Made by a program: the position numbers and the translations under genes
Source: a virus
Lineage: Duplodnaviria; Caudoviricetes
Length of the DNA stretch: 47,026 bases
Strand: one strand, 5' to 3'
IMG/VR virus record: IMGVR_UViG_3300035562_000054
Span: 1-47,026 of that record
The notes under the pieces: generated by a model
Database searches by the model: none
Told to the model about the DNA's origin: nothing
Seen by the model: the letters and a program-made list of their open reading frames with translations, nothing else
Shown here: positions 1-47,026 of the stretch, one piece after another
Layout: every line of letters begins with the position of its first letter
Position numbering within the stretch: the stretch's first letter is position 1

Positions 1-127
1 CAATATTGTAACGAGTGCTCCCGGCCTGGTGCCGATAAGATCCATTATGTTAAATAGCGCCGATTTTCGCTAAATCATCCTTCTGATACACATTACATAC
101 ACACAGACTTGTCATTGTTTCATTGAT
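1..127. repeat. Terminal direct repeat, identical to 46900-47026 (circular contig overlap)
   Basis: Bases 1-127 (caatattgta...cattgat) recur exactly at the end of the window; 127 is a common assembler k-mer length. Confidence 0.95.
28..55 (+). other. XerC/XerD recombination core site (psi/dif-like multimer resolution site)
   Basis: GGTGCCGATAA-GATCCA-TTATGTTAAAT. The XerD arm is identical to E. coli dif, the XerC arm is dif-like, and the GATCCA spacer is that of pSC101 psi. Confidence 0.9.
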
Positions 128-144
128 GTGTATAATGTACACAT
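109..144 (+). promoter_or_regulatory. hicAB promoter with overlapping palindromic operator
   Basis: TTGTCA(109-114)-16 bp-TATAAT(131-136); inverted repeat ATGTGTA/TACACAT (126-144) covers the -10 box. Confidence 0.65.
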
Positions 145-168
145 TGAAATTTGGTCGGGGACAGAACG

Positions 169-354
169 TTGAGGAGTGCGGATCTAATAAAGATGCTTGA
201 AGCTCAGGGATGGGAACTGAAACGGGTAAATGGTAGTCATCACCAGTTTAAACACCCGGACTTCCCCAGCGTGGTAACGGTGCCGCATCCCAAATCAGAA
301 TTAAGCAAAGGAACGCTTAATTCAATTTTAAAAACGGCAGGACTCAAAAAATAA
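169..354 (+). CDS. hicA: HicA mRNA interferase toxin
   Basis: About 61 aa with the HicA signature GW..RVNGSHHQFKHP...VTVPHP...GTLNSILKTAGL; probable TTG start at 169. Confidence 0.92.
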   Translation: MRSADLIKMLEAQGWELKRVNGSHHQFKHPDFPSVVTVPHPKSELSKGTLNSILKTAGLKK

Positions 355-399
355 CCGGAGGTGGCCGCTGGCCATCCTCGCCATAGTGAGAGCAACATT

Positions 400-813
400 A
401 TGTTTTATCCAGCATATATCCACAAAACAGAAATGGGTCCCGGCTATAGCGGATTTTTCCCAGGCGTGCCGGGTTGTATTTTCGCGGGGGAATCGTTCGA
501 AGAGGCGTTAGCCGATGCCCACAGCGCGTTAAATGCTCACTTTGAGTTTAGTGCTGATGAAGGTTGCGAGATCCCAGAAGGTGCGCCGATGGAAAACTAT
601 CTCAATGATGAGGACTGCCAGGGCGGTATCTGGGCTGGCGTTTCTATCGACATGACTAAATTTGACAGTAAAGCCAAACGAGTCCAGATCACTTTATCTG
701 GTGGCCTGCTGGCGCGGATTGATTATATCGTTGAAAAATCTGGTGGACTTTATGCCTCTCGTAGCGGCTTTCTGGCTGATGCTGCCCGCCATGAGTTGGA
801 GCGGCGTTACTGA
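400..813 (+). CDS. hicB: HicB antitoxin (C-terminal RHH)
   Basis: MFYPAYIH...FPGVPGCIFAGESFEEAL N-domain and a KRVQITL...SRSGFLA RHH domain; lies directly after hicA. Confidence 0.92.
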   Translation: MFYPAYIHKTEMGPGYSGFFPGVPGCIFAGESFEEALADAHSALNAHFEFSADEGCEIPEGAPMENYLNDEDCQGGIWAGVSIDMTKFDSKAKRVQITLSGGLLARIDYIVEKSGGLYASRSGFLADAARHELERRY

Positions 814-817
814 ATGC

Positions 818-848
818 CAGATAGCCCGCTACGCGCGCGGGCTATCTG
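818..848. terminator. Hairpin between convergent genes (probable terminator)
   Basis: CAGATAGCCCGC-loop-GCGGGCTATCTG, a perfect 12-bp stem. Confidence 0.6.
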
Positions 849-855
849 ATCACTG

Positions 856-1176
856 TTACGTATGATCATTCATCTCTGAAATGCGATTTTGATAAACATC
901 CTGAGCTTTCTCATTACCGGCGTTAGTCAGCCCGAAAGCAAGTTTCAGGGACTGGCGATCGCGGTACTTATTGAGTAAACCATGTTGCGTCAGCGTATGG
1001 CAGGAACGCCGAAAATTGGTATCGGCCACTGGGTTAAACCGCCCACGATTGAGAATATCTAAAAGTTGCATAGCCGGTATCGGGCCATCGACGTTCTTAC
1101 GTTCCGTCAGACCATACAGCACAAACAGAATATCTTTTTGCACACCAGAGAGGCGCGTTGAGACTTGGTTATTCAT
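856..1176 (-). CDS. Putative winged-helix DNA-binding protein
   Basis: 106 aa; helix-turn-helix-like segment followed by GLLNKYRD...LAFGLTNAG, a typical wing motif; repeated operator-like sites lie upstream. Confidence 0.6.
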   Translation of the reverse strand: MNNQVSTRLSGVQKDILFVLYGLTERKNVDGPIPAMQLLDILNRGRFNPVADTNFRRSCHTLTQHGLLNKYRDRQSLKLAFGLTNAGNEKAQDVYQNRISEMNDHT

Positions 1177-1268
1177 GTGTCACATCAATAATGGGTTTGC
1201 CATGAATGCTACCGTTAAAGATGTGACACATCAATAAAAAAAGCGAAGGGATCAGACCTTACATGGAA

Positions 1269-1389
1269 GATATAAAGATATATTTATATAAATATATCAA
1301 AAATGGCTTGCATGATAGGACTAAAAGTCCTATTATCTACTCATCGGCCGGGCACAACGTCAGGGCTACATGAGGAGATAGACAAGATG
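1269..1389 (+). promoter_or_regulatory. Repeated promoter/operator module, copy 1
   Basis: AT palindrome (1277-1298), -35 TTGCAT (1308), operator TAGGACTAAAAGTCCTA (1316-1332), -10 TATTAT, conserved 5' UTR, RBS GAGGAG, ATG at 1387. Confidence 0.9.
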
Positions 1390-1962
1390 ATCAAATCCAT
1401 TAAGTTAGACAACGGTAAAGAGTATCGCCTGTTCACTTCCCGCATGGAGGTAGAAGTTAAAACCTCCCGTATTCATACGGAAACAGGTTATCCGATCTGG
1501 ATGCGAGTTAATGGAGTGCGTGTAATCGCACAGGTCATTTCCGCAATTGCAGATGCAGACCACGCCGAAGCGCTAGAAATGACCGCTGCCATTGAGTGGG
1601 CTAAAATCACTCCAGAACAACGCGCAATTCACGAAGCCCGCGTAATCTTTGGAATCAGTCTGAAAGACAAACACAATACGGATGATGTTTTTGAGGCGTG
1701 TCACGCCGAAGCTTTGGAAGAGGAAAAGCGATACGCCTGCGCCTGGCTTGCTCTCGCGTCTTATCCTTCTTTTACTCAATTAGATAACGAGATTCAGCGC
1801 CGCCGCGCTCTTGAAGCCGCCTATGCCGAAGCTCTGGATATGGAAGCCGCACGAAACCTGAACGCCCGCCAAGCTCGCTTTGTATTCCATAACACAGCGG
1901 CAGAACGAGCGGAGGCTATCGAGGCAGCTCACGCCGAAGCGCTAAAAATTAATATTAGGTGA
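1387..1962 (+). CDS. Hypothetical protein with four HAEAL-type repeats
   Basis: ATG follows the module RBS; contains DHAEALEM, CHAEALEE, AYAEALDM and AHAEALKI. Confidence 0.8.
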   Translation: MIKSIKLDNGKEYRLFTSRMEVEVKTSRIHTETGYPIWMRVNGVRVIAQVISAIADADHAEALEMTAAIEWAKITPEQRAIHEARVIFGISLKDKHNTDDVFEACHAEALEEEKRYACAWLALASYPSFTQLDNEIQRRRALEAAYAEALDMEAARNLNARQARFVFHNTAAERAEAIEAAHAEALKINIR

Positions 1963-1970
1963 TGGGGAAT

Positions 1971-2083
1971 GATATAAATATATATTTATATCAAAAGTGG
2001 CTTGCATGGTAGGACTAAAAGTCCTATTATCTATTCATCGGCCGGACACATCGTCAAGGCCATTTGAAGAGATAGAAACCATG
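1971..2083 (+). promoter_or_regulatory. Repeated promoter/operator module, copy 2
   Basis: GATATAAATATATATTTATATC (1971-1992), TTGCAT (2002), operator (2010-2026), same UTR, ATG at 2081. Confidence 0.9.
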
Positions 2084-2392
2084 ACCTCAATCGAAATCGC
2101 AAACATCATCCTTTCCCAGCTGGGCGGCCGTCGCTTTACTGTTATGACCGGCGCTAAAAATTACATGGCCCTGAAATCTGGTTTACAGCTGGATTTGCCG
2201 AAGAAAGCGCATTACGTGAAAAACGGGATCTCTCGCCTCTGGATCGAGCTGACCCCGGCTGATACTTACACTATCAAGGCGTGGAAAATTCGTGGGATGA
2301 ATGCCCAGCTGGTGGACACAGTGGAAAATGTATATTGCGATGAATTACAGTCCACCTTTACTGAACTGACAGGTTTGGACACTCATTTATAA
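2081..2392 (+). CDS. Conserved phage/plasmid hypothetical protein
   Basis: The pattern IANIILSQLGG..F..MTGAK...VYCDELQSTFTELTGL resembles a widespread mobile-element family of unknown function. Confidence 0.8.
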   Translation: MTSIEIANIILSQLGGRRFTVMTGAKNYMALKSGLQLDLPKKAHYVKNGISRLWIELTPADTYTIKAWKIRGMNAQLVDTVENVYCDELQSTFTELTGLDTHL

Positions 2393-2419
2393 AAACAGGC
2401 CCCTTCGGGGGCCTTTTTG
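2391..2419 (+). terminator. Rho-independent terminator
   Basis: AGGCCCC-TTCG-GGGGCCT followed by TTTT. Confidence 0.75.
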
Positions 2420-2433
2420 CCAAAGGAACCATT

Positions 2434-2739
2434 ATGACTACGGCTGATATCATGAACGCTCAGGCGCGCGCCATCGAGCAAGGGTTAAACCCAGCCACCT
2501 TGTGCCCGTTCTCTAATGGATGGGCGCGCCCCTCCCCTGATGATGTGCGTTTAGTTCTACAGCTGGCGGGGTTCACTGAATCCCAGGCTGGCCAGTACGT
2601 AGGCGTTGACCCACGGAACATACGTAAATGGAAAGCGGGCGCACCGGCTCCGACTTACGGCGGCTGGTGTCTACTGGTGTATGCGGCGGGGCTGGGGATA
2701 ATCCCCGATAACACCGCCTTCGATATCGTTAAGATATAA
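2434..2739 (+). CDS. korC: KorC-like HTH transcriptional repressor
   Basis: LCPF.NGWARPSPDDVRLVLQLAGFT.SQAG..VG...RNIRKW.....P.YGGWCLL...AGLG parallels IncP RK2 KorC (LRPAERWVQPTGAEIREVLHLAGLTG...RTVRRW...IPYAAWAILCDLAGIG). Confidence 0.85.
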   Translation: MTTADIMNAQARAIEQGLNPATLCPFSNGWARPSPDDVRLVLQLAGFTESQAGQYVGVDPRNIRKWKAGAPAPTYGGWCLLVYAAGLGIIPDNTAFDIVKI

Positions 2740-2845
2740 ATATATATTTATATCAAAAATGAGTTGCACATTAGGACTAAAAGTCCTATTATCTATTCAT
2801 CGGCCGGACGCACCGTCAAGGCTATTTGAAGAGATAAACAACATG
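2733..2845 (+). promoter_or_regulatory. Repeated promoter/operator module, copy 3
   Basis: Palindrome (2733-2754), TTGCAC (2764), operator (2772-2788), ATG at 2843. Confidence 0.9.
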
Positions 2846-3103
2846 ACTAAGAAAGCCGCCCCAGCGATCACTCTCCAGAACGATGGCACTTACTACCTGG
2901 AAGCCCGTGGAAACAAGATGACTCTGCGTTACCATGCAGACTGGGACCAGTGGGAAATGTTCTGTGATAACGCGGCGCGCCGTGCTTACAATGGTCCCGG
3001 CGTTACGATGTTCAATAGCCTGAAAGAGGTTGAGAAAAAATATAAGACCTGGGCGGGGATATGCCAAGTTGTGGCGCTGAATAATACCGGTAGAGCTCAT
3101 TGA
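2843..3103 (+). CDS. Hypothetical protein
   Basis: 86-aa ORF starting right after the module 3 RBS. Confidence 0.75.
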   Translation: MTKKAAPAITLQNDGTYYLEARGNKMTLRYHADWDQWEMFCDNAARRAYNGPGVTMFNSLKEVEKKYKTWAGICQVVALNNTGRAH

Positions 3104-3155
3104 CTGAGAGGCTGGGGAAACCCAGCCTTATCTACATCTGGATACAGGAGTTGTT

Positions 3156-3377
3156 ATGAAAACGTGGACCTATGAAGAGATAACAACATACGCCGAAAAG
3201 GAGATCATTAGTTTTATGGAAGCGGCCAAAATATTAAAAGATAAACCGTATAAGGCTGATGATTATCACTCCCTGGCTCAGGGGGTATTTTTCCTATGGA
3301 ATGGATTAACGATGGGTTGGCGTTCGAACAACGGCGACGAGGAGCGGCTTAAAGCCCTGCTCAATGACCGTCTATGA
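3156..3377 (+). CDS. Hypothetical protein
   Basis: 73 aa with an AGGAG RBS; second gene of cassette 3, after a hairpin at about 3109-3128. Confidence 0.75.
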   Translation: MKTWTYEEITTYAEKEIISFMEAAKILKDKPYKADDYHSLAQGVFFLWNGLTMGWRSNNGDEERLKALLNDRL

Positions 3378-3381
3378 GTGA

Positions 3382-3493
3382 GATATAAATATATATTTAT
3401 ATCAAAAATAGCTTGCATGATAGGACTAAAAGTCCTATTATCTCCACATCGGCCGGACACAACGTCAGGGCCATATGAGGAGATACACCAATG
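3382..3493 (+). promoter_or_regulatory. Repeated promoter/operator module, copy 4
   Basis: Palindrome (3382-3403), TTGCAT (3413), operator (3421-3437), ATG at 3491. Confidence 0.9.
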
Positions 3494-3787
3494 AGCTATG
3501 TAACTATTCGCCGTAACGCTTTCAAAAAAATTGCTTCTATCCTTGCTGAGGCTAAAGGCATTATTCATTGTTCCTCTGTAATGCGTATCGATGACGCCTA
3601 CGATTCATCAAGCCGACGTTCTGACGCTGAGGCCGCGTTAACCTGGCTGAAAGAGAATCAGGATGGCGCATCCGTCTACATGGACGAAAATCGTATGGTG
3701 ATCAGCGGCCCTTACTACTTTTGCGATTCCTTCACTGTTTATCTCTATGAGGCTGATTTTTCTACGGCGCTTAGTGAAATGAATTGA
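3491..3787 (+). CDS. Hypothetical protein
   Basis: 98-aa ORF after module 4; followed by the terminator GGGCCGC-AAAGA-GCGGCCC-TTT (3796-3819). Confidence 0.75.
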   Translation: MSYVTIRRNAFKKIASILAEAKGIIHCSSVMRIDDAYDSSSRRSDAEAALTWLKENQDGASVYMDENRMVISGPYYFCDSFTVYLYEADFSTALSEMN

Positions 3788-3865
3788 TAAAAAATGGGCC
3801 GCAAAGAGCGGCCCTTTCTGCATATGTGACGCGTCACAATACATTTATTTCATCATTTTTCGTTC

Positions 3866-5316
3866 ATGGTTAGGAGATTGAATCGACCATTTTTGAGAGC
3901 CATAACCATAGATCGTAGCGTGACACTCTCTCAGATGGCGGGGCTTAGTGAGCGATTACGCGTAAAAATGCCAGTTTTGCCGTGTTTTTAAGCGAAAACC
4001 CATTTTTCAGGCGCACTTATCCAAAGCCGGGGTCTGAAGCCATCGCTTTATCGCCCTCTGATGCAGCCTGTCAGAGAGCATTTTGGTGGCGTGCTCGCCA
4101 GCCACGGCGCCGGCAAAACGCAGTCGGCCCTTGCACAGAATGCACTGGTACGGGTCGGTACCCAGGAAGGCTTTCATCAGCACCGCGAACCCCGGCTTCT
4201 GCGGTTTCTCACGGGGCGTCATCTCCAACGCGTCGTAGACCTTCGGCAGCAGCGTGCCGCGTTTGCGGTTGGCCAGGAAGCCGTAGTAGCGCACCATTTT
4301 AAAGTGTCGGGACGGGATGTGGCTGACGTAACGCCACAGCATCTCCTCCTGGCTCAGTTTCTGGCGTTTGTGCTGCTGCGTGTTGTGGTCGTAATACTGA
4401 TGAACAACCGAACCACCACGGTAATGGCGGAGCTGCGACGCCGCCACCGGCGGCCGTTTCAGATAGCGGCCCAGATATTTCACGCTGCGCCAGGCACCGC
4501 GGGTCTTTTTAGCGAAGTGGACCTTCCAGTGACGCTGATATTGCGCCTGCAGGTAACGCTTCCACTGCTTCGCATCGCGGATATGACCGAGGTTGGGCAG
4601 CTTGCCGGGATTGACGCGATCGTAGCTGGCACGCAGCAGGCGGATAACGGCACCGCGCCAGATGGCTTCAACCTGCTGTTTTTTGAAAAACAGATCGCGC
4701 CAGACTGCGTGTTTGACATCGAGACCGCCGCGGGTGATGGAAACGTGGATGTGCGGGTGCTGATTGAGCTGGCGTCCGTAGGTGTGCAGGGCGCAGAAGA
4801 TGCCGACCTCGATGCCCAGCTTGCGCGCGTGCCTGAGCATGGCGCGGGTGGCGCAGCGAAACAGGTCATTGAGCAGTGGCCAGTTGTTGTTGAAGAACGG
4901 CCACAGCAGGTGCGGCATGGTGAAGGTGATATGTTGCCAGTCGCAGTCAGGCAGAATGTGCTGCTGCTCTGCAATCCACTGCTTTGAGGCCGCAGCTGCT
5001 GCAGGCCTTGGACTTGCAGGTCTGACAGAGAAAACGAGAGTGGGTACAGTCAGGTGAGCTGCAGCTATAGCGGCGAACGCCCATGGCGCAGGTCCCGCAG
5101 GCAAGCATGCGCTCGACAGAGAGTTTGGTCCAGTCAGAGAGTTGATGACCATTCTTCTCGAGGAAGCGTTCCCAGCCTTCGTTGTGCTGGAACAGAAGCT
5201 TTGCGGGTCGCGGTATGTACATGATGCACAGTATAAAATGCGTTGATGAAGGTGGAAAGGACTTCGGCTGCGCAGCAGACGAGCTCACGCCGTAGGCGTG
5301 CTAGCGTTCGCGGTCG
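3866..5316 (-). mobile_element. IS91-family insertion sequence (transposase frameshifted)
   Basis: On the minus strand an oriIS-like end TTCAATCTCCTAACCAT abuts the target tetramer GAAC (GTTC at 3862-3865). A hairpin-rich terIS-like end lies at about 5270-5316; its exact boundary is uncertain. Confidence 0.8.
4007..5222 (-). pseudogene. IS91-family Y2 (HUH) transposase, frameshift near 4983
   Basis: The Cys-rich zinc-binding N-terminus (CQTCKSKACSSCG) is in one frame; HITFT, LHTYG..L..HPHIH, YLGRY and RYYGFL are in another. Confidence 0.88.
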
Positions 5317-5477
5317 AGCCTGGCTAGCCCTTCATCCCCATCAGCGTTTCAGTGCTGACTACCCATGAGATTAAACCTCTCATCGTGTCATCGCTGGTTG
5401 GCGACAAATAGAGCGCCCCAGCTGGCAGAATCAAGTAATTTGTTCGTGAGCGTATTTTTACGCTCACGGGGAATGTT

Positions 5478-5657
5478 TTAAATATTGGATTCCAGCTTAT
5501 CAATACATTCAAAAATGATCTCATCCAGCTCGTTTCTGATTGGATTTGGGCCGTTTTGATATTCGTCGTATGAAGCCTCAAGCGCAGCTTTTAGCTCTCC
5601 GATAGCCCTTCGCAAAGCCTGGTGCTTTAGCGTTTGTAGAATTCGATTCTCGCTCAT
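5478..5657 (-). CDS. Small hypothetical protein (59 aa, not in the ORF track)
   Basis: MSENRILQTLKHQALRRAIGELKAALEAS...ESNI*; AAGGG upstream and a hairpin CGTGAGCGTA/TACGCTCACG downstream. Confidence 0.55.
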   Translation of the reverse strand: MSENRILQTLKHQALRRAIGELKAALEASYDEYQNGPNPIRNELDEIIFECIDKLESNI

Positions 5658-5731
5658 TTTATACCCTTGCTTGATATCATTGGATTAAGCAATTTGTTCA
5701 TGCCGGAGCATTGCCCCGGCATGTGTTTTAG

Positions 5732-5998
5732 TTATGGCCAGAACGGGTCTAAGAACCACTGAGTGATAATCCGTTTGTTTTCTGTGCTTAAAACACCGGC
5801 TGCGCGGGTTATGTCAAAATCCACGTTCCGCCCAAACCACACGGACAGGAAGAACCTCATAAGGATTTTTTCTCCACTACTCAAAGGGAGATCGTCCGGC
5901 GTTTTAACTTTCACTTCTCGCGCTTCAAAATTCCAGTACACGGCAAGGCTTGGGTACTGTTCCAGCATGTGTTGAAATTGAATTTGGTCATTAGTCAT
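5732..5998 (-). CDS. Hypothetical protein
   Basis: 88 aa with a GAGGG RBS; LSSGEKILMRFFLSVW motif; ends in PFWP. Confidence 0.7.
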   Translation of the reverse strand: MTNDQIQFQHMLEQYPSLAVYWNFEAREVKVKTPDDLPLSSGEKILMRFFLSVWFGRNVDFDITRAAGVLSTENKRIITQWFLDPFWP

Positions 5999-6013
5999 CG
6001 ATGTTCCCTCTCA

Positions 6014-6163
6014 TTAAGCGCTGGCGCGCATCAGGCTTTTGATAACAGCATTTCGGACCCACTCAGGGCGGGTTGATAGCAGGGCCATCAGTCGCCCAAC
6101 GGGGAGACGGTTGAGGTCTTTTAGACGTGTGCGGAATAACCTTGTATATTGCTGTTCAGACAT
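6014..6163 (-). CDS. Small hypothetical protein (49 aa, not in the ORF track)
   Basis: MSEQQYTRLFRTRLKDLNRLPVGRLMALLSTRPEWVRNAVIKSLMRASA*; fills the gap in the leftward operon; AAGGGG upstream. Confidence 0.5.
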   Translation of the reverse strand: MSEQQYTRLFRTRLKDLNRLPVGRLMALLSTRPEWVRNAVIKSLMRASA

Positions 6164-6225
6164 AACAAACACCCCTTTGTTGTGTCGAGGTGGCTACCGC
6201 TCCAACGGTGGCCACCTCACTGTAA

Positions 6226-6480
6226 TTAGCTGTGATTGGCTTTGTAGAATGCGAACATCTTCTCAAACAACTCTTTCATTTTGATATCGTTCGATGACGC
6301 ATAAGTTTTAAACTCGCGGTGAGTCTCTGGATCGAGCCGTAAAAGTAGCTGTTTTCCTCCATCAGACTCCCGTCCTGCTTTGGCCGTCGTTTCAATACCC
6401 GCCGCTGTATCTTCCAGCTTTGGCGGCTCCCCTTTGTTAGTTACTTTGCGTGCTGGTGGCTTGGTTTTTGGCGCGGCCAT
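6226..6480 (-). CDS. Type Ib partition adaptor (ribbon-helix-helix, ParG-like)
   Basis: 84 aa; flexible N-terminal tail with KGEPP and C-terminal QLLLRLDPETHREFKTYA...MKELF RHH; lies directly downstream of parA. Confidence 0.75.
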   Translation of the reverse strand: MAAPKTKPPARKVTNKGEPPKLEDTAAGIETTAKAGRESDGGKQLLLRLDPETHREFKTYASSNDIKMKELFEKMFAFYKANHS

Positions 6481-6492
6481 TCGATTTACTCC

Positions 6493-7140
6493 TTACGCGG
6501 TTAATGCTTCTACACGGTCAATAATGCCCTGAATTACATGCTCAGCGCGTTGGCGTGGTGCGGCATACTGACATTCAACAATGCTACGCCCTGTGTCCTG
6601 TGCCTTGCTGAGGGCCGGTTTACGGGGTATGAATCCATCAATAACTATATAGGGTGTTTTCCCCAGGTAGGCGCGTGCGCCCTCGTAATCGGATTCGTTC
6701 TCTGATACGCCACTAAAGGCGATCGCTAACTTCTCTGTAGGAACGCCAGCGCGAACCAGACTGTTAGCAGTGTTCACGGTGGATTCAAGGTCATCAAGGC
6801 TAAACGACGTTGGGATAACGGTAAGGGCGCATTGGTTGGCGATCTCGATGGTGGACTTTGACGCAAACGCGGCACAGTCGACGACTACCAGATCATATTG
6901 TTCGCTGTCTTGGTGCTTTTTCAGTTGAGTTACCGTTCCCAGTGACAGTACATCAAACACCGGCTCAAGCTGAGCGCTCATTCTGCGGCGCATCCAGTTA
7001 GCAAAAGTGGCCTGGCCTATATCCAGATCACCAACCATGACTTTCCAGTCAGCTTTTGCATATGAGACGGCCACGGCGCGGGCCAGGGTTGATTTTGTTA
7101 CTCCACCTTTACCGGATGCAAAGGCTATTGAAATGGTCAT
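6493..7140 (-). CDS. parA: ParA family partition ATPase
   Basis: Deviant Walker A (GKGGVTKST), DLD.Q motif and Walker B (YDLVVVD); short form lacking an N-terminal HTH. Confidence 0.92.
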   Translation of the reverse strand: MTISIAFASGKGGVTKSTLARAVAVSYAKADWKVMVGDLDIGQATFANWMRRRMSAQLEPVFDVLSLGTVTQLKKHQDSEQYDLVVVDCAAFASKSTIEIANQCALTVIPTSFSLDDLESTVNTANSLVRAGVPTEKLAIAFSGVSENESDYEGARAYLGKTPYIVIDGFIPRKPALSKAQDTGRSIVECQYAAPRQRAEHVIQGIIDRVEALTA

Positions 7141-7169
7141 TTGTCGAGACTCCGTTTCTATGATGGTTT

Positions 7170-7259
7170 GATATAAATATATATTTATATCACGGATGGG
7201 AGCATACAACAGGAGGGGCGGGGAGGCAATACATGATGATATAAATATATATTTATATC
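7170..7259. promoter_or_regulatory. Two perfect 22-bp palindromes upstream of parA (candidate centromere/operator)
   Basis: GATATAAATATATATTTATATC at 7170-7191 and 7238-7259. Confidence 0.7.
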
Positions 7260-7298
7260 TTTATAAGGGCGGGCCTTAGCCCGCAAGTGCTATTTATT

Positions 7299-7670
7299 TT
7301 ATATATTGCAACGCATTGTTTTTATGGATAAAATACAACCTTTAATCATTGTCAAAATTGCTTCTGGTAGCTCTCCGCTTGATTCGGTTTTTTCGTCGTT
7401 CTCGATGGATTCTGATAGTGAGGAGACCATGAGCGACACTCCAATCGAGCGGGCCGACAGTTTTATAATTTCCGGTATCAGGCCTGACTCTGATATGTCC
7501 CGAATGCTGCGGATAATCGCTACCTGTTCACTGGCAATACAGAACGCTGATTCCAGAAGGCCCGTTTCTTGTTCGTCTATATACGCTTCGATCATGCACT
7601 CAAGGGCTAGGGCGTTGGAGAGAGCTGAATTGGTTAGCATGGTGTACGCGGGGTATTGTTCCTGTTTCAT
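7299..7670 (-). CDS. Hypothetical protein
   Basis: 123-aa ORF downstream of the repressor gene, same strand. Confidence 0.6.
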   Translation of the reverse strand: MKQEQYPAYTMLTNSALSNALALECMIEAYIDEQETGLLESAFCIASEQVAIIRSIRDISESGLIPEIIKLSARSIGVSLMVSSLSESIENDEKTESSGELPEAILTMIKGCILSIKTMRCNI

Positions 7671-7750
7671 ATAGCGCTTCTCAATATGTAGTTTTTGACC
7701 CGCTGTGTGGTTATTTTAAGCAACAAAAAGCACGGCGCGCGTGCTTCCTG

Positions 7751-8380
7751 TTAACGCCACATAACGATCGTGACAACTCGACCTACAATCTCGACCTTTT
7801 CTGATTCAGTAATCCGAATCGGTGGGAAATGAGTGTCATTTGTAGCGTAGATAAGGCACTCATTTTTACCGATCTCTTTTCGACCCCATAAGCACATTAT
7901 TCGACCTGAATCATCTTTGATAGCATAAATATCAGTCTTTTCTATAGATTTTACAGATGTATCTATCAGGACTTCGGCCCCTTTTGGTAGATCTGGCGAT
8001 AACAAATCATCTTCGACTTTCATTGTTACCAGATCACTTACTCTCAGGCGCTTGGTCTCAATTAAAGACGTGTTAAACGCAACGGAGGTAAGCGGCTCGG
8101 GTGAGCCGATACGTGGAAGCGGTGAGAACGCGAGGGAGTCGCTTTCCCCTTCCATATCACTGAGTGTGGCCAGCCATGCCGGGGACACTTTCAACGCTGC
8201 CCCCAGTGTTTTCATACTTTTCAGCGGGGCTAGCCGTATACCCGCCTCGTAGTTTTGGATAGTGCTTCGAGGGATGCCAGTACGATCCTCAAGGTCTTGG
8301 ACTGACAATTTAGCCTCATGCCGTTTTTGCCTGATCCGGTTTCCTACCTGGATAGCCATCGTAATTTTTTCGTCATTCAT
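7751..8380 (-). CDS. cI: CI-like phage repressor (XRE HTH plus degenerate S24-like C-terminal domain)
   Basis: VGNRIRQKR...LSVQDL...GIPRSTIQNYEAG.R...VSPAWL HTH; C-terminal domain ends VEIVGRVV; divergent from a cro-like gene. Start codon approximate. Confidence 0.85.
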   Translation of the reverse strand: MNDEKITMAIQVGNRIRQKRHEAKLSVQDLEDRTGIPRSTIQNYEAGIRLAPLKSMKTLGAALKVSPAWLATLSDMEGESDSLAFSPLPRIGSPEPLTSVAFNTSLIETKRLRVSDLVTMKVEDDLLSPDLPKGAEVLIDTSVKSIEKTDIYAIKDDSGRIMCLWGRKEIGKNECLIYATNDTHFPPIRITESEKVEIVGRVVTIVMWR

Positions 8381-8528
8381 TTCAGTAGAGTTCCGCCTCA
8401 AATTGTAGTCAGCGTAACACATATTGTAGGCATTTCACGTAATGACTACAAAAAGTCGTTTTTTATCTTGATAAATCCCAGAGTGTGGTTAATTATGATC
8501 CCTAATTGTAGTTTTTTTGGGGGGCGAT

Positions 8529-9023
8529 GTGACGCTACAGGATTGGGTAACACAGCATGGTGGCCAGCGGGCATGTGCGGCTAAATTTAACTTCTCGGTC
8601 TCCTCTTTGGGGGCCTGGTTCCGTGCCGCCCGTTATCCCACGCCAGCGAGCCAACAACGGTTAATAGAGTGTTCTGATAACCAGATAGATTTTCGTCATT
8701 TATTACAGACATTTGTGACTAAAAAATTAGAAGTAGCACAGGACAAAGAGCCTACTATTCGTCGGTTAACTGGCTCTGTTTTTGTTCGTGATATTTCCCG
8801 CCTGAAACAGCTTTTTAAAGAGCTGAATTTATCCCCTGAGCGCTGCAACCTTTATGGCGAAAAAATTACGGCCCGCTGGGCTCACACACATGTAACGGTC
8901 CGTGAGGTGCGCTCTGCTGTTGCCTTGCTGGCTAAAGATGGAAAAGACGCTGGTGATCTACAGCTGATTCACCGGGCGATTGCTGAGGCCCGTAATGCTG
9001 CGCTGGGGAGCCTTACACAATGA
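8529..9023 (+). CDS. Cro-like regulator with an extra C-terminal domain
   Basis: MTLQDWV..HGGQRACA..F..SVSSLGAW....RYP, a Cro-type HTH; divergent from cI. Confidence 0.7.
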   Translation: MTLQDWVTQHGGQRACAAKFNFSVSSLGAWFRAARYPTPASQQRLIECSDNQIDFRHLLQTFVTKKLEVAQDKEPTIRRLTGSVFVRDISRLKQLFKELNLSPERCNLYGEKITARWAHTHVTVREVRSAVALLAKDGKDAGDLQLIHRAIAEARNAALGSLTQ

Positions 9024-9466
9024 TGATTCTCGTTTTGCTCGGTACTTCTCGCGTGCAGCAACAGGCGGTCGTTGATGCTTTGGTTAAAGATCTGACCGGT
9101 GGATATTCGGTAAGGCATATTGATAACGGCTCTGATATCTGTGACGCCGACAAAAAGTACCGAAATTTAAATAGCGCGTTGCTGGGTCGGAATTACGGTT
9201 ACACCGTCACAATAGTGACCGGCGTTGATACGGTTTCTGAATATAACTATCTGGCTCAGTACCGCGCTGTTTTCTGCCTGTTACCTGGGATTCTTCCCCG
9301 GATGCTCGGTAGTGGTGAAATCCCAATCACCAACGATTTTCTCTATGTTGCGCTGGCCCCCAACAAAATGGCCACACTCGAAAAGCGCCGCGTGTACATG
9401 TCGCCGCTTGAGGCTTTTTCCGAGTGCTACCAGCGCCAACAACGGGGAGGGCGCGAACGTGGCTGA
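9020..9466 (+). CDS. Hypothetical protein
   Basis: ATGA overlap with the upstream gene; part of the early operon. Confidence 0.7.
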   Translation: MMILVLLGTSRVQQQAVVDALVKDLTGGYSVRHIDNGSDICDADKKYRNLNSALLGRNYGYTVTIVTGVDTVSEYNYLAQYRAVFCLLPGILPRMLGSGEIPITNDFLYVALAPNKMATLEKRRVYMSPLEAFSECYQRQQRGGRERG

Positions 9467-9695
9467 TCCATATGTCCTTGGCGCTGTCCGATTCTGTCAA
9501 AACCCTAAATTTTTCAAGTTTCTTGAAAGCAAATTACGCTGGCCAGTCTCGGATAAAGAGTCTGCGGCTGATGGTTTGCGCCGGTTGTGCGGCATTACCT
9601 CCCGCGCTGAGTTGGCGACGAATCCGCGTGCCCGTGACGCTTACAAAGTGCTTATTGGTGAATTTAGCCGGTACATGAAAGAGGGCCGGATATGA
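9459..9695 (+). CDS. Conserved phage hypothetical protein
   Basis: GTG start after GGAGG; AADGLRRLCGITSRAEL motif. Confidence 0.7.
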   Translation: MADPYVLGAVRFCQNPKFFKFLESKLRWPVSDKESAADGLRRLCGITSRAELATNPRARDAYKVLIGEFSRYMKEGRI

Positions 9696-10090
9696 ACGGC
9701 CGTAAGCCCACAAAAAATGAAAAGCTCTATATCGATGCCTGCGTTCGGGACATTGGTTGCATCCCTTGCATCATCGACGGCCGAGAAATAGATAACCCGG
9801 CCGCATGGACGGAGTTTCATCACGACCCCGATTACGGCAGCACTGATCGGAACTGCCATTTTCATGGCTATGGCATTTGCAGCACACATCACCGTGGCGT
9901 AGTCCCTGATGGTCTCCCCGTTGGTGTTGCCGTTCGTCATCCCGTCGCCAGTAGTGGTCCTCGCTTTGCTGCTGTTTATGGGCCGGATGAGCTGTTGTGT
10001 GCAATGGCATGGGAGCGGCTTAGCGACTCGATAAAAGCCACCATTGGTTTCGATCTCAGTACCGGCGATATGCCGAAAGACTTTAAGTGA
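9692..10090 (+). CDS. Ref-family (recombination enhancement) HNH nuclease
   Basis: GCIPC...FHH...H...IC..HHRG zinc/HNH pattern with a basic N-terminus and a F...YG...ELL tail. Confidence 0.75.
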   Translation: MNGRKPTKNEKLYIDACVRDIGCIPCIIDGREIDNPAAWTEFHHDPDYGSTDRNCHFHGYGICSTHHRGVVPDGLPVGVAVRHPVASSGPRFAAVYGPDELLCAMAWERLSDSIKATIGFDLSTGDMPKDFK

Positions 10091-10112
10091 GGCCGCAACC
10101 AAGGGGTTAGAT

Positions 10113-10499
10113 ATGCACCAAACAAGAGGGATGACCCTGGAGCGCCGGTTAGAGCTTTGGGCGCGCTGGATCGTTACTGGGTGCAATTCGCGTAGTGGCT
10201 TCTCTTCGATGCTGGAAATGATGATGGTGACGCGTTGTCAGTTTTCCGGTGGCGGCGGCGAACCCCGAGACGACATAGAAACGGGCGTAGAGGCGGCGGT
10301 TATGTCATTAACCGCTGTTGATAAGGTCGCCGCATTAATTTTACGGGTTGAGTACGGAGCGTGGGCCCCTAAGAGCCTCGACGGAGCCCCGACACAACTG
10401 GATAAGGCCCACGCTCTCGGACTCTCTTTACGGACGTACAAACGGAAATTGGCAAAGGCACGACAACACGTAGCCAACTACCTGGGGATATCGCGCTAG
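10113..10499 (+). CDS. Antitermination protein Q-like late regulator
   Basis: LERRLELWARW N-terminus and a C-terminal HTH (KAHALGLSLRTYKRKL..AR); position is typical of Q. Confidence 0.7.
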   Translation: MHQTRGMTLERRLELWARWIVTGCNSRSGFSSMLEMMMVTRCQFSGGGGEPRDDIETGVEAAVMSLTAVDKVAALILRVEYGAWAPKSLDGAPTQLDKAHALGLSLRTYKRKLAKARQHVANYLGISR

Positions 10500-10536
10500 C
10501 AGTAAAGATATAAATATATATTGATATAAATATACC

Positions 10537-10962
10537 ATGCAAACAGTTGAGACCTCGACAATGGAAAACAACGAACTGTATTACCTTCAAGACTCCCGTA
10601 ATTACTCGGGAAATGACCTGTTATGGTGGGGGAAGTCTGGCGCGGGATATGTGACCGATCTCCGTAAAGCCCAGACCTTTACCAAAATTGAAGCGCTGCA
10701 ACAAAACGCCATGCGAGAGAGCGATATTCCGTGGCCTAAAGATTATGCAGATGCACACATAAAACACGCCGTTGATAGCCAGGATGTGAAGTTAACCACG
10801 GCGCTGGAGGGCAAAAATATTACCCTTCGCAAACCCACCCGAGAACGCAATATTTCCCCGCGTCATCAGTGTCCCGATTGTGGCCGGTTCATTAGCGAAA
10901 GCGAGTATTACGCCGGACCCTATAACGGCGGCACATGTACGAAATGCGAGAGGGGCTGCTAA
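10537..10962 (+). CDS. Conserved phage hypothetical protein (C-terminal zinc finger)
   Basis: YYLQDSRNY.GNDLLWW...GY.TDL.KA motif; CPDC...CTKC. Confidence 0.75.
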   Translation: MQTVETSTMENNELYYLQDSRNYSGNDLLWWGKSGAGYVTDLRKAQTFTKIEALQQNAMRESDIPWPKDYADAHIKHAVDSQDVKLTTALEGKNITLRKPTRERNISPRHQCPDCGRFISESEYYAGPYNGGTCTKCERGC

Positions 10963-11129
10963 TGAGAGTGCGTAACTGTTACGTCGAAAAACGCCGCCAA
11001 ATGCGTTACACCCGCAAGCGTATTCCAGCCGCGCTCAGAAACAATCTTAAAACGATCATCATGTGGGATTCCGGCGACTACTACGGAAGCACCGGAAAGA
11101 ATGCACGTCTCATTGAGGGGGCACGGTGA
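10962..11129 (+). CDS. Small basic hypothetical protein
   Basis: TAATG and GTGA overlaps with its neighbours. Confidence 0.5.
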   Translation: MRVRNCYVEKRRQMRYTRKRIPAALRNNLKTIIMWDSGDYYGSTGKNARLIEGAR

Positions 11130-11797
11130 CCCATTCCGAGTTAAACGCAATCGCCGTTAAATGGCTCCTTCGAGCCCGTAGCGCTAAGGGGCCCTGCTGT
11201 CATGTGGCTTTTCAGGAGATATCCGATACAAGTGGCGCTGAGCGTTGTGACGCGTGGGGTTATTCCTGGGGCTGGCGTCCTGCGAGCGTGCTGGTGGAGG
11301 TAAAAGTTAGCCGCTCTGACTTTCTGGCAGATCGTAAAAAACCACATCGTCAGGCTGGTGGAGTGGGCGTCTACCGCTATTTCATGTGTCCCGAAGGACT
11401 GATCACTATTGATGATTTACCGTATGGCTGGGGCCTATTGTGGGTGAACAAGCGTGGCCATGTAAAACCGATGGCCGGTCATATTGTTTGCCAGTTCCCT
11501 CCAGCTTATGGAAATGGCGCATGGTTGGAATATGCCTGGGAGTTTGAAGCCGATCGCGTAACGGAATTAAACATGTTGGCATACATGTTTCGCCGTGTTG
11601 GTGACCCGGACGCTTCATTACAGAAAGAACGCGAGTTAAATCGCACTATCGCCGCTCAGTCAAAGCAAATCACAGAATTGAATGACGAAGCCAAAAAGAC
11701 CCGCCATGAGCTTTATACCGCTCGCCGTACGCTGAAAGCATATCAGGAGCATTTCGGAACAATATCAACCGAAAGTCCGATAGTGAGGGCGACATGA
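11126..11797 (+). CDS. PD-(D/E)xK nuclease-like protein (MmcB-like)
   Basis: E...D...VEVKVSRSDFLAD..K...YRYF.CP.GLI...LP.GWGLL; coiled-coil C-terminus. Confidence 0.65.
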   Translation: MTHSELNAIAVKWLLRARSAKGPCCHVAFQEISDTSGAERCDAWGYSWGWRPASVLVEVKVSRSDFLADRKKPHRQAGGVGVYRYFMCPEGLITIDDLPYGWGLLWVNKRGHVKPMAGHIVCQFPPAYGNGAWLEYAWEFEADRVTELNMLAYMFRRVGDPDASLQKERELNRTIAAQSKQITELNDEAKKTRHELYTARRTLKAYQEHFGTISTESPIVRAT

Positions 11798-12414
11798 ATA
11801 AAAAATATACGTTGATTTATGCCGACCCGCCGTGGACATACCGCGATAAAGCTAACGATGGTAAACGCGGTGCCGGTCATAAATATCCGGTGATGAACGT
11901 CCATGATATTTGCCGCCTCCCTGTGTGGGAGCTTGCCGCCGAAAGCTGTTTACTGGCTATGTGGTGGGTGCCTACACAGCCGTTTGAGGCTCTAAAAGTG
12001 GTTGATGCCTGGGGGTTCAAGTTGATGACTATGAAGGGCTTTACGTGGAATAAGAGCTACCTACGGCAGACCGATAAACTTGCTCTTGGGATGGGACACA
12101 TGACCAGAGCCAATAGCGAGGACTGTCTTTTTGCGGTTAAAGGTAAATTACCCGATCGCCTTAACGCCGGGATTGTCCAGTCGTTCACTGCGCCACGTCA
12201 CACGGAACATTCCCGTAAACCGGATCATGTCAGAGAAAAATTGGTTCAACTGCTGGGCGACATACCGCGTATTGAGCTTTTTGCCCGTCAATCTTCGCAT
12301 GGTTTCGACTGCTGGGGGAATCAGTGTGGATCGCCAGCCGTGGATTTATTGCCAGCCCGCGTTATCGACATTCCCGTAAGCTACGGTGTGCGCAATGGGT
12401 GCAATCATGGCTGA
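11794..12414 (+). CDS. MT-A70 family adenine methyltransferase
   Basis: IYADPPW, W.K, GMGHMTRANSE, EHSRKPD and RIELFAR motifs. Confidence 0.92.
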   Translation: MNKKYTLIYADPPWTYRDKANDGKRGAGHKYPVMNVHDICRLPVWELAAESCLLAMWWVPTQPFEALKVVDAWGFKLMTMKGFTWNKSYLRQTDKLALGMGHMTRANSEDCLFAVKGKLPDRLNAGIVQSFTAPRHTEHSRKPDHVREKLVQLLGDIPRIELFARQSSHGFDCWGNQCGSPAVDLLPARVIDIPVSYGVRNGCNHG

Positions 12415-13336
12415 GACAATTATGAGGGCCATCGATCTATTTTCAGGATTTGGCGGCTCATCAACCGGCGCACAGTTGGCCGGTGCTGATGTTGTGTGGG
12501 CTGGTAATCATTGGCGTGAGGCTGTTGATGCTCATTCTATCAATCACCCAGGCGCGCTTCACGTCTGCCAAGACTTACATCAGGCGGATTGGTCAGCAGT
12601 TCCTGCGCATGACCTTCTGATGGCATCACCATGCTGTCAGGGACATAGCAAAGCCAGAGGCAAGAAATCTGGCAATCCGCAACATGATGCCAGCCGCTCA
12701 ACCGCATGGGCTGTTGTTTCCGCGCTTGAATTCCATCGGCCGCCGTTGGCTGTGGTTGAAAATGTTCCTGAATTTCTCGATTGGGAACTTTATCCGGCGT
12801 GGGCAGCAGCGTTGAATGCGTTGGGTTATCAGCTTGCGCCTCACATTCTTGATTGTGCTGACTTGGGCGTGCCGCAAAATCGTATACGTATGTTCATTGT
12901 CTGTACGAAAAGCAAATCCCCGTTGTTTTTGAATTTGCCAAAACAAGAGCATATTGCGGCAAATACTTTCATCGATATTAATATGGGAACTTGGTCAATG
13001 GTGAATAAGCCTGGCCGCGCTGTTGCGACACTTGAAAGAGTTTCGAATGGACGTAAACAGTTCGGTGATCAGTTTCTGATTAGTTATTACGGCAGTGCCA
13101 AGAATGGACGTTCACTTGAAAGACCCATTGGGACAATCACGACTCGCGATCGTTGGGCAATTATCAACGGTGACAGAATGCGGATGATCAGCGTTGAAGA
13201 AGCTATGTCTGCTATGTCGTTTCCGAAAGATTATTACCGACCAAACAATAAAAAATTAGCTATGCATATGGCTGGCAACGCCGTTCCACCGCAAGCCATG
13301 TCTACGATTATTACGGCTTTGAAGAGAGCTGTATGA
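12407..13336 (+). CDS. DNA cytosine-5 methyltransferase
   Basis: DLFSGFGG (motif I), SPCCQ (IV), ENV (VI), Q.R.R (VIII), GNAV (X). Confidence 0.93.
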   Translation: MAETIMRAIDLFSGFGGSSTGAQLAGADVVWAGNHWREAVDAHSINHPGALHVCQDLHQADWSAVPAHDLLMASPCCQGHSKARGKKSGNPQHDASRSTAWAVVSALEFHRPPLAVVENVPEFLDWELYPAWAAALNALGYQLAPHILDCADLGVPQNRIRMFIVCTKSKSPLFLNLPKQEHIAANTFIDINMGTWSMVNKPGRAVATLERVSNGRKQFGDQFLISYYGSAKNGRSLERPIGTITTRDRWAIINGDRMRMISVEEAMSAMSFPKDYYRPNNKKLAMHMAGNAVPPQAMSTIITALKRAV

Positions 13337-13420
13337 CTGAGACAACCATTTGGGGCTGTTTGGTAATGGACAAGTTAGCAGTCGACATTTAATTATAAGG
13401 GAAATAAAAAGGTAAAGACT

Positions 13421-13618
13421 ATGGGAAAAAATGATATTCCCCCGCGCCTAACAGAGAAAGAAATGCAAGCATTGGCAGTGAAGACAGTCCAAGAGTTTGT
13501 TAACGCCTGTAACTGTAAAAGTCGTGACGATATTTTATTGGCGCTGAGCTACTGGTTAAACATTGGTATGTCAGCTGGTGATACGGTGAAGTACGGAAAA
13601 GCGAGCCCACTACAATGA
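13421..13618 (+). CDS. Hypothetical protein
   Basis: 65 aa; AAGGT upstream; ATGA overlap with the next gene. Confidence 0.6.
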   Translation: MGKNDIPPRLTEKEMQALAVKTVQEFVNACNCKSRDDILLALSYWLNIGMSAGDTVKYGKASPLQ

Positions 13619-13875
13619 CCAATAATACCGCACGATTACAGCTGGGATATTCCCCGCTGACTAAAACCATTCAACTGGCGAAAATGCGTGATCTTGGTCC
13701 GGGACGGCGCCAGCGTGTAGGAAACGATCGGGGGCGCGATGTTACCAATGAAGCCGCACAAATGGTATGGCAGTTGGTCATTGACGAGGGTGGAGAAATT
13801 GGCTGGGACATTGCTGGTGGGGGACGCATGGTATTAAAGGCTAAAAAGATAGTAGCGGGGGTAGATCATGAGTAA
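13615..13875 (+). CDS. Phage hypothetical protein
   Basis: 86 aa; overlaps both neighbours in the operon. Confidence 0.7.
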   Translation: MTNNTARLQLGYSPLTKTIQLAKMRDLGPGRRQRVGNDRGRDVTNEAAQMVWQLVIDEGGEIGWDIAGGGRMVLKAKKIVAGVDHE

Positions 13876-14485
13876 TTCTCAGGTAAGGGAACAACTGATA
13901 GTGGCGCTATTTCAGCGTTGGTTGTCTGATGATTGCGTTGTTGTTGATACGGAGACAACGGGCCTTGGTAACGATGATGAGATCGTAGAAATAACCATAG
14001 TGACGGCCAGTGGCCATGTATTGCTTGATACGCTCGTTAAGCCCCAAAAGCCGATCCCGGAAGATGTTGCCAAAATTCATGGCATCACCAACGAAATGGT
14101 TTCTGCTGCGCCTACATGGGCGGATATTCATTATGATGTAACAGACGCAATGACCGGTAAAACGGTTGTTATGTGGAATTCTGCTTTTGATACCCGGCTT
14201 ATCAAACAGACATTCGATAAAAGCCCTAAAAGCCCTTTTTGTGCCAATAGAATTTATTCTCTGGCGTCTGCATTAAGTAATGTGCAATGCGCCATGCTGG
14301 CTTACGCTGAGTTTTGGGGGGACTGGAACGCAGAGCGCAATAGTTACCGCTGGCAGCGCCTGGGCTATGCGGCGGAACAGCAAGGGGTAAAAATAGAAGG
14401 GACCGCCCACCGGGCTTTATGCGATGTAAAAACGACGATCGGTGTTATTCGCGCCGTTGCTGCTGGTGGAGCGGTCAAGCCATGA
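13868..14485 (+). CDS. DEDDh 3'-5' exonuclease
   Basis: VVDTETTG, IHGIT, N..FD and AHRAL.D motifs. Confidence 0.92.
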   Translation: MSNSQVREQLIVALFQRWLSDDCVVVDTETTGLGNDDEIVEITIVTASGHVLLDTLVKPQKPIPEDVAKIHGITNEMVSAAPTWADIHYDVTDAMTGKTVVMWNSAFDTRLIKQTFDKSPKSPFCANRIYSLASALSNVQCAMLAYAEFWGDWNAERNSYRWQRLGYAAEQQGVKIEGTAHRALCDVKTTIGVIRAVAAGGAVKP

Positions 14486-15099
14486 CAACGCATACAGTAC
14501 ACGTAATGAAGCAGGCCCGCCCTGGTGATGATGAGTTAGCCCAGCTATGGAAACTTTACCATGCGGCCGAACGCGTAGAGGATCGTTGGTGTCGTAACAC
14601 CGTTGACCCTATTGCTGAGGAACTGGCCAATACGGAGTTATCCCGCGAAGAAAAGATGTTTCTGTTGCGAGCCTGGCAAGTTTTGGTTGATGGCCACGGC
14701 GGTTATGCTCGCTTAATGGGGGCGTTTGATTGCTACGTCTACAACGTGCAGGACCCCGCCGCCGATCACGTTGCCTATAAGCCTGAACTGGCTAAAGCAC
14801 TTAATGACGGTAATCTATTTGACGTTATTTTAGAGGCATACGCCGAAGCGCAAGAGACCATTGAAGCCCTTAAAAGTGGTATGGAAGCGATGGCCACTAT
14901 ATATGAGGCTCAAAAAGCGCGTATTAGCGAACTGGAAGCCCGGACCCTCAGTGTTAAGTTACCGGACCCGAGCAGTAAAGCATTCTGGGGTGGAACCGGT
15001 AAGAATGAAACCTTTTACCCATCAACGTACAAACGCTGGGTAGCGGAAGCAATAGAGCAGGCTGGGTCTCTAGCCCAGGTAGCCATTGAGGTTAAATGA
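14482..15099 (+). CDS. Ead/Ea22-like phage protein
   Basis: Coiled coil ending ARISELEARTLSVKLP, typical of lambdoid Ea proteins. Confidence 0.55.
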   Translation: MTTHTVHVMKQARPGDDELAQLWKLYHAAERVEDRWCRNTVDPIAEELANTELSREEKMFLLRAWQVLVDGHGGYARLMGAFDCYVYNVQDPAADHVAYKPELAKALNDGNLFDVILEAYAEAQETIEALKSGMEAMATIYEAQKARISELEARTLSVKLPDPSSKAFWGGTGKNETFYPSTYKRWVAEAIEQAGSLAQVAIEVK

Positions 15100-15446
15100 T
15101 GAAAACACCTGACGCCGAACGGAAGCGCGCCCAACGCCAGCGAGATAAGGAACGTGGGTTAACCGAGCTTAGGGTAACGCTGGAGCCCCAAGAGCTGGCC
15201 ATGTTGCAGGATAGTGCCGCTGGCCGTCGTTTGTTTCGTTCCCCTTATGACCTCAACGAGTACATAGCGCTGTTAATCAGGGAGGACCACGCCAGGCTAA
15301 AGCGGCAAATGGTGAAAATCCAGGCCCAACATTGTGAAAGGTGCGGTGACTGTGCTCCCGGCGATCTTTCTGGGTGCGTGTGTGCCGGTGATTCTCAATG
15401 CTGGCAGACAACCGGCCGAAATAAGTTACTACTCAACGGCAAATAG
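15096..15446 (+). CDS. Putative DNA-binding protein (RHH-like plus Cys cluster)
   Basis: KTPDAERKRAQRQR...PYDLNEYIALLIRED...CERCGD..P...C.C.GDSQCW; a common prophage family. Confidence 0.7.
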   Translation: MMKTPDAERKRAQRQRDKERGLTELRVTLEPQELAMLQDSAAGRRLFRSPYDLNEYIALLIREDHARLKRQMVKIQAQHCERCGDCAPGDLSGCVCAGDSQCWQTTGRNKLLLNGK

Positions 15447-15577
15447 CTGTGACGCGTCACAGGTGATAATTTTATATGGGAAATGGCTTGTGATTTTTGA
15501 CTGGCAATCTCAATTTGTAGGTTTTATTTGTTTATTTGAATCAAAAACTACAATTCGTGTTGTTTATTTTGGCCCTT

Positions 15578-15586
15578 TGGTATAGT
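15578..15586 (+). promoter_or_regulatory. Candidate late (pR'-like) promoter with extended -10
   Basis: TG-G-TATAGT at the end of an AT-rich intergenic stretch, directly before the structured region. Confidence 0.45.
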
Positions 15587-15589
15587 CTT

Positions 15590-16830
15590 TTTCATAACGT
15601 GGAGTTGTTGCGTTAAGCAGGTTTGTTTTGCACCAGGGTAGTAGTGGCCGCAGGGAAAGACCGCCAGACGTAAACTGTAAAAACGGTGAGATGCCAGCAC
15701 TCTCGACGGCAGTGACAGCCGGAAGTAGACGGCCGCTGGGCGACTTGAGCGTAATCGAGTAGGGGATGTGCCACCCGTAGTTTAGGCGCTGACAGCTGGA
15801 AAGACAGCGCCACAATCAAAGTGGGTGTTTTGGCGCTCTTTTTGATTGTGGTGACTAAAGCCCGGTGATTCTGTTTCCAGAGTTCAGGACCATGCAGGGG
15901 AAACCGTCAGCATGGGGGCGGGAGGGAAACGCCATTACAGCCGCCTGAAAGGGGGGCCACCACAAACTAACACTACGCCCGGAGACGGAGACGACAAAGT
16001 AACCTTATTGGCGAAACGTCCAAGCACCTAAACCGGCAATGTGTGCAGAGGACGGAAGGCAGATGCCGTGACGGCTGGGAGAGACCAGCACACAACAGGC
16101 AAGAGCATTACACCGGATATATGGACAGCAGCTGTGTTACCGCCGCTGGTGGCAAGGTAGTTAGGTCGCAGAGCCCGCGTAACGGCCCACGCGTCGTAAG
16201 GTGGTCAAAGGTAGTGCTCTTACCGTTGTGATGTGTACAAGCGTACTGCACCGCAGGCGGGAGGAAGACCGGAAATCGGCTGGGCGGCCACCATACGCGC
16301 CAATACAGTAAACTGAGCGGCCGGAAGTAAGCAGGGGTAGCGCCCTGGTGTCACAACAATAATTCGATTCAGAACGGGTCGCCCTTGTCAGTATGAGAGG
16401 TGTGTTCTGGAGAAGGTGAACGACAAGTAGCCCTCCCTGTCACGGCAGTGAAACCGGTTAAGCTCACTCCCGGTTAAAGAATGCCCCGTGAGGCTTAAAA
16501 GAAGGCCGTCCGCTCCACGTTACGGAGCACATAACCGCATGGGTTCTGCACCATTCATCAGTTGGTTGGGGCCGTCAAGCGCAGTCAGAGCCCAGCCGGT
16601 TATGTAAAGTTTGAAACGATGGCGCGGTTTAATTCCATTTTCCGCGAGTTTTCCCAGGCGATTCCATCTTAAGCCGGGCCGTCCGATGCGCGTAAACGGG
16701 GTAAGCCTAATCCCTCGATAGACACGGATAAAATAGTGCCGGGGCCACTCGCGTTAAGTGGCATCCTCTTACAAGGCCATCCCATAGCCATATTCAAAGC
16801 CCACTAGTTTGCAGCTGGTGGGCTTTTTCA
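15590..16830 (+). ncRNA. Putative cluster of structured non-coding RNA modules
   Basis: No credible ORF over about 1.25 kb; three long bulged stems, repeated GAC.GCYGG..AGAC.GC hairpins and many GAAA loops; ends at a terminator. Confidence 0.6.
16797..16828 (+). terminator. Rho-independent terminator
   Basis: AAAGCCCACTAG-loop-CTGGTGGGCTTTTT. Confidence 0.8.
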
Positions 16831-16852
16831 TTGTCCGCGAGGCAGAATCAGC

Positions 16853-17035
16853 ATGGAAAAACTAACACATGCTCAATTGTTGAGCCGGTTATCACAATTC
16901 AGCGGGGCCCAGCATGAAGCTGCTGCGATTGATGATCATGATTTTGCGCGCGAGTGCGCCGACGTGGTGAGCATTATTAGCGAATTGCTGGAGGCGCGGA
17001 CAAAGTTAGCCGCTGCCTATATTGAGAAGGAATAA
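16853..17035 (+). CDS. Hypothetical protein
   Basis: 60 aa with a GAGG RBS. Confidence 0.6.
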   Translation: MEKLTHAQLLSRLSQFSGAQHEAAAIDDHDFARECADVVSIISELLEARTKLAAAYIEKE

Positions 17036-17197
17036 CCAAGATAGTTACAACATCCTATTGGCAGTGGATAGGATGGAGTCGCCCGCGACACCATCCCCTC
17101 ACATGGCAAAAGGTCCAAAAATAACCGATTTTGATATTGCCGTAATTTTCGGACCTTTTGCCATGTGCGGTGATTAAATGACAACAAGGCTAACCAG

Positions 17198-17800
17198 ATG
17201 AAAATAATTCTTTCCGCTCCTGTACCGGCAATGGCTGAGGCGTTTAAGCGTGTCTTTGAAGATGTTGAGGGCGTTGAAGTTATTGCAGCTCCATTCGAGG
17301 CGATCAGCGAGTTTGATTGTATGGTCAGCGCGGCGAATAGCTTTGGGTTGATGGATGGTGGTGTTGATGCCGCGATTACTGAATTTTTCGGTACGCGACT
17401 GCAATCACGGGTACAGCGTCAAATAGTCAATGATTGGTGTGGAGAACAGCCGGTAGGTACTGCATTCGTCATTGACAGTGGCAATCTGGATCACCCGTGG
17501 TTAGTTCATGCCCCAACTATGCGGACCCCATCCGTTATAGCCGGTACTGATAGTGTTTATATCGCAACTTGGGCGGCGCTGGTGGCTATCCATATTCATA
17601 ACCGTACATCGATAGTTAGCCATCGAATCAATAGCGTGGTTTTTCCTGCTATGGGGGCTGGCTGTGGCCAGGTTCCGTTTGACAGTGTAGCGGCACAAAT
17701 GAAACTGGCTTGGCTAAATTTTAACAATCCGCCATCTGGTATTGATTGGGATTATGCCCTGTCCCGCACCCGAACCGTCATAAAGACGATTCACGGTTAA
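17198..17800 (+). CDS. Macrodomain protein (ADP-ribose binding/hydrolase)
   Basis: DCMVSAANSFGLMDGGVDAAI, LVHAPTM and FPAMGAGCG are macrodomain signatures. Confidence 0.9.
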   Translation: MKIILSAPVPAMAEAFKRVFEDVEGVEVIAAPFEAISEFDCMVSAANSFGLMDGGVDAAITEFFGTRLQSRVQRQIVNDWCGEQPVGTAFVIDSGNLDHPWLVHAPTMRTPSVIAGTDSVYIATWAALVAIHIHNRTSIVSHRINSVVFPAMGAGCGQVPFDSVAAQMKLAWLNFNNPPSGIDWDYALSRTRTVIKTIHG

Positions 17801-17819
17801 CTAAAAAATAGAGGTATAA

Positions 17820-18113
17820 ATGGACATTGCAGCAAAAGATCAAGAATTTAAATTTTGCCTTTCTCAGCTGGTGGAGCTGAATGTAAGTGATGAGTTTGGT
17901 GAGGTTGCCGCTCGTGCACAATACGCACATGGCCAAAATCAATATTGGATTCACTACAAAGCCGCCGATGGTTGCGCGCGTACTGAGTGGTTTACTGAAT
18001 CCCAGCTAAGCATGGTGGAAGATGATCATTATCCCGGCTGTCCGGTTTATGGTGCCATTGAGTTACCTTCTCGCCGTATGGGTATGGATGGCGCTGCTTC
18101 TACGAAGATTTAA
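17820..18113 (+). CDS. Conserved phage hypothetical protein
   Basis: GAGG RBS; FKF.L.Q.V...E.GEV.ARAQY...YKAADG...WF.E pattern. Confidence 0.7.
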   Translation: MDIAAKDQEFKFCLSQLVELNVSDEFGEVAARAQYAHGQNQYWIHYKAADGCARTEWFTESQLSMVEDDHYPGCPVYGAIELPSRRMGMDGAASTKI

Positions 18114-18151
18114 GTAAAACCATCAATATATAAAGATATAAATATATCAAT

Positions 18152-18180
18152 AAAGCCTCGCAATTAGCGGGGCTTTTTAT
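18152..18180 (+). terminator. Rho-independent terminator before the lysis cassette
   Basis: AAAGCCTCGC-AATTA-GCGGGGCTTTTTT. Confidence 0.8.
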
Positions 18181-18204
18181 TTTGCGAATCATCTGGAGGC
18201 CAGG

Positions 18205-18609
18205 TTGGGAATGGTATCGACGGCCACGGCTAACAGCGTGGCAATAACGAGCATGTCTTTTGCATCGTTGCTGGCCAGCACGCCAGCGGGAGTGTACATC
18301 GGCGCATTTGCTGGCGCGGCCGTTTATGTCGTTTCTTCGCCGGATTTAAACCGATTTACACAAATCACTTACTTTGTTGCGTCCTTCTTTCTCGGCATTC
18401 TCGGGGCAAACATGGCCACTGGCATTCTAGCCAAAGCCTTAAGTCAGTATTTGCCTGATGGGGTCGTTATTGAGCCTTGGTTGGGTGCAACGGTTACAGC
18501 GACTCTCGGGGTCCTTTTTCTTATTGCCTTAACGAAGGTTAGTCCCCGCACCCTTATTACTCGCGTTCTCCAACTTCTGACGGGGGGCAACAATGACGGA
18601 AATAAGTGA
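18205..18609 (+). CDS. Putative holin
   Basis: Several transmembrane segments and a GAFAGAAVYV motif; first gene of the lysis cassette. Confidence 0.75.
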   Translation: MGMVSTATANSVAITSMSFASLLASTPAGVYIGAFAGAAVYVVSSPDLNRFTQITYFVASFFLGILGANMATGILAKALSQYLPDGVVIEPWLGATVTATLGVLFLIALTKVSPRTLITRVLQLLTGGNNDGNK

Positions 18610-18916
18610 GTTTGTCCTGATGGTGAAAGGATTCCCCTGGAATGCGTTGCTTTTGGGCGTAAATGCGGTTGCTTGCGCCATCAGTGCCGGGATGCTGGGC
18701 ACATACCAGCGAAATGGGGCAAAGCACAGGGTGATAGGCGGTGTGATAGCCCTTGCTCTTATCGTGGCGTGTGGTTCTGTGACGATCCTTATTGCTACCG
18801 GTCGCTATGTGCACGCAAACCCTGCTGAGACGGTAATTAACGTGATGCTTTGCATTTCGCTCATCTACTCGCACGGCAATGTGATGAAGATTTTCAGACG
18901 GGAAGACCAAAAATGA
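18593..18916 (+). CDS. Phage holin/antiholin family membrane protein
   Basis: Three hydrophobic segments, Y.R.GAKHR and GNV.KI motifs; precedes the endolysin. Confidence 0.75.
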   Translation: MTEISEFVLMVKGFPWNALLLGVNAVACAISAGMLGTYQRNGAKHRVIGGVIALALIVACGSVTILIATGRYVHANPAETVINVMLCISLIYSHGNVMKIFRREDQK

Positions 18917-19542
18917 ATCAATCACAGTTTCAACAGGCTGCTGGTGTTAATGGGGATCTGGCTGCTCGGTGGTTTACTCATATTACCGCGGCTATGCAGG
19001 AATACAGCATTATCAACCCACTGGATCAGGCGATGTTTCTGGCTCAAATGGGGACAGAATCGGGCGGTTATACCCGGCTGGTGGAAAACCTGAATTATGC
19101 TGCTGATAAGCTGGTGGGCGTCTTTGGGGCGCATCGTATTACCCAACAACAGGCGGACCAGTATGGCCGCAGTGGTAATCACCCGGCCAATCAGGAAGCT
19201 ATCGCCAATATCGTTTACGGTGGTGATTGGGGGAGAGCCAACCTGGGCAATACTGAGCAGGGTGATGGCTGGAAATTCCGTGGACGCGGTTTGAAGCAAA
19301 TAACCGGCCGTGAGAACTATCAGAAATGCGGCACGGCCCTCGGGGTGGATCTCTTGTCCAATCCTGACGCGTTGTTACAGGATGATGCGGCCGCTATGTC
19401 CGCCGCGTGGTTTTACGTCTCAAGAGGTTGTTTGAACCATACCGGCGACGTGAAATCTATCACTAAGATTATCAATGGCGGGACAAATGGCCTCGATGAC
19501 CGACAGGCCCGCTACGATAAGGCGAAAGCGGTGCTTGTATGA
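18913..19542 (+). CDS. Glycoside hydrolase family 19 endolysin
   Basis: AMFLAQ...ES.G...L.ENLNY, FRGRGLKQITGRENY and INGG.NGL.DR motifs. Confidence 0.93.
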   Translation: MNQSQFQQAAGVNGDLAARWFTHITAAMQEYSIINPLDQAMFLAQMGTESGGYTRLVENLNYAADKLVGVFGAHRITQQQADQYGRSGNHPANQEAIANIVYGGDWGRANLGNTEQGDGWKFRGRGLKQITGRENYQKCGTALGVDLLSNPDALLQDDAAAMSAAWFYVSRGCLNHTGDVKSITKIINGGTNGLDDRQARYDKAKAVLV

Positions 19543-20087
19543 CAGCCGCGTTAATAGCCTTACTAAAACGAACCTGGAAGCCACTGGCACTCACAATGCT
19601 GGTGGCTTTGTCGTTATGGGGGTTTGGCCACTGGCGTTACACCGCTGGCCAAACTGCTGAAAACCTCGTTTGGTCGGATAAGTGGTCTAAGCGTGACGCG
19701 CAGGACGCCACCACAAAAGCGGCCCGCGAAGCCAGCGAACGTGACGAAGAACAACGTCGACAGATGGAAAACAACAGGATTCGAGAAGATGGAGAGAAAC
19801 AACTCGCTCAGGCTAACGCCGCTGCTGCTAATGCTCAGTCTGTCGCTGGTGGCTTGCAACTCGCCATCCAGCGTACAAAACAACAGCTCGCCAGAAGTGA
19901 AACCGGCCGCATTTCCGCCGTTGCCTCAGAGCGCCAGGCAAGAGCCGATACCGCCGTTCTGCTTGCCGAGCTGTACAGAAAATCTGACGAAAGAGCGGGA
20001 AATCTCTCTCAATATGCTGACAGGGCAAGGATAAAGGGGCTGATGTGTGAAAAGGCTTATGAATCGATAACGGCGGGGAAAAAATAA
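19539..20087 (+). CDS. i-spanin (Rz-like)
   Basis: N-terminal transmembrane segment, long coiled coil, ends AD...I.GL.CEKAY. Confidence 0.85.
   Translation: MTAALIALLKRTWKPLALTMLVALSLWGFGHWRYTAGQTAENLVWSDKWSKRDAQDATTKAAREASERDEEQRRQMENNRIREDGEKQLAQANAAAANAQSVAGGLQLAIQRTKQQLARSETGRISAVASERQARADTAVLLAELYRKSDERAGNLSQYADRARIKGLMCEKAYESITAGKK
19789..20034 (+). CDS. o-spanin (Rz1-like lipoprotein) nested in the i-spanin
   Basis: +1 frame; signal peptide with lipobox LVAC, then a Pro-rich periplasmic part with two Cys. Confidence 0.8.
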   Translation: MERNNSLRLTPLLLMLSLSLVACNSPSSVQNNSSPEVKPAAFPPLPQSARQEPIPPFCLPSCTENLTKEREISLNMLTGQG

Positions 20088-21334
20088 TGGTCACGATCTC
20101 CGGCGTGTTTCTCGATCCAGATGGTGCGGCCGTAGTTGGTGCGGTTATTACGTTTACCCAGCTGAAAAACACTACTGATTCATATTTACGGCGTGACGCA
20201 GCTATGACCACGGCCGATGATGGTTCGTATAGCGTGCAGCTGTACAATGGCCGCTATAAAGTCATGGCGAAGTATCGGAATAACTCTGACGCCAAGCTAG
20301 GCGAGATAAACGTTTCTGACTCCACCGGTCCCGGCACGCTGAATGATTATCTGCTGGTGGGTACGGCTGATGACACGCCCAGCCCGTTATTTATGGCCAT
20401 CGAGAAAATGTATTTTGATATGCTGGCCATGATGGGGGATCTCTCGCACGAAGTTAAATCGGTTGACGGTGTTGAAGCCGATAATACCGGAAACATTGAG
20501 TTAAATGCTTATACACCAGATAACCCTCCACCGTTGATATCTGCCCTTCCAGCTGCTGAGGTGTTGACTGGCGAGGAGTTATTTCCTGTTGTCCAGTCGG
20601 GTGAAACTCGAAAGGCTGGGGTTGAGCAGATAGCTGTGCTGATCCCAGCAGGTCCTAAAGGCGATGCTGGGCCGCAAGGCGAAAAAGGTGATGCAGGGGC
20701 TGATGGCACGAAAGGAGATACCGGCCCTGCTGGTCCTGTAGGTAAAGATGGCATGGATGGTACTCCCGGCGATAAAGGCGAGAAAGGGGACGTCGGTCCT
20801 CAGGGCCCCGCTGGCGAAAAAGGTGAACCAGGTAAAGATGGGTCTGAAGATATTAAAGTAGATCCTAGTGATAGAAATATTCTTACCAACGGGGGTAATG
20901 GATTATTAGTTGATAAATATAACGCGGGATTGGTTGGTGCAGCGGGTGGCAATATTAATACGTCATACAGCAGCGACTTTTCAAAGGATACCGCATTTTC
21001 TGACGCCAACGGTGTTTGGCGATATAAGGCTACCATTCAGTTAAGTCGTGTCCCAGCAGGATACTCCGGGTATCTAATGACAGATATTCAGTTAACGAAA
21101 ATTCCCTGTGATGATAATGGAACGCCAATTATGTTCACGATACAACGCACTGAAACCAGCAAGCTGGTTGGCGGAAACTATCGAAAATTTGTCACAGTAA
21201 TTTTTGTTATAGCTCAAACGCCGACACAGCAAATGGACCCTGGAACTGGAGTGTTAAGCCCTGTCAATGATAGTAGCGGATTAAATTATTCACTGCGTTA
21301 CGTCATGGCACCAGTCGCACCAAATATTGGTTAA
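20087..21334 (+). CDS. Fibre protein: Stf-type N-terminal domain plus collagen-like repeats
   Basis: VTISGV..DPDG...G.YS..L..GRY.V...G.I.V..S.GPGTLNDYL domain; 22 consecutive Gly-X-Y triplets (20651-20848). Confidence 0.8.
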   Translation: MVTISGVFLDPDGAAVVGAVITFTQLKNTTDSYLRRDAAMTTADDGSYSVQLYNGRYKVMAKYRNNSDAKLGEINVSDSTGPGTLNDYLLVGTADDTPSPLFMAIEKMYFDMLAMMGDLSHEVKSVDGVEADNTGNIELNAYTPDNPPPLISALPAAEVLTGEELFPVVQSGETRKAGVEQIAVLIPAGPKGDAGPQGEKGDAGADGTKGDTGPAGPVGKDGMDGTPGDKGEKGDVGPQGPAGEKGEPGKDGSEDIKVDPSDRNILTNGGNGLLVDKYNAGLVGAAGGNINTSYSSDFSKDTAFSDANGVWRYKATIQLSRVPAGYSGYLMTDIQLTKIPCDDNGTPIMFTIQRTETSKLVGGNYRKFVTVIFVIAQTPTQQMDPGTGVLSPVNDSSGLNYSLRYVMAPVAPNIG

Positions 21335-21524
21335 TCTAATCAAGCTCCAAAACTTCGGCGCTATGGCGTTTAATTAAATTAGCTGGTGGTTGTATCTCGT
21401 TATAGATGATGAAGAAAGGGGGGGGCTTCACTCTATTTATTTGACAATAATGTCCACTACTTGTTGGCGATGATGGAGGATAACTCAGCGTTTTATCCGT
21501 AATAACTGATGAATTGGAGTGATT

Positions 21525-21860
21525 ATGTCTTATACAGATTACAAAGTTGTCGTTGGTACTAATGCCGAAGATTTAACTGTTCAGGTTACAGAGGCTATTG
21601 CTGATGGCTATCAGCCGCTTGGTCAGCCTGTTTTGCAATGGGGATCGTTCAACCTTGCTCAAGCAGTGGTTAAAGGATCTGGTGGTGGCGGTGACGGAGG
21701 TTCTTATACGTTGCCTGCTGCTACAGCGGCCGCGTTGGGTGGTGTTAAGCAGGCAACACATCAGGCAGCGTCAACCGCTTCTGACGTGGCGGGTTTGGTT
21801 GCTGATTTCAATGCGGCGTTAACGAAGCTGCAAACCTCCGGCGCGATGGCGTCTAGTTAA
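21525..21860 (+). CDS. Head fibre/decoration-like protein
   Basis: C-terminal YTLPAAT..ALGGVKQA...DVAGLVADFNA.L.KL head-fibre motif joined by a Gly linker to a small N-terminal domain. Confidence 0.7.
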   Translation: MSYTDYKVVVGTNAEDLTVQVTEAIADGYQPLGQPVLQWGSFNLAQAVVKGSGGGGDGGSYTLPAATAAALGGVKQATHQAASTASDVAGLVADFNAALTKLQTSGAMASS

Positions 21861-21981
21861 ATTAGTTGGTCGGTTGTAATTACAACATTTGGATACGCGT
21901 TGTAGTCACATTTCTACATGTTGTAGTCATCTCATAGCCCGACTACAAAAACGGGCTATCAAATGGCCATAAGGATCATGT

Positions 21982-22623
21982 ATGGCGGGTTTAAAAGACC
22001 TTGAGCGCCAATTATTAGCCCTCAAAAAGCAGATCCCTTTTGCGACAGCACGAGCGCTGACCAGCACGGCGCGTAAGATTCAGGAAGCGCAAAAGGATAA
22101 CCTACAAAGCAAGCTGGATAATCCAACGCCTTTTACTGTTAACTCTGTAGCATCCACAGCGGCCAGAAAGACCAGCCTTAAAGCCAAGGTATTCATCAGG
22201 CCCACGGCCGCCGAATATCTGGCCCCCGAGGAGTTTGGTGGTACTCGCCACCTGAGTGGTAAGGCGTTGCTTAACCCCAAAGGGGTCAGGCTCAATAAGT
22301 ACGGCAACCTGCCTAAAGGTAAGTTGGGCAGCCTCAAGGCTAACCCCAATGTTTTTGTTGGGAACGTTGATGGGGCATCAGGCTTCTGGCAACGGAAGAA
22401 GTACAAGCCCGTAAAAGGTAAGAAGAAAGGCAAGCGCTCAAAGAACGGCACGCGCGCACCACGCCGTAAACAACCCAAGCTAAAGTTACTGGTGAGGTTT
22501 GGTGACGCCCAGGAGGCATCCCCAACGCTGGGTTATTTTGAGCTTGCTAATCAGATGGCGGCGGACCTGTTGCCTGGTGAAATGAGCGCGGCGCTATCTG
22601 AGGCGTTGCGGACTGCCAAGTGA
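21982..22623 (+). CDS. Basic virion morphogenesis protein (gpZ/HK97 gp10-like tail completion)
   Basis: KQIPFATARALT.TA...PTPFT.NS pattern, highly basic, located just before cos/terminase. Confidence 0.6.
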   Translation: MAGLKDLERQLLALKKQIPFATARALTSTARKIQEAQKDNLQSKLDNPTPFTVNSVASTAARKTSLKAKVFIRPTAAEYLAPEEFGGTRHLSGKALLNPKGVRLNKYGNLPKGKLGSLKANPNVFVGNVDGASGFWQRKKYKPVKGKKKGKRSKNGTRAPRRKQPKLKLLVRFGDAQEASPTLGYFELANQMAADLLPGEMSAALSEALRTAK

Positions 22624-22695
22624 GCAGAGTGAAAAAATGATTAAACGTGGAACAAAATCATTGATAGGTATGGCGATACCCCCCATTAACTTTTT

Positions 22696-22915
22696 GGGTC
22701 CTTCCAGTGGGGTGGTTGTTCCACGGGCATTGCGAGCGCGTGGTGTTTTACCAGCTATAAATTTTTGAGTTTGTGTCCCATGTCCCATGTGCATATTTAT
22801 GCACAATGAAACGTAAAGCCGCGCCAGCTCTGGAATCGGTAGGTTTTTCCCGTGGGACATTCTCCCGAAGATCCTCAAATGTATGTCCCATCAATGTCCC
22901 AGAGAGAATGTCCCA
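22696..22915 (+). other. Lambda-like cos region (cosQ, cosN, cosB-like repeats)
   Basis: GGGTCCT (22696-22702) equals lambda cosQ; 23 nt later lies the centre of CCACG-GGCATTGCGAGCG-CGTGG; six TGTCCCA copies precede terS. Confidence 0.75.
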
Positions 22916-23487
22916 TGACGACGATGACCAGGATCGATTATGCAAAACATACCGGTGTAGATCGCAAAACGATTAGCCGGTGGATTAAGGCTGGCCGCTA
23001 CATTGTTCTCGATGGTGACGAAATCAACGTAGAGGAAAGCGATAAGGCGCTAGCACTGCTGCGTAATAGCAAAGACGGCCGGACCACTAACGCCGCTAAG
23101 ACTAAATCACCCTCTAGGGTTCCGGTTGTTGATCCTGCTGATAGTGGAACGGCGGCGGCTGTCGCTGCGATCATGATGGCCACCGGCGCGGAAATGTCGA
23201 AGGAAGAAGCCAGCCGGGTAAAAGAGAACTATTTAGCCCTGCTGGCCAAGTTGGACTACGAGAAACAAAGCGAGCAGGTCATAGAAATGGCAGTAGCCGA
23301 AAACTTGTTTTTTGAAGTGTTTCGGGCTCAGCGAGACTCCTGGCTAAATTGGCCGCAAAAGGTAGCTCCGCTGATGGCGGCTGATCTGGATGTTCCCGCT
23401 GACAGAATGACCGAGGTGTTAATAGCACATGTCCATAAACATATTGCCGGACTCGGAGAGCCCGAATTTAACACCGAGCAAGATTGA
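22915..23487 (+). CDS. Terminase small subunit (Nu1-like)
   Basis: N-terminal HTH (YAKHTGVDRKTISRWIK.G), then a coiled coil; directly upstream of terL. Confidence 0.8.
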   Translation: MTTMTRIDYAKHTGVDRKTISRWIKAGRYIVLDGDEINVEESDKALALLRNSKDGRTTNAAKTKSPSRVPVVDPADSGTAAAVAAIMMATGAEMSKEEASRVKENYLALLAKLDYEKQSEQVIEMAVAENLFFEVFRAQRDSWLNWPQKVAPLMAADLDVPADRMTEVLIAHVHKHIAGLGEPEFNTEQD

Positions 23488-25546
23488 GCAACTAAGGCGG
23501 AGCGCCCGGCTCGGCTGGACCCCACCGCCTAGAATCAGCGTCCCAGACTGGGCTGATGATTTTCGCAAGCTCGCCCGCGAGGCGGGCAGCACATCAGGTG
23601 ACTGGGATACATCTACTGTAGAAATTGCGCGTGGCCCAATGATGGCCGTCACTGAGTCTGGTGTTCATATCATTACTGTTATGTGCTGTACGCAGTTGAT
23701 GAAAACCGCGTTATTAGAGAACGTCTTTGGTTATTTCGCTCACCTCGATCCATGTCCTATGTTGCTTTTACAGCCTAAAGAGGATGCCGCCGAGCAGTTT
23801 TCCAAAGAGCGTATTACCCCGATGCTCCGTGTTACACCGGTGCTGCGTAAGTTGGTCGGGGGGACCAAACAGAAGAACTCAAAAGAGACCTTGCTCTATA
23901 AATCGTTCACCGGGGGATTTTTGGCGCTGGCTGGCGCGGGTAGCCCTGATAACCTTGCACGCCGTCCAATACGCGTACTCCTGGCCGATGAGGTGGATAA
24001 ATACCCGATAACCCGTGAAGGGGACCCGATCACTTTGGCTGAGGAGCGAACCGCGACATTTGGCCTTAACTGGCTTTCTATCCGGGCCTGTTCCCCGACC
24101 ATTGAAGATGAAAGCCGTATAGAGGCCAGTTACGCCGACTCCGATCAGCGCCGTGCTTCAATATCCTGTCCAGTGTGTGGCCACCGTCAGTTTCCCGACT
24201 TTTTTAAACATGTTCACTGGGATAAAGAAGGTGGCGAGCACAAGGTAAGTGGCGCAATGCTCCACTGTGAATCATGCGGTGTGGGGTGGTCGGAAGGCCA
24301 ACGTTTAAGGGCGTTGCATACAATTCGCTGGCATCAAACGAAAACGTTTGAGTGTTGCGGCGGCGTTCATATCCCTCTGAATGATTACGATCAGGAATGG
24401 CGTATTAATGATGAGGCGGCGATTGATACCGTTTGGCAGTGGTCTGAATCTGATCGCCATGCTGTATATCGAGCTAAATGTCCGACGTGTGGCCGTCTGG
24501 GTGTTGATAACATCCACGCAGGGTTTCAGGCTGGGAAGCTCTTTAGTCCGTGGCAAAAAGATAAACCCTCGGACATAGCGAAAAAGTACCTCAAAGCGAA
24601 AGGTGATCCAGATAAAGAATTAGCCTGGTGGAATACCCAAATGGGGCTACCACACCGACCGAATCACGGTAAAAAGCTGGCTACCGATATTCTACTAGCG
24701 CGCCGTGAAGTCTTTGAAGCTGAGGTTCCTGACGGGGTGGCAGTGCTGACCGTTGGCATCGATACGCAAGATGATCGCTTTGAACTGGAGGTGGTGGGCT
24801 GGGGGCGTGATGAGGAGTCCTGGTCTGTTGCTTTTGACATTATTGAGGGTGATTTAGAAACGCCGGACCCGTGGCAACGCTTGGATGCGTATCTAAAACA
24901 GGTCTGGCGGCGCGCAGATGGTCGAGGGTTTACGATTATGGCTGCGTGCCATGACTCTGGTGGGCACCATACCCAAAAGGTTTATGAGTTTTGTAAGGAA
25001 AGGCTAGGACGTCGTATCTGGGCTATCAAGGGGGAGTCTGCTGTTGGTGGTAAACGTTCTCCGGTATGGCCAAATAAGAAAACCTCCGCCCGAACCAGAC
25101 GGACATTTCGCCCGATCATTATCGGGGTTAACGCGGCGAAAGACTCTATCCGGTCCCGTCTTCACATTGAAAAGGCGGGTCCGGGTTATATGCACTTTTC
25201 TGTAGATCGCGATCTGGTGTACTTCTCCCAGCTTACGGCCGAGCGCTTAGTTATTAAAGACTCTGGTGGCCAGCGTTACAGCACATGGGAGCTACCGAAG
25301 GGCAAAGCTAACGAAGCGTTAGACTGTCGGGTTTATGCGTATGCGGCGTTGTGTGGCCTCTTCCACATGGGGTTAAAACTCAATGCCCGCGCCAGCATTA
25401 TCGACGCGGAGCCATCCAGAGTGCTGCTTGACCCCTCGACTCAACCAGAAGAAAAACCATCCTTACAGTTTCCCGGCTCAGGGGTTCTCATACAGGTTGA
25501 TGGCGAAGAGAAGCCTAAAACGCGCATTTCACATCGTTTAGCCTAA
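23429..25546 (+). CDS. Terminase large subunit (lambda GpA family)
   Basis: Q..KT Walker A, LLADEVD Walker B, SPT, GID.QDDR and NEALDC.VYA motifs. Confidence 0.95.
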   Translation: MSINILPDSESPNLTPSKIEQLRRSARLGWTPPPRISVPDWADDFRKLAREAGSTSGDWDTSTVEIARGPMMAVTESGVHIITVMCCTQLMKTALLENVFGYFAHLDPCPMLLLQPKEDAAEQFSKERITPMLRVTPVLRKLVGGTKQKNSKETLLYKSFTGGFLALAGAGSPDNLARRPIRVLLADEVDKYPITREGDPITLAEERTATFGLNWLSIRACSPTIEDESRIEASYADSDQRRASISCPVCGHRQFPDFFKHVHWDKEGGEHKVSGAMLHCESCGVGWSEGQRLRALHTIRWHQTKTFECCGGVHIPLNDYDQEWRINDEAAIDTVWQWSESDRHAVYRAKCPTCGRLGVDNIHAGFQAGKLFSPWQKDKPSDIAKKYLKAKGDPDKELAWWNTQMGLPHRPNHGKKLATDILLARREVFEAEVPDGVAVLTVGIDTQDDRFELEVVGWGRDEESWSVAFDIIEGDLETPDPWQRLDAYLKQVWRRADGRGFTIMAACHDSGGHHTQKVYEFCKERLGRRIWAIKGESAVGGKRSPVWPNKKTSARTRRTFRPIIIGVNAAKDSIRSRLHIEKAGPGYMHFSVDRDLVYFSQLTAERLVIKDSGGQRYSTWELPKGKANEALDCRVYAYAALCGLFHMGLKLNARASIIDAEPSRVLLDPSTQPEEKPSLQFPGSGVLIQVDGEEKPKTRISHRLA

Positions 25547-25555
25547 AGGAATCTT

Positions 25556-25816
25556 ATGTTTAGACCTAATAACAGCGTGCTAGCTGGGATGACTAACGCC
25601 CAATTACAAGACGCATTGAATGCGGCTCAGGCGGCATATGTCAATTTAATGACCGGCCAACAGGGCGTTTCGTTCTCATACGCGCAAGGTGACGGGACCC
25701 GATCGGTTACCTATCAACAAACGTCATTACCTCAGCTGATGGCTTTTATCCAATTGCTACAGACTCAGTTAGGGATAGTAACTCGGCCGCGTAGGCCGAT
25801 AAGGTTTCGTTTCTGA
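25556..25816 (+). CDS. Head-tail joining protein (gpW-like)
   Basis: L..AQ.AY..L.TG.......DG.RSVTY....L..L..FI..L...LG pattern; lies between terminase and portal. Confidence 0.85.
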   Translation: MFRPNNSVLAGMTNAQLQDALNAAQAAYVNLMTGQQGVSFSYAQGDGTRSVTYQQTSLPQLMAFIQLLQTQLGIVTRPRRPIRFRF

Positions 25817-27444
25817 TGGTTCAGATACTTGGTCCAAATGGGAAGCCGCTACCCCCATCTAAGGGGCGTAACCTGGCATTAAACGGTTACAGCGAAACCC
25901 CCTATGATGCGGCCAGCGCTTATAGTTCGGAGTTGGCCAACTGGGTCCCTTACCTGGGATCGCCTGATAATGAGATAAATAACTACCGGGATCGTATTGT
26001 TTCACGCGTTCGCGATTTGGTCCGTAATGATGGTTGGGCCAGCGGTGGTGTCACCCGAATTCTTGATAACGCTGTAGGGGCTGTATTCCGACCCATCGTC
26101 AAGCCGGACTATCGCGCCCTGGCATTCTATACAGGAAACAAATCGTTTGATGCGACCTGGGCCGATGAGTATGGCCGGGCTGTTGAAGCGGCGTATCGTA
26201 CCTGGTCAACCGGCGAGGGGCGATATTGTGATGTTGAGCGAAAGCTCACAGTATCCCAAATGCTCAGGTTGGCATTCCGTCACAAACTTATCGATGGTGA
26301 CGCGCTGGCTGTTCTGCAATTCAGAGGGGATCGCATTGGGTTAGGGCGTGCGCATTTTGCAACAACTATCCAGATAGTTGATCCGGATCGGCTGAGTAAC
26401 CCCCAACAGCAATTTGATTTAGAGCATATCAGAGGGGGCGTTGAACTCGATGACGATGGCGCGCCGGTGGCGTACCACATACGCAAAGCTCACGTTGGTG
26501 ATTGGTGGGCGGCCGCTGACTCGATGACATGGGAAAGGGTTGAGCGTGAAACGTCCTGGGGGCGTCCTGTCGTGATCCATGACTTTGACCATGACCGGGC
26601 ATCACAACATAGGGGAACCGGTATTTTTACGCCGGTCGTTCAGCGGTTAAAAATGCTGGTTAAGTACGATGCAACAGAATTAGAAGCTGCAATTTTAAAC
26701 TCGATATTTGGGGCTTACATCGAGTCACCCTATGATCCACAGTTAGTGGAGCAAGCTATGGGGACCAGCGTTGAAGATATCGCCAGTTATCAGGATATGC
26801 GCAAAGATTTTCATAATGACCGCCGTTTAACACTTAACAACGGTGTGAGAATGCCAATCACATTCCCTGGTGAAAAAATAGTAACGGTCAGTGCTGCTCG
26901 GCCAAATAATAATTTTCCTGCATTTGAATCTGCTGTTCTGCGTAACACATCTTCTGCATTAGGTATTTCAGAATCACAGTTAACTCAGGACTGGTCGAAA
27001 GTTAACTATAGCTCTGCGCGTTCCGCACTTCTTGAGGCGTGGAAAACGCTTTCTCGACGTCGTATTGATTTTGCTACCGGTTTTGCTCAACCCATATTAG
27101 GCGCGTTTATTGAGGAACTACACGATACGGTAGATCTCCCGCTTCCTGCTGGGGCTCCTGAATTCCTCGAGTGTCGCACGGCGTATAGCCGCGCTCAGTG
27201 GATGGGGCCTGGTCGTGGCTGGGTTGATCCTGTTGCTGAGAAAAAAGGCGCTATTTTGGGGATGGATGCTGGTTTGTCCACGCTTGAAATTGAGTGCTCT
27301 GAAAACGTGGGCGAGGACTGGGAGGACCTTCTTGATCAGCGTGCGCGTGAAATCGAAGCATTGAAAGAGCGTGGTTTACCATTGCCAGAGTGGGCCATAA
27401 GCCAGGACGCCGAACAAACCATTAAGGAACCGGAGGAACAGTGA
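25816..27444 (+). CDS. Portal protein, lambda family
   Basis: R.RDLVRND, D.S.VNYSSAR and WVDP..E motifs. Confidence 0.95.
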   Translation: MVQILGPNGKPLPPSKGRNLALNGYSETPYDAASAYSSELANWVPYLGSPDNEINNYRDRIVSRVRDLVRNDGWASGGVTRILDNAVGAVFRPIVKPDYRALAFYTGNKSFDATWADEYGRAVEAAYRTWSTGEGRYCDVERKLTVSQMLRLAFRHKLIDGDALAVLQFRGDRIGLGRAHFATTIQIVDPDRLSNPQQQFDLEHIRGGVELDDDGAPVAYHIRKAHVGDWWAAADSMTWERVERETSWGRPVVIHDFDHDRASQHRGTGIFTPVVQRLKMLVKYDATELEAAILNSIFGAYIESPYDPQLVEQAMGTSVEDIASYQDMRKDFHNDRRLTLNNGVRMPITFPGEKIVTVSAARPNNNFPAFESAVLRNTSSALGISESQLTQDWSKVNYSSARSALLEAWKTLSRRRIDFATGFAQPILGAFIEELHDTVDLPLPAGAPEFLECRTAYSRAQWMGPGRGWVDPVAEKKGAILGMDAGLSTLEIECSENVGEDWEDLLDQRAREIEALKERGLPLPEWAISQDAEQTIKEPEEQ

Positions 27445-28301
27445 AACAGCTCCCTCATATTGCCCAGCATTTGTTTAATACCCCGCTCATTATCCATCCC
27501 AAAAAAGCCGAAGTGATTATAGCCGCATTAACTGAGCGGTTAGGGATCACTCGTATTGATGGGGCCGGGGCTTGGTATGACGATGATGAGCCATTTACGC
27601 GGAAAGGGCGTCAGTCCGATAGTGGCTATGACCTTGTTGACGGGATCGCCATCATTCCTATTCAGGGAACGTTAGTGCAGAAGTTAGGGACGTTGCGGCC
27701 CTGGTCCGGGATGACGGGTTATGACGGCATTCGGCAAAGTTTTATTACGGCCGTAAATGACCCGGAGGTTAAAGGGATTTGCCTGGATATAGATTCCCCT
27801 GGCGGTGAGGTGGCCGGTTGTTTTGACCTGGCTGACGAAATTTACGCGGCACGCGGGGTTAAGCCTATTCGAGCGATCCTTACTGAGTCCGCCTATTCGG
27901 CCGCATATGCCATTGCCAGCGCGGCGGACCATATTTCCGTACCTCGTACCGGTGGTGTGGGGTCAATCGGCGTTATTTTGATGCATGTCGACTGGTCTCA
28001 AAAACTGGAAAAGGATGGAGTGAAAGTAACCATTGTGACATTCGGTGATCGCAAAGGTGAAACAAGCCCCATGATCCCGCTTAGCGATCAGGCCCGTGAC
28101 GGGCTACAGGCTGAGATTGATGAAATTGGGGCGCTATTTGTCAGTACCGTGGCGCGAAATCGCCGTATTTCAGCTGATGCCGTGCGCAATACACAGGCTG
28201 GGGTTTATCTGGCAGTCGACGGGGTATCCCTCGGGCTGGCTGATGTTGTAACGCCGCCTGATGCGGCTTTTCGTGACTTTCTAAACTTGATTAAGGATTA
28301 A
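27441..28301 (+). CDS. Prohead protease, S49 family
   Basis: DIDSPGGEV, AYSAAYAIAS and GSIGV motifs. Confidence 0.93.
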   Translation: MKQLPHIAQHLFNTPLIIHPKKAEVIIAALTERLGITRIDGAGAWYDDDEPFTRKGRQSDSGYDLVDGIAIIPIQGTLVQKLGTLRPWSGMTGYDGIRQSFITAVNDPEVKGICLDIDSPGGEVAGCFDLADEIYAARGVKPIRAILTESAYSAAYAIASAADHISVPRTGGVGSIGVILMHVDWSQKLEKDGVKVTIVTFGDRKGETSPMIPLSDQARDGLQAEIDEIGALFVSTVARNRRISADAVRNTQAGVYLAVDGVSLGLADVVTPPDAAFRDFLNLIKD

Positions 28302-28303
28302 CT

Positions 28304-28915
28304 ATGAATAAGTTTTCATTTGCTCATTTACTGGGCCTGAATAAATCGGCTAAGGCTTCTCGCGCCGAAGAGGAAGAGGAAGAAAGAGACGCCGAGGAAG
28401 AAGAGGAGAATGAAGAGGATGAGGACGGTAAATCGTCCAAAAAAGGGAAAAAGGCTAATGATGACAAGGATGACCCCGACTCCGAGGAAGATAATGATGA
28501 TCCCGACGCGGAGGAGGATGACGACGATCCAGATGCTGAGGGCGACGACGATGACCCAGACGCCGAAGAGGACGAAAACAAAGATGTGAAAAAAGGCCGC
28601 AAGGCTGAGCGTGAGCGTTGTTCCGCTATTTTCGGTAGTAAACATGCGGCCGGCCGTCCTGATTTAGCGGCTACCCTGGCATTTACTACCCGCTTATCTG
28701 CAAAAGAAGCGATCAGGGTTATGCGTGCTAATGGGCGAACTGTTTCGATGACCCTGATGGAAACAACTGGACCCAAGCGTAAAACGCTTCAAGAACGTAT
28801 GGGCACCGTTAAACAACCAAGAGTTGGGGCCAATGGCGGTAAGAGCGGCGGTGGCAGTGTAGCCGACCAAATGAAGAGCCTTTATAACCATGCTACTGGG
28901 AGTGCTAAAAAATGA
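28304..28915 (+). CDS. Acidic putative scaffolding protein
   Basis: Lies between protease and decoration gene; E/D-rich repeats followed by AERERC.AI, as in Nu3-like scaffolds. Confidence 0.65.
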   Translation: MNKFSFAHLLGLNKSAKASRAEEEEEERDAEEEEENEEDEDGKSSKKGKKANDDKDDPDSEEDNDDPDAEEDDDDPDAEGDDDDPDAEEDENKDVKKGRKAERERCSAIFGSKHAAGRPDLAATLAFTTRLSAKEAIRVMRANGRTVSMTLMETTGPKRKTLQERMGTVKQPRVGANGGKSGGGSVADQMKSLYNHATGSAKK

Positions 28916-29316
28916 CTGTGAATCAATTTGGCGATAATCCGTGGAGACCGGGTGTTGTTCAGGATGCTTACGTCCCTGATCAGCTTGTCAGCGGCCCTCT
29001 CCAGCTTGTTACCGATACTGTTATCATTACCGGTGCTAAAGCCTATGGGCGTGGGACCGTTATGGGGGTAATTACCGCGAGCGGTAAATACCAAATTAGC
29101 GTTAAAACGGCGACTGATGGTAGTGAAGTTCCGAGCGCTATTCTGGTCGATGACGTTGACGCGACGGCGGGTGATATTAACGGTGGCGTTTATTTGATGG
29201 GTGAATTTAACGGCCATCGAATGATTTTGGATGCTTCCTGGACGTTGGCCACTGTCACCCCAGTATTACGCCAATCCAGTATTTTTGTCCGCTCTGTCGT
29301 GCAAAACGACGTTTAA
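28912..29316 (+). CDS. Head decoration protein (gpD-like)
   Basis: RGTVMG....SGKY......A.DGSE.P.AIL..D.DA...D....VY..GEFN. Confidence 0.88.
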   Translation: MTVNQFGDNPWRPGVVQDAYVPDQLVSGPLQLVTDTVIITGAKAYGRGTVMGVITASGKYQISVKTATDGSEVPSAILVDDVDATAGDINGGVYLMGEFNGHRMILDASWTLATVTPVLRQSSIFVRSVVQNDV

Positions 29317-29396
29317 TTTAAATACGACCACTTAATTTATCATCCGCTAAATAATTTATTTAGTGACGGTATTCTATTTTTTAAAAGGTAAACATC

Positions 29397-30449
29397 GTGA
29401 ATATTTTTGACACGTCGACTTTAATTCAGGTCGTGCCGAATTTAAAAATCGCGCAAAACTTCTTGCTTGATCGCTTTTTCCCTAATGTGGTGACGTCAGA
29501 CACAGAAGAGGTTGCTATTGACGTTGATGTAGGTTTGCGCCGTATGGCCCCGTTTTGCTCTCCGCTGGTGGAAGGGAAGATGGTTGAGAGCCGTCGCTAT
29601 CAAACAAACCGATTTAAACCGGCATATATCAAAGACAAGCGCGCCCCTGATTTGCGTAAACCGATCCGCCGTCAAATTGGCGAGCGGATTGGTGGGGAGT
29701 ACACCCCAGCTCAGCGCGCCATGCTCAATCTACAGTTTGAAATGGCAGACCAGATTGACATGTTAAACCGCCGCCTCGAATGGATGGCCTCATCAGCCAT
29801 GCAAACGGGCAAAGTAACTATTGTTGGCGAAGGTTTCCCGACTACCGTCATTGATTTTGGTCGTGATCCAGCCCTCACAGTGGCCCTTACCGGTAGTAGT
29901 GCGTGGCCTTTAACTGTTCCTGCTGGCGCAGATAATACAATCCCAACGGATTGTATTGAGCAATGGCAAGCGACTGTCTTACAAAAGTCGGGTGTCGTTT
30001 GTACAGATATCGTTTTCACTAATAAGTCATGGGCGGCCTTTAAGAAAGATACCACGCTAAAAGATAGCGCGATCATCCTTCCTGCTCAGAACTCGTCCGG
30101 TAACATCGTTAATCCTGGCGCTCAAATTATGCCTGGTGCAATTTTGAAAGGCACATGGGGTAGCTACACGCTCTGGCTTTATAACGACTGGTTTATTGAT
30201 GATCTGAGCGGCGTTGAGACCCCCATGATTACTGATGGAATGGTTATCATGAGTGGCCCACAAATGCAGGGAACGCGCGCATTTGGTGCGATTTTGGATG
30301 ATGCATTTAACTATGGACCGATGGCATACGCACCAAAAACATGGGTGAAAGAGGACCCAGGCCAGCGTCAATTGCTGATGCAATCCGCGCCGATCGTCAT
30401 TCCTAGCCAGGTTAACGGCTGTCTGGCTGCAATGGTTATTGATAACTAA
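29397..30449 (+). CDS. Major capsid protein (lambda gpE family)
   Basis: FLLDRFFP, MAPF.SP..EG, F.PAYIK.K, R.EWMA and QSAP motifs. Confidence 0.95.
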   Translation: MNIFDTSTLIQVVPNLKIAQNFLLDRFFPNVVTSDTEEVAIDVDVGLRRMAPFCSPLVEGKMVESRRYQTNRFKPAYIKDKRAPDLRKPIRRQIGERIGGEYTPAQRAMLNLQFEMADQIDMLNRRLEWMASSAMQTGKVTIVGEGFPTTVIDFGRDPALTVALTGSSAWPLTVPAGADNTIPTDCIEQWQATVLQKSGVVCTDIVFTNKSWAAFKKDTTLKDSAIILPAQNSSGNIVNPGAQIMPGAILKGTWGSYTLWLYNDWFIDDLSGVETPMITDGMVIMSGPQMQGTRAFGAILDDAFNYGPMAYAPKTWVKEDPGQRQLLMQSAPIVIPSQVNGCLAAMVIDN

Positions 30450-30460
30450 GGTGAATAGCT

Positions 30461-30904
30461 ATGGCCCAAAAAAGCAAAGACCAGAAGCAAGCTGGGGGGG
30501 AGTCTATTAATGACCTTAAAGAAGGTGATTATTTAGACCCTGATTTAGGTCTGAACCCAGCGCCAGAGCCTGACCCAGCGCCAGAGCCTGACCCAGCGCC
30601 AGAGCCTGACCCAGCGCCGGAACCTGACCCAGCGCCGGAACCTGACCCAGCGCCGGAGCCAATCCCATCGAAGGATTCAGGGTACATCGCAGTCGTGGTT
30701 ACTGGAGCGACGTTGAACCATAACGGTGTTGAATATACACATTCACGCACGGTAAAACTTCCTCGCGGAACGGCCGAGCGCTTGACAGCAATTGGGTTAG
30801 TAAAACCTTTATCTGTGTTGCGTCAGGAGCTAGCCGCCCAGGATACAGCGGGCTTGTCCATTACTACTGATGCTGGTGGCGTAGAGATTTTCACAGGGGG
30901 GTAA
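30461..30904 (+). CDS. Head-associated protein (gpFI position) with PAPEPD repeats
   Basis: Directly follows the capsid gene; contains a 6x hexapeptide repeat. Confidence 0.65.
   Translation: MAQKSKDQKQAGGESINDLKEGDYLDPDLGLNPAPEPDPAPEPDPAPEPDPAPEPDPAPEPDPAPEPIPSKDSGYIAVVVTGATLNHNGVEYTHSRTVKLPRGTAERLTAIGLVKPLSVLRQELAAQDTAGLSITTDAGGVEIFTGG
30554..30661 (+). repeat. 18-bp tandem repeat, 6 copies
   Basis: Units of GACCCAGCGCC(A/G)GA(G/A)CCT. Confidence 0.95.
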
Positions 30905-30907
30905 CCC

Positions 30908-31231
30908 GTGATTAATTGGGATGAAAAACTACTTGCTCCACTCCAACGGGTATTTGGACAACCAATAAACTACCGTCCCAAAAATGGTGTTGCTTTTGAT
31001 ACTGAGGGGATTTTTGATCGCCCCTATTCAAAAGAGTTTGAAACGCTTGATGGCTCGTCAGAAATAAACACAACCTCACCCATTATAGGTGTGAGGTTGA
31101 GCCAGTTTTTGCGGGAACCCAAGCAAGGTGATCGGTTGTTTATTTATTCAGATAACACGCTTTATGTGGTGTCTGATGTTCAACCCGATTCTCATGGAGG
31201 CGTAAAGTTAATACTTAACGTGTGCAAATAA
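30908..31231 (+). CDS. Head-tail joining protein (gpFII-like)
   Basis: GIFD, P.QGD.L and Y.V.DV.PD..G...L.L motifs, plus synteny. Confidence 0.75.
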   Translation: MINWDEKLLAPLQRVFGQPINYRPKNGVAFDTEGIFDRPYSKEFETLDGSSEINTTSPIIGVRLSQFLREPKQGDRLFIYSDNTLYVVSDVQPDSHGGVKLILNVCK

Positions 31232-31232
31232 T

Positions 31233-31778
31233 ATGGATTCAATAGAGGTCAGAAATTTAGCTGTTCTCGCGTTAAAAGATAATACGGACGCAGAGGAGAG
31301 GGTTTACTCTCCTCGCGATTGGTCTACCCGTAGTGATCTTTTCCCGTTGATACTCATTCAGACGCACTCTGACGATAAAAAGGGCATTGATAGAAACGTT
31401 CCTAAATTCAATACCACAACAACTTTACGCATAACGGCACGGGTTGAGGAGTTTGACGGCGAGTCGAATGAAGATGGGGCGATGAATGCTGAGGTTAAAT
31501 TAGAGGAGTTGCAGGAACAGATATTAAAATCTCTGATTAATAGTTATGAACTAACCCGCAGGATTCAGAAATATTCCTCTGTCTCATCGAGAGTAGATAT
31601 TGATTCAAGCGGTGAGGGTCATATTGGTCAGCTGTTAATGTTGGTTTCTGTTGAGTACTTTCAGGGGCCGGATGATTTTTATCCTGTCATTTCAGATGAT
31701 CTTAAAGAAGTTGATATTACGTTAGTTATGCCAGATGGAACAACTCAACCAAAAGTCAAAATCAACTTTGAGGGTTAA
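31233..31778 (+). CDS. Tail terminator/completion protein
   Basis: T.A..RVY..R.W.......P.IL pattern; position before the sheath gene. Confidence 0.6.
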   Translation: MDSIEVRNLAVLALKDNTDAEERVYSPRDWSTRSDLFPLILIQTHSDDKKGIDRNVPKFNTTTTLRITARVEEFDGESNEDGAMNAEVKLEELQEQILKSLINSYELTRRIQKYSSVSSRVDIDSSGEGHIGQLLMLVSVEYFQGPDDFYPVISDDLKEVDITLVMPDGTTQPKVKINFEG

Positions 31779-31782
31779 ATTT

Positions 31783-31959
31783 ATGTTCGTTAAACCAAGA
31801 GAGGGTTGCGAAGTTCGCGATCCGTTTAAACGTACATTATTGCCGAAAGAGGGGGCTGAGGTTTCAGACAGCGATCCTTTTTGGCAACGTCGTGTCCGTG
31901 ATCAAGATGTTATTTTAGTAACTAAAAAAGAAAATAAGCCGAAAGGGGGTGATAAATGA
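31783..31959 (+). CDS. DUF2635 family protein (Mu gp38-like)
   Basis: MFVKP..G..VRDP....LLP.EGAEV.....FW.RR..D.DV. Confidence 0.85.
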   Translation: MFVKPREGCEVRDPFKRTLLPKEGAEVSDSDPFWQRRVRDQDVILVTKKENKPKGGDK

Positions 31960-33464
31960 TCCCTTTTCAGAATGTGCCAAGTAATTTAAGAACGCCATTG
32001 TTTTTTGCTGAGGTTGATAACTCTCAAGCAAATACCGCCACCGTAAATCAAAATACATTGATTGTAGGACAAATGCTAAAAACAGGAACGGCAACCGCTG
32101 ACGAGTCTGTTATTTGTTCCAGTTTGGCAAATGCTAAGGTCCTTTGTGGTCAGGGCTCTATGCTGGCGGCTATGATGGATGTGTATTTACAAAATGACAG
32201 TAGCGGAACTATTTACCTGTTGCCGGTGGCTGATGCTGCTACCGGAATGACGGGGGCGGAAGGTAAATTAACCATTACTGGTGTTCCGACCGCCAACGGA
32301 GTTATCTCACTCTATATTGCTGGGCTTCGGGTACAGGTTGCCGTTGTTCCAACAGATACCAGCGCCGTTATTGGTGGTGCTATCGTGACGGCAATTAGCA
32401 CAAACGCTGACCTTCCTGTTACTGCTGAATTGGTTACAGGGGAAGAAGGTGATCCCATTCAGGTTAAGTTAAAAGCTAAAAATCTCGGTGTGCTGGGCAA
32501 TACCATTGATATTCGTCTCAACTATCTTGGGGCCAGTGGTGGAGAATATTCGCCTCCAGGTGTAGATATTGCGATTGTAAAAATGACGGGTGGGGTTGGA
32601 TCTCCTGATTTATCGACGGCACTGGCCAGTCTGCACGATACCAATTATGACTTTATCGTTTTCCCGTATGATGACACGACGTCGCTTGATGCCGTTCGTG
32701 ACTTTCTCAATGATCAAACTGGCCGCTGGAGCTATAGTCAGCAAACTTATGGCCATGCCTTTTGTGCAACGTCCGGGACATACGGTGTACTCACCTCAAA
32801 AGGAGAAGGACGAAACGACCAGCACGCTTCTCTGATGGGGGTGAATGACTCCCCGTCCCCGTCATATGCCTGGTCCGCAGGTTATGCGGGAGCCAGTGCG
32901 GTTAGCTTACGTAATGATCCCGGCCGCCCGCTACAGACTCTGGTTGTTCGTGGCGTACTGGCTCCCCCAATGACGTCACGTTTTTCACTGACAGAACGGA
33001 ATACGCTGTTATATAGCGGCATTTCAACGTTTACCGTGCAGGCTGATGACTCCGTTCAAATTGAGAACGTGATCACTACATATCAATTAAACGGCTATGG
33101 CCAGCCGGACGACAGCTATTTGCAGGTTGAGACGTTGTTTTTACTGATGTTCTGTATGCGGGACATGCGTTCGATCGTCACGTCTAAATTTGGCCGCGTG
33201 AAGTTAGCCAGGGATGGGACGCGATTTGCGCCAGGTTCAGCCCTTGTTACACCATCGACAATTAAGGCTGAATTGATTGCTGAGTATCAGTCTCTGGAAT
33301 GGCAAGGCTATGTTCAGGACAGTAAAGGTTTTGCGGCCGGTTTGATTGTTGAACCGAACGCGAGTAACCCAAATCGTGTGGACGTCCTGTGGGATGGCAT
33401 TCTGATAAACCAGCTTCGTATTTTTGCCGTGCTGGCTCAATTCCGCTTACAACCATCATCATAA
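31956..33464 (+). CDS. Tail sheath protein (Mu gpL-like)
   Basis: F..VPSNLRTPLFFAEVDNS, DP.RPLQTL and ITTYQ.N.YG..DDSYL motifs. Confidence 0.95.
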   Translation: MIPFQNVPSNLRTPLFFAEVDNSQANTATVNQNTLIVGQMLKTGTATADESVICSSLANAKVLCGQGSMLAAMMDVYLQNDSSGTIYLLPVADAATGMTGAEGKLTITGVPTANGVISLYIAGLRVQVAVVPTDTSAVIGGAIVTAISTNADLPVTAELVTGEEGDPIQVKLKAKNLGVLGNTIDIRLNYLGASGGEYSPPGVDIAIVKMTGGVGSPDLSTALASLHDTNYDFIVFPYDDTTSLDAVRDFLNDQTGRWSYSQQTYGHAFCATSGTYGVLTSKGEGRNDQHASLMGVNDSPSPSYAWSAGYAGASAVSLRNDPGRPLQTLVVRGVLAPPMTSRFSLTERNTLLYSGISTFTVQADDSVQIENVITTYQLNGYGQPDDSYLQVETLFLLMFCMRDMRSIVTSKFGRVKLARDGTRFAPGSALVTPSTIKAELIAEYQSLEWQGYVQDSKGFAAGLIVEPNASNPNRVDVLWDGILINQLRIFAVLAQFRLQPSS

Positions 33465-33480
33465 TATTTAAGGGTCTGTT

Positions 33481-33849
33481 ATGGCTGATACAACCGGTTT
33501 GCTCGCGGGGACCGCTTATGTAACTGTTGATGGTTTAACAGTTATGGTCGAGGGTTCGTTTAAATATAAACCCACTCGTGTTAAACGTGAAACACTAACC
33601 GGAATGGATGGTGTTCACGGTTACAAAGAAAAACCCTCCGCAGGGTCTATTTCAATGTCATTGCGTGACAGTCGTGGAACGTCTGTTATTGGCTTTAACA
33701 ATCAAACTAATGTCACTGTAGTTGCTCAGTTAGCCAACGGGAAAACTATTATTGGTAGTAATATGTGGACCGTCGATGAGCAGGAAGTGGATTCCGAGGA
33801 TGCGAAGTTTGATGTTAAGTGGGAAGGTCTTTCGGTTACGGAGAATTAA
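33481..33849 (+). CDS. Tail tube protein (Mu gpM-like)
   Basis: AGTAYVTVDG...RETLTGMDGVHGYKEKP...LANGK. Confidence 0.92.
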   Translation: MADTTGLLAGTAYVTVDGLTVMVEGSFKYKPTRVKRETLTGMDGVHGYKEKPSAGSISMSLRDSRGTSVIGFNNQTNVTVVAQLANGKTIIGSNMWTVDEQEVDSEDAKFDVKWEGLSVTEN

Positions 33850-33851
33850 TT

Positions 33852-34184
33852 GTGGCAACAGTAATTAACGATTTGGCTTTTCTTGATAGTCTGGAGTCAT
33901 CATTTACGCTCAACCTTATTAAACCGTTATCCTCCGTAGATGGTAAGGAAAACTTTAATAGCTTTGTGATAAAAGAACCCTGTTTTTCTCAAATTGAACA
34001 GTTTTATGATGAGCAGTCTAAAAACGGGAACATGTCGGCAATGGGGTTGCTTATTTCATTATTAAGCGAACCACTGATCCCACAAAATATAATTAAGGGT
34101 ATGAATTACCGTGATTATAGGAAAGCGGAGAAATATCTACTGGATTTTTTGCGCTATCCGCCATCATTTGGGGGAACGCAGTAG
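33852..34184 (+). CDS. Tail assembly chaperone; predicted -1 frameshift extension to 34300
   Basis: Between tube and tape measure genes; TTTTTTG at 34145-34151; the -1 frame reads AEVTHFYHWGP.EA...W, like P2 gpE'. Confidence 0.8.
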   Translation: MATVINDLAFLDSLESSFTLNLIKPLSSVDGKENFNSFVIKEPCFSQIEQFYDEQSKNGNMSAMGLLISLLSEPLIPQNIIKGMNYRDYRKAEKYLLDFLRYPPSFGGTQ

Positions 34185-34292
34185 CCGAAGTTACACATTT
34201 TTATCACTGGGGTCCTTATGAGGCTGGCAAGTTACCCGCCAGCCGTTTTTTATTCTGGTACTTACAAATGAAACGCATGGGAGGGGGAATTA

Positions 34293-36182
34293 ATGGGTGA
34301 GCAGTTCGATTTTGATTTGGTAGCCAATGATGATGCATCAAAGCAAATTGATAATATTATTCGCTCAGTGCAGTCTCTCTACCCACCGTTAGATAAATTA
34401 AAAGGAGGTTTAAAACTTGGAGGGCAAGAAACTTTAAATGGTCTGGATTCTCTTATAGGACAATTTAAGGGGTTAAATACCTTTGCTAAAGATGGTGTTC
34501 AGTTAATTGGCGATATGGTTCCCCCATTAAAAATGGTGGGGGGGTTATCTCTTGGCATTGGTGCAGCGGCCGCAGGGATTTATAAAACAGTTACTGGCAT
34601 GAGAGAGGCGGGAAAAAGTGCGCAAGAACTCTCTACGTCTGCACAAAATGCGGGATTAAGCGTTGAGAGATTCACTCAGTTATCCGGTGCGATGCAAGTT
34701 TTGGGTATTGATGCCGATTCGGCTAAACAATCTGTTGAGGGGCTTTACAGTGTTTTCAATGAGGCTCTACAGGTCAGAAATGTTGAGACTTTATCTCTTC
34801 TTAATCAAATGGGCGTTCAGATTGCTAAGAATAAAGATGGAACTGCTGATTTAATAGGGTCGATGCGAAATCTCTCTAAGGTATTTCCGTCTTTAAGCCC
34901 TCAGAATCAGAAAAAAGTCTCTGATATGCTGGGCCTTGATGCTAATAGCCTAAGATTACTCAGAACAGGTAAATTTGATGAGTTAATGCGCAAGTCTAAA
35001 AATTTTGGACTGACTGTCCCTGATGGGTTAAATGACGACCTCACTGGCATCAATGGCGCAATCAATGAAATGGGTGCTGCGTGGGACGGTCTGAAACAGA
35101 AAACCAAAGGTGGGCTTTACAGTTTGCTGTTATCCGATGGCTCAGTAAAAGATAGTATTGATGGCGTTACTGATTTATTAACCCATGGACCAGACAATTT
35201 TTCATTGATGAAGGTTCTGGGAGTAACAAGGGGAAATGAATCTGATCAGCTCAGGAAAGGATATAACGACCCGGAATTTTATAAGACGCTGAGCATCACC
35301 GAAAAATCGGCGATGGATTTTGGGGTTATGACGGATGGTCTACGTGAGAAATTCCAGGCGTATTACGGCCCTAAAGAAATGGCCAGCCAGTTGGCTAGCG
35401 ATCTGGCCGTTGCGTTGCAACGCTCAAACTCAACAGGTGCAAATAGCTATCAGGGGGTAAATATTGGCCAGCCCAGCGCAGGGGTTAACCCTCGCGCGCG
35501 GTCAGTGCGGAATAATAACCCGTGGAATATTAACTATGCTCGCCAGCAAGGTGCGGTGAAGGAGCCTGGCGCTGGTGGAACAGCTCGGTTTGCAAAATTC
35601 GAGACGCCCGAGGCAGGCATTGCCGCCGCTGATCGTCAGTTGATGTTGTACTACACCGGGCAAAGTAAGGCCGCAGGGAATCGGCCTCTGACGACAATAG
35701 AGCAAATCATTAGCACTGCCTCCCCACGTTCAGACGGGAACAATACGCGCGCCATGATATCGGGAGCCAGTCGGGAACTTGGGGTGAACCCAGGCGATCA
35801 ATTAAATCTGACAGATCCAGCGTTAAGAGCGCGAGTATTAACTGCCCTGTTTAACCAGGAAGGTAACAACCCGTGGTCCTCAGAACAGGTTAAATCCGTC
35901 ATTAGCGGCGAACCGGTTAGCCAGATTCAGAACAAAACCGAAAACAACAACGTTTCTAACACCTCCACAGTAAATAACAACAGTAAATCCAGCACATCGA
36001 CGGTGAATAACAGTAAAAGCCAGGATCACAGCCAGGGTATTTCCGAGGCGGTTCGGGAGGGGCTTTCTAACACCAAATTACAGGTTGAAGTCACGATGGT
36101 TGATCCTCGCACTAACCAACAAACGCAGGCGACAGGGACGACCGGGGGCCGGGTTGCGGTCTCTATGCCATTTACGGGGTAG
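34293..36182 (+). CDS. Tape measure protein with C-terminal lysozyme-like domain
   Basis: Helical Ala/Gly-rich N-terminal part; RNNNPWNI...FAKFETPEAGIAA lytic-domain motif. Confidence 0.85.
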   Translation: MGEQFDFDLVANDDASKQIDNIIRSVQSLYPPLDKLKGGLKLGGQETLNGLDSLIGQFKGLNTFAKDGVQLIGDMVPPLKMVGGLSLGIGAAAAGIYKTVTGMREAGKSAQELSTSAQNAGLSVERFTQLSGAMQVLGIDADSAKQSVEGLYSVFNEALQVRNVETLSLLNQMGVQIAKNKDGTADLIGSMRNLSKVFPSLSPQNQKKVSDMLGLDANSLRLLRTGKFDELMRKSKNFGLTVPDGLNDDLTGINGAINEMGAAWDGLKQKTKGGLYSLLLSDGSVKDSIDGVTDLLTHGPDNFSLMKVLGVTRGNESDQLRKGYNDPEFYKTLSITEKSAMDFGVMTDGLREKFQAYYGPKEMASQLASDLAVALQRSNSTGANSYQGVNIGQPSAGVNPRARSVRNNNPWNINYARQQGAVKEPGAGGTARFAKFETPEAGIAAADRQLMLYYTGQSKAAGNRPLTTIEQIISTASPRSDGNNTRAMISGASRELGVNPGDQLNLTDPALRARVLTALFNQEGNNPWSSEQVKSVISGEPVSQIQNKTENNNVSNTSTVNNNSKSSTSTVNNSKSQDHSQGISEAVREGLSNTKLQVEVTMVDPRTNQQTQATGTTGGRVAVSMPFTG

Positions 36183-36184
36183 CT

Positions 36185-37543
36185 ATGAGCCTGATTGATA
36201 CAGTGACCGACTTCTTTGATCCCGAGGGGTCTAAAAAGTGGTTTGAAACACTCCAGAAAGCACAATTCAGAGGTGTCCCCTTTGCCGTTCTTGGGGGACA
36301 AAGCTCATTTGGCCGTAAAACGGCCGTCCATGAGTACCCGTATCGTGATAAACCGTGGGTTGAGGATTTGGGTAGGGCAACCCGTAAATTTACCGTGAAG
36401 GGCTTTTTGGTTGAGGATAGCGTTATATATGGCGGCGGGGCGGTAATTGATCAGCGTTCCAATCTCATTGCTGCATGTGAAACAGCCGGTGCCGGGACAC
36501 TGATTCACCCGACATATGGTGAGTTAACGGTAAGTATTCCTGCTGGGGGGCTCCAGATTGTTGAGCAATGGGATAACGGCCGCTACTTTGAGTTCACGCT
36601 CAGGGCGATCGAGTCCGGGTTAAAGGTGTTTCCGGTTACGACGTCAACCCCGCTCCCGGATGAGGAGTCGTGGTTAAAGTCTATCGCTACAACGACGCTC
36701 CAGTTTGTTACGACCATCAACAGCATACTCAGGAAGAGTACGGCGCTGATTCAGACGTTGCAAAGTACCGCTGTTTTTTGGGTTAGCCAGGTAACCGGCA
36801 CGGTAAATGAAGCCAATAACCTTATCAATACCATCACCGATGTTTTTGACAGCAACAATTACGGCCGGTTTCAGCCATCGAGCAATAGTGGGTTGGTGAG
36901 TAACCAAACCTACCCGGTCTTAATGCAGAAGCAAAAGGCCGCCAGTGCTCAGAATCGCGGCAAAGTGGCCACAGTCGGTGATGAGTTGGTTAAATCGGTT
37001 GACGCTGAAACTTATGCTGAAAAAGGCAATGAGCTGCTATCCGCCGTTGTGCTGTCGGTCAGTGAACCACAGGACCAGATCCGAATTTTTATTAATCTGT
37101 CTGTGTTTGAAACCGGTGATTATGTTCCTGGCGTTGACGGTGCGGTACAAGATGCCGCGACACTCTTTTTTCAGCGCCTTGCTCTGGCTTATCTGGGGCG
37201 TGCTGCGCTCAATTATCAGCCGGTATCTCATGATGACGCCTGGGACGTTATGACCCTGGCGGGTGAGGCTCTGGAGGTTGGCGCGATCAATGCGGCTGAT
37301 ATGGGACACGATGACACATACCGTGATTTGATCGCGTTACATAATACGGTTGTTTCAACGCTGACAGAACGTGGCGCAAATCTGGCTCGTTTCACTGAAT
37401 ACCAGTTTTATACCTCTCTCCCCTCGCTTGTTCTTTCTGAGCGTATTTATCAGGACCCGGCACGCAATAACGAGCTGGTGAGATGCGTTAATCCTGTTCA
37501 CCCGGCATTTATGCCACTGGATTTTAAGGCGCTCAGCAAATGA
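36185..37543 (+). CDS. DNA circularization protein (Mu gpN-like)
   Basis: A.FRGVPF, HEYPYRD..WVEDLGR, GTLIHP.YG and HPAFMP motifs. Confidence 0.92.
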   Translation: MSLIDTVTDFFDPEGSKKWFETLQKAQFRGVPFAVLGGQSSFGRKTAVHEYPYRDKPWVEDLGRATRKFTVKGFLVEDSVIYGGGAVIDQRSNLIAACETAGAGTLIHPTYGELTVSIPAGGLQIVEQWDNGRYFEFTLRAIESGLKVFPVTTSTPLPDEESWLKSIATTTLQFVTTINSILRKSTALIQTLQSTAVFWVSQVTGTVNEANNLINTITDVFDSNNYGRFQPSSNSGLVSNQTYPVLMQKQKAASAQNRGKVATVGDELVKSVDAETYAEKGNELLSAVVLSVSEPQDQIRIFINLSVFETGDYVPGVDGAVQDAATLFFQRLALAYLGRAALNYQPVSHDDAWDVMTLAGEALEVGAINAADMGHDDTYRDLIALHNTVVSTLTERGANLARFTEYQFYTSLPSLVLSERIYQDPARNNELVRCVNPVHPAFMPLDFKALSK

Positions 37544-38625
37544 CAGTCGAAAAAACGGAAAAAGTAGACGAGCTATACCTTGAGGTCAGGGGGCGTGTGT
37601 TACACGGCTGGGACCGGATACGGATTACGCGCGGCATCGAGAGAATGCCCTCAGATTTTGATATTTCCATCATGGATTATTACCCCGGTGACGAACAACA
37701 GCAGTTGGTTAGCCCTGGTGATCCGTGCGTTGTGAAGCTGGGAGAAGACATAGTAATAACCGGCTACGTTGACCGTTGGTGTCCATCAATTCGCCCGAAT
37801 CAGCATCAGATCCGTGTGACCGGTCGTGGAAAATGCCAGGACCTGGTTGATTGCTCGGCAGAGTGGGAAAGTAATGTTATGACGGGGCTTGATGCGCTGG
37901 CCATGTCTCAGCGTCTCGCCGCGCCTTACGATATTGACGTAACAACAGACGTTACCGGCCTACAGGCCGCGCCGCAATTTACGATTAACTGGGGGGAAAG
38001 TTCTCAAGAAATTATTGATCGTGTGTGCCGCTGGAGCGCGTTACTTGCGTATGACCTCCCGGACGGCAATTTATACCTCACCCGCGTAGGCACACAAAAA
38101 GCCGCGTCAGGGGTGATGCAGGGCGAGAACATACAGGCGGCGGACTATCAAAGCAGCATAGACCAGCGTTTTTCCGATTATGTAGGGTTGTCCATGTCGG
38201 TTACGCCGCTTTATGAAGTGGGGTCCTCCGTTGAATATGGCGGAACGTTTCTGGCCAGCGCTCAGGACCCTGAAAAAATGCGCCATCGTAAGAAAATAGA
38301 CATTATTGAAAGCACGATGATCGCGAATGGCGTGGCTCAGCAGTATATCGACTGGGAAATGAACCGGCGCTATGGCCGTTCAAAAGCCCTCCGCGTAGTT
38401 GTGGACAGCTGGCGCGATAAGTCCGGCAAACTTTGGGAAATCAACACCCAGGTTCCCATTAGCATTCCTGTTTTTAACATTACTGATATGTATTGGTTGC
38501 TCTGTGAGGTGACGTTTACGCGCGATCAGCGTGGGACAACGGCCGAGCTTATTTTGATGCCGCCAGAGGCGTTCACCGTTGAGCCGTACCAGTTCTATCA
38601 GCAGGTAAGGGAGCTTAATTACTAA
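37540..38625 (+). CDS. Baseplate hub protein (Mu gp44/P-like)
   Basis: GW..IRITRGIE, VITGYVD, GR.K..DLVDCSA and W...G.LW..N motifs. Confidence 0.9.
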   Translation: MTVEKTEKVDELYLEVRGRVLHGWDRIRITRGIERMPSDFDISIMDYYPGDEQQQLVSPGDPCVVKLGEDIVITGYVDRWCPSIRPNQHQIRVTGRGKCQDLVDCSAEWESNVMTGLDALAMSQRLAAPYDIDVTTDVTGLQAAPQFTINWGESSQEIIDRVCRWSALLAYDLPDGNLYLTRVGTQKAASGVMQGENIQAADYQSSIDQRFSDYVGLSMSVTPLYEVGSSVEYGGTFLASAQDPEKMRHRKKIDIIESTMIANGVAQQYIDWEMNRRYGRSKALRVVVDSWRDKSGKLWEINTQVPISIPVFNITDMYWLLCEVTFTRDQRGTTAELILMPPEAFTVEPYQFYQQVRELNY

Positions 38626-39221
38626 TGGATATCAGCGCCGCTTACCGGCAACTTTTGCGCCGCGTTCAGATGGCGTTATCTATTGGCCGCGTGACGGCGG
38701 CCAGCGATAGCGGCCCCATTCAAAAGCTACAGGTACAGACGCCCTTAGAGGTGCGAGGCGATACGCCGCGTATGAGTGACTTTGGTTTTTCGTCTGGTTT
38801 GCCGGTGGGCTCTGACGTGGTAATCGCGTTTTTAGGTGGGGACCGTTCATCAGGCGTAATTATTGCGTCAAATCATCAATCCCATCGGCAATCTGGCCTG
38901 AAACCCGGAGAAACAGTTATCTATAGCCAGTGGGGCCAGCTCGTAAAGCTCACGGAAACAGGCATAACCATAGACGCAGCGGGTCAGCCGGTGGACGTTG
39001 TGAACTCAACGATCGTGACGATTACGGCCAGTGAGGAGATTATGGCCAAAACGCCGATTCTGAAATGCACCGGTGACATTATTGATAACTGCGAAAGCAA
39101 CACAGCAACGCTTAAGCAGCTCCGAGAGGCGTATAACGACCATGATCACCAGGTTAAAAACGTTCAGGGTGGTAACGACACAATCGACAGTGAAAAGCCG
39201 TCTAACCCCGTAGGAGGGTAG
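38625..39221 (+). CDS. Baseplate spike protein (Mu gp45/gpV-like)
   Basis: FGFSS..P.G...V..F.GGDRS.GV; C-terminal YN.H.H metal-binding motif. Confidence 0.9.
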   Translation: MDISAAYRQLLRRVQMALSIGRVTAASDSGPIQKLQVQTPLEVRGDTPRMSDFGFSSGLPVGSDVVIAFLGGDRSSGVIIASNHQSHRQSGLKPGETVIYSQWGQLVKLTETGITIDAAGQPVDVVNSTIVTITASEEIMAKTPILKCTGDIIDNCESNTATLKQLREAYNDHDHQVKNVQGGNDTIDSEKPSNPVGG

Positions 39222-39224
39222 TCC

Positions 39225-39668
39225 GTGAGTGATATCAAAACAGTCTGGAAAATAGATTCCGGTGGCTGGGTATCAGAAACCGGCGATCTGGCCAGCGGTG
39301 ACGATCTCGATACAGCAGTTTTAATTTCCCTTTTTACCGATCAGCAAGCGCGGGCAGATGATACCTACGATGGTGACGAGCGCCGGGGCTGGTGGGGGGA
39401 TTTGGGCGAGGATTACCGCATAGGCTCCCGCTTATGGCTGATTTATCGCCAGCGTTTATCCCGTGACACGGCCGAAAAGGCCAAAGACTACGCCCGCGAG
39501 GCGCTGCAATGGATGATTGATGACCTTATAGCGGGATCTGTCGAGGTAACTTACCGCATAGTCTATCCGTCGACCTTATATCTGTACGTTGCTATTGAGC
39601 AGCCGGACGGGAGCAAAAGAAGTTTTGAATTTGACTGGGCATGGGGAGAAATAGCGAATGCCGTATAA
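39225..39668 (+). CDS. Baseplate protein (Mu gp46-like)
   Basis: L.TAVLISLFTD, RGWWGD, GSRLWL and YAREALQW motifs. Confidence 0.92.
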   Translation: MSDIKTVWKIDSGGWVSETGDLASGDDLDTAVLISLFTDQQARADDTYDGDERRGWWGDLGEDYRIGSRLWLIYRQRLSRDTAEKAKDYAREALQWMIDDLIAGSVEVTYRIVYPSTLYLYVAIEQPDGSKRSFEFDWAWGEIANAV

Positions 39669-40806
39669 GCACCCGACACTCACTGATCTGAGGGCGCAGG
39701 TTAAGAGCGATATAAAGAGTGCGTTACCGAAAACAGGTGGGCTACTTCGGTTTTCGAACCTGGCGATCACCGGTGATGTTCAGGCTGGTTTGTCATATGG
39801 CCACTATGGCTATCTTGACTGGGTAGCACAACAATCAACGCCCTTTACCGCAACCGATGAGTATTTAGAAGCGTGGGCGGCATTGGTGACTGTATATCGA
39901 AAACCTGCCACCGCCGCCAAAAGCTCAGCCGCCAAATTAACAGGGGCTGGAGGGTCAGTCCCGGCCGGAGCCGTTATCAATCGCAAGGATGGGATCAAAT
40001 ACACCCTGGATAATGCTGTAACCATCGGGCTTGATGGCACTGCGCTAACGCCAGTAACCGCCGTTCTACTCTCTCCGCTTGATGATCCTACCGCTGGTGG
40101 AGCACTCGGTAATGCGCCTGTGGGAACCGTGCTGACACTTGATAACAGTTATTCCGGTGTTGATTCACAGGTCACGCTGATTAATCCGGCTACTGGTGGT
40201 GCTAACGTTGAGACAGACGAGCCTTTACGAACCCGAATGCTACTGGCCTATCAGGCATTACCTCAAGGCGGGAGCGAGACTGACTATGTAAATTGGGCGC
40301 TGGCGGTCTCAGGTGTCACGCGTGCGTGGTGTGTGCGCCGTCTGATGGGCGTGGGAACGGTCGGAATATACATCATGTGCGATGGCGACGATCAGACCAA
40401 CCACGGCTTTCCTGTTGGCACTGATGGCCTCTCGCAGTATGAAACCTGGGGCTACTACGCAAAAGCCACCGGTGACCAGCTGCGCGTTGCCGATGCCATT
40501 TATCCGAATCAGACGATAACGGCATTGGTCTATCTTGCTTCCCCGATCCCTAAAGTTATTGATTTTGCCATTACCGGCATCATCAAACAGGATCAGGACC
40601 TAACCGCTGCCATTAGCACCGCGATTAACCTGGTGTTTTTTACCCGAGGAGACCCTACAGGGGAAGGTATTGTAACCCTCTCGTCAATTAACGCGGGGAT
40701 CGCTTCTGTTCCGGGAACGGATGGATTTTTGATTACCTCCCCTACTCAGAATATAACGCTGGGTGTTGGCGAACTCCCGCAACTCGGAACGGTGACCATT
40801 ACATGA
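39658..40806 (+). CDS. Baseplate J-like protein (Mu gp47)
   Basis: GGA..ETDE.LR.R, PQGG...DY..WA..V.GVTRAW motifs. Confidence 0.92.
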   Translation: MPYKHPTLTDLRAQVKSDIKSALPKTGGLLRFSNLAITGDVQAGLSYGHYGYLDWVAQQSTPFTATDEYLEAWAALVTVYRKPATAAKSSAAKLTGAGGSVPAGAVINRKDGIKYTLDNAVTIGLDGTALTPVTAVLLSPLDDPTAGGALGNAPVGTVLTLDNSYSGVDSQVTLINPATGGANVETDEPLRTRMLLAYQALPQGGSETDYVNWALAVSGVTRAWCVRRLMGVGTVGIYIMCDGDDQTNHGFPVGTDGLSQYETWGYYAKATGDQLRVADAIYPNQTITALVYLASPIPKVIDFAITGIIKQDQDLTAAISTAINLVFFTRGDPTGEGIVTLSSINAGIASVPGTDGFLITSPTQNITLGVGELPQLGTVTIT

Positions 40807-41399
40807 CCAGCCTATTCACTACGTCCGATTATCAATCGGCGTTACTGGCGCATTTTCCGCGCGGGCGGGTTTGGCAAACGGGGCCCGATAATCCACTAAC
40901 CAAGCTGGCTCAGGCGTTAGCCAGGTCATTTCAACGCGTGGACGCCAGCGCGATTAGTCTACTTACTGGTGGTTTCCCGGCCACGGCGCTGGAGTTGCTA
41001 CCGGAATGGGAAGAGTCATTAGGTCTGCCGGATAATTGCACGATTGGCGAAACATATACCATTGAGCGCCGCCGCCAGGCTGTTGTTTCTCGTCTGGTGG
41101 GCAAAGGATCACTATCAAAACAGTTTTATATCAGTTTGGCCAAAACGCTGGGATATGACATTACCATTGATGAGTTTCGCCAGGCGCGTGCTGGGTTTAG
41201 CGTATGCGGTGAGGCTATTAACGGGGATGACTGGCCATTTGTCTGGCGGGTTAACGCCCAACAAACAACGTATGTTCAGGCTAAATGTGGCGTGACTTAT
41301 TGTGGTGAACCGCTGGCTACCTGGGGCAATAAAATTCTGGAATGTACACTTAACCAACTGGCTCCGCCGTTCACTGTGCTGTTATTTGGCTATCACTGA
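40803..41399 (+). CDS. YmfQ/DUF2313 baseplate wedge protein (Mu gp48-like)
   Basis: P.G.VW, LLPEWE..LGLPD.C, LGY.ITI.EF and LEC.L..LAP motifs. Confidence 0.9.
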   Translation: MTSLFTTSDYQSALLAHFPRGRVWQTGPDNPLTKLAQALARSFQRVDASAISLLTGGFPATALELLPEWEESLGLPDNCTIGETYTIERRRQAVVSRLVGKGSLSKQFYISLAKTLGYDITIDEFRQARAGFSVCGEAINGDDWPFVWRVNAQQTTYVQAKCGVTYCGEPLATWGNKILECTLNQLAPPFTVLLFGYH

Positions 41400-41449
41400 T
41401 TAAATAAAACGTTTTTTAAATTAATCAAATTAACTTTTGAGGGTTTTCT

Positions 41450-42361
41450 ATGCAAAAAATTGGCGATATTACCAATACCGCCACGCCAGACGGTGAATTT
41501 ACCGATGGTAATGTGGCTGGTGGGGTAAGTCCTACCTTATTACCTGCTAAGTGGTTTAACACCATACAGCGAGAACTATGTAATGTAATTACTAAAAATG
41601 GTGGGGTGCTAGACCCGGATAATAACCAACAAATATTCGAAATATTAAATTCAGTCTATTTAGCTAAATCTGATGCGGATGATTTTGGTAATCCTATTGG
41701 CTCGCCTATTCCCTGGCCGTCAGAGACTATCCCTGATGGTTATGCTTTGATGCAGGGACAGACATTTGATACGGCCAAATATCCTAAACTTGCGATCGCT
41801 TACCCGTCAGGGATTATCCCTGATATGCGCGGGCAGACGATAAAAGGTAAGCCTGCCAGCGGCCGCACGGTGTTGAGTGTTGAGGCTGATGGCATTAAAT
41901 CGCATACGCATACAGCGACAGCCGCAGCAACTGATTTGGGTACTAAAACGTCCTCATCTCATGATTATGGTTCCCCGACGACCAGCTGGTTTGATTATGG
42001 TTCAAAGCAAGCGAATGGTTTTGACTATGGCAGCAAAAGCACTGATGCACAGGGTGAGCACACTCATACTATATCACCGGCGCTATCTGGTGGCGGTAAT
42101 ATTGCGTCTGCAAATTTAACATGGCAAGGGCCTGCAAATACAAATACCGGCTCCGCTGGTAACCATGCGCACAGTGTGTATATTGGCGCGCATGATCACT
42201 GGACAGCCATTGGCGGCCACAGTCATACGGTCCCTATTGGTGCTCACAGTCATACTGTCGTACTTGGTTCGCACGGACATACTATAACCGTGGACGCAGC
42301 AGGTAATACAGAAAATACAGTCAAAAACATTGCATTTAATTATCTCGTGAGGCTCGCATAA
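41450..42361 (+). CDS. Tail fibre protein (collar domain plus His-rich tip)
   Basis: FTDGN...G..PT.L.A.W.N..Q.EL attachment domain; P.G.PIPWP collar; ends [16 protein letters not shown] like lambda Stf. Confidence 0.92.
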
Positions 42362-42930
42362 TGACATTTAAAATGAAAGAAGAAGCGCAAACCATTACTA
42401 TTTATAATTTGAGAGCAGATACTAAAGAGTTTATTGGTGCGAGTGATGCTTGTATTCCATCACACACCGGGTTACCTGCCTACTGTACCGATATTGAGCC
42501 AATGGAAGTGCCAGCGGGGAAGGTCGCTATATTTAATAGTTCAAAATCTATCTGGTCGCTGGTGGATGACTATCGTGGAAAGACTGTTTTTGATACGGTA
42601 ACTGGGAATGCAATGTATATAACGGAACTTGGATTGTTACCGGAAAACACCACTTTAATAGCACCAAATGGCCAGTACCAAAAATGGAACGGGAAAGCAT
42701 GGGTTAAAGACGAAGAGGCAGAAAAATCGGCTATGTTATCGGAGGCAACGGCTAAAAAAAACAGTTTGATGCAGGTGGCAAATGAGAGGATTGCTACCCT
42801 TCAGGATTCAGTTGAATTGGAAATGGCTACTGATGATGAGAAGAAAAAACTTACCGATTGGAAAACGTATCGTGTACTTTTGAGTCGAGTTGATCCTGCT
42901 GTTGCAGATTGGCCCGCTTTGCCTGAATGA
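42361..42930 (+). CDS. tfa: Tail fibre assembly chaperone
   Basis: [22 protein letters not shown]...W..YRVLL.RVD...WP..P closely resembles lambda Tfa. Confidence 0.93.
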
Positions 42931-42964
42931 ATAAACCGGCCATTATGACCGGTTATGGTTTCAG

Positions 42965-44935
42965 TTATTTAAAAGGGTTTTTGTAGCGTTCTATGTACTG
43001 CTCACCAAATTTATGGGAAGCGTAATCGGTGAAGTGGCCCACATCACGATATACCGGGATGCCATCAATATCCGTTTTGCAGGTGTTACCCGAACATTGC
43101 ACATCTTTAGGGTCTATCACGATCAATGAGGGATAATCATTTTTAATTTTATTAAATAATTGAGTGAACCATTCATTATTGTCCCCTACCCAAAGGTTAG
43201 GGTTACAGCTGTTAGGGGTGTAATCCTTCCTTATCTTTATATGCTGATAAAAACAACTCATGTAGTTTTGTGGCATGACGTAGATCGTTTTTATAATAAC
43301 TGGTTTTGCGCCAGATTTTATAATGATATCCAGTGCGTTCCTCATTGCCGCTTCTATTCTTACCCTCGATAAATTAATTGAACGTTTATCACCGATGTTG
43401 TTAATGATATTATCACCAGCATAGTTCATCCACACCTCACCGAGGATTACATAATCAAATTTTCCTTTCTTGATATTATCGTAATATCTTTCGGTGTTAT
43501 CGTGACATTCGTTATAAACCGTATTCTTAAAGTACCACCAGTCGAATTGGTAAATGCCCGGAAGGGTTAGACACGAAGATGTACCTTGAACCATAACTGA
43601 CATATGAGCATCTTTTGCCAGAGCATCAAAGAAACTCCAGAAATGATTAGAATTAGAATCACCAATTAATAATGCTCGTTTGTTAGAACTGACATCCCCC
43701 ACTATACAGTTTTTATCTGCGCCATCAGTATTCCCATTGAGGCACGACTCCCTGTAAGGGGATGCGTATTTTTGTAAGGTGGATTCAATACGGGCGTACT
43801 CTGAACCAAATCGGCTATTAAAACCATTATATTTTTCACTGATAGGGTATGAAATCAAGAAAAACAATGCAGGTATGATTACCAGTATTGAAAGAGATTT
43901 AGTTAATGACCACCGAATCTTTCTGCATGGTTTTTCAATGAAAATATAGGAAAGATACGCAGCAACAAACGTTACTACGAAACAGATAATCGTAAATAAT
44001 GTATTTTCTGTTAGTCCTAAGTATCTGCCTGTGGCAAAAATTGGCCAGTGCCAAAGATATAAAGAGTAAGAAATGGAACCAACAAAAACCAATGGAGGCA
44101 GAGACAATATACGTGATGCGATACCGTTAGTCGAAGTGCCTACTAAAATGAGTAACGCTGTAGCAATGCTAACAATTACTGCATGATAATCTGGGTAGCC
44201 AAGTACGATATTCGTTCTGGTGGCGCAATAAATTATTGCTACTAAAGACAGAACACCTAATATAGAGGCAGTGCTTTGTTTTAATTTTAATTGAGCATGG
44301 TTAAATACAATAAGACAGCCACCTATCATAAACTCAAAAATACGAGAGGTTAAGAAGTAATAGCTTTTGCTTGGGTATTTATCAGAGAGATACAGTGATA
44401 ACCCCAACATACTTACTGTGATAATAAGAGTTACTATTTTTGCGTTTCTATCTGAAAGATAACGGTTAAGAAGTAAAATCCCTGCTGGTAGTAACAGATA
44501 CCATTGCCATTCTATGGATAATGACCAAGTATGTAACAGCAATAGGTAGGCAGTGTCGGGCGATGCATACCCTGTAGTTGACCGAGCAAAATACTGATTT
44601 GAAGTTAATAAAGTTGTGTATTTTGCACTTCTTATATAATCAATGAAATCGGTTGGCAAGTAGAATATGGTTGCTAATATTAAAGTGAAAATTATAACAG
44701 TAATTAATGCTGGCTGTAGCCTCCACAAACGGCGGACATAAAAGCCTGAGAGTGAAAAGTCACTGTTTTTTAAAGATGCTTTTATTATTGATGTTATCAA
44801 AAAACCTGAAATCACAAAAAATATATCAACACCAATAAATCCTGATGGGAATAAGCTCAGTCCTCCGTGGAACATGAGAACGAACAACACTGCAATTGCT
44901 CTTAATCCATCTATGTCTGAACGATACTTAATCAT
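42965..44935 (-). CDS. O-antigen acetyltransferase (AT3 plus SGNH; OafA/OafB-like)
   Basis: YR.DIDGLRA.AV, GFIGVDIFFVISGFLI, HTWSLSIEWQWY, ISYSLYLWHWP; SGNH-domain GDS and D..H motifs; AT-rich. Confidence 0.92.
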   Translation of the reverse strand: MIKYRSDIDGLRAIAVLFVLMFHGGLSLFPSGFIGVDIFFVISGFLITSIIKASLKNSDFSLSGFYVRRLWRLQPALITVIIFTLILATIFYLPTDFIDYIRSAKYTTLLTSNQYFARSTTGYASPDTAYLLLLHTWSLSIEWQWYLLLPAGILLLNRYLSDRNAKIVTLIITVSMLGLSLYLSDKYPSKSYYFLTSRIFEFMIGGCLIVFNHAQLKLKQSTASILGVLSLVAIIYCATRTNIVLGYPDYHAVIVSIATALLILVGTSTNGIASRILSLPPLVFVGSISYSLYLWHWPIFATGRYLGLTENTLFTIICFVVTFVAAYLSYIFIEKPCRKIRWSLTKSLSILVIIPALFFLISYPISEKYNGFNSRFGSEYARIESTLQKYASPYRESCLNGNTDGADKNCIVGDVSSNKRALLIGDSNSNHFWSFFDALAKDAHMSVMVQGTSSCLTLPGIYQFDWWYFKNTVYNECHDNTERYYDNIKKGKFDYVILGEVWMNYAGDNIINNIGDKRSINLSRVRIEAAMRNALDIIIKSGAKPVIIKTIYVMPQNYMSCFYQHIKIRKDYTPNSCNPNLWVGDNNEWFTQLFNKIKNDYPSLIVIDPKDVQCSGNTCKTDIDGIPVYRDVGHFTDYASHKFGEQYIERYKNPFK

Positions 44936-45052
44936 ATTTCCTTATTCTTTTTATTCAGTCTATCTATTAGTAGGTATTTTACCAATCCACGCTACGGATA
45001 GCAAAGCGCCTTGGCTAGGGTGGGGATGAATCACAACACCATCAGTATCTGT

Positions 45053-45080
45053 TTGACGCTGTGCTCCGATAGAGTAGAAT
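45053..45080 (+). promoter_or_regulatory. Candidate repA leader promoter
   Basis: TTGACG-16 bp-TAGAAT. Confidence 0.55.
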
Positions 45081-45264
45081 ATTGATCGTTTTGCGATCCT
45101 TTCTGGATCTTTAACAAGGAGTTGGGTAATTTGAACCCATTCAGTACGGGATCTGGTGCATAACGCCGGGCCATGTGCTAGAGTTCACCTGTTGACTACA
45201 AAACGTAGCAAAACATGCAGTATGGGATTTATGGGCGCTTTCGCAGGGTATCGCGGGAGTCTAG

Positions 45265-45352
45265 AAGAACAAAGGCCCGCTAACGAATTAGCGGGCCTCT
45301 GCGGTTCAAATCATTGTCAGCCATAAGCCACACAACAAATCGAGCCTCGACA
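45265..45352 (-). ncRNA. Putative copy-control antisense RNA (CopA-like in size and position)
   Basis: Minus-strand promoter TTGCAT(45388-45383)-18-TATAAT(45364-45359); transcript ends in an 11-bp stem with a UUCG loop (45273-45298) and a U-rich tail. Confidence 0.65.
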
Positions 45353-45415
45353 ACTCCGATTATAGTGTGCCTCTGGCTGACAATGCAAGCGAATAGCAAG
45401 CATTAGGCCAGGAAA

Positions 45416-46240
45416 ATGGAAACCCACTCATCAGAGCCACGGCCGGGGATTATCAACCCCGATCCGAGGTACAAGCGACCAGATACATACAAGCGGCATA
45501 TGCCCGCGTTTATCACTCGTTTGCTTGATAGCATGGGTGAGGCCGATCTCACTACTCATCCCGCGTTCTACATGTTCACTGGTCGTCAACGCACTATACG
45601 GAAGCATGGCCGCAACAGCATAAACGCAACTCTTCGCACTCTAATAGCAAACGCCGACGTTCTGACCGCCTCAACAACGATCAGCTGTACAAGCATGTCA
45701 GCTCAGTGCGGGCTACAAAGCAAATCAGCATCGGGTAACAAGGGCATTACACGGTTTACCCGTGCCTTGAAAAACCTGGACGCGGCTGGCGCAACCCAAA
45801 CTAGCATTGAGCGTGACCCAGAGACGGGTAAATTTCTATCCGCTGTTGTTGTTATTACCGCTGTTGGGATGGCCATATGTGGTACGACGGAAAAAGCATG
45901 GCGCGCGGCCGCACGTATGCGCGCTAATTTCCAGGGTAAGCCGTTGGCCTATGGTGATGAGGAAGAGATCGACCTTAAACAGCGGCTAGCGGAACGCATG
46001 TCAGCATGGCGCGAGAGACAACGCGAGCGCAGCCGCGAAAAGGCAACCCGTAAGCGTGAGCGTACATTAGCGCGCCGGGCAAGTCGTAAAGATACTGAGC
46101 AGCAGCTACATACCCTCATTAAATCACTAACCAAATCACTACCGCTGGCCGAGTTAATAGAACTCGGGGCTGATGGCATTAAAAAGCGTGCCATGTCGCT
46201 ATTACGGCGAGTAACCTCGTCTCCTCCTGTACCTGAATAG
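45416..46240 (+). CDS. repA: Plasmid replication initiator, IncFII RepA family (divergent)
   Basis: NPDP, I.A.L..L....D, S...M...CGL...S..G...ITR.TRAL..L, DP..G..L and an Arg-rich C-terminus align with R1/R100 RepA motifs. Confidence 0.85.
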   Translation: METHSSEPRPGIINPDPRYKRPDTYKRHMPAFITRLLDSMGEADLTTHPAFYMFTGRQRTIRKHGRNSINATLRTLIANADVLTASTTISCTSMSAQCGLQSKSASGNKGITRFTRALKNLDAAGATQTSIERDPETGKFLSAVVVITAVGMAICGTTEKAWRAAARMRANFQGKPLAYGDEEEIDLKQRLAERMSAWRERQRERSREKATRKRERTLARRASRKDTEQQLHTLIKSLTKSLPLAELIELGADGIKKRAMSLLRRVTSSPPVPE

Positions 46241-46370
46241 ATCACCTCGACGTTAACCGCATTGGCTTGCGGGGGCATCGTTCATCCTGGCAACATCTAC
46301 GCTCGTTTTTTATACAAATCTGAGCGCTACCTCTCGACGTCGCCCCCTGTTTTTCCCCATCAAAGAATAA

Positions 46371-46505
46371 TTACTCACATTATCCGCAAATGGTTTCTTT
46401 CATTTATTTGCTAATGGTTCCTTGTTTTATCCGCAATGTTTCTTTTTCCTTTTTAAAGATGTTCTTTGATCAAAAAGACTTATCGCATTCTTCGAATGTG
46501 GATAA
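46371..46505. other. Probable replication origin downstream of repA
   Basis: Perfect DnaA box TGTGGATAA (46497-46505), near-matches TTATCCGCA (46380, 46427) and an AT-rich spacer; IncFII origins lie downstream of repA. Confidence 0.65.
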
Positions 46506-46899
46506 ATGACCGCCCTTGCAGCGGCTTACGCCGCGCCGGTTCGGAAAGGTCAACCTCTAAGGTAGCACCCGGCATAGCCGGGCAACCCGCTGTAAAGCCC
46601 CCACGTCTCCGACCGGAAACAACTACGCCGCGATCCATTTCGTGGACTTAAAACCCAGCTTAACAGGATAAGGGGCAAAGGGCGGTGGCCAACATGAAAA
46701 ATCGCGCCCATTTCTGACCGTAAGCGCTCATGAATCGAAAATGACCGCCCATTGTTCGTCTTCGCTGGGAAAGTGCTTAAAACGGCCATTTGAGCCTTTA
46801 AATTAGGTCAAATTAGAAAGCTTGTTTTGTTAACAAATGTGCAACATGAAAACAGACAGTTTTAAGACAGGAAAACATCCCTTTTTGGCCAGTTGGGAA

Positions 46900-47026
46900 C
46901 AATATTGTAACGAGTGCTCCCGGCCTGGTGCCGATAAGATCCATTATGTTAAATAGCGCCGATTTTCGCTAAATCATCCTTCTGATACACATTACATACA
47001 CACAGACTTGTCATTGTTTCATTGAT
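46900..47026. repeat. Duplicate of bases 1-127
   Basis: Exact sequence match, including the second copy of the Xer site. Confidence 0.95.

Follow-up and report, generated by a model that had tools for sequence, protein, structure and literature searches.

The window, by which we mean the whole stretch of DNA analysed, is a complete IMG/VR virus record of 47,026 bp whose ends are direct terminal repeats. It reads as the genome of a temperate phage-plasmid, since PHROG and Pfam searches find genes for ParA, a RepA-like protein, a CI-like repressor, an endolysin and holins; its terminase is closest, at ~46% identity, to those of Citrobacter phage phiNP and Serratia BZS1. The plasmid-type genes, for the RepA-like protein (PF02387) and ParA, lie at 45416-46240 and 6493-7209. 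An array of about ten separate conserved non-coding modules, set between an extended -10 element and a terminator, follows a phrog_536 regulator gene that ends at 15446 and has a 60-aa ORF on its other side, beyond which come a macrodomain gene and the lysis cassette:

15514-15522, plus strand: left member of an inverted pair of operator-like half-sites (WTTGTAGKY) that precedes the promoter; pair kept in 4/4 orthologues
15546-15554, minus strand: operator-like half-site, right member of the same pair
15578-15586, plus strand: extended -10 element TGGTATAGT, identical in sequence in 4/4 orthologues
15595-15684, plus strand: 5′ segment, poorly characterised; it holds a hexamer resembling a -10 (TAACGT) and two hairpins, one long and weak, the other GGAAAGAC
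15686-15734, plus strand: module A, ending in the hairpin at 15714; 37/252 loci
15735-15790, plus strand: module A2; 4 loci, orthologues only
15791-15854, plus strand: small hairpin and frame 1, an empty remnant
15846-15970, plus strand: module B, with a closing stem of 7-8 bp next to a T-arm-like hairpin; 37 loci
15972-16040, plus strand: module B2, variable; BLAST coverage in about 10 loci
16044-16090, plus strand: module C, whose compact core precedes the small hairpin at 16070; 24 loci
16091-16230, plus strand: frame 2 around module D; D pattern in 27 viral stretches
16225-16357, plus strand: module E, a closed multi-helix RNA with a pseudoknot; 137 loci, 85 distinct
16373-16528, plus strand: module F; 65 loci
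16529-16605, plus strand: frame 3 with a short cargo (G); z -4.0, 2 distinct homologues only
16617-16670, plus strand: module G2; 7 loci, 3 distinct
16673-16764, plus strand: module H; 83% identical to Dickeya phage LIMEstone and Xanthomonas phage DIBBI
16796-16830, plus strand: intrinsic terminator; stem kept with changes in 4/4 orthologues, z -5.2

Apart from those of B2 and D, module counts are from nhmmer over 252 loci, which overlap and are related. The features described in the initial annotation are real and in place: the extended -10 and the terminator (called at 16796-16826) that were said to bound the region are both present, the three long stems were all recovered by repeat search and folding, and the small hairpins at 15714, 15791, 16070 and 16512 (GCTCC/GGAGC) are all in the sequence.

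Several further elements surround the array. A perfect 14-bp palindrome, present in two copies, directly follows the phrog_536 gene at 15448-15461, where it is kept in relatives, and recurs at 3825-3838; it is a possible candidate binding site of the phrog_536 protein. Downstream, a 33-bp hairpin (17093-17174, 88% complementary) and a smaller one (17050-17075) lie between the 60-aa and macrodomain genes with 83-85% conservation in relatives, and may possibly be another processing site. The macrodomain gene (17198-17800; PF01661, E 2e-18), immediately upstream of the lysis cassette, is missing from this position in orthologous loci as judged by BLAST coverage, and its product is a candidate ADP-ribose-removing counter-defence protein. 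An AT-rich palindrome-like motif of the GATATAAATATATATTTATATC type recurs at about 1280, 1968, 2733, 7238 and 18128; it precedes several small early genes and is also found close to parA and in front of the holin terminator.

Transcription of the array is predicted to start near 15594, the TGGTATAGT element being passed over by the sigma-70 scan because its -35 is poor. WTTGTAGKY occurs in 10 copies genome-wide against 2.9 expected for a pattern that was picked after being seen; four of these sit in the cI-cro gap and two form the inverted pair before the array promoter, and the motif is kept in the cI-cro gaps of 3/3 relatives and upstream of 4/4 array promoters. It is likely an immunity operator, and its placement suggests that the array promoter is under CI or Cro control, of either sign; CI is encoded at 7751-8422 and a Cro-like protein at 8517-9023. 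The motif is also seen near 21982 and upstream of repA; its sites fall at 7781-7789, 8402-8513, 15514-15554, 21941-22108 and 45194-45202. At the other end, a variable C/U-rich tail precedes the terminator at 16796-16830, which together with a terminator at 18152 separates the array promoter from the holin, so that the array may have a late role by way of antitermination. A candidate gene for Q at 10110-10499 is weakly supported: its product matches a Q-like protein by BLASTP at E 5e-4 over 28 aa only, falls below the cut-off for the PA0613 family (E 9e-4) and has no PDB match. The initial placing of the region at the head of the late transcript thus agrees with its position upstream of the lysis genes and is otherwise unproven, the promoter half-sites being shared with the cI-cro gap and the Q candidate being weak.

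The Rfam scan proposed in the initial annotation returned no family for any module. Nothing reached gathering level across the whole window; at E up to 10, a single chance-level match (E 4.5) appeared in 15400-17200, where known self-cleaving ribozymes and type III antitoxin RNAs also had no model match, and at E up to 1 seven related loci gave chance-level matches only. Neither ARAGORN nor Rfam finds a tRNA or tmRNA in the window. Type III antitoxins are tandem repeats of one 34-55-nt pseudoknot; no tandem family of this type was found here, direct repeats being at most 21 nt long and dispersed. Resemblances to twister, pistol, boxA/boxB and CsrA sites, judged by eye against consensus sequences, were dropped. 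The sole plus-strand ORF of more than 50 codons is a 62-codon GTG ORF (16043-16231) that has no PHROG or Pfam match and is broken by 324-577 extra bases in 4/4 orthologues, and three minus-strand ORFs of 50-83 codons lie at the 5′ end; the earlier statement that the region has no credible ORF therefore holds in that none is conserved, but overlooks that the 62-codon ORF exists. Among the listed runs, 2 of 24 are of RNA, and their libraries contain three short contigs, all inside the array (15654-15821, 16384-16504 and 15969-16172), which carry neither strand nor end information and for which DNA carry-over is possible.

Against 200 dinucleotide shuffles, nested folding is stable for the small hairpin with stem 1 (z -4.3), G (-4.0), B (-2.3) and D (-2.2), reaches -1.6 for C and is near 0 for A, A2, B2, E, F, G2, H and the 5′ piece; for these last nine elements, C included, z-scores are weak and support is therefore comparative. 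For module E, a tree-based test on 49 sequences yields seven significant covarying pairs, all canonical, both sides have changed in 20/36 proposed pairs (26 of 85 distinct sequences), and pairing holds in 95.6% of cells versus 83.7% when shuffled and at most 43% when slid. Module F comprises a 5′ helix domain, a covarying stem, a second pseudoknot and the terminal GCTCC/GGAGC hairpin; it has one significant covarying pair (tree-based test, 31 sequences), and both sides have changed in 5/22 pairs with 97.7% paired (18 of 46 sequences). The compensatory changes in E and F bear on the covariation check suggested by the initial annotation, with the reservation that homologues were gathered with patterns from conserved cores, so that core invariance is built in. 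A predicted loop-loop helix in F (16440-16445/16486-16491) never varies and is thus neutral evidence. The second pseudoknot forms at least four Watson-Crick pairs in 18/26 of its own combinations versus 30% (maximum 54%) with swapped partners, and is weak in the window copy, with two Watson-Crick pairs and one G-U. Modules B (22 sequences) and C each have one significant covarying pair, that of C being located in its hairpin, while the core of C, judged by eye from its invariant bases, is possibly pseudoknotted. No significant covarying pair was found for D among 14 sequences or for H among 6, and the significant pair of A is non-canonical.

The three long stems are best described as three variants of one frame and not as a single repeat. 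Stem 1 pairs 15810-15820 with 15841-15851 at 100% complementarity, stem 2 pairs 16098-16111 with 16211-16224 and reaches about 16091-16230 when folded, and stem 3 pairs 16529-16548 with 16586-16605. Frame 1 has lost its cargo: one relative (L217) retains the full 5′ arm and a cargo, where the window keeps the outer stem only, and three orthologous relatives each have their own cargo in the slot behind the hairpin at 15791. Frame 3 keeps its stem in orthologues with two double changes, and its interior differs. A census with a pattern that catches frame-2-type stems only, and has one site in the window genome, counted 113 distinct stems in 346 loci with 30 cargo clusters, 24 of which have a small hairpin just upstream, and no frames in 150 shuffled loci. 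One common frame cargo (L059; L003:2390-2520) contains two T-loop-like TTCGATT motifs and draws no tRNA call.

Frames also interlock with the modules that follow them. The 5′ strands of B and E overlap the 3′ arms of frames 1 and 2, respectively; for E, this strand also serves, in 35/51 contexts versus 0/51 for a control 20-mer, as 3′ arm to a long stem lying upstream. Another version of the overlap test (55/64) was discarded, as shuffles gave 42/64. In folding, the closing stems of B and E form only once the upstream frame is removed. Frames 1-3 are predicted RNase III substrates, being long bulged helices of at least about 14 pairs. Real RNase III sites are reported to fit the consensus poorly (available text of PMC5371410).

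The modules are scattered as a mosaic. BLAST matches occur in 38 of 50,697 phage records and 12 of 5,426 E. coli genomes, with a different segment in each, and no record among these 38 and 12 covers 80% of the query. Pattern scans of IMG/VR found F in 47 stretches, E in 116, H in 4, B in 29, C in 19 and D in 27, and a metagenome scan for H gave 14 stretches, two of them homologous by eye. Among family-level genomes F is present in 2/301, one of them marginal; an order-level search with the whole array (one marginal match in 401 genomes) is uninformative because only about two candidates were scored per genome. Across 250 loci, 29 module combinations were seen, with E and A, and likewise D and E, found in either order. 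At 51 loci the nearest long ORF upstream falls in a single cluster, represented by a CI-like member; at 12 loci, all with B, it is Q-like.

Single modules have distributions of their own. The 5′ segment is represented in no loci by 15590-15650 and in six by 15645-15690. Module A is mostly 93-100% identical by BLAST, for instance behind the cI gene of Klebsiella phage P7641, and B is also met singly: Erwinia phage Pavtok carries it after Rz, and phages of Pseudomonas type have it behind Q-like genes. In three phages H or C sits among tRNAs: H belongs to the tRNA region of LIMEstone and in DIBBI precedes a tRNA by 7 nt, and C is 71 nt from a tRNA in Caulobacter phage CcrPW. The hairpin of G2 matches the F model weakly (E 0.5); the same model scores other H copies at E 1.5e-4 to 0.2, three of them its best non-F matches, and the window H at E 2.9, which is suggestive of shared ancestry of F and H.

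With the upstream gene as probe, 4 close orthologues were found among 73 viral loci, along with 1 distant bacterial locus. The upstream gene, promoter and terminator are common to the window and these four relatives, whose arrays measure 878, 1741, 1942 and 1947 nt versus 1252 in the window, with differences that are module-sized. One of them (L253) lacks A, B, E, F and G between the same promoter and terminator, another (L255) lacks B, and all four contain a further module, X, that the window lacks. Two DNA runs also depart from the window, one (X2) with 75 other letters across 15854-15955 and the other (X4) with 134 other letters across 15764-15846 and with B2 (15973-16041) replaced by 66 other letters. 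Together, these comparisons indicate that modules are gained, lost and reordered among related phages.

Known small RNAs are found in sibling arrays. A same-strand tRNA lies within 600 nt at 19 of 250 module-bearing loci, the RprA 3′ seed is present at 48 of 218 oriented loci, STnc100-like matches below cut-off occur in sibling arrays, and phiNP has a DicF-like RNA beside E (E 1e-3). In phiNP (L003:2640-2750) an RprA-like seed is joined to a DicF-like terminator hairpin directly after E, and a prophage of E. coli strain 44 (L010:2740-2810) carries a 90% copy, 40 nt long, of the 3′ end of RprA. The window array has no tRNA, RprA, DicF or STnc100 match: the RprA 3′ seed with terminator (RF00034) is absent from the window and present in sibling arrays, and neither DicF (RF00039) nor STnc100/PasD (RF02076) matches at E up to 10 in the window and two orthologous genomes (G000, G002 and G004 for the latter), so that, X being absent as well, the known trans-acting cargos are on siblings only.

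Module X links the orthologous arrays to a described system, as in 4/4 of them it is 79-81% identical over 90-110 nt to the E. coli K-12 dicBF region just upstream of DicF. In the available text of PMC5069750, the dicBF transcript is processed by RNase E and RNase III and repressed by DicA/DicC, and DicF was undetected upon induction of the chromosomal operon, so that such RNAs need not accumulate; an estimate from the reported 72-nt length of DicF puts an RNase III end in a long stem with a TTGTG/CACAA core. The dicBF region of Qin is a long untranslated prophage stretch under a DicA/DicC repressor locus that yields an RNase E/III-processed small RNA (PMC5069750, available text), an arrangement that the window array may share, and in K-12 it comprises module X and DicF together with a frame-like stem and an STnc100-like module; the window differs in having no DicF, X or STnc100 match, and holds about ten other modules, with no conserved ORF among them, under its own promoter and terminator. 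The P1 tRNA operon with its 'dicF-like region' (NC_005856) has three frames of the same type, with the GCTCC/GGAGC hairpin that ends F ahead of a frame, set among tRNA genes and an STnc100-like module; its cargos differ from those of the window, which has no tRNA, and its record annotates the tRNAs and two opposite-strand ORFs, not the frames. The P1 plp and upl ORFs are antisense to framed RNA modules (L365:280-1420; P1 69060-70200) and, from this arrangement, may be spurious.

T4 RNAs C and D are processed phage RNAs of its tRNA cluster. RNase III contributes to T4 tRNA maturation (PMC4810235, available text), and phi80 M3 and P1 C4 are described as RNase P substrates (PMC11143913, available text). 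The window array resembles these in being, by prediction, a polycistronic phage RNA cut by host nucleases to small stable RNAs; it differs from the T4 cluster in that no CCA is encoded after the closing stems of B or E, and the likeness is one of general plan. The STnc100/PasD RNAs (10.64898/2026.05.13.724894, available part) are prophage small RNAs that occur near Q, lysis and tRNA genes and are flanked by structured RNAs, a setting like that of the present arrays; frames and exchangeable arrays are not described in that part of the account. The ncRNA arrays of UG27 reverse transcriptases are also variable prophage arrays with gain and loss of whole units, but there the units share one fold beside the RT (10.64898/2026.09.22.753630, available part), whereas the folds in the window differ and no RT was found among the flanking proteins scanned. 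Racr anti-CRISPR RNAs, too, are phage small RNAs behind a promoter; in the available text of PMC10651486 they are sense mimics of repeats cut by Cas6, whereas F is partly antisense and fails the repeat model.

Other readings of the region have to be set against these observations. It could be a cis-acting leader, of put, nut or Q antitermination type or serving mRNA processing or stabilisation, that controls read-through to the macrodomain and lysis genes and whose folds are by-products. The position upstream of the lysis cassette and the terminators at 16796 and 18152 between promoter and holin would suit this, as would the TAACGT after the start, which is kept in 4/4 orthologues and resembles a Q pause element, and the occurrence of modules mainly in leaders, including the 51 loci behind a CI-like and the 12 behind a Q-like gene. 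L253, however, dispenses with A, B, E, F and G under the same promoter and terminator, and this weakens the large antitermination leader that the initial annotation had offered as its second option; module order also differs across phages, H and C sit among tRNAs, there is no Rfam match, and the Q candidate is weak. We thus regard a leader as unlikely, while Q control of the promoter would be compatible with the best explanation too. The same dispensability of modules in relatives, the empty frame 1 and the rarity of the modules (12/5,426 E. coli genomes; F in 2/301 family-level genomes, one marginal) could instead mean that fragments, neutral or selfish, have been piled up by recombination and do nothing for the phage; this is very unlikely given double changes in E and F that preserve pairs, nearly identical copies of A in distant phages and the precision with which modules are bounded. 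That small ORFs account for the region is the most far-fetched of these readings: beside the 62-codon and three minus-strand ORFs stand the breakage of the former in 4/4 orthologues, its want of a family match, and the 1-2-nt indels and pair-preserving changes of E and F.

Two readings concern individual modules. F, H and E have the size (90-155 nt), pseudoknots and invariant unpaired bases of self-cleaving ribozymes or catalytic processing elements that would cut the precursor, but no Rfam ribozyme matches at E up to 10 and long stems of RNase III type already flank the modules, which makes catalysis quite improbable. Module F might alternatively be an antisense anti-CRISPR RNA pairing with type I-F repeats in pre-crRNA. 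With an I-F repeat taken from fetched arrays, F (16436-16453) has the longest exact complement in the genome, 11 nt, followed by A (15706-15715) with 10 nt; the predicted duplex reaches -28.8 kcal/mol for the window and -35.8 for the commonest variant, and 3/150 shuffled repeats equal it against the array. The complementarity was, however, noticed post hoc, with no correction for this, and a better score (-30.3) is reached within coding sequence at 37031; the bulged base seen in all F variants is explained by the internal loop-loop helix, the orthologues L175 and L177 lose part of the match, and the CRISPR-DR4 repeat model (RF01317) finds nothing in 5/5 records; the lead is weak and this function for F highly improbable.

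The region is thus, on comparative grounds, very likely a structured modular non-coding RNA, and its best explanation, a probable one, is a polycistronic small-RNA operon of the dicBF/P1 kind whose RNAs would be released by RNase III and act in trans. As regards the polycistronic precursor first proposed, modules that are separately conserved and exchanged, the double changes in E and F and the trans-acting RNAs of siblings favour it, while its processing by RNase III is argued by analogy. Release of modules by RNase III appears likely from the stems and the homologous dicBF region; that the module RNAs act in trans seems somewhat more probable than the contrary, and a role specifically against host defence is conceivable though doubtful. 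Of the functions first offered, decoying and antitoxin mimicry are speculative.

On this explanation as an RNase III-released operon, a single transcript would run from the promoter at 15578-15586 to the terminator, RNase III would cut frames 1-3, and RNase E, RNase P or an exonuclease would trim the products. Cleavage would free the TTGTG strand and so allow B and E to close their own stems. The sequence shared by hairpin and frame may serve at the same time as a crossover point for module swapping, and the immunity protein of the phage would control the promoter. Host proteins or RNAs are the predicted targets of the released small folded RNAs, which would act in trans: the pseudoknotted E, F and H would most likely bind or decoy host proteins at establishment or induction, which is the least certain part of the scheme, and the tRNA, RprA-like and DicF-like cargos of siblings would act by translation or base-pairing. 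Speculatively, and rather improbably as a whole, the arrays may represent an RNA cassette system in temperate phages of Proteobacteria, in which a shared joint of hairpin and stem is both RNase III release site and recombination point for a large pool of small RNA 'morons' (tRNAs, copies of host small RNAs and pseudoknotted folds), with pseudoknotted cargos serving counter-defence and F possibly blocking type I-F CRISPR systems through pairing to their repeat.

In the literature found, the modules and frames are not described as an exchangeable array, although Faubladier and Bouche 1994 may already describe module X and the frames. The candidates of Fremin et al. (PMC10690425) may overlap with the modules; six short motifs were not found in the searched part of its supplements.

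In summary, the array is a real, exchangeable set of structured RNAs, undescribed in the literature found and best read as akin to the dicBF and P1 operons. Accessory functions of phages are nearly always sought among proteins. If the modules are released separately, at least 30 exchangeable RNA cargos, including uncatalogued folds such as E, F, H, B, C and D, would have been missed, even in P1 and Qin, and DicF would be one cargo of a wider system, which is testable with the frames in P1 and E. coli K-12 and with module E in Citrobacter phage phiNP.
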